Source of the DNA: a virus | Lineage: Duplodnaviria > Heunggongvirae > Uroviricota > Caudoviricetes | Length of the DNA stretch: 10,252 nucleotides | Reading direction: 5' to 3' (one strand) | Virus record (IMG/VR): IMGVR_UViG_2690316285_000005 | Shown: one piece after another, positions 1-10,252 of the stretch | Numbering within the stretch: position 1 is the first letter of the stretch | Layout: every line of letters starts with the position of its first letter | Position numbers and translations under genes: made by a program | Notes under the pieces: model-generated | Told to the model about the DNA's origin: nothing | Seen by the model: only the letters and a program-made list of their open reading frames with translations | Database searches by the model: none

Positions 1-149
1 ACTCGGTGGCCAGTTTTTGTTGACCACTTCACTACGGTTTAGGTTCGAACACTACGGATGTACCTCAGTACTCACCATCAGTACCTACGGGTAACAGCTT
101 CATCAAAGTACCATCATCTCAAGCAGGCAATCCTGCCGGGGCGGATCTG

Positions 150-2129
150 ATGGGAGTAGGGCTTGTAGATGGCACTACTGTAAGTTCTCTTGCGATGACA
201 AAGACGGGTACTCTAAGTATCTATGCAAAGAACGCTACAACCGCCTGGACACGCATATATACCGCTACACAGATGGACGGGCGATACGTACCCCTTACAC
301 GTACCATCAACGGCCATGCACTCACGGCCAATTTAGTACTGAACAGTGAAGATACAGGTTCAGTACCTGATACACGTACTGTGAATGGTAAGCCTCTAAG
401 TGAGGATGTAGTACTTACCAGTACTGATACCGGCTCTGTACCAGATACACGGACAGTTAATGGTCATGTACTCAGTGAAGATATAGTACTGAGTAGTGAA
501 GATACAGGTTCAGTACCTGATACACGTATGGTCAACGGTCATGTACTCAGTGAGGATGTAGTACTTACCAGTACTGATGTTGGCTTAGGGAAGGTTACAG
601 ATGATGCCCAGCTTACGATAGCAGGTAATCTAAGTGATCTGGGGGACGTGGAAGAAGCACGTATTAACCTTGCTGTTTACTCAATGGATGAAGTAGATGC
701 AGAGGTAACGGCTTTAGCTGACAGTATTACTTCCCTTGATTCCGCTTCCATGAAGAAAGCGAGTAACCTTTCTGATCTATCCAGTCTCTCTACAGCACGT
801 ACTAACCTACAGGTGAACCGTTTGACTCAGGGTGCTACGTACACCGATCTGATGAGTAATGACCTGACTAACCGTATCCGAATTCAGGATAACGGGGCAT
901 GGGGTGCAAGTACTGGTACTGGATGGATTGCTTTAGGTATAGGTCAGGGGGGGACAGGGGCTACAGATGCTTTGAGTGCTCGCCTAAACTTTCAGGTGGA
1001 TCGCTTTAATCAAGGTAGTAATTTAACAACTATTAAATCCGCTGATTCTTCCGCTGCATTAGTGGTTTATGATGGAGGGCAATGGGGTTCAGCTACATAT
1101 ATTGCGGGTGCTTTCACTGGCTGGAAAGCATTAGCAATTCCGCAGGGCGGTACTGGTGTTAAGACTCAGGCTGAGTTATGGCCTGCGATTCGTCCTACGG
1201 GTGCAACTTCTTTAGCAGGAGATCCTGTCTCTGATTCTGACGCGACTACCAAACGCTGGGTTGAAAACTTGCTGAGTAGTCGTACTTCAGTTAGTCCTCA
1301 ATGGGATGTTATTGCTTCTTCCCCTTCCTCTACGGCAATTGGTAGTTATGTAACTGGAGGGCGTATTCGTTCGATATGCAACATTGGTACATCAACTGAA
1401 ATATCTGGTGGTTTTCGGGTTGGTAAAACGATGGGACAGACTGGACAGGCTGATCTCACCCTTTTTATTTCTGAAAATGGTGCAGAGGATAAACTATGGG
1501 GGCTAAAAGGGCCGACTGGAACGATCCTAACTGATGTTCAATCAGGATGGATGACTAATACCGCTGTTTCGGGACCGACAGATGCCAATACCATCACCTT
1601 TAACGGTATGTATGCAGGGCCAGGTGACTCAGGTATTAACTATAGTGAAAAATATTCCCCTTTATTGCACATGCAAAGATACCCAGGGGCAAATCGCTCT
1701 CAGCTTCAGATAGACGGTGGTGGTACTTTAAGAGTACGAGGCGGGAACGGTACAACATGGTTTGGATGGTTAGTAATGCAAGCTCAAGGTACATCAGGTC
1801 GTGAGTTTAAAAGAGACATAACTCCAGCAAATCCAGTTGAAGCATTAGATCGGATAATGTCACAAGATTTAGTAACGTTTATCTACAAGGATGATGAACA
1901 AGAAAGGGTTAGGTTTGGTGTTATCGCCGAAGATGCTGAGTTGACTGCTCCGCAGTACATTAAGCATGATGAAGAAACAGTTGAAATAGAAGGGGAGATT
2001 GTCACTCGTGATCATCCACGTGTTGATTTAAATCCAATAGTGATGGACTTGATGGGAGCTATTCAAGCCCAACAAGAAGAAATTAATCAGCTAAAAGATT
2101 TAGTACAACAGCTATTAAATAATAAATAA
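150..2129 (+). CDS. Phage fiber protein (tail or neck/collar fiber) with tandem fiber repeats and a C-terminal intramolecular chaperone (peptidase S74-like) domain
   Basis: 659-codon ORF. Residues ~51-146 are four 25-aa repeats (consensus approx. RTVNGxxLSEDVVLTSxDTGSVPDT) typical of phage fiber repeats. The C-terminal ~110 aa (SGREFKRDITPANPVEALDRIMSQDLVTFIYKDD...GVIAEDAELTAP...) matches, from memory, the endosialidase/T5 pb1-type chaperone domain with its S-x4-K spacing. The ATG at 150 has only a weak SD, and the frame is open upstream to 24 with no start codon, so the true start is uncertain. Confidence 0.7.
   Translation: MGVGLVDGTTVSSLAMTKTGTLSIYAKNATTAWTRIYTATQMDGRYVPLTRTINGHALTANLVLNSEDTGSVPDTRTVNGKPLSEDVVLTSTDTGSVPDTRTVNGHVLSEDIVLSSEDTGSVPDTRMVNGHVLSEDVVLTSTDVGLGKVTDDAQLTIAGNLSDLGDVEEARINLAVYSMDEVDAEVTALADSITSLDSASMKKASNLSDLSSLSTARTNLQVNRLTQGATYTDLMSNDLTNRIRIQDNGAWGASTGTGWIALGIGQGGTGATDALSARLNFQVDRFNQGSNLTTIKSADSSAALVVYDGGQWGSATYIAGAFTGWKALAIPQGGTGVKTQAELWPAIRPTGATSLAGDPVSDSDATTKRWVENLLSSRTSVSPQWDVIASSPSSTAIGSYVTGGRIRSICNIGTSTEISGGFRVGKTMGQTGQADLTLFISENGAEDKLWGLKGPTGTILTDVQSGWMTNTAVSGPTDANTITFNGMYAGPGDSGINYSEKYSPLLHMQRYPGANRSQLQIDGGGTLRVRGGNGTTWFGWLVMQAQGTSGREFKRDITPANPVEALDRIMSQDLVTFIYKDDEQERVRFGVIAEDAELTAPQYIKHDEETVEIEGEIVTRDHPRVDLNPIVMDLMGAIQAQQEEINQLKDLVQQLLNNK
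300..587 (+). repeat. In-frame tandem repeat, 75-nt units (25 aa), about 4 copies, arranged as a 150-nt A-B super-unit duplicated
   Basis: Exact 34-nt identity between 345-378 and 495-528 (agtgaagatacaggttcagtacctgatacacgta) and exact 30-nt identity between 399-428 and 549-578 (agtgaggatgtagtacttaccagtactgat), both at a 150-nt offset. The protein repeats are in register. Confidence 0.85.
1794..2126 (+). other. Putative autoproteolytic intramolecular chaperone domain of the fiber protein (candidate catalytic Ser at codon 1794-1796, Lys at 1809-1811)
   Basis: The motif T-S-G-R-E-F-K followed by DITPANPVEALDRI...LVTFIYKDD...FGVIAEDAELTAPQYI resembles the S-D-x-R-L-K ... ALDKL ... GFIAQEVEEV pattern of peptidase S74 chaperone domains, recalled from memory. 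A coiled-coil-like tail (QAQQEEINQLKDLVQQLL) follows. Confidence 0.5.
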
Positions 2130-2137
2130 ATATAAAC

Positions 2138-2166
2138 GGGGTGAACGGATTCACTCCAATAAAATT
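2138..2166 (+). terminator. Possible weak intrinsic terminator or regulatory hairpin between the fiber gene and the major tail gene
   Basis: Imperfect hairpin GGGGTGAA-cgga-TTCACTCC (core stem gtgaa/ttcac, extendable with a G-U pair plus two G-C pairs), followed by an A/T-rich stretch aataaaattttctt. The T-tract is interrupted, so this is weak. Confidence 0.3.
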
Positions 2167-2187
2167 TTCTTATAAGGATATAAAACT

Positions 2188-2661
2188 ATGGCTATGGATA
2201 TTTTTTCCGGTGCTAACCTTACTGTAGAAGTAGGTTCAAGTGCTGGTAAAACAGTTGCTACTGACTTTGTAGAAGTACCAGAGGTAAACACCTTCAGTAC
2301 TTCAGGCTTTGAAAGTACTGTAATTAGCGTAAAAACATTCAATAATGCTTATGATCGTAAGCTATTGGGTACTAAGTCAATCCCGGACATTTCTCTTGCA
2401 GTTAACTACTTACCAGATAATGCAGTACATCAGAATTTAGAACAACTTGCAGACGATCAGAAACGTTGTCAGGTAAAACTAAGCTATTTTACCGATGCAA
2501 CTAAAAAAGAAGGTTTCTTTGTAATTTATACCTGCTTTGTTTCAAGTACCACTATCGGTGGTGATAAAGATGAAGTAGTAACTAAGACTTTCACCCTTGC
2601 AGTTGATGGTGAAGCAATTGATTCAGGTCTGATTACTCCAAAACCAGAATCGGGCGAATAA
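2188..2661 (+). CDS. Probable major tail (tube) protein
   Basis: 157-aa ORF with an AAGGA RBS about 9 nt upstream of the ATG. It sits immediately upstream of the chaperone pair and tape measure gene (conserved siphovirus synteny) and is followed by a strong terminator, consistent with a highly expressed structural gene. Acidic, Thr/Ser/Val-rich composition. The call rests on synteny and size; no motif was recognised. Confidence 0.6.
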   Translation: MAMDIFSGANLTVEVGSSAGKTVATDFVEVPEVNTFSTSGFESTVISVKTFNNAYDRKLLGTKSIPDISLAVNYLPDNAVHQNLEQLADDQKRCQVKLSYFTDATKKEGFFVIYTCFVSSTTIGGDKDEVVTKTFTLAVDGEAIDSGLITPKPESGE

Positions 2662-2669
2662 TAATAAAT

Positions 2670-2699
2670 AAAGGGAAGGTGCTCAACTTTCCCTTTTTT
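2670..2699 (+). terminator. Rho-independent terminator downstream of the major tail protein gene
   Basis: Stem AAAGGGAA (2670-2677) pairs with TTCCCTTT (2689-2696) around an 11-nt loop, followed by a T-run (ttttta), 9 nt after the stop codon. A partial terminator after the major tail gene is a common arrangement in siphoviruses. Confidence 0.6.
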
Positions 2700-2712
2700 A
2701 TTGGAGATGAAA

Positions 2713-3012
2713 ATGAATTTAAACGAATTGAAGAAAAAACTACAACCAGAATTAAAACCACATGAAGTAATGGGTGAAATCATCTTTATTCATCGTCCAA
2801 ATGGTCAGGATTTCCAGAAATGCACTGATGTGGCTAAAACTCTAATCCTATGTGTAAAAGATGAAAATGGTGATCCTATCTTCGCAGAAGAAGATATTGA
2901 TGGACGAATTAATGTTAACTCTATTGATTTTGTAATCCAGAATGAAATTTACTCAGCAATTATTGCTTTAATCAATACTGCGAAACCTGTAGATGAAGTA
3001 GAAAAAAAGTAA
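2713..3012 (+). CDS. Tail assembly chaperone (lambda G-like), the zero-frame product
   Basis: Small acidic ORF directly upstream of the tape measure gene. GGAG at 2703-2706 is 6 nt upstream of the ATG at 2713, which I prefer over the TTG at 2701 or the ATG at 2707. It ends at TAA 3010-3012 immediately after the slippery heptamer. Confidence 0.75.
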   Translation: MNLNELKKKLQPELKPHEVMGEIIFIHRPNGQDFQKCTDVAKTLILCVKDENGDPIFAEEDIDGRINVNSIDFVIQNEIYSAIIALINTAKPVDEVEKK

Positions 3013-3407
3013 GAGGTGATATCGAATTAAAGTACTTTTGTAAGATGGTTAACAAAAGAGGCTTATCACCTGAAGAATACTTTAGTTTAGATCCTGATGT
3101 ACTCAATATGCTTATGATCTACGATACTTTTATAGAACCATCCGGTACGCAGATTGAAATGATGAAACATGCGTACCAGTGTTACTACACCACTATCAGT
3201 AATGGCAACCTAACACCAGAAGCAAGGAAAAGTATCAAGGTACAGGATTTTGATTTTCTTGATGTGCTTAGTGATAGTACTAAGAGTACTTCAGAGAAAG
3301 CTGAAGAAAGAAAATTAAAAACTAAAGAGGCTCAATCCAATGATATTAAATCTATAGGGGAGTTAATTAAATCTCAGGTATTAGGAAAGAAAAAGAATGG
3401 CAAATAA
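2713..3407 (+). CDS. Tail assembly chaperone frameshift fusion (lambda GT-like), produced by a -1 shift at 3003-3009
   Basis: The upstream frame (start 2713, residue 1 mod 3) and the downstream ORF (3045-3407, residue 0 mod 3) are related by a -1 shift. The predicted junction reads ...VDEVEKK / VRGDIELKYFCKMVNKRGLSPEEY..., giving a product of about 231 aa. Its end overlaps the tape measure start (3397) by 11 nt. Confidence 0.65.
3003..3009 (+). promoter_or_regulatory. Slippery heptamer A_AAA_AAG for -1 programmed ribosomal frameshifting
   Basis: In the chaperone frame the codons are gaa-aaa-aag-taa. The heptamer A AAA AAG (3003-3009) is the classic dnaX-type shift site. The -1 frame is open from 2997 (a stop lies at 2994-2996) through 3407, and the downstream ORF has no SD before its first ATG at 3045. 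Confidence 0.7.
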
Positions 3408-5610
3408 TAATAGAATACGTGTAGATATTACGGGTGATTCTTCCGGTTTACAGCGTGCTTTAAGGTCTGGTACTGAATCATTAGAGGAATTTGGTAGTAC
3501 TGCTGGTGGCATTGTTGAAGAGTTCACAGGCCGAATAACTGGTATGGCTGGCGGGTTCGGTACTGCTATGACCGGGATCGCGGGTGCTGCGGCTATTGGT
3601 ATTGGTGGCCTGGCAGCATTAGTAGAATCATCACGTGAATATGTGCGTGAAATGAACCAGATCAGTAAGAGTACCGGATTGTCCGTGGTTCAGTTACAAC
3701 AGCTATCAGCGGCGTTTAGTGGCCTCGGTCTTGAGATTGATAAGTTTGGTGATTTCAACAAGGATACCTTGGATAAGCTCGGTGATGCTTTTCGTGCTGG
3801 CGGTGGTGTATCCGATGATCTTAAAGAATATGGACTCAACCTACAGGACTATAACAAGTACTTAAAACAGGCTGATGGTGGTATGCAGGCTGTGATCCAC
3901 ACCTTTTACGCCATGCGTGATGCAGGTAAATCACAGAGTGAAATAGTTAACGTAATGGAAACGTTAGCCAGTGACTCAAGCCACATGATTAGTACTCTTC
4001 AGCAGTTCAATAATGAGGCTCAAGCTACAGCCTATATCCAGTCACAAAATGCTGAAGTAACTAATGATGCTGCTGAAAAATATGCTGAATTCGATAAAAA
4101 CCTTGGGAAACTTACTACCAGCATTAAAGGTACTATTGCTGATGGCCTATCACCTTTAGTTAATGCCATGAACAGTGTCTATGATGCTGCAAATCAAAAA
4201 CCTCACGAGGCAGGTTTGTTTGAAGATCTGAATGAACGTATTAAAACTTCCAAGGGTTCTCTACAGGATATGTTGGATATCTGGGAAAAATTACGTACAG
4301 CAGGGGCATTAAACTACCAGGGTGCAGCACTCAATACTGGCATCATGGATGATAAGGGCAACAAGGGTAATGAGTTCGCTCAGGCTAAGGCACGTTTAGA
4401 AGAACTGGCAAACAACCTAAAGTCCGATGTTGCGGTTGCTACCGCTCCTACTGGCGGATGGGTTGATCAGGCAAAAGAAGCTGAAGATGCAGCGAAGAAG
4501 TTAGAACAACAACGTAAACAGGCAGAAGCGGCACAAAAGGCGGCAGATGCAAAACGCCTACAGGCTCAACGTAATCTGGAAGCTGCTCTTGCTCAAGTTG
4601 GGGAAGATGGTTTTCAGGTACGTCTACAGCAGTTCGACAGACAACAAAAGGCACTTCTTAAAACCATCACCGATAGTGCTCAAGTACTCGGTATCAATCC
4701 TGATGAAATGCTAAAGAACGCTACTGCATATGGTGCTAAACAACGTACTGATTTACTGAATTCAATGGTTGGTTATCAAGATCCTAATCAGGGTCTGAAA
4801 GATACCAATGCTCTTATTGGTTCCGGTCTACTCAATGACAATCAGAAGGGGTATCTGGCACAGCAACAGAATCAGCGTATCAATGGTGGTAATCCATTAG
4901 CCTATAACGATACCGATCAGAAGTTGAAAGATAACGCTGATGCTATGAATGCTGAACTTCAGCAGAATGAGTTGTTGCTGAAAGGCCATGAGGACTATGA
5001 GAAACGTAAAGCTGAGATCACGGCAAAGTACAATGCACAGGCCATCCAAATCAGTAACCAGAATGCACAGGATCAGTTAAGTATCTTCTCAAGTACTGCA
5101 CAGTCACTATCACAGGGCATGGTTGATGCGTTTGGGGAAAGTAGTGGGGCTGCACAAGCTGCATTTACCCTAAGTAAGAGCATAAGCATTGCACAGACAG
5201 TACTTTCAATTCAGTCAGCATTGGCCCAAGCACTCGCTACCCCTTGGCCAGCTTCATTGGCAAACTATGCACAAGTACTTTCACTTGGTATGTCGATTAT
5301 TAGTACTGCAAAGGGTGCTGCTGCTGGTCAGTTCCATGGCGGGGTAGATGAACTACCAGCAAGTTATGACAACAAATCATTTGTACTTAAGCAGGGCGAG
5401 AGAGTGGTGCAGCCTGAAGCGAATAAGAAATTAACAGCATTCTTGGATAAACAAGAAGGTGGAAGTACTTCAGGTGATATTACCGTTAACGCACCATTGA
5501 TCATCCAGGGTGATGTAGCTGATGATGACAAGAAATTTAATGAGATGCTTAAGAAACACGCCAATAGTGTTTCTCAAGCTGTGAGAAGTAGTCAAAAACG
5601 TAATACATAA
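3397..5610 (+). CDS. Tail tape measure protein
   Basis: 737-aa ORF immediately after the G/GT chaperone pair. It has a Gly/Ala-rich hydrophobic segment near the N-terminus (GMAGGFGTAMTGIAGAAAIGIGGLAAL), long Ala/Gln/Lys-rich, probably coiled-coil, stretches (EQQRKQAEAAQKAADAKRLQAQRNLEAALAQ) and a hydrophobic C-terminal region. This is the typical tape measure architecture. Confidence 0.85.
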   Translation: MANNNRIRVDITGDSSGLQRALRSGTESLEEFGSTAGGIVEEFTGRITGMAGGFGTAMTGIAGAAAIGIGGLAALVESSREYVREMNQISKSTGLSVVQLQQLSAAFSGLGLEIDKFGDFNKDTLDKLGDAFRAGGGVSDDLKEYGLNLQDYNKYLKQADGGMQAVIHTFYAMRDAGKSQSEIVNVMETLASDSSHMISTLQQFNNEAQATAYIQSQNAEVTNDAAEKYAEFDKNLGKLTTSIKGTIADGLSPLVNAMNSVYDAANQKPHEAGLFEDLNERIKTSKGSLQDMLDIWEKLRTAGALNYQGAALNTGIMDDKGNKGNEFAQAKARLEELANNLKSDVAVATAPTGGWVDQAKEAEDAAKKLEQQRKQAEAAQKAADAKRLQAQRNLEAALAQVGEDGFQVRLQQFDRQQKALLKTITDSAQVLGINPDEMLKNATAYGAKQRTDLLNSMVGYQDPNQGLKDTNALIGSGLLNDNQKGYLAQQQNQRINGGNPLAYNDTDQKLKDNADAMNAELQQNELLLKGHEDYEKRKAEITAKYNAQAIQISNQNAQDQLSIFSSTAQSLSQGMVDAFGESSGAAQAAFTLSKSISIAQTVLSIQSALAQALATPWPASLANYAQVLSLGMSIISTAKGAAAGQFHGGVDELPASYDNKSFVLKQGERVVQPEANKKLTAFLDKQEGGSTSGDITVNAPLIIQGDVADDDKKFNEMLKKHANSVSQAVRSSQKRNT

Positions 5611-5620
5611 GAAAGCCCAG

Positions 5621-6193
5621 TTAGGGATTTTCCGTGTGATAAGACAAATATTGTGAAAGAGAAGATGAAAGGGTATAGAGATTGTAATACTCTTCCCGCA
5701 ATAATTTAACTTTAGGTGGTGAGTATTTAATATTGTATGCAAGCTGTGTTGAAAGAGTACGTAATCTCGATAATGAATAATAACTCTTTACGATGGCATC
5801 TACTTCTTTTTTTGGGAGTGATGCTAATTTTTCTAATTGGGAATAATATACATCATCATGCAAATAAGAAACGGCAGTTGCTACTCTTTTAATAGCTTCT
5901 GTATCTTCAGTTGGAAGAGGAATACATATTTCATATGTGCCTAACACCTGAGACTCATCGCCACCAGTAGCAAGAGCTAAAAGGTTATTGTTGATTTCGC
6001 TCAATAAGATTACACGCATCTTAAAAACATCATCTGAACTTTCTTTCCATTTATCATATGCGTTATAGCCTATTTGGCCTGCAAATAACAACATAGCAAC
6101 GATGACGGATGCAGCCTGCCAATCAAGCCTGTTAAAAAAAATACGAATCGAGGTTTTTAAATAAATAAAGAAAGAAGATATTCGAGGTAACAA
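5621..6193 (-). CDS. Hypothetical protein, probably membrane-anchored; moron-like accessory gene encoded antisense to the tail operon
   Basis: The only long ORF on either strand in the 584-bp gap between the tape measure stop (5610) and the next tail gene (6195), and it fills the gap exactly. Read from the TTG at 6193 (an AGGA lies about 8 nt upstream on the minus strand) it gives 190 aa with a hydrophobic segment WQAASVIVAMLLFAGQIGYNAY near residues 25-46. The region is visibly more AT-rich than the flanking genes. The start codon is uncertain: the first in-frame ATG corresponds to 6094-6092 but would cut the hydrophobic segment. No known domain was recognised. Confidence 0.5.
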   Translation of the reverse strand: MLPRISSFFIYLKTSIRIFFNRLDWQAASVIVAMLLFAGQIGYNAYDKWKESSDDVFKMRVILLSEINNNLLALATGGDESQVLGTYEICIPLPTEDTEAIKRVATAVSYLHDDVYYSQLEKLASLPKKEVDAIVKSYYSLSRLRTLSTQLAYNIKYSPPKVKLLREEYYNLYTLSSSLSQYLSYHTENP

Positions 6194-6194
6194 A

Positions 6195-6752
6195 ATGGCA
6201 TCCTTTTCAAATCAAATAAAAGTAACGAACTTTCAAATTAAAAGTACTGAACCGATCTATTCTAATCAAACATGGACAGGTCAACGTATCATGAGAAGTA
6301 CTGGAATTCAATACTATCAAATTCAGTTCACCCTTAATTTTAATCCTGCATCACTAAATGAAGTGAATAGCTTTTTAGCTCAATATGCACAGGGCAAACC
6401 TTTCACTATGTCATTGGGGCTTGCAGGTACATATTACGGTAAACAGACTGGTGCAGTAACCGCTACTGCTCTCACTAAACCGGGTAATATGGTTGTACCT
6501 ATCAGTACTAACACATTAGCTGTGGGTGAGTGGGTACAGTTTTCCAATCACAATAAGCTATATCGAATCGTAGAACGTACCAGTACTTCAATTACTATTT
6601 TCCCTGCTCTACAAAATACAGTACAGGCAAGTGAAGCACTCAAATATAACAATCTCATGATCGAGGCTGTATTAGATCCAGACAATGATTATTCATTGCC
6701 TATTGGGAACATCATGAATATTACATTGAAAGCAACGGAGAATATCATCTAA
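6195..6752 (+). CDS. Minor tail protein, distal tail (lambda gpM-like) candidate
   Basis: 185-aa ORF, first gene after the tape measure gene in the + direction, with a GAGGT RBS 6 nt upstream of the ATG. The segment YYQIQFTLNFNPASLNEVNSFLAQYAQGKPF resembles the lambda gpM family pattern (..YSVTLS...LESFLEEHGG.KSF..) as I recall it. The stop overlaps the next start (TAATG). Confidence 0.5.
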   Translation: MASFSNQIKVTNFQIKSTEPIYSNQTWTGQRIMRSTGIQYYQIQFTLNFNPASLNEVNSFLAQYAQGKPFTMSLGLAGTYYGKQTGAVTATALTKPGNMVVPISTNTLAVGEWVQFSNHNKLYRIVERTSTSITIFPALQNTVQASEALKYNNLMIEAVLDPDNDYSLPIGNIMNITLKATENII

Positions 6753-7375
6753 TGGACTCAGGTATATATACTAATGCTAATCTTCTTAAGTACTGGAAGT
6801 TAGTCAGAGGTACAACCAAGACAAGATTAACACTAATGGAAATTATGAGCTTAGGCGTTAATGTTACTTGTTTTGATGTACTACCAAAAGGTACTAATGG
6901 TTTTCACTGGACGGATTCACTAATTGATATAGATCTGGATGGTTATAAGTACATAAGTTTCCCCGACATTATCAGTGGTTCATTACCTTCATATTCTGAA
7001 CAAAAGGGCATGTCTAATGATGCTATCAATTTTAAAATTAGCAATGTAAACGCCTCGGTTCGTGCTCTTGCCCTTGGTGGTTTCTTGAAAGATGCACAGA
7101 TGAATATCAAGTTAGTAATTCTCAATCCATATGATAGTACTGTAATTGATTCAATGCTCATGTTTACGGGGTTTATTGACTATGTACAGGCAGTAACTGA
7201 TCCAAATCAGAAGCAAAACGAAATGACTATATATGTGAATTCTGTCTATAAGAAATTAGACAGACAACCTGCATTAATTGCCGCCAACTCAGTATATCAA
7301 TCTTACTATAGAAATGATGAGTACTTTAGTCTGTTAGGTCAAGTTAATCAAAATCAGAACTGGAAATACAAGTAA
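6752..7375 (+). CDS. Minor tail protein (lambda gpL-like) candidate
   Basis: 207-aa ORF, translationally coupled on both sides through overlapping TAATG stop/start sequences at 6750-6754 and 7373-7377. The position matches lambda L. There is a loose resemblance to gpL in the region GYKYISFPDIISGSLPSYSEQKGMSNDAINFKISNVN. It lacks a Cys cluster. Confidence 0.5.
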   Translation: MDSGIYTNANLLKYWKLVRGTTKTRLTLMEIMSLGVNVTCFDVLPKGTNGFHWTDSLIDIDLDGYKYISFPDIISGSLPSYSEQKGMSNDAINFKISNVNASVRALALGGFLKDAQMNIKLVILNPYDSTVIDSMLMFTGFIDYVQAVTDPNQKQNEMTIYVNSVYKKLDRQPALIAANSVYQSYYRNDEYFSLLGQVNQNQNWKYK

Positions 7376-7779
7376 TGAAAAATCTACATAATGAAGTAAT
7401 GAGTATTATTCAGTACTCAATTGATAACCCATATAAGTATGGTGATAACGATTGCAACATTATAGTACTACGCCTTATTGATTTAATTAATGGTACTACA
7501 CAGTTAACTAATCGCCAGTATTCGAGCATTAAAGAAGGTATAGCAGGTTTAAACAAGGAAGGATGGAACCATACAGGGGAAATTGTTGAAGCGTACTGTA
7601 AGCCAGTACAAGCCACTATAGACGGTGATATCTGGTTAGATCCTGACAACCCATTAATTATGGCAGTAGTGGCATCTGGTCGGGTACTTGGAGTAAATGC
7701 TGATCATGATGGTTTCGAACTTCAACCAAAACCAACAGAGGGAACATATTACAGAGTAAGGAAACAGAGAGATGGGTAA
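7375..7779 (+). CDS. Tail protein with a putative NlpC/P60 (C40 peptidase) fold, resembling the C-terminal half of lambda gpK
   Basis: 134-aa ORF with the motif YKYGDNDCNIIVLRL (candidate catalytic Cys) and downstream GDIWL...VVASGRVLGVNADHDG (candidate His), resembling the gpK NlpC/P60 half (G.TDC...GDVLL...H). No JAMM/MPN motif was found. It overlaps the next gene by 8 nt. Confidence 0.5.
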   Translation: MKNLHNEVMSIIQYSIDNPYKYGDNDCNIIVLRLIDLINGTTQLTNRQYSSIKEGIAGLNKEGWNHTGEIVEAYCKPVQATIDGDIWLDPDNPLIMAVVASGRVLGVNADHDGFELQPKPTEGTYYRVRKQRDG

Positions 7780-10228
7780 GAGTTTAGGGGGCTTTTTTGG
7801 AGCCATAATTACGGCAGTTGTCGTCGCGGCTGCTGTGTACTTTTCAGGAGGTACAGCATTAGCAGCAATAGGTTGGGGTGCAGCAGCCGGATCTTTGTCA
7901 TTAGTTGCAAGTTCTATGTTAGGTCAAATCGGGGTTTCTGGATACGGTGATGTAGCAGACTCACTAAGTAGAAGTACTTCACCAACTACTGGATTACCCG
8001 TTATATACGGTGGAGAACTACCACATAAAAATGGTGTATCAGGCGGTTCCTTCATCCTAACCGGAAGCATAGTAGCCTGGTACAACGTACCAAATTCTGA
8101 TTCTCAGTACTTATTCTCAGAACAGGCTGTAGCATATGCTGGTGTAGAAAAGCATATCGAGCAAATCTATATTGATAATGAGCCAGTACTTGCAGTACCG
8201 ATTACAGCAGAGGGTGTAGTACCTAAAGAAAGTATTGCAGCGAAGTACCAGAACTATTTGCAATTAGAAGTACGATTTGGTGGTGACTATACGAGTACTA
8301 AAACTCTTGCTGCAAAATATGCTGGTTCGAAATGGACAAATAAATTTCTTGGTAAGGGTATTGTTAGTATCAGTACCGTTATCTTAAAAACTCAAGATTC
8401 ATTAGAAAATAATATTCTTGTTAATGATCAATTCGCTTTAACTGTAGAAATGAAAGGGCAGGTGATTTATGATTTTGTTGATGGTACTTATAAAGCAAGT
8501 AGTAACCCTCCTTCAATTATCTATGATTACTTAACAAATTCAATCTATGGTATGGGTATTGATCCATCATTGATTAATACCGATACGTTTGCAGAAACCG
8601 CAGCATATTGTGATGCTTTTGAATATTATGCTAATGGTGCTATCAGTTATCAAAAAACCTATAAAGATAATATTGAAAATATCTGTCAGTCATTTGGCGG
8701 CATCATGTATGTACATGCCGGACAAATCTGTATTACCACAGACCGCAAATCGGTATCCGTAGCCTCATTTGATGAGCGTAACATGGTAGGGGCGGTACAG
8801 GTTTCTACTTCTGGCGGTACTGACTACTTCAACGTAGTCGATTGCAAGTTTACTAACCCTGAATCGATGTACACCACTGACGTAGTACGTATCCCTTCCG
8901 ATATCACTACGGATGAAGCAGTACAGCATGATGGACAGGTCATAGCATTATCACGCGATTACTCATGGTCATATGATCAAGAGGTGATTGCAAAAATGGC
9001 TAACGTTGATGTACTCAAGGCTAAGTATGCCCTGCGTACTATCAGCTTCACCACAAGTGAAGGTTGGGATCTCGAAGTATGGGATGCGATCAATGTCAGC
9101 AATGAAGAACTCGCTATCTCAGGCAAATTTAAAGTACTCAATAAAGATATCAGCACCGATCAAGAGAACGTTGGCTATGTAACCATCACGGCAGTAGAAG
9201 CACCTGATGCAATGTATGATGGTATTGATCCGGGTATCTGGTCGCCTGGTGGGGTAATTAACTTCCCTGAACTACAGGTACTACCGCCAACGAACCTACA
9301 GGCAGTACGTAAGGGGAATACTACTTCTGGTTCAATCGTGGATCTTACCTGGGATGCTTCACCAGATCCGTATCTGCGTGGGTACTATGTTTACTACCGT
9401 CTTAACGGTTCCAGTACCTGGACGTATGCGGGGCAGACTGGCGTACAGAAGCTTGATTATGAATTATTTGGATTGTCTGATACTGCAAGCTACGACTTTT
9501 CGGTAGAGGCTTACAACAACTTAGGGCTGGTATCCAAGAAGCTTTCCCTAACTGGCATTGTTCCAACATTCAACTTTGCACTACCTGCGGTAACGCGTGT
9601 AGTACTGACAAATAAAACAGAATCAGCGTATGTAACTGACTCACCAGATTTCAATATTGCCTGGGATTCACAAAAAGATATCAGAGTGAATAACCGATCA
9701 TTTAGTGAGTACTTCAAGTATTACGTTATTAAAATCTATGACGGTACTAAATTAGTAGATACATTCTATACGCAAAGTAATGCCTTTAATTTCACTCTTG
9801 AAATGAACCGTCTGAAAGTACGTAAGCCTACCATTGGTATTATCGCACAGGGATTTAATGATGGTACATATTCAGAGGAAGTGAAAATAACCGTAGAGAA
9901 TAAACAGTGTGGTTTAGTAGAGGATGTTAGCTTTACGGGTGGTTTTGGTAATTTGTTTGCTTCATGGACTAAATCTACTGAACGTGATTATGCAGGTGCG
10001 ATTATCAGTATTGTTAATGGTACTAATACACGTATATTCACCAGTTATGCACCTGAATTTGATTCAATACCAAACATCACTGATGGTGAGTATAAGGTTA
10101 AGATGGGATTCTTTGATGTGTTTGGTACTGATGATATTCAATATTGTCCAGAACAAACAATCAGTATCAACTCCAAGTACCAGTTTACCGAAGATGATGC
10201 AGAGGCAATTAACGGGATTCTGAGGTAG
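7772..10228 (+). CDS. Central tail fiber / host specificity protein (lambda gpJ-like) with an N-terminal domain resembling the C-terminal part of lambda gpI
   Basis: 818-aa ORF. N-terminus GGFFGAIITAVVVAAAVYFSGGTALAAIGWGAAAG...LPVIYGGE resembles the Gly/Ala-rich hydrophobic C-terminal region of lambda tail assembly protein I. Segment SNPPSIIYDYLTNSIYGMGID...AAYCD (about 8500-8640) matches the conserved gpJ-family motif (NNMAWCLWDMLTHPRYGMG...QYCD). A fibronectin type III-like module (LTWDASPDPYLRGYYVYYRLNGSSTWTYAG...YDFSVEAYNNLGL) lies at about 9296-9550. Confidence 0.8.
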   Translation: MGKSLGGFFGAIITAVVVAAAVYFSGGTALAAIGWGAAAGSLSLVASSMLGQIGVSGYGDVADSLSRSTSPTTGLPVIYGGELPHKNGVSGGSFILTGSIVAWYNVPNSDSQYLFSEQAVAYAGVEKHIEQIYIDNEPVLAVPITAEGVVPKESIAAKYQNYLQLEVRFGGDYTSTKTLAAKYAGSKWTNKFLGKGIVSISTVILKTQDSLENNILVNDQFALTVEMKGQVIYDFVDGTYKASSNPPSIIYDYLTNSIYGMGIDPSLINTDTFAETAAYCDAFEYYANGAISYQKTYKDNIENICQSFGGIMYVHAGQICITTDRKSVSVASFDERNMVGAVQVSTSGGTDYFNVVDCKFTNPESMYTTDVVRIPSDITTDEAVQHDGQVIALSRDYSWSYDQEVIAKMANVDVLKAKYALRTISFTTSEGWDLEVWDAINVSNEELAISGKFKVLNKDISTDQENVGYVTITAVEAPDAMYDGIDPGIWSPGGVINFPELQVLPPTNLQAVRKGNTTSGSIVDLTWDASPDPYLRGYYVYYRLNGSSTWTYAGQTGVQKLDYELFGLSDTASYDFSVEAYNNLGLVSKKLSLTGIVPTFNFALPAVTRVVLTNKTESAYVTDSPDFNIAWDSQKDIRVNNRSFSEYFKYYVIKIYDGTKLVDTFYTQSNAFNFTLEMNRLKVRKPTIGIIAQGFNDGTYSEEVKITVENKQCGLVEDVSFTGGFGNLFASWTKSTERDYAGAIISIVNGTNTRIFTSYAPEFDSIPNITDGEYKVKMGFFDVFGTDDIQYCPEQTISINSKYQFTEDDAEAINGILR

Positions 10229-10252
10229 CCTGAGTTTAACGGACACTCCTTC

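Follow-up and report, generated by a model that had tools for sequence, protein, structure and literature searches.

The DNA analysed here (the window) is a stretch of 10,252 nucleotides. It is a whole contig from a bacterial draft assembly and carries the tail module of a ~36-kb temperate siphovirus with a serine integrase. The first gene, cut by the contig start, encodes a tail fibre. Its conserved N-proximal part (33–970, plus strand) maps to positions 17436–18298 of F1, a complete relative of 35.6 kb, inside a gene for a 1016-aa fibre. Tandem Repeats Finder located three copies of a 75-bp (25-aa) tandem repeat in this part of the gene (351–578, plus strand). The fibre C-terminal domain (971–2124, plus strand), a Peptidase_S74 chaperone, does not align to the 95%-identical relative. 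It is followed on the plus strand (2125–5620) by the tail tube protein (2188–2661), the tail assembly chaperone ORFs (2701–3012 and 3045–3407) and the tape measure protein (3397–5610). A minus-strand cargo ORF (5621–6193; 190 aa, PHROG 3829, unknown function, 34% GC) interrupts the module; its slot is empty in the relative L002 and holds a different gene (DUF6216) in F1. The last plus-strand segment (6194–10221) encodes the distal tail protein (6195–6752), a tail protein (6752–7375), a DUF6950 protein (7375–7779) and a J-like tail tip protein (7772–10228), which is truncated by the contig end. Positions 1–32 and 10222–10252 do not align to the phage relative. The former matches E. coli plasmids and is probably an assembly join rather than part of the phage. 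The latter matches Stx-phage or E. coli prophage DNA and supplies the stop codon that truncates the J-like ORF (818 aa here, 1100 aa in the relative). A megablast search of the phage collection matched only the last 44 bases of the window, and protein searches found no cultured relative closer than DCP80, at 28–35% identity.

To assess the abundance of the palindrome AGTACT, for which the initial annotation had found roughly three dozen occurrences by a manual scan against an estimate of three or four, we counted it exactly and compared the count with dinucleotide-preserving shuffles. The window contains 38 AGTACT against 3.84±2.02 in the shuffles (largest 10) and 123 GTAC against 39.05±5.9 (largest 57). 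AGTACT is the most frequent hexamer in the window, and GTAC is its most over-represented tetramer (3.35x). The AGTACT sites start at 67, 335, 410, 420, 485, 560, 570, 909, 2296, 2314, 3031, 3276, 3285, 3496, 3857, 3991, 4683, 5092, 5199, 5274, 5302, 5464, 6243, 6297, 6504, 6582, 6789, 7136, 7320, 7412, 7464, 7973, 8106, 8185, 8294, 9133, 9601 and 9708. The observation made in the initial annotation is therefore real, and stronger than was stated there. Of the 16 coordinates it listed, 13 lie within 2 bases of a true site, while three are wrong by 25–58 bases (3251 should be 3276, 3962 should be 3991 and 8048 should be 8106). The different codon phases it described were also confirmed, with 19 AGT|ACT, 11 xxA|GTA|CTx and 6 xAG|TAC|Txx. 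The hexamer count is fully predicted by its 5-mers (36.5 expected), so the primary signal is the GTAC core plus independent preferences for A on the 5′ side and T on the 3′ side. The initial annotation had focused on the hexamer, whereas the conserved unit is the GTAC core.

The density of sites in the window is highest in 33–970, with 23.7 GTAC/kb and 8.2 AGTACT/kb. The block 335–578, which contains the tandem repeat, carries 6 of the 38 AGTACT sites, five of them inside the repeat itself, and without this block 32 AGTACT and 111 GTAC are still left. The copies thus do not originate from a longer repeated unit, as only this one repeat was found and the flanks beyond ±2 are random. The fibre C-terminal domain has no AGTACT and only 7.8 GTAC/kb, which fits a more recently exchanged segment. 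Densities are 8.9 GTAC/kb and 4.0 AGTACT/kb in 2125–5620, and 14.6 GTAC/kb and 4.0 AGTACT/kb in 6194–10221. The minus-strand cargo ORF has only 1 GTAC and no AGTACT, and is an island that lacks the signature.

Next, we asked whether codon and amino-acid usage account for the excess, the outcome that the initial annotation had set as grounds for abandoning its claim. Within-gene synonymous shuffling gave 8.5±2.6 AGTACT (maximum 18) against 36 observed inside genes, and 63.8±5.6 GTAC (maximum 83) against 118. Codon permutation, pooled-usage and uniform-synonymous nulls were lower still, and the observed counts exceeded every one of 2000 shuffles under these four codon-aware nulls. The synonymous null is conservative, because it keeps a codon usage that the motif has itself inflated (GTA is 52% of Val codons). 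Codon and amino-acid bias thus contributes only part of the effect, as the initial annotation had proposed.

To test whether the enrichment persists outside plus-strand coding sequence, a comparison also suggested beforehand, we analyzed F1. All three codon phases are enriched (GTAC 112/137/67 against 63/79/31, z 8–10). Minus-strand genes have 26 against 12, and intergenic DNA has 40 GTAC against 12.4 and 14 AGTACT against 1.3. The excess is as strong in intergenic stretches next to the integrase and between divergent genes. GTAC ranks 1 of 256 tetramers in F1. The flank logo is cAGTACTg, symmetric in every phase (A at -1/T at +4, C at -2/G at +5), with nothing seen beyond ±2. In addition, reverse-complement word pairs containing GTAC are more symmetric than other words in the same single-strand coding context (median asymmetry 0.11 against 0.27, p=0.017; AGTAC 183 and GTACT 176). 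The spacing of the sites is random (gap CV 0.99, gaps essentially geometric), without organised arrays or helical phasing, so there is no architectural hint of cooperative binding; only codon periodicity and a 27-bp spike were seen.

We then compared related genomes to see if the sites are maintained. Against a 76%-identical relative, 59% of GTAC sites are conserved compared with 37% of all 4-mers (rank 3 of 222). Synonymous third positions inside GTAC are conserved 0.79 against 0.61 for the same codons elsewhere (p=2e-7), in the same direction for GTA, TAC, GGT, CGT, AAG and CAG and for five relatives. Higher conservation would also be produced by a repair or conversion process that restores mutated sites, or by low mutability of GTAC, and sequence comparison alone does not separate these from selection. 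A parsimony polarisation of gains and losses on tip versus internal branches, which might have done so, was abandoned, because the subclades are 70–80% identical and occupancy is near saturation, so that parallel gains would mislead. Indeed, 54% of GTAC-encodable dipeptides carry GTAC (70% and 77% in two phases), against 24–25% in DCP80 and henriette and 17% in lambda, and encodable dipeptides are themselves more frequent.

The trait is old and specific to this family. GTAC is 1.8–3.4x in all 21 IMG/VR relatives, and is also enriched in prophages of Pluralibacter, Enterobacter, Scandinavium, E. coli, Edwardsiella and Salmonella, and in those of Serratia and a second E. coli whose helicases are only 32–45% identical. 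DCP80, a distant relative with homologous structural genes and the same GC, has a ratio of 1.01, and lambda has 0.86. Within the prophages the signal tracks the phage core genome. Its density collapses at prophage–host junctions, and GTAC is under-represented in the host flanks (0.29–0.77x). It is also low in cargo genes of equal GC, such as the ATP-dependent nuclease (0.5/kb), the Mrr-like ORF (1.1) and the minus-strand ORF of the window (1.7), and low-GC cargo genes in the same prophages lack the excess.

The same genomes show textbook avoidance of restriction-type palindromes, as is reported for phages (Sharp 1986; Rocha et al. 2001). GCGC is absent family-wide, CTAG or TGCA is nearly absent in some members, and GGWCC is 1 against 10 in the window. 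GGTACC and CGTACG, which contain the core, are purged in all but the most divergent members: GGTACC is 0 in 12 genomes (about 67 expected in total) and CGTACG is 1 (about 26 expected). AGTACT itself is 0 against 12.7 in the family member L023, which kept the GTAC excess, and 6 against 15.6 in L058. The GTAC core therefore departs from avoidance with the opposite sign, as it is enriched and conserved although it lies inside several restriction sites and is evidently exposed. Enrichment of a palindrome is unusual for a phage, as the initial annotation had pointed out.

The interpretation offered in the initial annotation was partly supported. It correctly took the DNA to be phage DNA, and of its three explanations a functional motif is the one favoured by the evidence, although the function is not identified. 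Host codon adaptation is rejected, since the excess survives synonymous shuffling, occurs in intergenic DNA and in all phases, and the host flanks are GTAC-poor. DNA modification that makes the site harmless is not supported.

We consider the AGTACT excess to be the most visible part of a GTAC-centred palindromic motif with an optimal form of about 8 bp, c-A-GTAC-T-g, in which the two half-sites contribute independently. Our analysis demonstrates that the motif is hyper-abundant throughout the core genome of a family of ~36-kb temperate siphoviruses of Enterobacterales with a serine integrase, an SF2 helicase and lambda-type terminase and portal. It also demonstrates that the excess lies in the double-stranded DNA rather than in codons, is strand-symmetric, near saturation, inherited across the family and kept in place at synonymous sites, and coexists with efficient purging of restriction-type palindromes, including GTAC-containing hexamers in most members. 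Beyond this, we infer that GTAC is a high-density recognition element for a two-fold-symmetric factor acting along the whole phage chromosome, each site contributing a small fitness benefit comparable in strength to codon-bias selection. As the phage is GTAC-rich and GCGC-free while its hosts are GTAC-poor and GCGC-rich, the motif could serve to mark or handle phage DNA as distinct from host DNA. We regard this selection-maintained reading as about as likely as not. No reader has been identified, and the window, which holds tail genes only, has no bearing on one. The family-conserved small GIY-YIG nuclease and its 192-aa neighbour are untested candidates, while the small methyltransferase of the family is unlikely to be the reader. 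Searches of solved structures for these three proteins were uninformative. A large early protein considered as a possible reader turned out to be an SF2 DExH helicase, present in all family branches sampled; its structure was not predicted. Literature searches for GTAC or AGTACT enrichment, or for a cognate methylase, in enterobacterial phages found nothing relevant.

Among the alternatives, a neutral directional process survives best, though we consider it unlikely. Biased mismatch repair or gene conversion, as in the model of Elhai for HIP1 (PMC4390886), or unusually low mutability of GTAC, would continually create or restore GTAC in DNA replicating as this phage, with no function attached to the sites. 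The pattern does look like amelioration, with saturated core genes and unsaturated, recently acquired cargo of the same GC. The roughly 2-fold lower synonymous divergence inside sites matches the roughly 2-fold excess over the codon-aware null, as a reduced loss rate would predict, and a GIY-YIG nuclease and a methyltransferase-like gene are present in the family. However, one-off neighbours of GTAC are not depleted (GTAT/ATAC 0.9–1.04, GTGC/GCAC 1.04–1.21, GTTC/GAAC 0.86–1.14), which led us to reject VSP-like biased repair with a depleted precursor. Only GGAC/GTCC is low, and that fits GGWCC avoidance. Double deamination of methylated GCGC to GTAC was likewise rejected, because the intermediates GTGC/GCAC are not unusual and the GTAC excess (about 85 per 10 kb) far exceeds the GCGC deficit (about 17 per 10 kb). 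The methyltransferase is a pseudogene in many fully enriched members, and its homologue sits in a GTAC-depleted phage. Moreover, a prophage is replicated and repaired by its host for most of its history, and host DNA is GTAC-poor. The pressure has also raised the frequency of GTAC-encodable dipeptides, and the same kind of site conservation in HIP1 was read as selection by Xu et al. (PMC5861425).

Selection on DNA mechanics, without a sequence-specific reader, is doubtful. The TA step inside GTAC is an exceptionally deformable hinge, flanked here by CA/TG steps, and a hinge about every 90 bp would ease bending, packaging, cyclisation or topoisomerase capture. The sites are dispersed at random like a bulk property, the preferred extension c-A...T-g adds two more pyrimidine-purine steps, and the trait follows the family that shares head and packaging genes. 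On the other hand, other flexible TA- or CA-containing palindromes are not enriched (TATA 0.65, ATAT 0.77, TTAA 0.83, CATG 0.77), and T at -2, which would add another TA step, is not favoured. The ~36-kb genome is small for a lambda-type head, so there is no obvious packaging stress, and DCP80, henriette and lambda show no such excess.

Tolerance through self-modification, in which the phage modifies GTAC or AGTACT and the harmless site drifts upward, appears still less likely. A small amino-methyltransferase-like gene (motif I ELCAGIGRLS, motif IV NPPF), the only methyltransferase-like gene, sits at the right end of many family members and is itself very GTAC-dense (29.9/kb). AGTACT is tolerated while GGTACC and CGTACG are purged in most members, which a hexamer-specific methylase could explain, and Elhai found that each hyper-abundant palindrome co-occurs with a matching methyltransferase. 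However, modification explains tolerance, not a 3- to 12-fold excess or conservation at synonymous sites. The gene is truncated, frameshifted or mutated in many fully enriched members, and was not found in the members L007 and L016, which keep normal AGTACT levels. Examination of the genomic contexts of diverged homologues placed a 67%-identical homologue in a T7-like Yersinia prophage with GTAC at 0.19x and no GTAC in the gene itself, so no link between methyltransferase and trait was found. The protein family carries only generic annotation and a weak MTS-domain match, so its specificity is unknown and even a DNA substrate is unproven. No base-hypermodification genes were found in the 35.6-kb genome; the chemical state of virion DNA was not measured. 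The purging of GGTACC and CGTACG in most members, and of AGTACT in L023, also shows that sites containing the core are still selected against.

An RNA-level role of GUAC or AGUACU, for example in processing, stability or RNA–RNA pairing, is improbable but not formally excluded, because a palindrome reads the same in transcripts from either strand and most intergenic DNA in a phage is transcribed. There is no reason, however, for an RNA motif to have two-fold symmetric flank preferences in every codon phase or balanced reverse-complement word pairs; Rfam was not searched for a matching RNA family. Finally, a full explanation by codon usage, amino-acid composition, the tail-fibre repeat or low GC content is refuted by the codon-aware nulls, the intergenic excess and the DCP80 ratio.

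The closest counterparts are HIP1 (GCGATCGC) and the alternate highly iterated palindromes of cyanobacteria (Xu, Lawrence and Durand 2018, PMC5861425; Elhai 2015, PMC4390886). Like these, the motif is a short palindrome, many-fold over-represented against composition- and codon-aware expectations, dispersed within genes in any frame and between genes, and conserved between related genomes beyond background. In both cases the function is unknown, and selection versus biased repair is the central open question. What differs is the carrier, a 36-kb temperate phage family instead of a cellular chromosome, and the core, which is 4 bp and AT-balanced with graded flanks instead of a GC-rich octamer. 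The excess is 3-fold for the core and 10–12-fold for the hexamer, against 15–300-fold for HIP1. The co-occurrence with a cognate methyltransferase reported for HIPs was not found here, and the motif coexists with strong restriction-site purging. The chromosome-scale periodicity reported for HIP1 (10–90 kb) was not measured, as it cannot exist in a genome of about 36 kb. Chi, KOPS and DNA uptake sequences are likewise high-copy short words, maintained because a protein machine reads them along the whole replicon and each copy contributes a small benefit. Those words are asymmetric and orientation-dependent, with known readers (RecBCD, FtsK and the competence machinery), whereas the motif described here is palindromic, shorter and has no known reader. 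Chi (GCTGGTGG) is not enriched, with 0–2 copies per genome, and a Chi-like function was rejected. SlmA-binding sites of Enterobacterales (12-bp consensus GTGAGTACTCAC, with GT/AC at the ends) share the AGTACT core and the bacterial order. However, G at -2 and C at +5, which the SlmA consensus requires, are the disfavoured bases here (G at -2 is 0.06–0.14), and no signal extends to ±5–6, so we rejected this identity.

Phage genomes are expected to lose short palindromes because these are restriction targets, and this family does so efficiently for GCGC, CTAG, TGCA, GGWCC, GGTACC and CGTACG. In the same DNA more than half of all positions that could encode GTAC do so, and the sites are held at synonymous positions across members as distant as 32–45% helicase identity and across at least seven host genera. 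Some DNA-level benefit or drive must therefore be strong enough to outweigh the restriction risk of roughly 250–380 exposed GTAC sites per genome, and no known phage function accounts for that. A more speculative and rather unlikely possibility, of high interest if true, is that the family writes a compositional barcode into its own DNA, GTAC-saturated and GCGC-free, the mirror image of its hosts, which family-encoded proteins would read to tell phage from host DNA. For example, the small GIY-YIG nuclease or its 192-aa partner might cut or spare DNA according to GCGC, and bind, nick or protect at cAGTACTg. That would be a sequence-density-based self/non-self system in a temperate phage, with no chemical modification involved. 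Thirty years of work have not established a function for HIP1, and a 36-kb inducible prophage with the same kind of signal is a far more tractable system. The GTAC-rich, GCGC-free signature also marks the boundaries of these prophages and flags recently acquired cargo genes inside them.

The window contained 38 copies of AGTACT, compared with 3.84±2.02 in dinucleotide-preserving shuffles (largest 10), and 123 copies of GTAC, compared with 39.05±5.9 (largest 57). AGTACT was the most frequent hexamer and GTAC the most over-represented tetramer. The excess of AGTACT described in the initial annotation was thus confirmed by exact counting. Of the 16 site coordinates it had listed, 13 lay within 2 bases of a true site and three were off by 25-58 bases. 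The hexamer count was predicted by its 5-mers (36.5 expected), and the signal is therefore a GTAC core with independent preferences for A on the 5' side and T on the 3' side. A 75-bp tandem repeat in the fibre gene lies in a block that accounts for 6 AGTACT sites, and 32 sites remained when this block was left out.

The ORFs of the window form a siphovirus tail module consisting of fibre, tail tube, assembly chaperones, tape measure, distal tail protein, a DUF6950 protein and a J-like tip protein. The window is the whole of contig CXDI01000144.1 from NCBI assembly GCA_001250495.1. Both contig ends (1-32 and 10222-10252) carry tags of ~31 bp that do not align to relatives and match E. coli plasmids or Stx-phage DNA. 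The right tag supplies the stop codon that shortens the J-like protein to 818 aa, against 1100 aa in the relative. These tags are probably assembly artefacts, and they hint that the sequenced isolate is E. coli/Shigella-like. One minus-strand ORF of unknown function (190 aa, PHROG 3829; 5621-6193) is inserted between the tape measure and distal tail genes. This position is a variable cargo slot, which holds a DUF6216 membrane-type gene in a complete relative, F1, and is empty in the Pluralibacter prophage; both cargo genes lack the GTAC signature. The tail fibre gene (150-2129) is mosaic. Its repeat-containing N-proximal part, including the 75-bp, 25-aa triple repeat at 351-578, is conserved with F1, whereas its C-terminal receptor-binding part (971-2124, with a Peptidase_S74 chaperone domain) does not align to this 95%-identical relative.

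Relatives were found as integrated prophages of about 37% GC inside 50-65% GC chromosomes of Pluralibacter, Enterobacter and Scandinavium, and as many IMG/VR contigs. In Pluralibacter gergoviae ATCC 33028 the prophage lies near 330-348 kb of NZ_BCZS01000001. We rebuilt one complete contig of 35,568 bp, about 95% identical to the window, which we refer to as F1 (IMGVR_UViG_3300048924_000240). From left to right, F1 encodes a large serine integrase; an HNH nuclease; an orphan early protein, shown from its conserved motifs to be an SF2 DExH helicase; a Nu1-like small terminase, a gpA-type large terminase, a lambda-type portal and a protease-capsid fusion; the tail module; a lysozyme, a small GIY-YIG nuclease and variable cargo; and a small methyltransferase-like gene at the right end. 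In the chromosome of E. coli ESBLEC_MG48 (locus L052, 8305-10768) the prophage is inserted in ybhA, beside modABC and gal, by its large serine recombinase, which leaves a truncated ybhA. Other members sit next to different host genes, so attachment sites vary. No cultured phage was closer than E. coli phage DCP80, at 28-35% protein identity.

Next, we asked whether codon usage explains the excess. The initial annotation had stated in advance that the signal would be fully explained by codon and amino-acid usage if the exact counts fell within the distribution of synonymously shuffled versions of the same genes, and this was not the case. Within-gene synonymous shuffling gave 8.5±2.6 AGTACT (max 18) against 36 observed in genes, and 63.8±5.6 GTAC (max 83) against 118. 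Three other codon-aware nulls gave lower expectations. The persistence of the enrichment outside plus-strand coding sequence, also proposed beforehand as a check, was examined in F1, where the excess was present in each compartment tested. In plus-strand genes we observed 112, 137 and 67 GTAC in phases 0, 1 and 2, against null values of 63, 79 and 31, and 53, 21 and 30 AGTACT, against 13, 6 and 6.5. Minus-strand genes contained 26 GTAC against 12 and 6 AGTACT against 1.5, and intergenic DNA (3.7 kb) contained 40 GTAC against 12.4 and 14 AGTACT against 1.3. Flank preferences were two-fold symmetric in every phase when compared with phase-matched backgrounds, with A at -1/T at +4 and, more weakly, C at -2/G at +5; nothing was detectable beyond ±2. 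Reverse-complement word pairs that contain GTAC were much more balanced than ordinary words in the same one-strand coding context (median asymmetry 0.11 against 0.27, p=0.017). The signal therefore lies in double-stranded DNA.

To assess how widely the trait is distributed, we compared relatives and more distant phages. GTAC was enriched 1.8-3.4-fold in all 21 IMG/VR relatives, about 1.9-fold in the Edwardsiella and Salmonella members, and 1.9-3.0-fold in Serratia and E. coli members whose helicases are only 32-45% identical. DCP80 has the same GC and homologous structural proteins but a ratio of 1.01; Vibrio phage henriette has 1.32 and lambda 0.86. GTAC density collapsed at every prophage-host junction, and host flanks were GTAC-poor at 0.29-0.77x. 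Inside the prophages, cargo genes of equally low GC lacked the excess, namely an ATP-dependent nuclease (0.5 GTAC/kb), an Mrr-like ORF (1.1/kb), HNH (3.8/kb), the DUF6216 gene (4.8/kb) and the window's own minus-strand ORF (1.7/kb). The region between the helicase and the small terminase is a hotspot for variable, GTAC-poor cargo, some of it defence-like (related loci L052 15779-19146, L057 13049-19266, L058 13149-17387 and L059 12109-14403). This cargo includes an ATP-dependent nuclease, SMODS plus SLATT genes, a PLD-family nuclease, HNH, an Hha-like protein and Tlde1-domain proteins.

GTAC sites were conserved between genomes far more than average 4-mers, 59% against 37% at 76% nucleotide identity (rank 3 of 222). 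Synonymous third positions inside GTAC were conserved at 0.79, against 0.61 for the same codons elsewhere (p=2e-7), and the direction was the same for six codon types and five relatives. Of all dipeptides that could encode GTAC, 54% do so (70% and 77% in two of the phases), compared with 24-25% in DCP80 and henriette and 17% in lambda. In addition, GTAC-encodable dipeptides are themselves more frequent in this family. The sites are spaced at random.

These phages purge other palindromes efficiently. GCGC is zero, or one copy, in essentially every family member, and is zero or near zero also in an unrelated T7-like Yersinia prophage, although hosts carry it at 1.5-3 times expectation. CTAG is zero in the window's subclade and common in others, and TGCA is nearly absent in another subclade, so that CTAG and TGCA avoidance switches on and off between close relatives. 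In the window itself CTAG is 0 (36.7 expected), GCGC 0 (16.9), GGWCC 1 (10.1) and GGNCC 4 (16.9). Among the four palindromic hexamers built on GTAC, GGTACC (KpnI-type) is 0 in 12 genomes, where about 67 are expected from the 5-mers, and CGTACG is 1, where about 26 are expected. TGTACA is as expected. AGTACT is as expected from its 5-mers, with exceptions. The relative L023 (IMGVR_UViG_2778261418_000019, 1-11779) has none, where 12.7 are expected, yet keeps 91 GTAC (2.2-fold). The relatives L021 and L018 and the E. coli member L058 are partly depleted, L058 (7120-21938) having 6 against 15.6. This suggests ScaI-type restriction in the hosts of L023 and L058. The Edwardsiella member keeps 5 GGTACC, so that purge depends on the host clade; a KpnI-type enzyme is predicted in the hosts of the GGTACC-free clade. 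Selection evidently removes GTAC-containing sites when a cognate enzyme is present, which would be unnecessary if the core were chemically protected. The core is thus exposed to restriction and not masked.

We then examined the methyltransferase-like gene as a possible partner of the motif. It lies at the extreme right end of the prophage (loci L012 18715-19323, L004 18469-19209 and L054 10001-10714) and has amino-methyltransferase motifs (ELCAGIGRLS, NPPF), but its only resemblances are weak ones, to M.TaqI and to the MTS domain, and its substrate is unknown. The gene is widespread in Enterobacterales. Hundreds of near-identical copies exist, and the methyltransferase cluster alone is on 887 Citrobacter freundii contigs. 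It is intact in some members of the phage family, but in many fully enriched members it is truncated, frameshifted or mutated. A 67%-identical homologue lies in the unrelated T7-like Yersinia prophage, in which GTAC is strongly depleted (7 against 36.7, rank 255 of 256), and that copy of the gene contains no GTAC at all. The co-occurrence rule that Elhai described for cyanobacterial HIPs (PMC4390886) therefore does not hold here.

The analysis establishes that the palindrome excess is at the DNA level, two-fold symmetric and near saturation, that it belongs to the core genome of this phage family and has persisted through deep divergence and many host genera, and that it is kept at synonymous sites despite restriction risk. 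From this we infer, without direct demonstration, that a two-fold symmetric reader acts on these sites along the whole chromosome and that each site contributes a small benefit. The interpretation offered in the initial annotation was partly supported. The phage is GTAC-rich and GCGC-free while its hosts are the reverse, so the two palindromes together form a sharp phage-versus-host discriminator. This suggests, but does not show, a role in self/non-self handling of DNA.

The reader was not identified. A SegE-like GIY-YIG nuclease of ~145 aa is conserved in every family member sampled (37-84% identity), and lies beside the lysozyme gene wherever gene order was examined (loci L012 and L053). 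A 192-aa protein is conserved family-wide as well (33-76%) and follows it in L012 and L053. The positions concerned are L012 15251-16273, L053 8265-9282 and L055 9564-10001. This conservation is unlike a sporadic homing endonuclease. Both proteins are absent from the GTAC-depleted T7-like prophage, and searches for structural relatives of either were uninformative. They remain untested candidates.

The main rival is a neutral repair or conversion drive, or low mutability of GTAC, which would also give amelioration-like patterns and apparent conservation. Against it are the lack of depleted one-off neighbours, the absence of a linked enzyme, and the fact that prophages are replicated by GTAC-poor hosts. 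A purely mechanical role is suggested by a report that TA within GTAC is the most deformable step; however, other flexible palindromes are not enriched. An RNA-level role is unlikely, given the symmetric flanks and the balanced reverse-complement pairs.

The closest known phenomenon is HIP1 of cyanobacteria, a hyper-abundant, conserved palindrome of unknown function (Xu et al., 2018, PMC5861425; Elhai, 2015, PMC4390886). The present case differs in that the carrier is a small temperate phage, the motif is a 4-bp AT-balanced core with graded flanks, the magnitude is smaller, there is no linked methyltransferase, and the motif coexists with vigorous restriction-site purging. Full-text searches found no report of GTAC or AGTACT enrichment in phages. 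The phenomenon is solidly established, its mechanism is not, and the system is experimentally tractable. Finally, at about 5490-5580 of F1 (the same coordinates in locus L045), a 23-bp perfect inverted repeat (AATCTCTATTTCTATGTACTCGC ... GCGAGTACATAGAAATAGAGATT) encloses three further GTACs and carries one in each arm. It lies in the 555-bp spacer after the helicase-region gene and could be an origin or a regulatory structure.

What the first reader, a model, noticed from the sequence alone, without database searches (positions are those of the whole stretch)
300..587. Recent in-frame tandem duplication in the fiber gene: a 150-nt A-B unit repeated with 30-34-nt exact identities
The fiber ORF contains four 25-aa repeats in which units 1 and 3, and units 2 and 4, share exact nucleotide stretches (345-378 with 495-528; 399-428 with 549-578). 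This points to a recent duplication of a 150-nt block rather than ancient diverged repeats. Such repeats are substrates for slipped-strand or homologous recombination and can vary fiber shaft length between isolates.
Basis: seen in the sequence. Interest (0 to 1): 0.4.

Follow-up and report, generated by a model that had tools for sequence, protein, structure and literature searches.

The report
One-repeat deletion in prophage fibre gene
A Shigella sonnei prophage tail-fibre gene carries four 25-amino-acid shaft repeats because it recently lost one of the five repeats found in almost all other S. sonnei, an ordinary repeat-slippage event in a prophage already broken by insertion sequences.

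Summary
Window 288-587 holds four in-frame 75-nt (25-aa) units. Bases 345-378 equal 495-528 (34 nt) and 399-428 equal 549-578 (30 nt). This is far beyond what the shared protein sequence would give.

The window is a whole contig of a Shigella sonnei draft genome. All 15 other S. sonnei copies I fetched, including complete genome 53G, carry five units. The window equals 53G base for base except that unit 4 is missing. In the 5-unit allele that unit is flanked by two perfect 37-nt direct repeats, and one copy remains at window 484-520.

The missing unit has 9 private differences from its nearest neighbour, so the 4-unit allele is derived. The event was a 75-nt contraction, not a 150-nt duplication. 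The A-B-A-B look is largely its by-product: in the parent the 34-nt match sits 225 nt apart.

Copy number varies: 5 and 4 within S. sonnei, 3 in a close relative, 1-5 across the family. Units in this clade are unusually similar in DNA.

In this genome the fibre gene is already cut by an IS element. An assembly collapse cannot be fully excluded. Ordinary biology; low interest.

The parts
288..587 (+). Array of four in-frame 75-nt (25-aa) repeat units: 288-362, 363-437, 438-512, 513-587.
   Evidence: The four units are identical to units 1, 2, 3 and 5 of the 5-unit S. sonnei allele.
345..378 (+). First copy of the 34-nt exact repeat (end of unit 1 plus start of unit 2). Its partner is 495-528.
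   Evidence: In the 5-unit parent the two copies lie 225 nt apart.
495..528 (+). Second copy of the 34-nt exact repeat (end of unit 3 plus start of unit 4).
399..428 (+). First copy of the 30-nt exact repeat (tail of unit 2). Its partner is 549-578.
   Evidence: The same stretch is also present in unit 2 of the 3-unit relative L007.
549..578 (+). Second copy of the 30-nt exact repeat (tail of unit 4).
484..520 (+). Deletion junction. This is the single surviving copy of the 37-nt sequence TAGTACTGAGTAGTGAAGATACAGGTTCAGTACCTGA. In the 5-unit allele it occurs twice, 75 nt apart, flanking the unit that is missing here.
   Evidence: Removing any 75-nt block that starts within this 38-position interval of the 53G array gives the window array exactly.
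32..2129 (+). 3' part (codons ~161 to stop) of the tail-fibre gene. The longest remaining ORF starts at ATG 150 (659 aa). The Peptidase_S74 intramolecular-chaperone domain is at about 1797-1943.
   Evidence: It has 0 mismatches to the 3' part of the intact 858-aa gene in L009.
1..31 (.). End of an IS3-family insertion sequence (annotated IS911 / ISEc52-like in E. coli RefSeq) that cuts off the first ~160 codons of the fibre gene. It is also the contig end.
   Evidence: The same end is found at another IS insertion in L003.
2188..2661 (+). Major tail tube protein gene. It is a paralogue of the N-terminal domain of the intact fibre protein.
   Evidence: Pfam Phage_tail_3, 34 bits. 31% identity, E 2e-20, to residues 3-139 of the intact fibre.
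10222..10252 (.). End of a second insertion sequence that interrupts the J-like central fibre gene. It is the other contig end.

Best explanation
**What the array is.** The region is a modular shaft segment of a siphovirus prophage side-fibre gene in Shigella sonnei. Each 25-aa unit (consensus VPxxRT[VI]NGxxLSxD[VI]VL[TS]SxDTGS) is one repeat of a probably beta-structured trimeric fibre. The family carries 1 to 5 such units at this position.

**What happened in this allele.** The window's 4-unit allele arose from the standard S. sonnei 5-unit allele by precise, in-frame loss of one 75-nt unit. The loss occurred between two perfect 37-nt direct repeats lying 75 nt apart. The likely mechanism is replication slippage or RecA-independent misalignment, or unequal homologous exchange.

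**Why it looks like A-B-A-B.** The deletion removed the fourth unit of an A-B-A'-A''-B' array. The identical patches themselves predate the deletion. They come from earlier unit duplication and/or gene conversion within this phage clade.

**Consequence.** The fibre is 25 residues shorter (858 vs 883 aa) where the gene is intact. In this particular genome there is no functional effect, because an IS element has since cut the gene.

**Shown and inferred.**
- Shown: the sequence relationships, the polarity and the copy-number variation.
- Inferred: the molecular mechanism of the deletion, the structural role of the unit, and that the allele is real rather than an assembly product.
For: **The 5-unit allele is the norm in S. 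sonnei.**
- All 15 other S. sonnei loci fetched carry an identical 5-unit, 375-nt array: L001-L006, L010-L012, L018-L021 and the two IMG/VR contigs L025 and L026. They include complete genome 53G (HE616528).
- The exact 883-aa proteins P0122 and P0123 are on 131 and 101 contigs.

**The window is that allele minus one unit.**
- Deleting one 75-nt block from the 53G array gives the window array exactly. The ambiguity interval is a 37-nt perfect direct repeat.
- Outside the indel the window is identical to 53G at every base compared (31-520, 601-8284, 8280-10221). This makes the event very recent.

**Polarity.** The missing unit S4 differs from S3 at 9 of 75 nt and from S5 at 19 of 75 nt. It therefore cannot be a fresh copy of any unit in the 4-unit allele, while the remaining 300 nt show no change.

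**The 4-unit allele recurs.** It is also in L009 as an intact 858-aa gene (P0130, 2 contigs) with no IS insertions. L009 is 100% identical to window 32-10221. The window's own 659-aa product is on 2 contigs.

**Family-wide copy number.** Among 103 non-sonnei homologues, 73 have 1 tandem unit, 22 have 2, 6 have 3 and 2 have 5.

**Structure.** An AlphaFold2 monomer model gives periodic short strands (EE--EE----EEE per 25 residues) across the array, at low confidence (pLDDT 40-62).
Against: **Assembly collapse is possible.**
- All four assemblies with the 4-unit allele carry CS*/CX*-style accessions like many of the 5-unit assemblies, which suggests one batch of draft genomes.
- The window contig carries about 31 nt of IS at each end. 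This suggests a de Bruijn k of about 31, shorter than the 37-nt repeat. A loop-skipping collapse of a true 5-unit array would give exactly this sequence.
- I could not inspect reads.
- The 4-unit junction was not found in IMG/VR or JGI metagenome contigs.

**Partial answers to the collapse concern.**
- L009's contig carries 41 nt of IS2 at its end, implying k of about 41. That exceeds the 39 nt needed to span both discriminating bases.
- The window contig threads correctly through its own 34-nt internal repeat.
- Many assemblies with the same accession style yield 5 units.

**Limits on the other inferences.**
- The deeper history of the identical patches is unresolved.
- The fold of the unit is not established. 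There is no Pfam, NCBIfam or PDB match for the array.
Confidence: 0.8

Rival explanations
1. One reading: the 4-unit array was created by a recent tandem duplication of a 150-nt two-unit (A-B) block.
For: - Identity at offset 150 is higher than at offset 75 in the window (79% vs 68%).
- The 34-nt match spans a unit boundary, as expected if a junction was copied in one piece.
- Unit 3 looks like the head of the relative's unit 3 joined to the tail of unit 1. Unit 4 looks like the relative's unit 2. Both fit an older recombination with a two-unit offset.
Against: - The window allele is the 5-unit allele minus one unit, with all else identical. The proximate event is therefore a 75-nt loss.
- The two 150-nt halves differ at 33 of 150 positions. 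The differences cluster in blocks (for example 9 of 20 nt at 379-398 vs 529-548), which is not the pattern of a recent clean duplication.
- The parent 5-unit array shows no 150-nt periodicity.
Confidence: 0.07
2. The 4-unit array is an assembly artefact. The isolate really has five units, and a short-k de Bruijn assembler skipped the loop formed by the 37-nt repeat.
For: - About 31 nt of IS sequence lie at both contig ends, which suggests k of about 31, below 37.
- Only 4 contigs carry the 4-unit allele, against several hundred with 5 units.
- The predicted artefact sequence is identical to what is seen.
Against: - L009 comes from an assembly whose contig end holds 41 nt of IS2, so k is about 41. 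That is longer than the 39 nt that separate the two discriminating bases.
- Two different IS configurations carry the same 4-unit array.
- The window contig passes correctly through a 34-nt internal repeat of similar size.
- Many assemblies with the same accession style give 5 units.
Confidence: 0.12
3. The 4-unit allele is ancestral in S. sonnei, and the 5-unit allele arose from it by insertion or duplication of a unit.
For: Tandem duplication between the same 37-nt region is mechanistically as easy as deletion. A perfect 165-nt tandem duplication did occur elsewhere in this gene in another S. sonnei lineage.
Against: - A new duplicate would be identical to its template. Unit 4 has 9 differences from unit 3 and 19 from unit 5, while the other 300 nt of the array and about 10 kb of flank show none.
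- The 5-unit allele is the one found in every other S. sonnei locus fetched, including complete genome 53G.
Confidence: 0.02
4. The nucleotide identity is only a by-product of identical amino-acid sequence and codon preference, with no shared DNA history.
For: The matching stretches encode identical peptides (SEDTGSVPDTR and SEDVVLTSTD).
Against: - None of 20,000 protein-constrained codon resamplings reached a 34-nt run or two runs of 30 nt.
- Other copies of the same peptide in the array use different codons, for example GGC TCT GTA CCA ... CGG at the unit 2/3 junction.
- Relatives with equally conserved peptides show runs of only 5-9 nt.
Confidence: 0.01

Closest known systems
Deletion or duplication between short tandem direct repeats by replication slippage or unequal recombination in E. 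coli (work of Lovett and colleagues on RecA-independent misalignment; recalled from memory, not read here)
   Same: The parent allele has two perfect 37-nt direct repeats 75 nt apart. The product has lost exactly one period and keeps one repeat copy. This is the classic signature.
   Different: The mechanism was not tested here. RecA dependence is unknown. At 37 nt the repeat is also just long enough for homologous recombination.
Duplications of a small domain in the phage T4 gp37 tail-fibre adhesin that change host range (Tetart et al. 1996; recalled from memory)
   Same: In-frame gain or loss of short modules in a phage fibre gene through recombination between repeated motifs.
   Different: - In T4 the module lies in the receptor-binding tip and the duplications were selected for host range.
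- Here the module is in the proximal shaft, the event is a loss, the element is a prophage, and no phenotype is known.
Adenovirus fibre shaft pseudo-repeats (15 residues; repeat number sets shaft length; recalled from memory)
   Same: The number of short beta-rich repeats varies between related viruses and would set fibre length.
   Different: The motif and the virus are unrelated. The fold of the 25-aa unit here is unknown (AF2 pLDDT 40-62).
T5-like lateral tail fibres (T5 pb1; DT57C LtfA/LtfB; PDB 8hqz; PMC10713586)
   Same: - The C-terminal Peptidase_S74 intramolecular chaperone matches at E 7e-32 over residues 767-878.
- A conserved mid-fibre motif (RP.G.T.LAGDPV.D.DA.TKRWVEN) is shared.
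- The fibre gene lies upstream of the tube gene.
   Different: - The 25-aa array does not align to the DT57C chain.
- DT57C LtfA is anchored by an N-terminal lasso in an LtfC collar (PMC10713586). Intact alleles of this gene instead start with a tail-tube-protein-like domain.
Phage lambda tube protein gpV (tube domain plus C-terminal Ig-like domain)
   Same: - The N-terminal ~150 residues of the intact protein have the tube fold (Foldseek E about 1e-7 to lambda, YDC107, NF5 and 80alpha tube proteins).
- Full-length gpV aligns over 254-272 columns, which includes the second beta domain.
   Different: - A fibre of about 640 residues with an S74 chaperone follows the gpV-like part.
- A separate ordinary tube gene lies next door.
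- This N-terminal part is absent from the window, because the IS element removed it.

Membership tests
Tail fibres/spikes with a C-terminal Peptidase_S74 intramolecular chaperone | Pfam PF13884 match above the gathering score | tested here: met
   34.5 bits against a cutoff of 22, residues 550-598 of the 659-aa ORF. The PDB match to the DT57C fibre C-terminus has E 7e-32.
Tail fibres/spikes with a C-terminal Peptidase_S74 intramolecular chaperone | Conserved Ser ... Lys pair at the autocleavage site | tested here: met
   In the 49-sequence alignment, K778 is invariant and S773 is at least 90% conserved (P0001 numbering; window sequence GTSGREFKRD). Cleavage itself is not testable here.
Repeat contraction between direct repeats (slippage or unequal exchange) | The parent allele has perfect direct repeats flanking the lost segment, and the product keeps one copy | tested here: met
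   There are 37-nt perfect repeats 75 nt apart in 53G. One copy remains at window 484-520.
Repeat contraction between direct repeats (slippage or unequal exchange) | The flanks are otherwise identical to the parent, and the lost segment is not derivable from the product | tested here: met
   There are 0 differences outside the indel. Unit 4 has 9 private differences from unit 3.
Repeat contraction between direct repeats (slippage or unequal exchange) | The allele is verified in reads or by PCR, so it is not an assembly collapse | not testable with these tools
   There is only indirect support. Four contigs carry the allele in two IS configurations, and L009's inferred k of about 41 exceeds the 39 nt needed.
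   The halves are 78% identical, with clustered differences. The immediate parent has one more unit, not two fewer.
Curated tail-fibre repeat families (Pfam, e.g. Phage_fiber_2; NCBIfam) | A profile match to the 25-aa units | tested here: not met
   No repeat family matched at E <= 1 in Pfam, and none in NCBIfam. There were only sub-threshold GldM_2nd / PorM matches (22.4 bits against a cutoff of 24.4; PDB E 0.013).
Diversity-generating retroelement target (variable repeat) | A nearby reverse transcriptase, and template/variable copies that differ at adenines only | tested here: not met
   Nine of the ten large ORFs scanned match tail-module PHROG families and one (3045-3407) matches none; no reverse transcriptase was found. 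Differences between units involve all four bases.

The most novel reading that the evidence does not exclude
The array could be the length-adjusting module of a so far undescribed way of mounting side fibres on a siphovirus tail. In this reading a tail-tube-protein paralogue carries the fibre on its own C-terminus, so fibre-bearing subunits are built into or onto the tube. Frequent gain and loss of 25-aa units would then tune fibre reach to the host's surface layer. The S. sonnei 5-to-4 change would be a snapshot of that tuning, not neutral decay.
Probability: 0.12. Interest if true: 0.5.

Novelty: new member of a known kind. Interest (0 to 1): 0.2.

Why it matters
The finding is a clean, fully documented natural example of repeat-mediated length change in a phage fibre. 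Parent and product alleles are identical over about 10 kb except for one 75-nt unit, and the 37-nt repeats responsible are identified.

It has three practical consequences:
- The fibre-gene array is a possible length marker within the very clonal S. sonnei population.
- Arrays like this are places where short-read assemblies can mislead, so the 4-unit allele needs read-level confirmation.
- The apparent structure of a repeat array in a single genome (here A-B-A-B) can be the by-product of a deletion and not the trace of a duplication.

It does not change understanding of phage biology. In this genome the gene is already inactivated by an IS element.

Tried and rejected
- **Megablast of the fibre gene and of the whole window against 50,697 phage genomes.** There was no near match apart from a 44-nt piece at the IS end.
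- **Megablast against 5,426 complete E. coli genomes.** Only the IS end matched, so no further alleles came from there.
- **Genome-contig scan with an N-terminal alignment.** It returned only 5 loci, because the collection holds one genome per species.
- **Pfam, NCBIfam and PDB sequence searches for the repeat unit.** No family or solved structure was found. The PorM/GldM hits are sub-threshold and I treat them as chance.
- **Rfam on the window.** Nothing was found.
- **Exact search for the 4-unit junction in IMG/VR and JGI metagenomes.** There were no hits. The unit-4-specific sequence gave two IMG/VR contigs, both with 5 units.
- **AlphaFold2 monomer of the 872-aa protein.** It is confident only for the tube-like N-terminus, the second beta domain and the S74 end. 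The array is low-confidence, so no fold claim is made.
- **Literature searches** for repeat-number variation in this fibre type and for tube-protein/fibre fusions found nothing specific. One search call failed on term length.
- **Reconstructing the full duplication history from the 5-unit and 3-unit alleles.** Several multi-step scenarios fit, so none is asserted.
- **Ideas considered and rejected.** Codon or protein constraint as the cause of the identity. A DGR target. The 4-unit allele as ancestral.
Full report
**1. What is at the coordinates**

Window 288-587 consists of four head-to-tail 75-nt units in the reading frame of the long + strand ORF (ATG 150 to stop 2129; the frame is open from base 24).

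The units encode:
- VPLTRTINGHALTANLVLNSEDTGS
- VPDTRTVNGKPLSEDVVLTSTDTGS
- VPDTRTVNGHVLSEDIVLSSEDTGS
- VPDTRMVNGHVLSEDVVLTSTDVGL

Tandem Repeats Finder calls a period of 75. The repeat finder gives 68% identity at a 75-nt offset and 79% at 150 nt.

The matches are not a side effect of the repeated peptide. In 20,000 resamplings of synonymous codons for the same protein, the longest offset-150 run averaged 10.9 nt and never reached 30 nt twice or 34 nt once. 29 of 37 same-residue codon pairs are identical against 14.6 expected.

Nothing else is encoded there. No ORF of 50 aa or more lies on the minus strand, and there is no Rfam family in the window.

**2. What the gene and the window are**

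The ORF is a tail-fibre gene.
- It has a C-terminal Peptidase_S74 intramolecular chaperone.
- It matches PHROG tail-fibre families.
- Its closest solved relative is the DT57C lateral fibre chain 8hqz, at the C-terminus and one mid-fibre motif.

Downstream lie the tube protein, chaperone, tape measure, distal tail protein and a J-like central fibre gene. This is a siphovirus tail module.

The window is the whole contig CXDI01000144.1 of Shigella sonnei assembly GCA_001250495.1. Bases 1-31 are the end of an IS3-family element. Bases 10222-10252 are the end of another IS.

Comparison with intact alleles shows that the first IS removed about 160 codons from the 5' end of the fibre gene.

**3. The decisive comparison**

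A protein search found the same gene in hundreds of S. sonnei assemblies.
- The standard product is 883 aa (P0122 on 131 contigs, P0123 on 101). It is present in complete genome 53G.
- It carries five units. The extra unit, VPDTRTVNGHVLSENVVLSSEDTGS, lies between the window's units 3 and 4.
- At the DNA level, all 15 other S. sonnei loci I fetched have an identical 375-nt, 5-unit array.

Deleting one 75-nt block from that array reproduces the window's array exactly. The position of the deletion is ambiguous over a 37-nt stretch, TAGTACTGAGTAGTGAAGATACAGGTTCAGTACCTGA. That stretch occurs twice, 75 nt apart, in the 5-unit allele and once in the window, at 484-520.

Everywhere else the window is identical to 53G, apart from lineage-specific IS insertions.

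*Polarity.* The missing unit differs from unit 3 at 9 of 75 positions and from unit 5 at 19. It cannot be a new copy of anything in the 4-unit allele. The 4-unit allele is therefore the derived one.

The event was a one-unit, in-frame contraction between 37-nt direct repeats. This is the textbook signature of slippage or unequal exchange. The mechanism itself is inferred, not tested.

**4. Is the 4-unit allele real?**

*For.* It is present in four contigs.
- Two carry the IS-truncated 659-aa product.
- Two carry an intact 858-aa gene (P0130) in a prophage without either IS (L009). L009 is 100% identical to window 32-10221.

*Caveat.* The window contig has about 31 nt of IS at each end, which suggests a de Bruijn k of about 31. 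That is shorter than the 37-nt repeat. A loop-skip in assembling a true 5-unit array would give the same sequence.

*Against the artefact.*
- L009's contig begins with 41 nt of IS2, so k is about 41. That is longer than the 39 nt separating the two discriminating bases.
- The window contig runs correctly through its own 34-nt internal repeat.
- Many assemblies with the same accession style give five units.

I put the artefact at about 12%. Only the reads can settle it. The junction was not found in IMG/VR or JGI metagenomes.

**5.

In the 5-unit parent the arrangement is A-B-A'-A''-B'.
- The 34-nt match lies 225 nt apart.
- The longest exact repeat is the 37-mer, at offset 75.
- Offsets 75, 150 and 225 are equally similar (75, 74 and 78%).

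The two-unit periodicity seen in the window is thus largely a by-product of losing A''. A recent 150-nt duplication is not what made this allele.

The two 150-nt halves of the window also differ at 33 positions, and the differences cluster in blocks. That is a mosaic, not a clean young duplication.

The more general ideas stand.
- Units in this clade share DNA far more than in relatives. L023, L013, L015, L028 and L030 have 2-3 units that are 51-57% identical, with exact runs of 5-9 nt. L022 has 5 units at 66%. S. sonnei is at 74-78%, with runs up to 37 nt.
- A 94%-identical relative (L007) has three units. Its unit 2 equals the head of sonnei unit 2 joined to the body of sonnei unit 5, and its unit 3 shares its head with sonnei unit 3. 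Units have therefore been exchanged or copied in pieces.
- An old recombination with a two-unit offset followed by further single-unit events fits the data. So do patchy gene conversions. I cannot tell them apart.

Across 103 non-sonnei homologues the tandem count is 1 (73 proteins), 2 (22), 3 (6) or 5 (2).

**6. How it most likely works**

The unit is a structural module of the fibre shaft.
- Every array starts right after a conserved WTRIYTATQ...Y motif.
- It ends in ...DVGLGxVT(D/N)DAQL, followed by NLSDL...AR.NL motifs.
- Similar units recur singly further down many homologues and in fibres of Vibrio, Aeromonas, Erwinia and Microbacterium phages.
- The AlphaFold2 monomer gives three short strands per unit, but at pLDDT 40-62. 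The fold is an inference.

Losing a unit shortens the fibre by 25 residues without disturbing the frame, the anchor or the receptor-binding end.

In the window's genome this has no consequence, because the gene is IS-disrupted. S. sonnei is known for ongoing IS expansion (PMC7373316).

The remaining 34-nt and 30-nt repeats are substrates for a further 150-nt loss.

**7. Comparison with what is known, and novelty**

Repeat-mediated gain and loss of modules in phage fibres, and repeat number setting fibre length, are established themes. Examples are the T4 gp37 duplications and the adenovirus shaft repeats (both recalled from memory).

The gene is a member of the S74-chaperone fibre class (tests met). 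The 25-aa unit matches no curated repeat family (tests not met).

This is a new, well-resolved instance of a known kind of event. Interest is low (0.2).

**8. Seen in passing**

The more unusual feature is outside the window. Intact alleles begin with a paralogue of the neighbouring tail tube protein (31% identity, E 2e-20). The model is confident there, and the tube proteins of lambda, YDC107, NF5 and 80alpha are the best structural matches. A second beta domain follows, and then the fibre.

More than a hundred Enterobacteriaceae prophages share this layout.

I found no description of it in four literature searches, but that is not proof of novelty.

Noticed in passing
Not in the window (removed by the IS at 1-31). 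Intact alleles: L009 6133-8709 and L011 10001-12652. The paralogous tube gene is at window 2188-2661.: The intact fibre protein starts with a ~150-residue paralogue of the adjacent tail tube protein (31% identity, E 2e-20). Its AF2 fold matches the lambda gpV, YDC107, NF5 and 80alpha tube proteins. A second beta domain follows, and then the fibre. In effect it is a tube protein that carries a ~640-residue fibre with an S74 chaperone. More than 100 Enterobacteriaceae prophage homologues share this N-terminus, and I found no description of it in the papers searched.
   Followed up: partly
window 1-31: This is the end of an IS3-family insertion sequence (annotated IS911 / ISEc52-like in E. coli RefSeq). 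It truncates the fibre gene after about codon 160. The IS-free 4-unit allele in L009 suggests that the 75-nt deletion came first and the IS insertion later.
   Followed up: yes
window 10222-10252: This is the end of a second IS, which interrupts the J-like central fibre gene (818-aa ORF here, 1100 aa in L009). Both contig ends stop about 31 nt into an IS, which hints that the draft was assembled with k of about 31.
   Followed up: partly
L002 7270-7602 (also L003-L006); equivalent to window ~747-914: Another S. sonnei lineage carries a perfect 165-nt in-frame tandem duplication in the same fibre gene, with 3 nt of microhomology at the ends. It also has a TGG-to-stop change that splits the gene into 622-aa and 286-aa ORFs (P0003, on 15 contigs). 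This is a truly recent tandem duplication, unlike the one proposed for 300-587.
   Followed up: partly
L002 10503-11671, L011 18810-20139, L010 ~18658-19907, against window 3803-3805, 8280-8284 and ~8133-8135: Different S. sonnei genomes have IS insertions at different sites in this prophage: in the tape measure gene, and at two sites in the J-like gene. Each has short target duplications. The prophage is therefore decaying independently in different lineages. In the window the tape measure gene (3397-5610) is intact.
   Followed up: partly
window 5621-6193, minus strand: A 190-aa ORF is encoded on the opposite strand, between the tape measure gene and the distal tail protein gene. It matches only an unknown-function PHROG (phrog_3829, E 1e-5) and is conserved in all related loci. 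It may be a moron or cargo gene inside the tail module.
   Followed up: no
window 588-1010: Downstream of the array the fibre has three loosely repeated segments built on the motif NLSDL...AR.NL(Q/A)V (GNLSDLGDVEEARINLAV, SNLSDLSSLSTARTNLQV, ATDALSARLNFQV). The same motif is widespread in phage fibres of Erwinia, Salmonella and Vibrio phages.
   Followed up: no

What the first reader, a model, noticed from the sequence alone, without database searches (positions are those of the whole stretch)
1794..2129. Fiber carries a C-terminal intramolecular chaperone / self-cleaving domain
The last ~110 aa resemble the peptidase S74 chaperone domain found on endosialidase tailspikes, the T5 L-shaped fiber and phi29 and GA-1 appendages. 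That domain folds the trimeric beta-helix or fiber and then excises itself by a Ser-Lys dyad. Here the candidate Ser is at codon 1794-1796 (residue 549) and the Lys at 1809-1811 (residue 554), in T-S-G-R-E-F-K. The mature fiber would then be about 548 aa, not 659.
Basis: partly seen in the sequence, partly recalled or inferred. Interest (0 to 1): 0.4.

Follow-up and report, generated by a model that had tools for sequence, protein, structure and literature searches.

The report
Self-cleaving chaperone on truncated fibre gene
The last 111 codons of this Shigella sonnei prophage tail-fibre gene encode an ordinary peptidase-S74 folding-and-self-cutting domain, but an IS911 insertion has removed the gene's first 160 codons, so the "659-aa fibre" is a remnant.

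Summary
ORF 150..2129 ends in a Peptidase_S74 (intramolecular chaperone) domain: Pfam PF13884 scores 34.5 bits against a cutoff of 22, E 2.6e-8. Ser549 (1794-1796) and Lys554 (1809-1811) sit in the catalytic Ser-x4-Lys columns. Lys is present in 90/90 related domains; the nucleophile column is Ser in 80 and Cys in 10. The closest solved relative is the phage DT57C L-shaped tail fibre (61% identity over 110 residues). A profile also reaches the MyRF ICA domain and the phage GA-1 gp12 chaperone. An AlphaFold model (pLDDT 87.9) matches MyRF, endosialidase NF and GA-1 chaperone structures.

The window is a whole draft contig of S. sonnei flanked by insertion-sequence ends: IS911 at 1-31 and IS600 at 10221-10252. 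IS911 sits after codon 160 of the fibre gene. Intact alleles carry a 160-residue N-terminal paralogue of the neighbouring tail tube protein. ATG150 is therefore an internal Met. The intact protein would be about 858 aa, with Ser748/Lys753 and a 747-aa mature form, not 659 and 548. Cleavage is inferred, not shown. The +1 residue is Gly rather than the usual Asp, as in DT57C. This is a new member of a well-known kind and of low interest.

The parts
1..31 (+). Right terminal inverted repeat of IS911 (IS3 family). It is the contig edge and the point where the fibre gene is interrupted; the junction is at 30-32.
   Evidence: A 35-base, 100% match to the 3' end of annotated IS911 copies in E. coli. 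Side-by-side comparison with the intact allele shows homology starting at ACTACGG. blastn aligns window 31.. to nt 479.. of the intact gene.
32..149 (+). In-frame remnant of the fibre gene upstream of the first ATG. It corresponds to codons about 160-199 of the intact allele and has no start codon of its own.
   Evidence: The translation YGLGSNTTDVPQYSPSVPTGNSFIKVPSSQAGNPAGADL is identical to P0001 residues 161-199. The ORF listing finds no ATG/GTG/TTG between the stop at 21-23 and position 150.
150..2129 (+). The 659-aa ORF: the 3' 77% of a prophage tail-fibre gene. ATG150 is codon 200 of the intact allele.
   Evidence: It is 96-100% identical to S. sonnei 'tail fiber domain-containing protein' P0001 and P0002. 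It hits PHROG tail-fibre families at E down to 5.6e-38.
351..578 (+). Tandem 75-nt (25-aa) repeats, 3.0 copies by TRF, encoding TRTVNGHxLSEDxVLxSxDTGSVPD. Copy number varies between strains.
   Evidence: TRF result. P0001 and P0003 carry one extra 25-aa unit.
1164..1298 (+). A conserved fibre segment (residues 339-383, TQAELWPAIRPTGATSLAGDPVSDSDATTKRWVENLL) shared with DT57C L-shaped fibre residues 542-585.
   Evidence: phmmer domain 2, 32.1 bits, i-Evalue 5.1e-7.
1791..1796 (+). Predicted scissile bond Thr548|Ser549. Ser549 (1794-1796) is the predicted nucleophile and the first residue of the released domain.
   Evidence: Sequence read. Ser549 falls at Pfam profile position 1. It is in the same column as the first residue (SDERHK) of the GA-1 gp12 chaperone crystal chain 3gud_A and as the S587A position of MyRF 7dc3. 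That column is S in 80 and C in 10 of 90 related domains.
1809..1811 (+). Lys554, the predicted general base of the Ser-Lys dyad (Ser+5).
   Evidence: Invariant in A1 and K in 90/90 domains. It aligns to MyRF K592, which equals endoNF K916 (PMC8326128).
1794..2126 (+). Peptidase S74 / C-terminal intramolecular chaperone domain: 111 aa, 12.8 kDa, ending in a long helix (residues about 627-657) of the kind that forms the trimeric coiled coil.
   Evidence: Pfam, PDB sequence and profile hits, AF2 model at pLDDT 87.9 with H98-128, Foldseek against PDB and BFVD, and molecular weight.
2188..2661 (+). The 157-aa tail tube protein. It is a paralogue of the N-terminal domain that the fibre gene has lost in this genome.
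   Evidence: PF08813 Phage_tail_3 at 34 bits against a cutoff of 24.2. BLASTP gives 31% identity and E 6e-21 to residues 3-139 of the intact fibre allele.
10221..10252 (+). Terminal inverted repeat of IS600, the other contig edge. It supplies the TAG stop (10226-10228) of the truncated 818-aa J-like tail-tip ORF.
   Evidence: The 32-base stretch is 100% identical in 3143 E. coli genomes, often in several copies. It sits next to annotated IS600 transposase fragments. The J-like gene is 1100 aa in L003.

Best explanation
Window 1794-2126 encodes a canonical C-terminal intramolecular chaperone of the peptidase S74 family, at the end of a prophage tail-fibre gene.

Inferred mechanism in an intact allele: three chains associate through the C-terminal helices of this domain, which form a coiled coil. 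The domain then templates folding of the trimeric distal, receptor-binding part of the fibre. Once the trimer is correct, Ser549 (Ser748 in intact numbering), activated by Lys554 (Lys753), cuts the Thr548|Ser549 bond. This releases a 111-aa, 12.8-kDa fragment that is absent from the virion.

Shown here: in this particular genome (S. sonnei GCA_001250495.1) IS911 has inserted after codon 160. That separates the fibre from its N-terminal tail-tube-like anchoring domain. ORF 150-2129 is therefore a recent, otherwise undamaged gene remnant, not a native 659-aa fibre.

Inferred consequence: any product made from the internal ATG could still trimerise and self-cleave but could not be built into a tail. 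The J-like tip gene of the same prophage is also cut, by IS600.
For: Domain identity:
- Pfam PF13884 is above its cutoff.
- phmmer gives E 1e-33 and 61% identity to the DT57C L-shaped fibre C-terminus.
- Profile A1 hits MyRF ICA 7dc3 (9.7e-19), S16 gp37 6f45 (1.2e-15), 8jov (2.5e-11) and GA-1 gp12 CIMCD 3gud (4e-5).
- The AF2 model (pLDDT 87.9) has as its only significant PDB fold matches 7dc3 (TM 0.72), 3gw6 (endoNF chaperone) and 3gud.
- There are 189 BFVD matches at E<=1e-3, led by the DT57C and Gostya9 L-shaped fibres and proteins named 'Peptidase S74 domain-containing'.

Catalytic columns:
- Lys is invariant (90/90), the nucleophile is S or C (90/90) and Gly590 is invariant.
- Ser549 aligns to the first residue of the released GA-1 chaperone and to MyRF S587; Lys554 aligns to MyRF K592.
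- S587A and K592A abolish MyRF cleavage, and these residues equal endoNF S911/K916 (PMC8326128).
- T5 pb1 cleaves Thr1263-Ser1264, and S1264A blocks cleavage (PMC4690869).

Truncation:
- IS911 end at 1-31.
- The upstream in-frame sequence is identical to intact alleles P0001/P0004.
- Alignment offset of 478 nt.
- No start codon, sigma-70-like promoter or canonical Shine-Dalgarno before ATG150.
- The window is the whole contig CXDI01000144.1.
- IS600 is at the other end.
Against: - No experiment bears on this protein. Cleavage is unproven even in its nearest characterised relative: for DT57C LtfA it is only predicted (PMC4728585), and the cryo-EM paper does not mention it (PMC10713586).
- The residue after the Ser is Gly, not the Asp found in 81/90 relatives. 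The effect on catalysis is unknown.
- The folding-sensor Arg sits 14 residues upstream of the Ser in endoNF (R897) and T5 pb1 (R1250). It has no counterpart at -14 here (Thr535); the nearest Arg residues are R530 and R528.
- The AF2 model is a monomer of a domain that works as an interlaced trimer.
- T5 pb1 and phi29 gp12 were not recovered by sequence or fold search.
- The 5' fragment of the gene and the body of the IS are not in the window. The insertion is therefore inferred from one junction on a draft contig.
Confidence: 0.85

Rival explanations
1. The domain is a true S74 homologue that still acts as a trimerisation and folding module but is not cleaved off. It would stay on the mature fibre because this S-G subfamily has lost efficient autoproteolysis.
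For: Gly replaces the near-universal +1 Asp; only 9/90 relatives do this. There is no Arg at the -14 'sensor' position (read). Cleavage has never been shown for any member of this subfamily, DT57C LtfA included (PMC4728585, PMC10713586).
Against: Ser and Lys are retained in all nine S-G members; without catalysis there would be little reason to conserve them. The -1 Thr matches the T5 pb1 scissile Thr-Ser (PMC4690869). MyRF cleaves without any stalk sensor residue (PMC8326128). In T5, the uncleaved S1264A protein did not compete with phage infection (PMC4690869), so retaining the domain is likely to be costly.
Confidence: 0.1
2. ORF 150-2129 is a genuine stand-alone 659-aa fibre gene starting at ATG150. 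It would mature to 548 aa.
For: The ORF is open and 100% identical to P0002 over 455 aa, with no frameshifts. Gene callers annotate it as a 659-aa protein.
Against: The 39 in-frame codons before the ATG are identical to the intact alleles and run straight into an IS911 end. Intact alleles in 92-member and other clusters are 160 residues longer at the N-terminus. There is no canonical SD and no promoter-like site upstream. The exact 659-aa product occurs on only 2 contigs.
Confidence: 0.04
3. The match is a chance resemblance: a generic C-terminal coiled coil plus a fortuitous S-x4-K, not an S74 domain.
For: Part of the similarity lies in a low-complexity heptad-like tail (QEEINQLKDLVQQLLNNK). 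NCBIfam gave no hit.
Against: The Pfam match covers the non-helical core (550-598) at E 2.6e-8. There is 61% identity to the DT57C fibre C-terminus. Profile hits reach four further solved ICA/S74 domains. The fold matches only ICA/CIMCD structures.
Confidence: 0.01

Closest known systems
LtfA, the L-shaped (lateral) tail fibre protein of T5-like phage DT57C (PDB 8hqz chain d, UniProt A0A0A7RZ88, 1076 aa), and Gostya9 Ltf
   Same: The C-terminal S74 domain is 61% identical over 110 residues, including the unusual QGT-S-G-x-E/D-Y/F-K cleavage motif (Gly at +1). It is the top fold match, TM 0.81. A second shared block covers window residues 339-383 and LtfA 542-585. pfam13884 and an autocleavage site were predicted for LtfA and LtfB (PMC4728585).
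   Different: The receptor-binding region between these two blocks is unrelated. The N-terminus of the intact Shigella allele is a tail-tube-protein paralogue, not the pb1/LtfA-type attachment domain. The host element is a lambda-like-tailed prophage (157-aa tube protein, 737-aa tape measure, J-like tip), not a T5-like virus.
Phage T5 pb1 L-shaped tail fibre intramolecular chaperone (residues 1264-1396; PMC4690869)
   Same: Same architecture: a C-terminal chaperone of about 110-130 aa on a trimeric fibre, a Thr|Ser scissile bond, Lys at Ser+5 and a central coiled coil. Cleavage is proven there, and S1264A blocks it.
   Different: No detectable pairwise sequence hit here at E<=1-10 and no fold hit. 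T5 has Asp at +1 and a sensor Arg1250 at -14; the window has Gly and Thr at those positions.
Endosialidase NF (phage K1F) C-terminal intramolecular chaperone domain (PDB 3GW6), the founder of MEROPS S74 / Pfam PF13884
   Same: It belongs to the same Pfam family, which the window matches above its cutoff. Fold match at Foldseek probability 1.00 and E 2e-3. The Ser911/Lys916 dyad corresponds to Ser549/Lys554 through MyRF (PMC8326128).
   Different: About 15% identity. endoNF has much longer beta-hairpin 'tentacles', giving only TM 0.5 and a large rmsd. Its upstream partner is a triple-beta-helix tailspike with enzyme activity, not a fibre.
Phage GA-1 gp12 neck appendage chaperone (PDB 3GUD) and the MyRF ICA domain (PDB 7DC3)
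   Same: Profile hits at E 4e-5 and 9.7e-19. The 3GUD chain starts exactly at the column of Ser549. MyRF S587(A) and K592 align to Ser549 and Lys554. 7DC3 is the best solved-structure fold match, TM 0.72.
   Different: Distant homologues, 20-22% identical. MyRF is a eukaryotic membrane-bound transcription factor. GA-1 gp12 is a podovirus appendage.

Membership tests
Peptidase S74 / C-terminal intramolecular chaperone (Pfam PF13884; ICA domain) | Significant match to the family profile above the curated threshold | tested here: met
   34.5 bits against a cutoff of 22, E 2.6e-8; the domain alone gives 37.8 bits.
Peptidase S74 / C-terminal intramolecular chaperone (Pfam PF13884; ICA domain) | Located at the extreme C-terminus of a phage fibre, spike or appendage protein | tested here: met
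   The domain covers residues 549-659 of 659. The protein hits PHROG tail-fibre families and lies in a tail gene module.
Peptidase S74 / C-terminal intramolecular chaperone (Pfam PF13884; ICA domain) | Nucleophilic Ser at the N-terminal boundary of the domain, equivalent to endoNF S911, T5 S1264 and MyRF S587 | tested here: met
   Ser549 is at profile position 1. It is in the same column as the first residue of 3gud_A and as MyRF S587A. The column is S in 80 and C in 10 of 90.
Peptidase S74 / C-terminal intramolecular chaperone (Pfam PF13884; ICA domain) | Catalytic Lys five residues after the Ser, equivalent to endoNF K916, T5 K1269 and MyRF K592 | tested here: met
   Lys554 is invariant in 90/90 and aligns to MyRF K592.
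Peptidase S74 / C-terminal intramolecular chaperone (Pfam PF13884; ICA domain) | The fold: a small alpha/beta body, a beta-hairpin and a long C-terminal helix for a trimeric coiled coil | tested here: met
   The AF2 monomer model has pLDDT 87.9, strands 75-84 and 87-96, and helix 98-128. Its only significant PDB matches are 7dc3, 3gw6 and 3gud. There are 189 BFVD matches.
Peptidase S74 / C-terminal intramolecular chaperone (Pfam PF13884; ICA domain) | Homotrimerisation and actual autoproteolytic release of the domain | not testable with these tools
   This needs expression followed by SDS-PAGE and mass spectrometry, with S549A and K554A mutants.
Peptidase S74 / C-terminal intramolecular chaperone (Pfam PF13884; ICA domain) | Asp immediately after the Ser. 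This is the consensus S-D, typical of the family but not proven essential. | tested here: not met
   The window has Gly550. The column is D in 81 and G in 9 of 90. The G variant is shared with DT57C LtfA.
Peptidase S74 / C-terminal intramolecular chaperone (Pfam PF13884; ICA domain) | Upstream folding-sensor Arg from the neighbouring chain (endoNF R897 and T5 R1250, both at Ser-14). It is present in some members and absent in MyRF. | tested here: inconclusive
   Position -14 is Thr535. Arg is found at -19 (R530) and -21 (R528), as read. Equivalence cannot be judged without a trimer structure. MyRF needs no such residue (PMC8326128).
T5-type L-shaped tail fibre (pb1 / LtfA family) | N-terminal pb1/LtfA-type tail-attachment domain | tested here: not met
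   The window ORF has no N-terminus of its own. Intact alleles start with a tail-tube-protein paralogue, 31% identical to the PF08813 tube protein at E 6e-21. Similarity to 8hqz_d is limited to two C-terminal blocks.
Intact, expressible structural gene of a functional prophage | A complete reading frame with its native start, in a prophage with an intact tail module | tested here: not met
   IS911 follows codon 160. The J-like gene is truncated by IS600. Sister genomes carry other lesions: a W344 stop in the fibre and an IS in the tape measure gene.

The most novel reading that the evidence does not exclude
The intact form of this gene, seen in other S. sonnei and enterobacterial prophages, fuses a duplicated tail-tube-protein domain directly to a roughly 700-aa fibre that is folded by an S74 chaperone. 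If the tube-like domain is built into a ring of the tail tube or neck, the fibre would be covalently part of the tube instead of docking onto a collar or baseplate adaptor. Pairs of three chains from a hexameric ring would be zipped into trimers by the chaperone. A second, smaller possibility is that the S-G cleavage motif shared with DT57C marks a subfamily with a modified, sensor-independent cleavage trigger like that of MyRF.
Probability: 0.2. Interest if true: 0.5.

Novelty: new member of a known kind. Interest (0 to 1): 0.15.

Why it matters
For annotation, this ORF should be labelled as the 3' fragment of an IS911-disrupted tail-fibre pseudogene with a C-terminal S74 intramolecular chaperone domain. 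Its predicted cleavage site is Thr548|Ser549. It should not be labelled a 659-aa fibre.

For anyone reusing the receptor-binding tip, for example in engineered phages or tailocins against Shigella or E. coli, the domain boundary says where the mature protein ends. It also says the chaperone must be kept in the expression construct.

Scientifically, the S74 domain adds nothing new, because hundreds of enterobacterial fibres carry it. The only mildly unusual points are the S-G motif and the tube-paralogue N-terminus of the intact alleles. The tube-paralogue N-terminus lies outside the window.

Tried and rejected
- Megablast of the whole window against GenBank phages found no related phage, only a 44-base match at the 3' edge that turned out to be the IS600 end.
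- NCBIfam gave no family for the ORF.
- Pairwise phmmer of the domain against PDB did not reach T5 pb1, endoNF or phi29 gp12. The profile search reached MyRF, S16 gp37, 8jov and GA-1 but still not T5 pb1 or phi29.
- The weak Pfam GldM_2nd and PorM PDB hits (residues 41-107; 22.4 bits, below the 24.4 cutoff; PDB E about 0.04) fall on the 25-aa tandem repeats. I rejected them as repeat-driven noise.
- I looked for experimental proof of cleavage in the nearest relative. The DT57C cryo-EM paper has no mention of a chaperone or fibre cleavage. The K1F deep-mutational-scan preprint gave no per-residue statement on the +1 Asp.
- One literature search for tube-protein/fibre fusions found nothing on point. 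That is a single keyword search and is not evidence of novelty.
- A promoter and terminator scan of 1-2300 found no promoter-like site upstream of ATG150.
- I considered that the contig-edge IS sequence could be an assembly artefact. I rejected this as the main reading because the IS-to-gene junction lies inside contiguous sequence. Only long reads or PCR can settle it.
Full report
**1. The observation**

The window has a + strand ORF at 150..2129 encoding 659 aa. Reading the DNA gives aca tca ggt cgt gag ttt aaa at 1791-1811.

The resemblance to peptidase S74 is statistically solid. Pfam PF13884 (Peptidase_S74, 'Chaperone of endosialidase') matches residues 550-598 to profile positions 2-51 of 58. 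The score is 34.5 bits against a gathering cutoff of 22, with E 2.6e-8. The last 135 residues alone score 37.8 bits. Ser549 therefore falls on profile position 1. The public protein collection already lists PF13884 for this exact product.

**2. Evidence that Ser549 and Lys554 are the catalytic pair**

- *Closest solved relative.* phmmer against all PDB sequences gives E 1e-33 to chain d of 8hqz, the 1076-aa L-shaped tail fibre protein of the T5-like phage DT57C. The alignment covers 110 residues at 61% identity. It includes the motif QGT-S-G-x-E-Y/F-K.
- *Conservation.* I took the C-terminal domains of homologues from a 5.8-billion-protein search and aligned 19 non-redundant ones (A1). Lys554 and Gly590 are invariant. 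Ser549 is present in 18 of 19. Over all 91 domains recovered with the A1 profile among the 120 best hits (one has a gap at these columns), the nucleophile column is Ser in 80 and Cys in 10, the Lys column is 90/90, and Gly590 is 90/90.
- *Alignment to experimentally defined sites.* The A1 profile searched against PDB sequences hits the MyRF ICA domain 7dc3 (E 9.7e-19), phage S16 gp37 6f45 (1.2e-15), tail fibre 8jov (2.5e-11) and the GA-1 gp12 chaperone 3gud (4e-5). The 3gud chain, labelled an intramolecular chaperone, begins SDERHK exactly at the Ser549 column. The S587A residue of the MyRF crystal construct lies in that same column, and MyRF K592 lies in the Lys554 column.
- *Published mutational data.* MyRF is cleaved between P586 and S587. 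S587A and K592A abolish cleavage, and these residues are equivalent to endosialidase NF S911/K916 (PMC8326128). T5 pb1 is cleaved at Thr1263-Ser1264, S1264A blocks cleavage, and Lys1269 activates the Ser (PMC4690869).
- *Predicted fold.* An AlphaFold2 model of residues 530-659, built on A1, has mean pLDDT 87.9. It shows a small alpha/beta body, a beta-hairpin and a 31-residue terminal helix. Foldseek against the PDB returns only ICA/CIMCD structures as significant matches: 7dc3 (TM 0.72), 3gw6 (the endoNF chaperone) and 3gud. Against predicted viral structures there are 189 matches at E<=1e-3. These are led by the DT57C and Gostya9 L-shaped fibres and many proteins named 'Peptidase S74 domain-containing' or 'Intramolecular chaperone auto-processing domain containing'.

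**3. What the gene really is**

The window is the complete 10,252-bp contig CXDI01000144.1 of assembly GCA_001250495.1. Its nearest protein relatives are annotated as Shigella sonnei. Both edges of the contig are insertion-sequence ends.

*Left edge.* Bases 1-31 (…GACCACTTCA) are the right inverted repeat of IS911. They match annotated IS911 copies at 100% identity, just after the end of the transposase gene.

*Right edge.* Bases 10221-10252 (TGAGGTAGCCTGAGTTTAACGGACACTCCTTC) are the IS600 terminal repeat. This stretch is 100% identical in 3143 E. coli genomes and sits next to annotated IS600 transposase fragments. The TAG that ends the 818-aa J-like ORF lies inside the IS600 repeat. The same gene is 1100 aa in another S. 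sonnei genome.

*The interrupted fibre gene.* In frame upstream of ATG150 the window reads YGLGSNTTDVPQYSPSVPTGNSFIKVPSSQAGNPAGADL. This is identical to residues 161-199 of the S. sonnei protein P0001 and nearly identical in P0004. Both of those begin 160 residues earlier with MSDIFSGRELSV…. blastn aligns window 31.. with nucleotide 479.. of the intact gene. A direct comparison shows the sequences diverge exactly where the IS911 end begins. No ATG, GTG or TTG lies between the stop at 21-23 and position 150. There is also no promoter-like site and no canonical Shine-Dalgarno sequence upstream.

ATG150 is therefore internal Met200 of a gene cut by IS911 after codon 160. Joining P0001 residues 1-160 to window 33-2126 gives an 858-aa, 91.7-kDa protein. 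The dyad becomes Ser748/Lys753, the mature part is 747 aa (78.9 kDa) and the released part is 111 aa (12.8 kDa).

The rest of the ORF is undamaged; it is 100% identical to P0002 over 455 aa. The insertion is therefore recent. The exact 659-aa product occurs on only 2 contigs.

*Other lesions in sister genomes.* A TGG-to-TAG change at window position 1180 (W344 to stop) splits the fibre gene into 622 aa and 286 aa. An IS also sits in the tape measure gene at about window 3803. This is a decaying prophage in an IS-rich genome.

**4. Anatomy and context**

The remnant contains, in order:
- four 25-aa repeats (TRF reports 3.0 copies of a 75-nt unit at 351-578; P0001 has one more unit);
- a central region rich in fibre motifs of the NLSDL…ARxNL and GGTGA type;
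- a block (residues 339-383) shared with DT57C LtfA 542-585;
- a distal region of about 165 aa whose only close relatives among the best hits are annotated S. sonnei proteins;
- the S74 domain.

Downstream lie a lambda-like tail module: a 157-aa tube protein (PF08813), two assembly-chaperone ORFs, a 737-aa tape measure protein, distal-tail and tip proteins, and the J-like protein.

The missing N-terminus of the intact fibre is 31% identical (E 6e-21) to that 157-aa tube protein. The intact gene is therefore a tube-protein paralogue fused to a fibre, placed immediately upstream of the tube gene. This N-terminal module is rare. It gave 10 hits in the large protein collection, in proteins of 136-430 aa, and one GenBank phage record, DCP80, at 25% identity.

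**5. Mechanism**

*Shown here:*
- domain identity;
- conservation of the dyad;
- the predicted fold;
- the IS truncation.

*Inferred from the family (PMC4690869, PMC8326128):*
- Three chains nucleate through the C-terminal coiled coil.
- The chaperone promotes folding of the trimeric distal fibre.
- Lys554 then activates Ser549 to cut Thr548|Ser549, and the 12.8-kDa trimeric cap leaves, exposing the receptor-binding tip. In T5, only the processed protein competed with phage infection.

*Caveats:*
- The +1 residue is Gly rather than Asp. Only 9 of 90 relatives share this, all in the DT57C-like subgroup.
- There is no Arg at the -14 'folding sensor' position used by endoNF and T5. MyRF does without one.
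- Cleavage has never been demonstrated in this subgroup.
- In this strain the product, if made at all, lacks its anchoring domain.

**6. Comparison with known families, and novelty**

The domain passes the membership tests for Pfam PF13884 / MEROPS S74 that can be run in silico: profile match, position in the protein, Ser, Lys and fold. Trimerisation and cleavage cannot be tested with these tools.

The protein is not a member of the T5 pb1/LtfA fibre family as a whole. Only two C-terminal blocks are shared, and the N-terminus is of a different kind.

NCBI already names close homologues 'tail fiber domain-containing protein' or 'pyocin knob domain-containing S74 family peptidase'. This is a new member of a well-known kind. 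The finding is correct in substance but ordinary, and its size inference is wrong because the gene is an IS-truncated remnant.

The one less ordinary aspect is the tube-paralogue/fibre fusion of the intact alleles. It lies outside the window and was examined only at the sequence level.

**Scores**

- Interest: 0.15.
- Confidence in the best explanation: 0.85.
- Most novel reading not excluded: a fibre covalently built into the tail tube or neck through a duplicated tube domain, and/or a sensor-independent S-G cleavage variant. Probability about 0.2; interest if true about 0.5.

Noticed in passing
window 1-31 (junction at 30-32): The IS911 right inverted repeat forms the left contig edge and interrupts the fibre gene after codon 160. 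The window is a complete S. sonnei draft contig (CXDI01000144.1).
   Followed up: yes
window 10221-10252; ORF 7772..10228: The IS600 terminal repeat forms the right contig edge. The stop codon of the J-like tail-tip ORF (818 aa) lies inside it, so this gene is truncated too; it is 1100 aa in L003.
   Followed up: yes
L007 3449-6064 (P0001 residues 1-139) compared with window 2188-2661: Intact alleles of the fibre start with a domain 31% identical (E 6e-21) to the adjacent 157-aa tail tube protein (PF08813). This makes them a tube-protein paralogue fused to a long fibre. The module is rare: 10 hits in the big protein search and one GenBank phage record.
   Followed up: partly
homologues P0071, P0074, P0080-P0082, P0086-P0089 and P0105 (about 115 aa from the C-terminus): A subfamily of S74 domains has Cys instead of the nucleophilic Ser (motif NPN-C-DIKL-K), with Lys still at +5. 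That is 10 of 90 domains and suggests a possible Cys-Lys variant of the self-cleaving dyad.
   Followed up: partly
window 351-578: A 75-nt (25-aa) tandem repeat, TRTVNGHxLSEDxVLxSxDTGSVPD, whose copy number differs between S. sonnei strains; P0001 and P0003 have one extra unit. It produces spurious weak hits to GldM/PorM domains.
   Followed up: partly
L003/L004 11867-11869 (window 1180); L003 14503-15671 (window about 3803): Other S. sonnei genomes carry different lesions in the same prophage. A TGG-to-TAG nonsense mutation (W344 to stop) splits the fibre into 622 aa and 286 aa, there is a 165-nt in-frame duplication, and an IS sits inside the tape measure gene.
   Followed up: partly
window 5621-6193, minus strand: A 190-aa ORF lies on the opposite strand, wedged between the tape measure and distal tail genes. 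It hits PHROG 3829 (unknown function, E 1e-5). It may be a moron or accessory gene.
   Followed up: no
L010 (PQ671644.1 Escherichia phage DCP80, record 8763-13136): This is the only GenBank phage record with a similar tube-like N-terminus. It has two large such proteins (698 and 745 aa) in a siphovirus-style module, although the 141-kb record is classified as Straboviridae. The record may be chimeric or misclassified.
   Followed up: no
window 2701-3012 and 3045-3407: Two small ORFs in different frames lie between the tube and tape measure genes. The first hits the PHROG tail assembly chaperone family. This is the usual position of a G/GT-type programmed frameshift pair. I did not look for a slippery site.
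   Followed up: no

Follow-up and report, generated by a model that had tools for sequence, protein, structure and literature searches.

A tail tube protein paralog fused to a receptor-binding fibre, represented by an IS911-cut remnant in a decaying Shigella sonnei-type prophage

The primary host range of siphophages depends on their side fibres, which are also a main target for engineering. The known anchors for these fibres are collars around the tube, as in lambda Stf and T5 p132, or docking to Dit or the baseplate. In the Ur-lambda Stf collar and in T5 p132/pb1, monomeric N-terminal domains form the ring and short linkers join them to a trimeric side fibre (PMC12617516). Tube subunits can also carry adhesion modules, and plain and extended subunits may mix, as in SPP1 gp17.1* (PMC8718954) and MTP-TpeX of the 936 group (PMC4759559). 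Other tails use a second tube-fold protein for one position. T5 p140 and T4 gp48/gp54 are said to form minor tube-like adaptor rings, and the gene for p140, a distal ring, reportedly lies 3' of the tape measure gene. [quoted passage not shown] The tube-like distal ring formed by gpM is encoded 3' of the tape measure gene as well. The neck passage structure (NPS) of the 936 group is a non-essential fibrous appendage whose gene is just upstream of mtp (PMC4759559). An earlier note on the DNA described here gave the same position to the NPS gene of TP901-1, but that gene, ORF51, comes after bppL, at the other end of the structural module (PMC4493119).

The window that we analysed is a stretch of viral DNA of 10,252 bp. 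It is an entire contig with IS ends at both borders. Positions 1..31 (no strand assigned) are the terminal bases of IS911, the element that cuts the fibre gene. The 30-mer at the contig start is identical to the IS ends in four related loci (L003, L004, L006 and L007), and the IS in these loci has 99.7% identity to annotated IS911. At the junction the sequence reads ...CCACTTCA on the IS911 side and CTACGG on the fibre gene side. Positions 10222..10252 (no strand assigned) are the terminal bases of a second multicopy IS, which an E. coli genome may carry in as many as 43 copies. When the whole window was compared with 50,697 phage records by megablast, the one match was of 44 nt, at the 3' edge, and this is the IS end. 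A DNA search of complete E. coli genomes found zero copies. The source is a prophage of the Shigella sonnei type that is riddled with IS elements and in decay.

The forward strand has an ORF of 659 aa at 150..2129 that starts at an internal Met. The earlier note took it for a complete fibre gene, and this is not the case. The fibre frame is open 5' of the ATG at 150, back to nt 24, with an in-frame stop at 21-23, and there is no in-frame ATG, GTG or TTG between that stop and nt 150. The translation of nt 33-2126 is identical at 698 of 698 residues to residues 161-311 plus 337-883 of an 883-aa protein (L008:6124-8775), so the ATG at 150 is internal and the gene lost its first 160 codons to the IS911 insertion. 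The intact 883-aa protein is found in related Shigella sonnei-type chromosomes. What is left in the window is a 3' remnant of 698 codons and a stop at 33..2129 (+). It covers intact residues 161-883 minus one 25-aa repeat, and its DNA is 98.5-100% identical to three related loci (L004, L005 and L008). A translational frameshift or a fusion to an upstream gene was considered as the reason for the open frame before the ATG, and both were dropped since nt 1-31 are IS911. The tube-like domain (residues 1-160) is missing from the window ORF and is situated 5' of the IS911 junction; a tblastn search of the window with this domain matched the short tube gene alone, at 2197-2601. Judged from its sequence, the window copy is a non-functional 3' remnant, a pseudogene. 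ORF callers will list IS-truncated remnants such as this one as whole fibre genes.

The intact gene fuses a copy of the tail tube protein to a long receptor-binding fibre. From N to C terminus the 883 residues comprise a tube paralog of about 150 aa, an adaptor of about 95 aa, the 25-aa repeats and shaft, a variable distal region of the lateral tail fibre type, and Peptidase_S74. Intact residues 3-139 have 31% identity to the 157-aa tube protein (E=6e-21), and phrog_158 'major tail protein' matches residues 2-150 (E=1.3e-16). The counterpart in Escherichia phage DCP80 matches DCP80's own tube protein (E=8e-11). An AF2 model of a relative that is 49% identical (P0002) has a pLDDT of 72-95 over most of residues 11-150. 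When this model is compared with the PDB by Foldseek, the best 22 matches are all tube proteins of siphophages or of a phage-tail-like bacteriocin. They include lambda gpV 8k36 (TMt 0.69), NF5, YDC107, 80alpha, Sf11 and monocin, and the matches in BFVD are tube proteins too. As modelled on this relative, the N-terminal domain would have the tube fold, a beta-sandwich with a helix and a long beta2-beta3 hairpin. The DIFxG N-arm and the beta2-beta3 hairpin are of equal length in the long and short paralogs, and these are the inter-ring contact elements of tubes (PMC8718954). The tube-like domain is strongly acidic and in this resembles the tube protein, with a median net charge of -13 versus -9. 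A profile search of PDB sequences with the tube-like domain gave no match, nor did a search of NCBIfam with the long protein. Pfam, PHROG and PDB sequence searches found no homology to the Stf-N or p132 collars. The long and short genes have the AAGGATATAAA ribosome-binding context in common. Since the N-terminal domain is a tube paralog and this context is the same, a tandem duplication of the tube gene would explain why the long gene sits beside it.

The short paralog is the major tail tube gene, at 2174..2661 (+) with its Shine-Dalgarno context. The ORF itself is 2188-2661 (157 aa) and follows the fibre ORF after a 59-nt spacer. The proposal that this ORF encodes the tube protein is well supported: PF08813 (Phage_tail_3 / tail tube protein) scores 34 bits against a cutoff of 24.2, phrog_158 matches at 5.8e-19, and the tail assembly chaperone pair is next in order, so the gene before it is the tube gene by synteny. 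An identical (100%) 157-aa protein is listed in 551 collection blocks. The spacer has an 8-bp hairpin, GGGGTGAA-CGGA-TTCACTCC, at 2138..2157 (+), which was read from the sequence. The terminator scan made no call on this hairpin and found no terminator between the long and short genes. It did call a terminator-like hairpin of 11 pairs with a T-run directly 3' of the tube gene, at 2670..2696 (+). The chaperone pair is at 2701..3407 (+), with a G-like frame at 2701-3012, a canonical -1 slippery site A_AAA_AAG at 3002-3008, and a -1 frame extension through 3045-3407. The tape measure, distal tail protein and J-like genes follow in that order. The tape measure protein has 737 aa, from which we estimate a tail of about 110 nm. 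The J-like central fibre gene, at 7772..10221 (+), is cut at its 3' end by the second IS; the intact protein has 1100 aa with Phage_Tail_Tip at the C-terminus. Intact copies have no fibre gene 3' of the J-like gene.

The fibre part of the long protein begins with the adaptor module, which links the tube-like domain with the fibre shaft and is kept in all long paralogs. Its remnant (intact residues 161-245, motifs GNSFIKVP and TAWTRIYT) is at 33..287 (+). The module has a mean pairwise distance of 0.32 versus 0.46 for the tube-like domain, and its model is of low confidence (pLDDT 42-68). The 75-nt (25-aa) tandem repeats, with the unit TGSVPDTRTVNGHVLSEDVVLTSTD, are at 351..578 (+) in 3.0 copies. 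Three full copies are found in the window, four in the 883-aa allele and one in an 808-aa allele. The distal fibre part, the presumed receptor-binding tip (ORF residues ~352-548), is at 1203..1793 (+). Its matches are to fibres, and its nearest relatives are those of E. coli and Salmonella siphophages. Residues 352-659 of the ORF have 47% identity to Escherichia phage SDYTW1-F1-2-2_3. The fibre also matches DT57C LtfB (by tblastn) and the lateral tail fiber of GeorgBuechner, and the 659-aa ORF has many PHROG 'tail fiber' matches. The C-terminal intramolecular chaperone, Peptidase_S74 (PF13884), is at 1794..2126 (+). The Pfam match at ORF residues 550-598 scores 34.5 bits (cutoff 22), and the region matches PDB 8hqz_d, a DT57C chain from an 'L-shaped tail fiber assembly' (E=1e-40). 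The earlier description of 150-2129 as a fibre-like ORF with repeats and a chaperone domain is therefore borne out. In endoNF-type chaperones the S-x4-K motif is catalytic for self-cleavage. Here an S-x4-K-x2-I motif, SGREFKRDI (S549/K554 in ORF numbering), aligns with the consensus SDxRxKxxI in a 29-member alignment. The S74 domain is predicted to act as a trimerisation chaperone and to cleave itself. GC content is 36% for the tube-like domain, rises to 44-50% across the adaptor, shaft and distal fibre, and is 37.5% for the chaperone domain. The lateral tail fibres that the fibre matches belong to T5-like and other coliphages.

The arrangement is widespread. In the synteny comparison that the earlier note called for, about 40 related enterobacterial prophage loci from at least 6 genera keep the order of long gene and tube gene. 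The full order is connector genes, long fibre gene, tube gene, chaperones and tape measure, and all intact loci have genes for 107 aa and 130 aa, then the long gene and the tube gene. Every complete locus among 44 relatives encodes a protein of 793-1243 aa with a tube-like N-terminus, followed by the short tube gene. A library-wide search at E<=1e-30 gave 104 protein clusters (50% identity), nearly all of them 600-1560 aa and matching from residue 1. The anchor is conserved among the long paralogs, and the C-terminus is variable and exchanged between relatives. S74 is carried by 23 of 29; one long paralog that lacks it is followed by a small ORF that resembles a tail fibre assembly protein. 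Only one of the 50,697 deposited phage records, Escherichia phage DCP80, has the long/short arrangement. The Vibrio phages henriette 12B8 and V6Aob have the nearest tube proteins, and they have the standard layout with no long paralog. We found no description of a tube paralog fused to a fibre in the part of the literature that our search covered.

The long gene resembles several of the known systems, but matches none of them. Like SPP1 gp17.1*, 936 MTP-TpeX, the Ig-like domain of lambda gpV, and T5 pb6, it has an N-terminal tube fold and an outward adhesion module in the same polypeptide. However, in all of these the major subunit itself bears the extension, which is one small domain (Ig, FN3 or CBM) and is made constitutively or by frameshift. 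The long gene is separate from the tube gene, is 31% identical to it and always co-occurs with it. Its extension is about 730 aa and has repeats, a shaft, a distal binding region and an S74 chaperone predicted to trimerise and self-cleave. Like Ur-lambda Stf, T5 p132/pb1 and DT57C LtfC with LtfA/B, its product would hold trimeric lateral fibres by monomeric, ring-forming domains on short flexible linkers, and its S74 region matches a DT57C chain. The Stf-N and p132 collars, however, are 12-mers around the tube and do not have the tube fold. An anchor that is a tube paralog implies a ring within the tube, with 6 domains and 2 fibres. The long gene is also 5' of the tube gene, whereas the Stf and p132 genes come after the tip genes. 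Like lambda gpM, it would be a second tube-fold protein for one tail position, but none of gpM, T5 p140 and T4 gp48/gp54 is known to carry a fibre, and their genes sit among the tip genes, 3' of the tape measure gene. Like the 936-group NPS it is an appendage gene just upstream of the tube gene. There is no sequence likeness between the two, and NPS has no tube domain.

We argue that the best explanation, and a likely one, is that the window carries an IS911-cut remnant of a gene whose intact product is anchored in the tail tube, fibre and all, by its tube-like domain. The fibre part would trimerise with help from the chaperone domain. The tube-like N-domains, on flexible linkers, would then enter the tube as subunits, which would make the fibre covalently part of the tail tube and not something docked on the outside. 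Six domains would give one ring bearing two trimeric fibres. The fibres would serve reversible primary adsorption, and the J-like tip protein would serve committed binding. For the long protein, entry into the tube, copy number and location are what we infer. In this lineage of enterobacterial temperate siphophages, a single specialised paralog ring carrying complete trimeric fibres, with six tube domains and two fibres, is quite plausible if short of probable. To our knowledge a trimeric fibre on a six-fold ring (6:3) has not been observed for any tube protein.

Pairwise distances of the tube-like domain correlate with those of the distal tail protein at r=0.82, versus 0.68 for the 130-aa terminator-like protein and 0.73 for the short tube protein. 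The bootstrap difference between the distal tail protein and the 130-aa protein is 0.13 (95% CI 0.05-0.22). The 107-aa head-tail protein gives r=0.79, which is indistinguishable from the distal tail protein value. These correlations lean weakly toward the distal tail protein and are confounded by shared module history. A dedicated ring adjoining the distal tail protein is weakly favoured. Gene order speaks against it, as tube-like distal rings such as gpM have their genes 3' of the tape measure gene, whereas the long gene is 5' of the tube gene. In the broad sense we favour anchorage by a collar-type ring, more probably at the distal end.

One can imagine instead that long and short tube proteins polymerise together, with the long paralog at many sites, and give a 'hairy' tail, as SPP1 gp17.1* or 936 MTP-TpeX do. 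This would be the simplest result of a duplicated tube gene, and the N-arm and hairpin have been kept. The ribosome-binding sites are equally good on both genes, no terminator is called between them, and no sequence mark sets the long protein apart as a minor component. Mixed tubes with adhesin extensions also have precedents (PMC8718954; PMC4759559). However, of all tail components the tube-like domain evolves fastest, with a mean distance of 0.46 versus 0.27 for the short tube protein and only 31% identity to it. Such divergence would be unexpected if all of its interfaces were bound to remain compatible with the major subunit. Known cases add small Ig, FN3 or CBM domains to the same subunit; they are not trimeric fibres of 700 aa that tie three subunits together. 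We consider scattered decoration unlikely.

A whisker at the neck or collar, which the earlier note had suggested, is quite unlikely. The long paralog would then form the tube ring nearest the head, the last one below the terminator, with fibres projecting from the neck like the whiskers of 936-group NPS or T4 fibritin. In siphophages, structural genes usually follow one another in the order in which their products are placed in the virion. The long gene lies between the connector or terminator-like genes (107 aa and 130 aa) and the tube gene, and such colinearity would suit a ring close to the head. In its fold the 130-aa protein weakly matches neck and terminator proteins, and the product of the 936-group nps gene upstream of mtp was placed at the neck by immunogold (PMC4759559). 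The unusual placement is real, since it recurs in the related loci, but the neck whisker had been read from this position, and duplication already accounts for it. Searches of Pfam, PHROG, NCBIfam, PDB and phage genomes found no likeness to neck passage, fibritin or phi29 appendage proteins. The matches are all to lateral or side tail fibres. In its pairwise distances the tube-like domain follows the distal tail protein more closely than it follows the 130-aa protein. No other side fibre is present in this type of phage, and the neck would be a poor site for the sole primary adsorption fibre on a tail of this length. A ring added solely at the end of tube growth would also need an extra control step.

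A chance mosaic or annotation artefact, in which a fibre cassette recombined 5' of the tube gene in one strain with no functional meaning, is very improbable: the GC content jumps up after the tube-like domain and back down in the chaperone domain, C-termini are clearly swapped between relatives and the window copy is itself a pseudogene, but the fusion and its adjacency to the tube gene are kept in about 40 loci of at least 6 genera and in about 100 protein clusters at 50% identity, and the arrangement is also found in a sister group with a split fibre, so the mosaic module offered by the earlier note is not accidental.

If fibres are built in by a tube-like domain, side fibres would be mounted with neither a collar nor a baseplate docking protein, and a tube-subunit anchor would be a third mounting solution. 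The 6:3 symmetry mismatch would be resolved inside one gene product. Were the ring also head-proximal, its fibres would be the first neck fibres to be integrated into the tube. In the gene, an anchor of 245 aa that is conserved meets a fibre that is exchangeable at a clean modular boundary, and such genes are a natural system in which to study how a tube paralog is targeted to a single site along a helical polymer. The annotation labels 'tail fiber' and 'major tail protein' (phrog_158) both misfit the long genes. In the sister group, seen in DCP80 and one other locus (L057), two proteins make up the fibre, an anchor and a separate distal fibre protein. A metagenome locus (L010) with an anchor of 240 aa and a fibre of 1049 aa was considered as a natural two-gene version. 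Since the frame of its fibre runs through the junction with no stop, a 1-nt frameshift or a sequencing error is likelier.

The fibre copy in the window is a pseudogene remnant in a prophage riddled with insertion sequences (IS). The window is the entire contig CXDI01000144.1 (assembly GCA_001250495.1). Nt 31-10221 have 98.5-100% identity to prophage DNA in ~5-Mb chromosomes, e.g. HE616528.1 (Shigella sonnei is the annotation of one neighbouring protein of that prophage). Nt 1-31 match exactly the end of an IS that has 99.7% identity to IS911, and nt 10222-10252 are the terminal bases of a second, multicopy IS. The 32-mer at the window end has up to 43 copies per E. coli genome, where it lies ~33 nt before a partial transposase gene. 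No stop interrupts the fibre reading frame between nt 24 and ATG150, and the 698 aa encoded by nt 33-2126 show 100% identity to residues 161-311 and 337-883 of the 883-aa protein that an intact related prophage copy (L008, 6124-8775) encodes. This identity makes ATG150 an internal methionine. The earlier note described a 659-aa fibre gene; the ORF is real (150-2129, plus strand), but the gene is incomplete, its first 160 codons having been lost to IS911. The J-like ORF (7772-10228, plus strand) is likewise IS-truncated, at 818 aa vs 1100 aa for the intact form with its Phage_Tail_Tip C-terminus. Its stop codon comes from the IS end at 10222.

The ORF does have the fibre-like character first noticed. 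It carries a Peptidase_S74 intramolecular chaperone domain (aa 550-598, 34.5 bits, cutoff 22) and three 75-nt (25-aa) repeats (351-578), and it precedes a tube gene. It has one repeat fewer than the 883-aa protein, and another strain has three fewer, giving an 808-aa protein. Among close assemblies (the window and related prophage copies L004, L005 and L008), the 883-aa allele has 4 full copies, the window 3 and the 808-aa allele 1. These differences could be genuine variation in fibre shaft length or short-read assembly collapse.

The window's plus strand is a siphophage tail module. The 157-aa tube gene (2188-2661) matches Pfam Phage_tail_3 (34 bits, cutoff 24.2) and phrog_158 (5.8e-19). After it come a tail assembly chaperone pair (2701-3012 and 3045-3407), a tape measure gene (3397-5610), a distal tail protein gene (6195-6752), genes for a 207-aa and a DUF6950 protein, and the J-like gene. 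Within the chaperone pair (2994-3407) the canonical -1 programmed frameshift signal A_AAA_AAG (3002-3008) lies directly 5' of the TAA that ends the 103-aa ORF. From 2994 the -1 frame runs open into the 120-aa ORF, which makes this a G/GT-type pair. A single reverse-strand ORF (5621-6193, 190 aa, hydrophobic N-terminus) separates the tape measure gene from the distal tail protein gene and is found in most related S. sonnei-type copies. Its only match is phrog_3829 (unknown function), and it has the look of a moron-type insertion.

In the intact protein, residues 3-139 have 31% identity to the downstream tube protein (E=6e-21) and match phrog_158 'major tail protein' as well (E=1.3e-16). The structure model was made on P0002, a relative with 49% identity, in place of the window-lineage protein; its pLDDT is 72-95 over most of residues 11-150. 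Without exception, the top 22 Foldseek matches of P0002 among PDB entries are tube proteins from the tails of siphophages or of a phage-tail-like bacteriocin (lambda gpV, NF5, YDC107, 80alpha, Sf11 and monocin), and viral predicted structures again give tube proteins. The N-terminal DIFxG arm and beta2-beta3 hairpin, inter-ring contact elements in known tubes (PMC8718954), are colinear between the long and short paralogs. The tube-like domain and the short tube protein are both strongly acidic, and their genes have the ribosome-binding context AAGGATATAAA in common. These last three features fit a functional tube domain derived by duplication.

The tube-like domain is followed by a conserved adaptor module of ~95 aa (GNSFIKVP...TAWTRIYT), modelled at low confidence, and then come repeats, shaft, distal region and chaperone domain. 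The distal region has its relatives among the lateral tail fibres of siphophages of E. coli and Salmonella, and the chaperone region matches a DT57C L-shaped tail fibre chain (PDB 8hqz, E=1e-40). Among relatives the anchor is conserved and the C-terminus exchanged, the usual pattern of receptor-binding proteins. Intact members of the gene family are fusions of a tube paralog to a fibre. No description of such a fusion was found in the searchable literature.

The gene's unusual placement is real and conserved in relatives, but the neck whisker that the earlier note had proposed does not follow from it. The common ribosome-binding context points to tandem duplication, which explains why the fibre gene lies beside the tube gene. 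The precedent cited, the neck passage structure (NPS) gene of TP901-1-type phages just upstream of the major tail gene, is inexact: in TP901-1 that gene is ORF51, at the module end after bppL (PMC4493119). It is in 936-group phages that nps lies upstream of the major tail protein gene, with the product at the neck by immunogold (PMC4759559). The gene order is alike there, but the sequences are dissimilar; the fibre has no similarity to TP901-1 or 936-group NPS proteins.

Where would the tube-like domain sit? No fibre gene follows J in intact copies, so the long protein is these phages' only side fibre. This favours a distal ring, as does co-variation of the tube-like domain, which is strongest for the distal tail protein (r=0.82), ahead of the short tube protein (r=0.73) and the 130-aa terminator-like protein encoded upstream (r=0.68). 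The bootstrap difference between the distal tail and 130-aa proteins is 0.13 (95% CI 0.05-0.22). We hold the distal ring tentatively, at somewhat under even chances. Simple co-polymerisation with the short tube protein is unlikely. Equal Shine-Dalgarno contexts, and a sole called terminator-like site that follows the tube gene, leave no sequence mark of the long protein as a minor component, but the short protein evolves far more slowly than the tube-like domain (mean distances 0.27 and 0.46). Two points favour a head-proximal ring, the neck idea again: genes usually follow the order of their products along the virion, and the 130-aa neighbour has weak fold matches to terminator or neck proteins. 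We rate this ring improbable. The 59-nt fibre-tube spacer holds an 8-bp GC-rich hairpin (2138-2157) without a T-run.

In Ur-lambda, ~10-residue linkers join a trimeric side fibre to three monomeric N-domains, which form part of a 12-mer collar where gpV meets gpM, and T5 and DT57C have a separate collar protein for side fibres (PMC12617516). SPP1 (PMC8718954) and 936-group phages (PMC4759559) carry adhesin domains directly on tube subunits. The window-lineage fusion would combine both, with the tube subunit itself as the ring-forming anchor. Six tube-like domains would give a single ring bearing two fibres.

Proteins related to the N-terminal 245 aa are encoded in 38 IMG/VR contigs and six genomes (Scandinavium, Pluralibacter, Buttiauxella, two Phytobacter species, Enterobacter). 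Wherever the locus is complete, the long protein is 793-1243 aa, and the short tube gene follows after 40-70 nt, or ~300-430 nt where a small extra ORF intervenes. Peptidase_S74 is present in 23 of the 29 long paralogs scanned. A full HMMER scan of 1.84 billion representatives gives 104 clusters at E<=1e-30; almost all of them are 600-1560 aa long and match from residue 1 onward. Vibrio phages with the nearest tube proteins have no long paralog gene.

In a sister group (Escherichia phage DCP80, prophage L057) the function is divided between two proteins, a tube-paralog anchor and a gp36/gp37-like distal fibre. Among 50,697 deposited phage records, DCP80 alone has such a gene. Its record (PQ671644.1, 141 kb) is filed as Straboviridae/Gaprivervirus, and its first 22 kb are a lambda-like siphophage structural module related to the window prophage (GpA-type terminase, protease::capsid fusion, tube, tape measure, J); the classification or assembly may be wrong. 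The sister prophage L057/L058 (7001-15128; GCA_030411295.2 CM130045.1) encodes a 375-aa anchor, an 845-aa fibre and a 156-aa tube protein, then directly DUF6950 and J-like proteins, and has no gene for a chaperone, a tape measure or a distal tail protein. Either this prophage is a deletion derivative or its tail is assembled with no tape measure. In L008 (3531-5375) the major capsid protein is fused to an N-terminal Peptidase_S78 prohead protease (614 aa), a fusion kept across the lineage.

Follow-up and report, generated by a model that had tools for sequence, protein, structure and literature searches.

In a lambda-like siphovirus prophage from Shigella sonnei and other Enterobacteriaceae, the genes for the major tail protein and the tape measure flank two small genes that very probably form a G/GT pair, which would arise from -1 ribosomal slippage on the heptamer A_AAA_AAG. 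The stretch of DNA analysed here (10,252 nt, referred to as the window) originates from a prophage. A G/GT-type mechanism had been proposed in an initial annotation of the window. It is supported by the gene order, the fold of G, the location of T in the -1 frame without a Shine-Dalgarno sequence, and the heptamer with adjoining stop in 55 intact loci. The initial annotation had also expected that ORF callers would split the pair into two genes, and both ORFs are indeed listed as separate “hypothetical proteins” in the public sources examined. G/GT frameshifting is conserved among long-tailed phages (PMC5009743); from its sequence, the pair in this prophage family is a new, unannotated instance of this known phage mechanism.

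Direct reading of the codons gives GTA at 2998, GAA at 3001, AAA at 3004, AAG at 3007, and TAA at 3010. The slippery heptamer A_AAA_AAG (3003-3009, + strand) includes the two final sense codons of G and is in X_XXY_YYZ register with respect to the G frame. The zero-frame stop TAA (3010-3012, +) directly abuts it. These positions confirm the arrangement as first described. The proposed limits of the -1 frame are also correct: TGA at 2994-2996 closes it, and from 2997 it is open to the TAA at 3405-3407. After a slip, this frame would read V R G D I E L K Y F C K M..., where the Met corresponds to the first ATG in the frame (3045). The junction ...EKK-VRGDIELK... suggested earlier is thus accurate as a conceptual -1 reading. 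The predicted GT fusion has 231 aa and 26.3 kDa, compared with 99 aa and 11.2 kDa for G alone, and its C-terminal part (linker plus T ORF) comprises 132 aa.

For an AT-rich window such as this, the bare heptamer is unremarkable, with 5 copies counted on both strands vs 2.7 expected. In-frame X_XXY_YYZ heptamers are found at 14 of the 3296 codon positions in the window's genes. Only at the G/T site is such a heptamer linked to a long -1 extension (132 aa), as all others extend by at most 46 aa. We estimate the chance of an in-frame heptamer within the 16-nt overlap of the two frames at roughly 1-2%. Because the site is also conserved across relatives (see below), the sequence data place it well beyond chance. 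A further in-frame heptamer, G_GGG_GGG in the fibre gene (947-953), has a -1 extension of only 18 aa and is probably meaningless.

G starts at ATG 2713, with the Shine-Dalgarno sequence GGAG at 2703-2706. A start at TTG 2701, as given by the mechanical ORF list, was rejected because every homologue begins with MNL and GGAG precedes ATG 2713.

The window and the S. sonnei genomes share one gene order, namely tube protein, G, T, and tape measure. The major tail (tube) protein gene (2188-2661, +) matches PF08813 Phage_tail_3 (E 2.8e-08) and phrog_158 major tail protein (E 5.8e-19). It is followed by the G-like tail assembly chaperone ORF in the zero frame (2713-3012, +), the T-like ORF in the version of the gene callers (3045-3407, +, 120 aa), and the tape measure protein gene (3397-5610, +). 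The latter overlaps the end of T by 11 nt, is preceded by a Shine-Dalgarno sequence of its own, and matches phrog_13674 tail length tape measure protein (E 5.4e-86). As the tube gene precedes the pair and the tape measure gene follows it, G and T occupy the canonical chaperone position, i.e., two small ORFs between the major tail and tape measure genes. The initial annotation had taken the frameshift as confirmation that 3397-5610 is the tape measure gene; the identification holds by the phrog_13674 match and is independent of the frameshift. Downstream of the tape measure gene, the window contains genes for a distal tail protein, a tail protein, a DUF6950 protein, and a J-like protein.

Identical copies of the 120-aa T ORF are located on Shigella sonnei chromosomes, e.g., HE616528.1. 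In the first half of this type of neighbourhood, there are a lambda-type terminase, a portal, a protease-capsid fusion, connectors, and an S74-type fibre. The second half has the tube protein, G, T, the tape measure, and distal tail proteins, and ends at the J-like protein. Between the stop of the tube gene and the start of G lies a terminator-like hairpin with a T-run (2670-2696, +), consisting of an 11-pair stem followed by TTTATT. The window has two sites of this kind vs 0.5 expected from shuffles. Through this hairpin, the tube protein may be expressed more strongly than G, GT, and the tape measure protein.

An ORF of 190 aa on the opposite strand (5621-6193, -) separates the tape measure gene from that of the distal tail protein and is carried by all S. 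sonnei prophage copies. Its product has a single hydrophobic helix close to the N-terminus and matches only phrog_3829 (unknown function), with no match in Pfam or PADLOC. It could be a moron or a superinfection-exclusion gene.

The G part has a tail-assembly-chaperone fold, and all G homologues retain EKK as the protein C-terminus. With respect to PF16459 (Phage_TAC_13) and the HK97 tail assembly chaperone (PDB 2OB9), G is a remote relative and not a family member by Pfam's rule, since its Pfam matches are below the gathering threshold (24 bits for the window protein vs 28.8). T has no Pfam match and belongs to no PHROG family; none of 28 T homologues had a meaningful hit in PHROGs. A structural model of T (pLDDT 73, pTM 0.37) found no match in BFVD (best E 0.57). 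T therefore appears as an orphan family, whose putative role is assigned by position alone. Profiles of the G and T families, compared with lambda G and T by hhalign, gave probabilities of 0.1-0.2%, i.e., no detectable homology.

Scans of genome and viral contig collections with a T profile yielded 58 loci with T identities of 37-100%. The prophage family spans Shigella, Escherichia, Enterobacter, Scandinavium, Buttiauxella, Pluralibacter, and Phytobacter. At 55 of the 58 loci, G ends with GAA AAA AAR TAA and T follows in the -1 frame. Among the 49 unique intact relatives, the heptamer is A_AAA_AAG in 39 and A_AAA_AAA in 10, and the stop of G is TAA in all 49. Likewise, neither the GAA nor the initial AAA of the motif varies (49/49 unique sequences). 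By comparison, control codons for other invariant Lys residues are AAG in 5-14 of the 49, and those for other invariant Glu residues are GAG in 3-11. The -1 frame becomes open precisely with the first heptamer base in 26 of the 49 unique sequences, which leaves an overlap of 10 nt. Therefore, in those sequences a shift is possible at the heptamer only.

Neither 50,697 phage records (searched in near and distant modes) nor 5,426 complete E. coli genomes contained a DNA match to the G-T-tape measure segment, and the G protein had none in the same phage records. The T protein matched one of these records, that of phage DCP80, with 36% identity. DCP80 keeps the -1 arrangement with a different heptamer, T_TTA_AAG, located 30 nt before the stop. 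The record (Escherichia phage, PQ671644.1, L001) has 141 kb and is filed under Straboviridae/Gaprivervirus. At 8139-20408, it contains a siphovirus-type module with G, T, and tape measure, in which all genes are labelled hypothetical. The classification or the assembly of this record looks questionable.

Two apparent variants of the junction were discarded. P0024 looked like a natural in-frame G-T fusion, which we attribute to a homopolymer error, as its source is an error-rich long-read assembly (tig00000001) in which the surrounding genes are fragmented. P0064, in which G ends in “EKM,” looked like a variant slip site, and turned out to be an insertion of an IS3-family element into the A-run with the intact junction repeated downstream. 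The element (HTH_Tnp_1 and rve ORFs; metagenome contig, L065:2790-4160) is positioned exactly in the G/T A-run, and about 70 nt of the G 3' end are duplicated on its far side.

The same EKK-VRGD product would result if RNA polymerase added one A within the A7 run. As the protein would be indistinguishable from that of ribosomal slippage, transcriptional slippage has to be weighed through the site itself. The site is a homopolymer (A7 in the window, A8 in 10 of 49 unique relatives), programmed transcriptional realignment is known to occur on A-runs with n > 7 (PMC3711429), and transcriptional slippage is used in Shigella spa13 (PMC5009743). However, A7 followed by G, found in the window as well as in 39 of 49 relatives, is the optimal ribosomal motif and lies below the range of n > 7. 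Selection for transcriptional slippage would favour longer runs; instead, the run is held in the exact X_XXY_YYZ register. We thus consider transcriptional slippage unlikely as the main route.

A second explanation is that G and T are separate proteins and that T is translated by reinitiation after the TAA, at the ATG 32 nt downstream and without a Shine-Dalgarno sequence. All 58 loci retain the T ATG, and in intact loci it lies at a constant distance of 32 nt after the stop (35 nt in one clade). Such invariance would be compatible with a start codon too, and gene callers annotate ATG 3045 as a start. On the other hand, the initial annotation had stated that this ATG has no Shine-Dalgarno sequence, and this was borne out. 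In the window, the anti-Shine-Dalgarno energy is -0.4 kcal/mol at ATG 3045, compared with -6.4 for G and -4.2 for the tape measure gene. The means over 50 unique relatives are +0.3 for the T ATG, -5.5 for G, and -5.3 for the tape measure gene. None of the 50 unique sequences has a Shine-Dalgarno sequence at the T ATG, and the energy is worse than the genomic background. DCP80 has Leu, not Met, at the position of the T ATG, and the synonymous sites of the heptamer are frozen, both of which argue against reinitiation.

The strongest sign that ribosomes read on beyond the G stop lies in the 12 codons that separate the slip site from the ATG. This linker (VRGDIELKYFCK, 3009-3044, +, in the -1 frame) is predicted to be translated only after the shift. 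Among 29 unique linkers, none has a stop in the -1 frame, and every one has stops in the zero frame. The pN/pS ratio is 0.44 in the -1 frame vs 0.99 and 0.89 in the other two, and synonymous variation is seen at the Leu, Tyr, Phe, Cys, Lys, and Asp positions. The only length variation in intact loci is one 3-nt insertion (L059-L063). By these sequence measures, the linker evolves as protein in the frame of T, under coding selection and unlike a non-coding spacer. As it behaves as coding, it appears that ribosomes read it and hence that the fusion is made. An alternative start was considered for GAGGTGAT just 3' of the stop, which could have served as a Shine-Dalgarno sequence for a non-ATG codon. 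It was rejected, as it is not conserved (GAAGTGAT, AAACCGAT, and TTGAGTCT elsewhere) and encodes Arg-Gly-Asp.

Reinitiation might also draw on the three loci without the -1 relationship (L012, L053, and L054), since these retained the T ORF. In all three, a 1-nt insertion 8 nt before the ATG brings T into the zero frame behind the TAA (junction near L053:2974-3021). However, this lineage is exceptional: the tape measure gene is split between frames in L053 and L054, and the tube gene in L053 and L012. Because these genes are frame-disrupted, the three loci appear from their sequences to be one decaying prophage lineage. Stop-codon readthrough, considered for these loci with T in the zero frame behind the TAA, was dropped for the same reason. 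The L012 contig is binned as Erysipelothrix and is probably mis-binned.

Taken as the only source of T, reinitiation is therefore very unlikely; owing to the coding signature upstream of the ATG, it is probably not the main route to T, and some termination-reinitiation at the invariant ATG 3045 may occur. The initial annotation held that T is made only as a fusion. The missing Shine-Dalgarno sequence and the selection on the linker in the -1 frame make this likely, but the invariance of ATG 3045 at 58 of 58 loci weakens the word “only.” A third explanation, in which there is no recoding and the heptamer merely encodes a conserved C-terminal EKK with an incidental frame relation, is almost certainly wrong: it agrees with the conservation of EKK in the protein and with the bare heptamer not being rare in the window, but leaves unexplained why GAG and AAG synonyms are absent at the first two codons of the motif, why the -1 frame is open and coding-like from the stop to the ATG in every intact relative, and why T has no ribosome-binding site.

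With -1 ribosomal slippage as the preferred mechanism, we infer the following course of translation. The majority of ribosomes would translate G (2713-3009) and terminate at the TAA (3010-3012), yielding the 11-kDa G protein. A minority would move one base back on A_AAA_AAG (3003-3009), where the single E. coli tRNA-Lys would re-pair from AAA-AAG to AAA-AAA. The shifted ribosomes would then read GTA AGA GGT... in the -1 frame through 3404, and the GT product of 231 aa and 26 kDa would have the junction ...DEVEKK-VRGDIELKYFCKMVNKRG.... By analogy to lambda, the tape measure protein would be coated by G and by the G portion of GT, the T portion would bring in the tube protein, and both G and GT would be absent from the virion. 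As in other members of the G/GT class, the two proteins would be expected in a fixed ratio, with each of them required for tail assembly.

The efficiency of such a shift is expected to depend on the surroundings of the heptamer. In E. coli, A_AAA_AAG ranks among the -1 motifs of highest efficiency, and heptamers without stimulators are 2- to 10-fold above a background of ~0.05% (PMC4066793). Since bare heptamers give only this increase, some stimulator is probably needed. By reading, the sequence upstream of the heptamer (AAACCTGTAGATGAAGTAG) contains no GGAG, GAGG, or AGGA that would indicate a Shine-Dalgarno-like stimulator. An Rfam search found no frameshift element, and its sole match was Termite-leu at chance level (E 0.4).

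Downstream, a predicted stem-loop (3014-3071, +) is a possible stimulator. Here, AGGUGAUA (3014-3021) pairs with UAUCACCU (3064-3071). The stem begins 4-5 nt past the heptamer and encloses ATG 3045. Its ΔG is -15.2 kcal/mol with z = -3.2 vs shuffles; the folding energy is at the 17th percentile among local windows and is thus unexceptional. RNAalifold gave no consensus downstream structure across the family. Covariation for the 3014-3071 stem was not above the shuffle control, and its register is not conserved. Stems of -11 kcal/mol or lower that start 3-9 nt past the heptamer were predicted for 11 of 17 dereplicated lineages vs 19% of control windows, in a test whose thresholds were set post hoc and whose lineages are related. 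This enrichment across lineages is suggestive. Usually, the linker codons pair with the codons of an invariant KRGLSP in varying register, reaching about 50 nt downstream (e.g., L059:2993-3058, L009:2996-3061, and L027:3002-3067). The strongest of these stems are those of L059 (-26.3 kcal/mol, z = -5.1) and L027 (-19.5 kcal/mol, z = -4.1). The pattern suggests the lineage-specific upkeep of a helix that also encloses the ATG.

The abutting stop could aid slippage as well, via the “shifty stop” route. The invariance of the TAA may equally be attributed to its place within the Val/Ile-Arg/Lys codons of the -1 frame. The strength of TAA as a terminator argues against a long pause at this site. 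As a rather unlikely extension of the slippage model, the heptamer might not act bare and instead belong to a compound signal composed of the abutting UAA and a long-range helix, individual to each lineage, that buries the AUG. For the stop, the G:GT ratio may then be set by termination kinetics, with slippage in the P site while the ribosome awaits the release factor. For the helix, the freely evolving linker codons may pair with the invariant KRGLSP codons and thereby both stimulate the shift and bury the AUG. If such a compound signal is true, T would normally be made only as a fusion, and free T would be possible when the helix is open.

The arrangement resembles the lambda G/GT system (Levin, Hendrix and Casjens 1993; Xu, Hendrix and Duda 2004, 2013, 2014; cited in PMC5009743), in which G/GT is produced by a -1 frameshift. 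As in lambda, two small ORFs lie between the major tail and tape measure genes, the second one is in the -1 frame without start signals, and a heptamer of the X_XXA_AAG type near the 3' end of G is predicted to give a short G and a G-T fusion. Unlike lambda, the heptamer is A_AAA_AAG instead of G_GGA_AAG, and it touches the stop, whereas lambda has 5 sense codons in between. Neither G nor T has detectable sequence homology to its lambda counterpart (hhalign probability <1%), and T is an orphan. Hence, the claim of a conserved G/GT mechanism is valid for the mechanism and the gene position and does not extend to the sequences of the proteins.

The heptamer is identical to that of E. coli dnaX, with the same dependence on a single tRNA-Lys (PMC3711429, PMC4066793). 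However, the dnaX signal combines a Shine-Dalgarno-like stimulator upstream of the heptamer with a conserved hairpin downstream and shifts at ~50% (PMC3711429), whereas no upstream Shine-Dalgarno sequence is visible here and the downstream stem varies in register. In a dnaX-type cassette, the two stimulators would be expected about 10 nt upstream of the heptamer and at a spacing of 5-8 nt downstream, respectively. In addition, the shifted frame of dnaX ends early, while the shifted frame here extends the protein. The stop directly 3' of the slippery run is similar to a “shifty stop” (Weiss et al. 1987, cited in PMC5009743). In this geometry, the P-site tRNA-Lys could slip from AAG to AAA while the A site holds UAA. 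The best-known “shifty stop” cases are +1 shifts (prfB, antizyme), whereas the shift predicted here is -1. For Paenibacillus larvae phages, AAAAAAG was proposed as the slip site in tail assembly genes (PMC6003738). The heptamer and the gene pair are the same in that case, but hosts and proteins are unrelated, and both cases are predictions only.

The value of the G/GT assignment lies mainly in annotation, as recognition of the pair fixes the tail-module annotation of the prophage family, including a T part that matches no described family. It leaves the understanding of phage tail assembly and of recoding unchanged. The family provides a natural example of a heptamer flush against a stop, with a frame overlap of 10 nt in many members, and could serve as a minimal test case for the contribution of an adjacent stop to -1 slippage.

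Two other genes of the tail region differ among the prophage copies. The gene for the J-like central fibre is interrupted by IS elements in some S. sonnei chromosomes (L002, L004), and these prophage copies are probably defective; in the window, the J-like gene is uninterrupted up to 10228. The tail fibre gene (150-2129) has an unusual position upstream of the tube gene and encodes a C-terminal Peptidase_S74 intramolecular chaperone domain. It contains three tandem repeats of 75 nt (25 aa) at 351-578, and the length of the fibre varies among S. sonnei strains (808 vs 883 aa).

Follow-up and report, generated by a model that had tools for sequence, protein, structure and literature searches.

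The question raised by this locus is why a phage tail module read on one strand accommodates a gene read on the opposite strand, and what such a gene does for the element which carries it. The window, i.e., the whole stretch of 10,252 nucleotides which was analysed, is a siphophage tail module on the + strand, located in a prophage of Shigella. A tail fibre gene with an S74 chaperone domain is followed there by the tail tube gene, two chaperone ORFs, and the genes of the tape measure protein (TMP) and the distal tail protein (Dit). Downstream of Dit are located the genes of a 207-aa tail protein (tail207), a DUF6950 protein, and a J-like tip protein. The original prediction, made from the sequence of the window, described the interval between TMP and Dit as a moron with one minus-strand ORF, encoding a membrane-anchored protein. 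[quoted passage not shown]

A coding gene antisense to the tail module

The coordinates of the locus are collected in Table 1. The minus-strand ORF fills the TMP-Dit interval as proposed (5621-6193), and the sole + strand ORF found there encodes 51 aa (5737-5892). The arrangement of the neighbouring genes is likewise confirmed: the ORF is convergent with TMP, with a gap of 10 nt between the end of the TMP ORF at 5610 and the stop side of the ORF, and it starts back to back with Dit, with 1 nt between the two start codons (6193/6195).

Table 1. Features of the TMP-Dit interval and its borders; positions are counted from the first nucleotide of the window.
Feature	Position	Strand	Basis or remark
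Accessory-protein CDS, 190 aa	5621..6193	-	TTG start 6193-6191, TAA stop 5623-5621; homologues with 44-100% identity, dN/dS
Tape measure protein (TMP) gene, left border of the slot	3397..5610	+	phrog_13674, E 5e-86
Distal tail protein (Dit) gene, right border of the slot	6195..6752	+	phrog_1302, E 8e-17
AAGGA, Shine-Dalgarno-like, 7 nt upstream of TTG	6201..6205	-	sequence reading; within the Dit CDS, on the opposite strand
Residues 1-24, basic amphipathic segment (K+R 4, D+E 1), predicted cytoplasmic	6122..6193	-	among the more variable parts
Residues 25-46, single TM helix WQAASVIVAMLLFAGQIGYNAY	6056..6121	-	hydropathy, lowest column entropy, motif in distant relatives
Residues 47-188, stalk helix and up-down helical bundle, predicted periplasmic	5630..6055	-	
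Weak hairpin between the convergent TMP and ORF ends, holds the ORF stop codon	5604..5638	.	folding energy
Exchangeable cassette	5617..6194	.	identity to the near-identical phage L009 drops to ~60% only inside

The ORF is a real coding gene under purifying selection, because it has homologues and the pairwise dN/dS ratios are 0.09-0.22. The lower part of this range (0.09-0.13) relates to the copies from the window, Citrobacter, and Enterobacter, and the upper part (0.14-0.22) to the more distant ones. The comparison of the window ORF with the Citrobacter copy gives 59 synonymous versus 28 non-synonymous changes. Such codon-level conservation already refutes the view, raised in the original prediction as the outcome that would speak against it, that the interval is non-coding. 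The probability that the ORF is a chance frame or a regulatory spacer between TMP and Dit is therefore practically nil. The only points in favour of this reading are that TTG is a non-canonical start and that no promoter is recognisable; the frame is open in around 15 diverged loci, the AF2 fold is confident, remote homologues exist, and the Rfam search gave no match in the window. At the local GC content, an open frame of 190 codons has a chance probability of ~6e-7 per start and ~0.013 in the whole window.

At the position of the TTG codon of the window, other alleles have ATG (L008, L009, L011) or GTG (L040). The AAGGA sequence is kept in all aligned loci, in a region which is also constrained by the coding of Dit. 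The AT-richness of the ORF had been taken as a sign of acquisition, and this argument did not hold. The GC content of the ORF is 0.344, and the values for Dit (0.369), tail207 (0.346), and the chaperone genes (0.317 and 0.342) show that these genes are equally AT-rich; only TMP differs (0.439). The distinct base composition which belongs to the definition of the moron is thus not seen in the ORF.

The scan for promoters and terminators revealed neither a sigma-70 consensus promoter nor a canonical terminator. Any promoter for the antisense cargo must be contained in the 5′ part of Dit, and weak -35/-10 candidates can be recognised by eye inside this gene. Conservation of synonymous sites is present at the 5′ end of Dit, and also in the loci with an empty slot. 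On the other side of the ORF, the hairpin between the convergent gene ends has a folding energy of -9.4 kcal/mol, with a z of -2.2 on the + strand and -0.8 on the - strand. Its counterpart in relatives is a stronger hairpin (-13 to -17 kcal/mol, z -2.3 to -5.2), located just past the TMP stop in the loci L012, L013, and L014, and the TMP-stop hairpin also occurs in relatives in which the slot is empty.

The product of the ORF is predicted to be a bitopic inner-membrane protein, in which a short basic N-terminus in the cytoplasm precedes one TM helix and a four-helix bundle in the periplasm. The membrane anchor, already claimed in the original prediction, is supported by three kinds of prediction. 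The hydropathy profile has a moderate peak of 1.5 at residues 27-45, the positive-inside rule indicates the N-in/C-out orientation in 12 of 12 family members, and in the AF2 model (pLDDT 81) one TM helix is followed by a four-helix bundle, predicted to be periplasmic. The hydrophobic helix is single, as had been described, but its supposed N-terminal position was inaccurate, since it covers residues 25-46, behind a basic amphipathic segment of 24 residues. The richness in Leu, Ser, and Tyr is also found (26, 21, and 16 of the 190 residues, in a count which covers the whole protein). The single Cys in the ORF, C90, is conserved.

Neither sequence nor fold libraries assign a function to this architecture. 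Pfam gave no match at E up to 0.1, with the Sie and Imm families included, and the searches of NCBIfam and of PDB sequences with the ORF gave none either. In PADLOC-DB v2.0.0, 0 families matched the ORF at E up to 1, and none matched its relatives P0015, P0019, and P0021. The fold search with the AF2 model returned a generic helical bundle, with no functional signal. The ORF has no lipobox, unlike the receptor-blocking lipoproteins (Cor, Llp) and Bor.

A cargo site with exchangeable alleles

The position of the ORF in related phages was compared in two samples. The loci retrieved through the ORF itself all carry it antisense between TMP and Dit, but this sample is biased. The second sample of junctions (n=24) was therefore collected via Dit in genomes and via the 207-aa tail protein in IMG/VR. 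The ORF family is present in 8 of these 24 junctions (45-99% identity), 9 are empty, and 7 hold unrelated cargo. The junction is a variable hotspot with differing cargo, the question for which such a comparison had been proposed. The extra DNA is missing at the same site in relatives, in support of the moron claim, and the ORF family is not found in 16 of the 24 junctions, at odds with a conserved structural gene.

The empty junctions have a TMP-Dit spacing of 58-129 nt, with the hairpin inside. The unrelated cargo falls into two classes: DUF6216 proteins of 208-215 aa, which are multi-pass membrane proteins, and DUF726 proteins of 260-262 aa with a GHSLG motif, assigned to phrog_35015. The slot occupants of all three classes are antisense, and their starts are located 1-63 nt from the Dit ATG. 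The 215-aa ORF of L013 was considered as a divergent member of the ORF family and ruled out, since its identity is 13% and it falls into DUF6216. The ORF stands alone in the window and in each of the eight family-bearing junctions, with no sensor or partner gene. The ORF very probably encodes a non-structural accessory membrane protein, and the TMP/Dit slot is best explained as a dedicated antisense cargo site in one lineage of enterobacterial siphophage prophages.

The alleles of the ORF are swapped as a unit, with sharp breakpoints at ~5617 and 6194. An example of such exchange is L009, which is nearly identical to the window in TMP (98.9%), J (99%), fibre (99.8%), and Dit (95.7%), whereas its ORF is 61% identical. 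The DNA alignment of the two phages runs at 96-100% identity up to ~5616, at ~60% over 5617-6194, and at 98% from the Dit ATG on. Horizontal exchange is shown directly here, since a divergent allele adjoins a near-identical TMP and the identity changes at the TMP stop and at the start of Dit. The cargo itself can also be replaced, as in L027, in which TMP and Dit are 96% identical to those of the window, yet the slot holds the DUF6216 cargo. The opposite relation is seen between L005 and L006, which have a nearly identical ORF (dS 0.19) and a diverged TMP (dS 1.41).

The ORF family comprises at least 4 allele groups, with 42-62% identity between the groups. The TM helix is the most conserved part, with the lowest column entropy and 11 of its 22 positions invariant, and the most variable parts are the loop 153-158 and the last helix. 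The dN of the window ORF relative to L005 is 0.36, about threefold the value in the adjacent tail genes (0.08-0.16). The compared loci showed no coupling of ORF alleles with TMP alleles, and a simple rule by which the protein excludes phages of its own TMP type is therefore not supported.

The fate of the ORF in decayed prophages provides a further view on its role. In Citrobacter (L001-L003) and Enterobacter (L004), the ORF is located inside prophage remnants, in which just the last 230-370 nt of TMP are left and Dit is broken by frameshifts and stops; the tail gene after Dit is truncated in L001 and absent in L004. The flanking Dit/tail207 remnant of L001 has accumulated 7 gap openings in 821 nt as well as premature stops, and the flanking remnant of L004 has 7 gap openings in 412 nt and premature stops. 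The ORF (573 nt) has 0 indels in both. At the rates of the flanks, the Poisson probability of 0 indels in the ORF is ~0.007 for L001 and 6e-5 for L004. Decay of the tail module is also observed in Shigella. The J-like tail-tip gene of the window is cut short by IS600 and ends in the IS600 terminus, and in complete S. sonnei chromosomes J is split by IS elements at differing positions, while the ORF stays intact. The identical protein is found on hundreds of Shigella sonnei assemblies. This retention speaks strongly for a gene which benefits the cell, and against one with a part in the virion or in virion assembly. Most likely, then, the ORF has a protective role for the host cell, with other phages as the probable threat.

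Relatives of the ORF and comparable systems

The search of 5.8 billion proteins returned only enterobacterial homologues, from Shigella sonnei (100%), Citrobacter cronae (87%), and Enterobacter (84%), and other alleles at 46-63%. The exhaustive profile search of 1.84 billion representatives yielded just 11 proteins, and neither megablast nor tblastn of the window sequence against phage databases gave a match. The sole match in the family libraries is phrog_3829 (hmmscan E 1e-5, residues 21-143 versus positions 8-134 of the 197 in the profile). The family alignment compared with a phrog_3829 core member gives an HHalign probability of 98% and an E of 1.7e-13. The phrog_3829 profile itself matches the core members at 7e-122 and the intermediates P0015 and P0018 at 3e-23 and 2e-18, respectively. 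Judged from these profile comparisons, the ORF is a remote homologue of phrog_3829.

The members of phrog_3829 (VUD38026.1 of P2_4B2, CAH0786506.1 of AC1) resemble the ORF in that a helical domain follows the TM motif WxAxSVIxAM, and in being a variable insert between two tail operons. They differ in sequence (~20-30% identity to the ORF), in being encoded on the sense strand, and in their myophage location, with the fibre-assembly gene G on one side and the sheath gene FI on the other. This position of the core members in P2-like phages corresponds to the Z-region. The family is common in E. coli P2-like prophages (>1000 contigs), and NCBI and UniRef name the P2-type proteins 'lysogenic conversion protein'. 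The name has no NCBIfam or curated model behind it, the literature searches found no supporting paper, and those on phrog_3829 and its accessions found nothing relevant. The name appears to be annotation only.

Other relatives, with 19-27% identity, are integrase-adjacent cargo. P0015 is located 38 nt downstream of a TIR gene which matches the PADLOC models PDC-S66 and ThsB, and such a gene is absent beside P0019, P0021, and P0016. Another relative adjoins DUF4238-Pers and methyl-directed restriction enzymes, one is alone, one is located on an IncFII plasmid, and some are found in integrative elements carrying conjugative-pilus genes. The viral and metagenome contigs provided no genomic context for the intermediates P0010 and P0011. 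The argument from the neighbours of these distant relatives (19-27% identity) is one of guilt by association, and the TIR gene is not constant among them. The window and all the tail-slot loci contain no TIR gene; P0015 is the only relative with a TIR neighbour. The validated TIR+TM system of AC1, of the composition 2TM + 1TM + TIR (PMC9122126), was examined as a candidate and ruled out, as it belongs to a cos-adjacent hotspot and its TM proteins have an E above 0.2 with the family HMM.

Several described systems share features with the locus. The type II membrane Sie proteins of other phages, such as lactococcal Sie2009 and T4 Sp, consist of an extracytoplasmic domain and a single membrane anchor at the N-terminus; these small proteins are made by the resident phage and keep DNA from entering. 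Their likeness to the ORF is one of architecture, and there is no sequence relationship of the ORF to the Pfam Sie/Imm families. HK97 gp15, the first described moron, mediates superinfection exclusion (Cumby et al. 2012, summarised in PMC3594210). It is encoded next to TMP, acts in the inner membrane, and blocks genome injection, with a specificity set by the tail of the incoming phage (PMC3594210). Like the ORF, it is a non-essential insert beside the TMP gene, absent in related phages, and encodes a small membrane protein, and the proposed action is similarly placed at the incoming tail or genome-injection step, not at the outer-membrane receptor. However, gp15 has 62 aa and belongs to the YebO family; its gene is on the sense strand, flanked by the chaperone genes and TMP, and has annotated terminators. 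The ORF, of 190 aa, is read antisense in the TMP-Dit interval, and its predicted helical-bundle ectodomain is large. As a homologue, gp15/YebO was ruled out (HHalign probability 0.6%; no Pfam match at E up to 0.1). The ORF is moron-like in the manner of HK97 gp15, yet it stands outside the gp15 family, as a remote member of phrog_3829.

A further point of comparison is the Z-region, and its Fun(Z) protein in P2. Fun(Z) is a lysogenic conversion and exclusion gene product, which blocks T5. The gene is antisense, non-essential, and located between two late tail operons, and in other P2-like phages the same slot is filled by phrog_3829. The Z-region of P2 holds this antisense gene, and P2-like phages carry horizontally acquired genes there (PMC3091744). 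Homology of the ORF to Fun(Z) was ruled out, as the latter is an unrelated protein of 528 aa (hmmsearch score -0.7).

The defence hotspots of P2-like phages and P4 satellites are fixed sites, bordered by conserved core genes, with rapidly swapped unrelated cargo (Rousset et al. 2022, PMC9122126; PMC13586616, a 2026 NAR study), which stays intact in defective elements whose mobility genes are pseudogenes (PMC9122126; PMC13586616). The TMP/Dit slot resembles them in all these respects: the site is fixed, the unrelated cargo is swapped, and the cargo is intact in defective elements. It differs in belonging to a siphophage, in its position, and in holding a single gene which is always antisense. 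Empty P4 hotspots are reported to be extremely rare, whereas 9 of the 24 TMP/Dit junctions are empty, and unlike in the P2/P4 hotspots, 0 of the 3 TMP/Dit cargo families is a recognised defence gene. The slot is thus P2/P4-like in behaviour, in another phage type and at another position, with 3 cargo families outside the current defence catalogues.

Superinfection exclusion and other possible functions

The best overall explanation of the ORF is a moron, most likely acting in superinfection exclusion at the inner membrane, and we consider it about evenly balanced against all other readings taken together. As a prophage moron, the ORF would be kept for a benefit to the lysogen, and virion assembly would not need its product. 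The most likely benefit would be superinfection exclusion: on the periplasmic side of the inner membrane, the bundle would hinder the injection of the incoming genome. The possible targets include the incoming tail-tip/TMP complex, or the inner-membrane proteins which serve as the phage entry channel, and allelic diversification of the bundle would set the range of excluded phages. Exclusion is favoured because the ORF encodes a lone small bitopic protein with no enzymatic domain and a fast-diversifying presumed ectodomain, and because its alleles swap between near-identical phages. It is also favoured because the relatives occupy an exclusion-gene slot and defence neighbourhoods, with HK97 gp15 as a precedent (PMC3594210), and because recent work has shown that defence proteins of the inner membrane can engage TMPs in the course of injection (PMC13190303). 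We infer that the gene is expressed from the prophage, to which its intact retention in decayed prophages lends indirect support, that it has anti-phage activity, and that it may act by an injection block. In our assessment, an anti-phage function by any mechanism is slightly favoured, and the injection block specifically is a tentative proposal.

An anti-phage protein may also act by abortive infection. In this scenario, the TM bundle would sense the infection or be activated by a partner, oligomerise, and depolarise or permeabilise the inner membrane, so that the cell is killed or arrested, and phage entry is not what is blocked. Single-pass TM proteins are common as defence effectors (PMC9122126), the TIR gene next to P0015 matches defence models, and this scenario agrees equally well with the behaviour of the slot as a hotspot and with the survival of the ORF in decayed prophages. 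Such a mechanism seems unlikely, as the ORF has no sensor or partner in the window and the eight family-bearing junctions, the TIR gene is missing beside the other three relatives, and the TM proteins of the AC1 system are not homologous. In addition, the single TM helix of the protein is of moderate hydrophobicity, and a known pore-forming or enzymatic domain is absent. The benefit to the lysogen could, in turn, be a conversion factor apart from phage defence, related to stress, bacteriocin or tailocin resistance, colonisation, or the exclusion of conjugative DNA. The tail-region morons lom and bor of lambda, which have non-phage roles, are the precedents (PMC3594210), and the retention of the ORF in decayed prophages and throughout Shigella sonnei, the 'lysogenic conversion protein' label of the relatives, and their presence in pilus-bearing integrative elements and on the IncFII plasmid agree with it. 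Rapid allelic diversification and cassette swapping are, however, more typical of an arms race with mobile elements. The slot also holds other unknown cargos, the relatives are found among known defence genes, and the ORF is neither a lipoprotein like Bor nor an outer-membrane barrel like Lom, which leaves this function improbable as well.

A role in the cycle of the phage itself, as an i-spanin-like or lysis-regulating protein, or as a helper in tail assembly or genome injection, is far less probable than either of these and largely excluded. The likeness to an Rz-type i-spanin consists of the N-terminal TM helix, the helical periplasmic domain, and the conserved C90, and the ORF is indeed located inside the tail module, with an antisense lysozyme gene ~5 kb away in relatives. 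Nevertheless, the ORF is absent in 9 of 24 related phages and replaced in 7 of 24, it remains intact after tail-gene decay, and it is antisense to the late operon; relatives of it are also borne by non-phage islands and by a plasmid. The spanins (Rz/Rz1) differ from the ORF, which is located in the tail module, is dispensable in relatives, and has no paired o-spanin, embedded or adjacent: no lipobox ORF is present on its strand in positions 5401-6400 of the window, i.e., within ~200 nt on either side.

If superinfection exclusion is the function of the ORF, the meaning of the finding extends beyond the single prophage. The ORF, phrog_3829, and the island relatives may then form a new single-gene exclusion family of Enterobacteriaceae, the bundle of which would recognise the injection machinery in an allele-specific manner. 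The TMP/Dit slot would be an undescribed single-gene defence hotspot, and its other two cargos, the DUF6216 multi-pass membrane protein and the hydrolase-like DUF726 protein, would also be new defence genes. This wider picture, taken as a whole, is a possibility that we put forward with reserve. It provides the first functional hypothesis for phrog_3829, so far listed under an unsupported name. The locus is a well-bounded, clonable single-gene candidate with natural variants in at least 4 allele groups, and the natural empty-slot controls together with the two alternative cargos in near-identical phages are suited for testing the role of the slot and its specificity. Prophage genes which block superinfection shape which phages infect clinical Enterobacteriaceae, Shigella sonnei included; few of them are known, and fewer are understood.

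Cargo and hairpin at the TMP/Dit slot

The junction between the tape-measure protein gene (TMP) and the distal tail protein gene (Dit) accommodates further types of antisense cargo in related phages. An alternative to the ORF is a multi-pass membrane protein of 208-215 aa, assigned to Pfam DUF6216 (E 1e-23), whose alleles share 57-93% mutual identity and for which no match was obtained in PADLOC or PHROG. DUF6216 is named in one 2026 preprint about H-NS silencing of immunity loci. The third cargo is a soluble protein of 260-262 aa with a GHSLG serine-hydrolase-like motif, which matches Pfam DUF726 and phrog_35015 (function unknown) and is without a PADLOC match.

Empty-slot and cargo-bearing phages alike possess a G+C-rich hairpin immediately 3′ of the TMP stop codon. 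Its strength in the relatives ranges from -13 to -17 kcal/mol (z -2.3 to -5.2), and it is weaker in the window than in the three related loci listed in the table. The presence of such a terminator-like hairpin in the middle of the tail operon implies that the operon uses read-through or antitermination, or that the distal tail genes have a separate promoter.

Coordinates of features in the window and in the comparison loci (L numbers)
Feature	Location	Strand	Remark
Tail-fibre gene	window 150-2129		C-terminal Peptidase_S74 intramolecular chaperone
Tail tube gene	window 2188-2661
Chaperone-like ORF, first	window 2701-3012
Chaperone-like ORF, second	window 3045-3407
Hairpin after TMP stop	window 5604-5638		weaker
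Hairpin after TMP stop	L012:3925-3985
Hairpin after TMP stop	L013:3315-3370
Hairpin after TMP stop	L014:3930-3985
IS600 terminus	window 10222-10252		TGAGGTAGCCTGAGTTTAACGGACACTCCTTC
DUF6216 cargo	L013:3336-3983	-
DUF6216 cargo	L027:2781-3407	-
DUF6216 cargo	L032:2788-3426	-
DUF6216 cargo	L036:2782-3408	-
DUF726 cargo	L033:2592-3380	-
DUF726 cargo	L037:2592-3380	-
DUF726 cargo	L043:2593-3375	-
Locus of distant ORF relative, by TIR gene	L016:7090-8657
Locus of distant ORF relative, by DUF4238-Pers gene	L019:6973-8546
Phage lysozyme gene	L005:3334-3783		antisense
Phage lysozyme gene	L007:3424-3873		antisense
Phage lysozyme gene	L008:3210-3659		antisense
Phage lysozyme gene	L050:609-1058		antisense

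Distant relatives and a second antisense gene

Distant relatives of the ORF in L016 and L019 are preceded by an integrase. In L016 a TIR gene (PADLOC PDC-S66, E 2e-112) is located 38 nt upstream of the relative; this gene is missing beside the related protein P0019 (L020). In L019 the relative follows a DUF4238-Pers gene by about 200 nt, with methyl-directed restriction enzymes of types II and IV nearby.

The second antisense gene of related prophages, oriented like the ORF and located about 5 kb past the tail-tip gene, encodes a phage lysozyme and adjoins a SegE/GIY-YIG homing-endonuclease-like gene. Near this lysozyme end, an AbiGi gene occurs in L005 and a DUF3800 gene in L011.

Tail genes and the ends of the window

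The two chaperone-like ORFs are separated by 32 nt and do not form an obvious overlapping G/GT frameshift pair; the downstream one shares 11 nt with the start of TMP. The fibre gene precedes the tail tube gene, an order unusual for a siphophage tail module; its product, counted from the first ATG, has 659 aa in the window versus 808-883 aa in S. sonnei chromosomes. Window positions 1-41 have a 97.6% match in E. coli plasmids, where the matching segment carries no annotation and is found some 200 nt downstream from blaTEM-1.

The right end of the window is the terminus of an IS600 element, from which the J-like tail-tip gene takes its stop codon; the product is 818 aa long compared with 1067-1100 aa in relatives. 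IS elements break J at differing positions in the complete S. sonnei chromosomes (L050-L052), and therefore the prophage is probably defective throughout this species.

Follow-up and report, generated by a model that had tools for sequence, protein, structure and literature searches.

A prophage tail-tip cassette with a putative gpI-like segment at the start of its J-type hub protein

Overall organization of the cassette

The window, which here means the whole 10,252-nt stretch of DNA analysed, carries a siphovirus-type prophage tail-tip cassette between positions 6195 and 10228. The cassette consists of a distal tail protein (Dit), a small hub, an NlpC/P60-fold protein and a J-type hub, and it runs into the end of an insertion sequence (IS). 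The features described by the first-pass annotation were found where it had placed them. The genes and the IS end are as follows:

6195..6752, + strand: distal tail protein (Dit), 185 aa (phrog_1302 'distal tail protein', E 7.9e-17)
6752..7375, + strand: small, probably hub-like protein, 207 aa (position; phrog_2048 'tail protein', E 7.7e-24)
7375..7779, + strand: stand-alone NlpC/P60-fold protein, 134 aa (Pfam DUF6950, PF22262 match)
7772..10228, + strand: J-like central tip or baseplate hub protein, the "818-aa" ORF (PF13550, fn3, phrog_31)
10221..10252, + strand: left terminal repeat of an IS3-family, IS600-like element (identity to the intact allele ends at 10221)

The gene order follows the RcGTA/R4C type (Dit, hub, small peptidase, megatron), with R4C genes 013-016 (L011) as counterparts. 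Dit, the first gene of the tip cassette, also shows a weak match to the PF21430 pb9 B-domain. The Dit stop and the start of the next gene share 1 nt (6752), and the 134-aa and J-like ORFs overlap by 8 nt. The 207-aa protein occupies the position of lambda gpL, RcGTA g13 and R4C gp14, and this position, together with the PHROG match, suggests a hub-like protein. It has no match in Pfam or NCBIfam profile searches, and its hhalign comparisons with gpL and with R4C gp14 are not significant, though the usual hub motifs are aligned. Cys40 is its sole cysteine, so that a 4Fe-4S cluster is not possible.

The J-like core and its truncation by an insertion sequence

The core of the J-like protein is composed of hub domains HDII-HDIV, corresponding to the PF13550 region, followed by FN3 domains, as in gpJ/BHP proteins (Foldseek E 6e-19 to 1e-15). 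PF13550 reaches 28.6 bits (cut-off 23; E 1.5e-6), fn3 reaches 26.7 bits (cut-off 25), and the phrog_31 'central tail fiber J' match has an E value of 1.8e-48. Compared with PDB sequences, the J family profile matches T5/DT57C pb3 (E 1e-22 to 1e-24), the T1 tip (5e-20) and lambda gpJ (2e-10). Foldseek matches comprise T5 pb3, JBD30, Chi, T1, lambda gpJ and RcGTA, with E values from 1e-19 to 1e-11.

The protein is thus J-like, as first annotated, but 818 aa is not its native length. In the window copy, 817 of the 818 residues are the same as in an intact 1100-aa allele (L015); the native protein has 1100 aa, and the 818-aa form results from IS truncation after codon 817. The TAG stop of the J-like frame (10226-10228) lies inside the IS. 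Of 5426 E. coli genomes, 3143 match a 48-nt query covering window positions 10205-10252, and at H27 the matching sequence precedes an annotated 'IS3-like element IS600 family transposase' by 33 nt. The PF09327 Phage_Tail_Tip domain, present in the intact relatives L004 (E 1.2e-19) and L015, is missing from the window copy because the IS inserted after codon 817. With the C-terminal 283 residues of J, tip domain included, lost to the IS600-like element, the window copy as a whole is non-functional.

The 134-aa protein and its active-site positions

A single domain takes up all 134 residues of the small protein. It matches DUF6950 (PF22262) with 34.6 bits against a curated gathering cut-off of 27 (E 2.3e-8), the alignment spanning profile positions 8-120 of 134, and all 56 close homologues having a precomputed Pfam domain carry PF22262. 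The protein adopts a papain-like alpha+beta fold in which the nucleophile-bearing helix packs on an antiparallel sheet. By hhalign, the family aligns with R4C gp15 (E 1.2e-4 over 122 columns) and with lambda gpK (E 8.2e-5). Searches of the 134-aa protein gave no PF00877 match at E<=10 (Pfam) and no TIGR02219 phage_NlpC_fam match at E<=1 (NCBIfam), whereas the NLPC_P60 (PF00877)/TIGR02219 profiles do match lambda gpK and R4C gp15; R4C gp15 matches both the NLPC_P60 and the DUF6950 profiles. The 134-aa protein has the NlpC/P60 fold and corresponds to the NlpC/P60 part of gpK and to the tail peptidase RcGTA g14 / R4C gp15, in line with the NlpC/P60-like assignment first made for it. Several NCBI records label DUF6950 proteins 'ornithine carbamoyltransferase'.

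Three codons mark the positions of interest:

7453..7455, + strand: Cys27 (in GDNDC), counterpart of the NlpC/P60 nucleophile by alignment and invariance, at the start of helix 27-39
7657..7659, + strand: Ile95, at the canonical catalytic His position by hhalign, at the start of strand 96-100
7705..7707, + strand: His111 (in NADHDG), the catalytic His candidate proposed earlier, in the loop that joins strands 103-107 and 114-117

Cys27 pairs with the cysteines of R4C gp15 and of lambda gpK in the alignments and is the same residue in all 24 close and all 56 distant cluster representatives; the adjacent Asp26 is kept in 55 of the 56 distant ones. The Cys of GDNDC, proposed at first pass, is hence at the nucleophile position, but the His of NADHDG is off the canonical one, which is occupied by Ile95. 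In hhalign, Ile95 stands opposite the His of 'FAHVGIL' (R4C gp15) and of 'PNHAAIY' (gpK). This position holds Ile in 22 of 24 close relatives and Ile, Val or Thr in all 24, and the canonical column contains His in only 8 of the 56 distant representatives. Gly106 occupies the position of the third polar residue of NlpC/P60 enzymes (His/Asn/Gln/Glu), which closes the following strand. His111, five residues past Gly106 and one of three histidines in the protein (5, 66, 111), is present in 24/24 close relatives but only 6/56 distant ones; half of the distant representatives have no His in either candidate region. Since the 134-aa protein has neither the canonical His nor the third residue, its peptidase activity is doubtful. 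With Ile95 and Gly106 in place of these residues, catalysis, if any, would have to rely on Cys27 and a non-canonical partner such as His111; otherwise, the protein would work without catalysis.

The N-terminus of the J-like protein

Three segments precede or enter the J-like core:

7772..7945, + strand: residues 1-58, Gly/Ala-rich and uncharged by composition, with two predicted helices (9-24, 30-50); hhalign match to gpI
7958..8044, + strand: residues 63-91, which include the motif LPVIYG (nt 7994-8011); matched to gpI 177-201 (hhalign E 1.1e-4)
8099..8191, + strand: residues 110-140, counterpart of lambda gpJ 20-54 (hhalign E 3.3e-3 alone)

Residues 1-58 contain 21% Gly, 21% Ala and one charged residue, against 23% Gly, 23% Ala and one charged residue in lambda gpI 96-155, and residues 5-42 align with gpI 99-133 (E 5.7e-5). 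This segment probably corresponds to helices H1/H2 of gpI and to the RcGTA/R4C megatron's iris/penetration domain, although hhalign against the N-terminus of the R4C megatron is not significant. In the AF2 model the N-terminal 73 residues, including helices 9-24 and 30-50, have a pLDDT <50, and the helices are therefore a prediction only. The following segment corresponds to gpI 177-201 (LPVLYGEMRVG), the strands that augment the gpJ sheets in lambda. P76, Y79 and G80 are invariant in close and remote J-like proteins, and an LPVIYG-type motif is also present in P0145-P0147, Loki ORF20 and L018. The gpI-like part then runs straight into the counterpart of the gpJ start, residues 110-140 marking where the separate lambda J protein begins.

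Individually, the hhalign matches to gpI are modest (probability 57-66%). Across the artificial junction of gpI(95-223) and gpJ(1-200), a single collinear alignment is obtained with a score of 44.3 (P 2.7e-6, probability 88.6-92.6%). None of 200 block shuffles (maximum 29.7) and none of 200 part shuffles (maximum 23.4) reaches this score, and swapping the order of gpI and gpJ lowers it to 34.8. The gpI similarity falls partly in low-complexity hydrophobic sequence. BLASTP of the J-like N-terminus against gpI is not significant and no Pfam model matches the segment; PF06805 spans only the ubiquitin-like (Ubl) part of gpI, so its silence on the J N-terminus is uninformative. On these alignments, the first ~100 J-like residues represent a collinear counterpart of gpI ~99-201, comprising two predicted hydrophobic helices, a linker/plug and an LPV(I/L)YG strand. 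The proposal that a segment of the gpI C-terminal type forms the N-terminus of J is thereby upheld.

Absence of JAB and Ubl domains

Neither the Lambda_tail_I (Ubl, PF06805) nor the Prok-JAB profile matches any of the 10 main window ORFs at E<=1, and PF06805 likewise has no match in the downstream ORFs of relatives. With the lambda Ubl and the gpK MPN/JAB domains as queries, tblastn returned nothing in the window and 8 related 16-kb loci. The 134-aa protein contains no HxH JAMM motif, and the window has no separate I gene. Both absences had been noted in the first-pass annotation, and these searches agree with it.

Conservation of the cassette

The cassette of Dit, small hub, NlpC/P60-fold protein and J with a hydrophobic N-terminus is kept in Enterobacteriaceae prophages, Acinetobacter phage Loki and metagenomic contigs. 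Together with the J N-terminal fusion, it is retained in seven of eight species-level genome loci, in four near-identical chromosomal copies (L012-L015), and in phage Loki and two metagenome contigs (L017, L018). The hydrophobic N-terminal fusion is also found in remote J-like proteins of 22-25% identity. In one related locus, L005 (a MAG), the J N-terminus is split off from the remainder.

Proposed role of the tip proteins and alternative explanations

It is probable that the window holds a tail-tip cassette of RcGTA/R4C layout, in which the J N-terminus is the equivalent of gpI's C-terminal half and would serve as a plug in the lumen. By analogy with lambda, RcGTA and R4C, three J N-termini would lie in the tip lumen beneath the C-terminus of the tape-measure protein, closing the channel. 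Receptor binding would open the hub, and the hydrophobic helices would be released and inserted in the outer membrane. The small NlpC/P60-fold protein would be required for tip assembly; it may also be carried in the lumen and act as a peptidase on peptidoglycan, a role suggested for RcGTA g14.

Among the alternatives, the one with most weight, although on balance unlikely, holds that the DUF6950 protein is a pseudo-enzyme that keeps the NlpC/P60 fold as a tip assembly factor or chaperone, like gpK, and has no peptidase activity. Ile95 and Gly106 at the canonical positions, the rarity of His in the distant representatives and the failure to detect lambda gpK in virions (PMC10721106) speak for it; the near-complete invariance of Cys27 and Asp26, unusual for a dead enzyme, the constant His111 of the close subfamily and the degradation of peptidoglycan by RcGTA g14 (PMC7296036) speak against it. 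It is quite unlikely that DUF6950 is a distinct NlpC/P60-fold lineage that is not a cell-wall peptidase and acts on the J N-terminus in tip assembly, either by cleaving it or by holding it, covalently or transiently, through Cys27; if true, DUF6950 would reach the outcome of lambda K's action on I by a path that needs neither Ubl nor JAB. A DUF6950 gene always directly precedes that of a J-type protein with the gpI-like membrane segment in cis. Still less probable is a protease that cuts J around residues 92-110, leaving a free plug peptide and a lambda-like two-protein state after translation. The two genes are always adjacent with the 8-nt overlap, the lambda I/J boundary falls inside one polypeptide here, and TAPK peptidase domains were proposed by Iyer et al. 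to process TAPI (PMC1779556), but the N-terminal helix is modelled in the megatron chain in both RcGTA and R4C (PMC7296036, PMC10276861), no conserved cleavage motif is present and the catalytic dyad is incomplete.

The remaining alternatives concern the J N-terminus itself. An unrelated membrane anchor or signal-like segment, whose resemblance to gpI would be purely compositional, would account for the low-complexity Gly/Ala/Val sequence and for the BLASTP and Pfam results; yet composition-keeping block shuffles stay far from the real score, the non-hydrophobic LPV(I/L)YG block matches alone, and order and spacing are collinear with gpI and then gpJ, which makes this explanation very unlikely. 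It is extremely improbable that the I-J fusion is artefactual, with J and a separate I-like gene joined in this window by frameshift or sequencing error. The split N-terminus of L005 and the decay of the prophage in this lineage (IS insertions) would fit such an error, but the same-start single ORF recurs in the seven loci, L015, the remote homologues, Loki and the metagenome contigs. This candidate was checked in the related loci and was not supported.

The finding has little discovery value but is of use for annotation. DUF6950 proteins can be annotated as tail-tip-associated NlpC/P60-fold proteins, and the first ~100 residues of this J/hub class as the probable counterpart of the structural C-terminal half of gpI. 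JAB and Ubl are jointly missing while both partner halves persist, in agreement with the idea put forward in 2006 that the two domains work as a single functional unit which the core tip machinery can do without. An invariant Cys without a conserved His poses a small question on the role of the K-type protein.

Comparison with known tail tips

In lambda, L, K, I and J show the same order of functions as the window cassette, and the J core is homologous. Residues 101-223 of gpI form H1, H2, the plug and β-strands in the tip lumen, and gpK is undetected in virions (PMC11101478; PMC10721106). The alignment pairs gpI 99-201 with J-like 5-91 and the gpJ N-terminus with J-like 110-140. Lambda I is a separate protein, whereas in the window its C-terminal half is the likely N-terminus of J; the JAB domain of lambda K and the ubiquitin-like domain of lambda I are both lacking from the window. 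The catalytic His residues of gpK are not conserved in the 134-aa protein, while the PF09327 tip domain of gpJ is retained by the intact relatives of the window J.

T5 pb3 is the best match of the window J core by profile (E ~1e-22 to 1e-24) and by Foldseek (6e-19). In T5 the plug likewise lies within the hub polypeptide, with no separate plug protein (PMC10721106), but pb3 includes the gpL-equivalent HDI domain and its plug is inserted inside HDII, not placed as an N-terminal extension as in the window.

Acinetobacter phage Loki ORF19, a DUF6950 family member (PF22262 E 6.6e-16), is the best BFVD structural match to the 134-aa protein. It is preceded by a 178-aa protein and followed by a PF13550+fn3 protein of 820 aa whose N-terminus is hydrophobic and which contains the motif MVYGKARISG. 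ORF19 shares 17% identity with the 134-aa protein and lacks both the canonical His and an equivalent of His111, and in Loki a further protein, of 900 aa, separates Dit from the gene in the hub position.

Iyer, Burroughs and Aravind (2006) had already catalogued NlpC-only TAPK and prophage TAPI-TAPJ fusions (PMC1779556). Their TAPI/TAPK/TAPJ variants are defined by the Ubl, whereas the window, without it, has only the Gly-rich region and TAPI-C on J.

The layout of Dit, hub, peptidase and megatron has been solved in the baseplates of RcGTA (PMC7296036) and roseophage R4C (PMC10276861). RcGTA g12-g15 and R4C gp13-16 share with the window the order of Dit, hub, small NlpC/P60-type protein and large J/megatron, and the window J core matches RcGTA and R4C chains by Foldseek. 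Residues 1-46 of the RcGTA megatron form the iris/penetration domain (PMC7296036), and R4C is described in similar terms (PMC10276861). This domain is hydrophobic, Gly/Ala-rich and channel-closing. Like the window, these cassettes have neither Ubl nor JAB. RcGTA g14, a 150-aa peptidase, is needed for tail formation and degrades peptidoglycan (PMC7296036). There are also differences. R4C proteins match DUF2460, Phage_phiJL001_Gp84_N/BR0599 and GTA_TIM, none of which matches in the window; the R4C/RcGTA hub has 291 aa and four Fe-S-cluster Cys, against 207 aa and one Cys; R4C gp15 keeps the canonical His pair, absent from the 134-aa protein; and the window J core resembles T5 pb3 and lambda gpJ more closely than the RcGTA/R4C megatron.

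The K/I/J arrangement, called non-canonical at first pass, is so relative to lambda but is the standard RcGTA/R4C layout. As variants of it were catalogued in 2006, nothing here points to the recent or unusual local domain shuffling that had been suggested. In conclusion, the tail-tip module is ordinary: it differs from lambda and is not new, its layout having been described before in gene transfer agents and in several phages.

Organization and genomic setting of the tail module

The window spans 10.25 kb and represents the tail module of a prophage of siphovirus type, with the following features:

150-2129, fibre gene with a Peptidase_S74 chaperone
2188-2661, tail tube gene
between the tail tube and tape measure genes, two chaperone ORFs
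3397-5610, tape measure gene
5621-6193, minus strand, 190-aa ORF (phrog_3829, unknown function)
6195-6752, Dit gene
6752-7375, gene of the hub-position protein (overlap of 1 nt with the Dit gene)
7375-7779, gene of the 134-aa protein (overlap of 1 nt with the preceding gene)
7772-10228, gene of the J-like protein (overlap of 8 nt with the preceding gene)

The last four genes are tightly coupled. Many enterobacterial chromosomes of ~4.9-5.0 Mb encode an identical 134-aa protein and match the window at 99.5-100% nucleotide identity; Kosakonia, Pluralibacter, Scandinavium, Pseudescherichia, Buttiauxella, Phytobacter, Enterobacter, Pseudocitrobacter and Mangrovibacter carry more distant copies. 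Among INPHARED phages, the sole megablast match of window 5600-10252 is an insertion sequence (IS) end. The minus-strand ORF separates the tape measure gene from the Dit gene, and it looks like a moron because six of the eight related loci leave no space for it at that position. The fibre gene, in an unusual location upstream of the tail tube gene, carries a 75-bp (25-aa) tandem repeat in three copies (window 351-578), and its length varies among otherwise near-identical chromosomes (883, 808 and 622+286 aa).

The 134-aa protein is a single NlpC/P60-fold domain

The 134-aa ORF holds the motifs GDNDC (Cys27) and NADHDG (His111) and three His in total, with no HxH motif. Since it also scores above the curated Pfam threshold for DUF6950 and its AlphaFold model, built on a 24-sequence alignment, reaches a pLDDT of 92.4, the protein is one NlpC/P60-fold domain, into which an MPN/JAMM (JAB) domain would not fit. 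Prok-JAB and Lambda_tail_I have zero Pfam matches among all window ORFs; tblastn with the lambda JAB and ubiquitin-like (Ubl) domains finds no match in the window or in any of eight related 16-kb loci, and both domains are also missing from the ORFs downstream in relatives. The features described in the first-pass annotation, namely the motifs of this ORF, the missing JAMM motif, a hydrophobic N-terminus on the J-like protein and the lack of a separate I-like gene or Ubl domain, are all present, and the Pfam searches it proposed also place the J-like protein above threshold for PF13550 and fn3.

Pairwise BLASTP of the 134-aa protein against gpK is not significant, and hhalign of a shallow close-family alignment to gpK pairs no more than 26 columns, those surrounding the Cys (E 0.4). 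The DUF6950 profile finds spurious viral polymerases alone among PDB sequences (E 1.3), tblastn against INPHARED phages returns no match, and NCBIfam holds no family for any of the four tip proteins. The two families are tied together by the tail peptidase gp15 of roseophage R4C, which matches both NLPC_P60 and DUF6950. Several NCBI records of DUF6950 homologues (P0002, P0019, P0022, P0036, P0041, P0051) bear the name 'ornithine carbamoyltransferase', which appears to be a propagated misannotation.

A DUF6950 family alignment of 56 members, compiled by searching 1.84 billion representatives, aligns as a profile with R4C gp15 (E 1.2e-4, 122 columns) and with gpK (E 8.2e-5). Cys27 falls on the nucleophile of both, and GDL/GDV is matched by the GD motif; Ile95 occupies the canonical catalytic His column and Gly106 the third-residue column.

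Conservation of candidate catalytic residues (close relatives; distant representatives)
Cys27: 24/24; 56/56
Asp26: 24/24; 55/56
His at the canonical column (Ile95): 0/24 (Ile 22, Val 1, Thr 1); 8/56
His111: 24/24; 6/56

Half of the 56 distant representatives have His in neither candidate region. From the profile alignment and these counts, the catalytic pair proposed in the first-pass annotation holds for its Cys, which is invariant, but not for His111 as the canonical His. Peptidase activity, as judged from sequence, is uncertain.

The N-terminus of the J-like protein corresponds to the C-terminal half of lambda gpI

In composition, J-like residues 1-58 (Gly 21%, Ala 21%, one charged residue) resemble lambda gpI 96-155 (Gly 23%, Ala 23%, one charged residue). 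Three hhalign matches run collinear along the N-terminus:

J-like 5-42, gpI 99-133 (helix H1 and WGAA motif), E 5.7e-5
J-like 63-91 with LPVIYG, gpI 177-201 (LPVLYGEMRVG), E 1.1e-4
J-like 110-140, gpJ 20-54, E 3.3e-3

Against an artificial lambda chain, gpI(95-223)+gpJ(1-200), a single alignment spans the gpI|gpJ junction (score 44.3, P 2.7e-6, global-mode probability 92.6%). This score is reached by 0/200 block shuffles that keep local composition (mean 18.0, max 29.7) and by 0/200 part shuffles (max 23.4), and it falls to 34.8 when the gpI and gpJ parts are placed in reversed order. AlphaFold predicts helices at 9-24 and 30-50 followed by strands, with residues 1-73 at low confidence. Pairwise BLASTP against gpI is not significant, tblastn against INPHARED phages gives one weak match, and Pfam on the isolated N-terminus returns noise alone at E<=10, a silence that is uninformative because PF06805 spans gpI 14-97 only.

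The remainder is a genuine J/baseplate-hub protein, as established by its PF13550 and fn3 domains, by profile matches to T5/DT57C pb3, T1 and lambda gpJ, and by Foldseek matches of the core to T5 pb3, JBD30, Chi, T1, lambda gpJ and RcGTA.

The fusion is neither an artefact nor unusual. A single J ORF with a hydrophobic start lies directly 3' of the DUF6950 gene in 7/8 species-level loci, in 4/4 near-identical chromosomal copies, in the cultured Acinetobacter phage Loki (ORF18-20) and in two metagenome contigs reached via distant DUF6950 members; an ORF-calling artefact is rejected on this conservation. The arrangement extends to remote J-like proteins (22-25% identity), which also carry '...PLPVIYG.xR..G', and word-indexed protein searches with J 1-250 and 1-500 return truncated fragments for the most part. 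The exception among the eight loci is a Buttiauxella MAG with a split gene (L005, 8390-8800), in which the J-like ORF begins at the equivalent of residue ~49 and leaves the hydrophobic N-terminus outside; the probable cause is a frameshift or a misassembly, not a separate I-like gene.

The J-like gene is interrupted by an insertion sequence

The match to the intact 1100-aa allele ends at nt 10221, and the remaining 31 nt belong to the end of an IS3-family IS600-like element, whose terminal repeat occupies window 10221-10252 and provides the stop codon. The 818-aa ORF taken in the first-pass annotation as the J-like protein is present, but it is therefore a truncation, cut after codon 817; the 283 C-terminal residues are lost, and with them the PF09327 tip domain found in intact relatives. 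Three near-identical chromosomal copies carry IS insertions elsewhere in the same gene and a fourth is intact; insertions at differing sites indicate that the prophage is decaying.

Proposed role and comparison with known systems

In lambda, gpI ~101-223 is a structural part of the tip, with two hydrophobic helices, a channel-closing plug under the gpH C-terminus and strands that, as in 8IYK/8K35, augment the gpJ sheets; gpK is missing from virions, and the single pb3 chain of T5 corresponds to gpL, gpI and gpJ(N) taken together (PMC11101478; PMC10721106). By analogy, three J N-termini would plug the tip lumen and, once a receptor triggers opening, would become inserted in the outer membrane. 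The DUF6950 protein would aid tip assembly and may also be a wall-cutting enzyme that travels inside the lumen. A non-catalytic role, to which the replacement of canonical residues by Ile95 and Gly106 points, is possible, though less likely than not; action on the J N-terminus itself is less likely still, and highly improbable.

The gene order of the window is that of the gene transfer agent RcGTA and of R4C: Dit, hub, small NlpC/P60 peptidase and megatron, the last with a hydrophobic iris/penetration domain made up of its N-terminal 45 residues (PMC7296036; PMC10276861). In RcGTA the peptidase cleaves peptidoglycan and is required for tail formation (PMC7296036), and deletion of its gene, g14, leaves heads without tails. 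Unlike these systems, the window proteins fall in other Pfam families, and the J core is closer to pb3 and gpJ than to the megatron; the J N-terminus has no significant match to that of the R4C megatron. Compared with RcGTA, R4C and gpL/g13-type hubs, the 207-aa hub-position protein is short and lacks the typical iron-sulfur site; with a single Cys it cannot hold an Fe-S cluster. It belongs to no Pfam or NCBIfam family and has no significant match to gpL, R4C gp14 or PDB profiles, so its equivalence to gpL/g13 stays positional. In Loki, a 900-aa 'non-contractile tail sheath protein' (ORF17, 14917-17619, PF23844/PF23845) lies between the Dit and hub-position genes, and it has no counterpart in the window cassette.

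NlpC-only TAPK and TAPI-TAPJ fusions were already listed by Iyer et al. 2006, who proposed JAB and Ubl as a functional pair (PMC1779556). The arrangement first read as domain shuffling is confirmed as an observation and in part as interpreted; it belongs to an already known kind of tail-tip cassette. The window fits this overall picture, with JAB and Ubl both gone and both partner halves kept.
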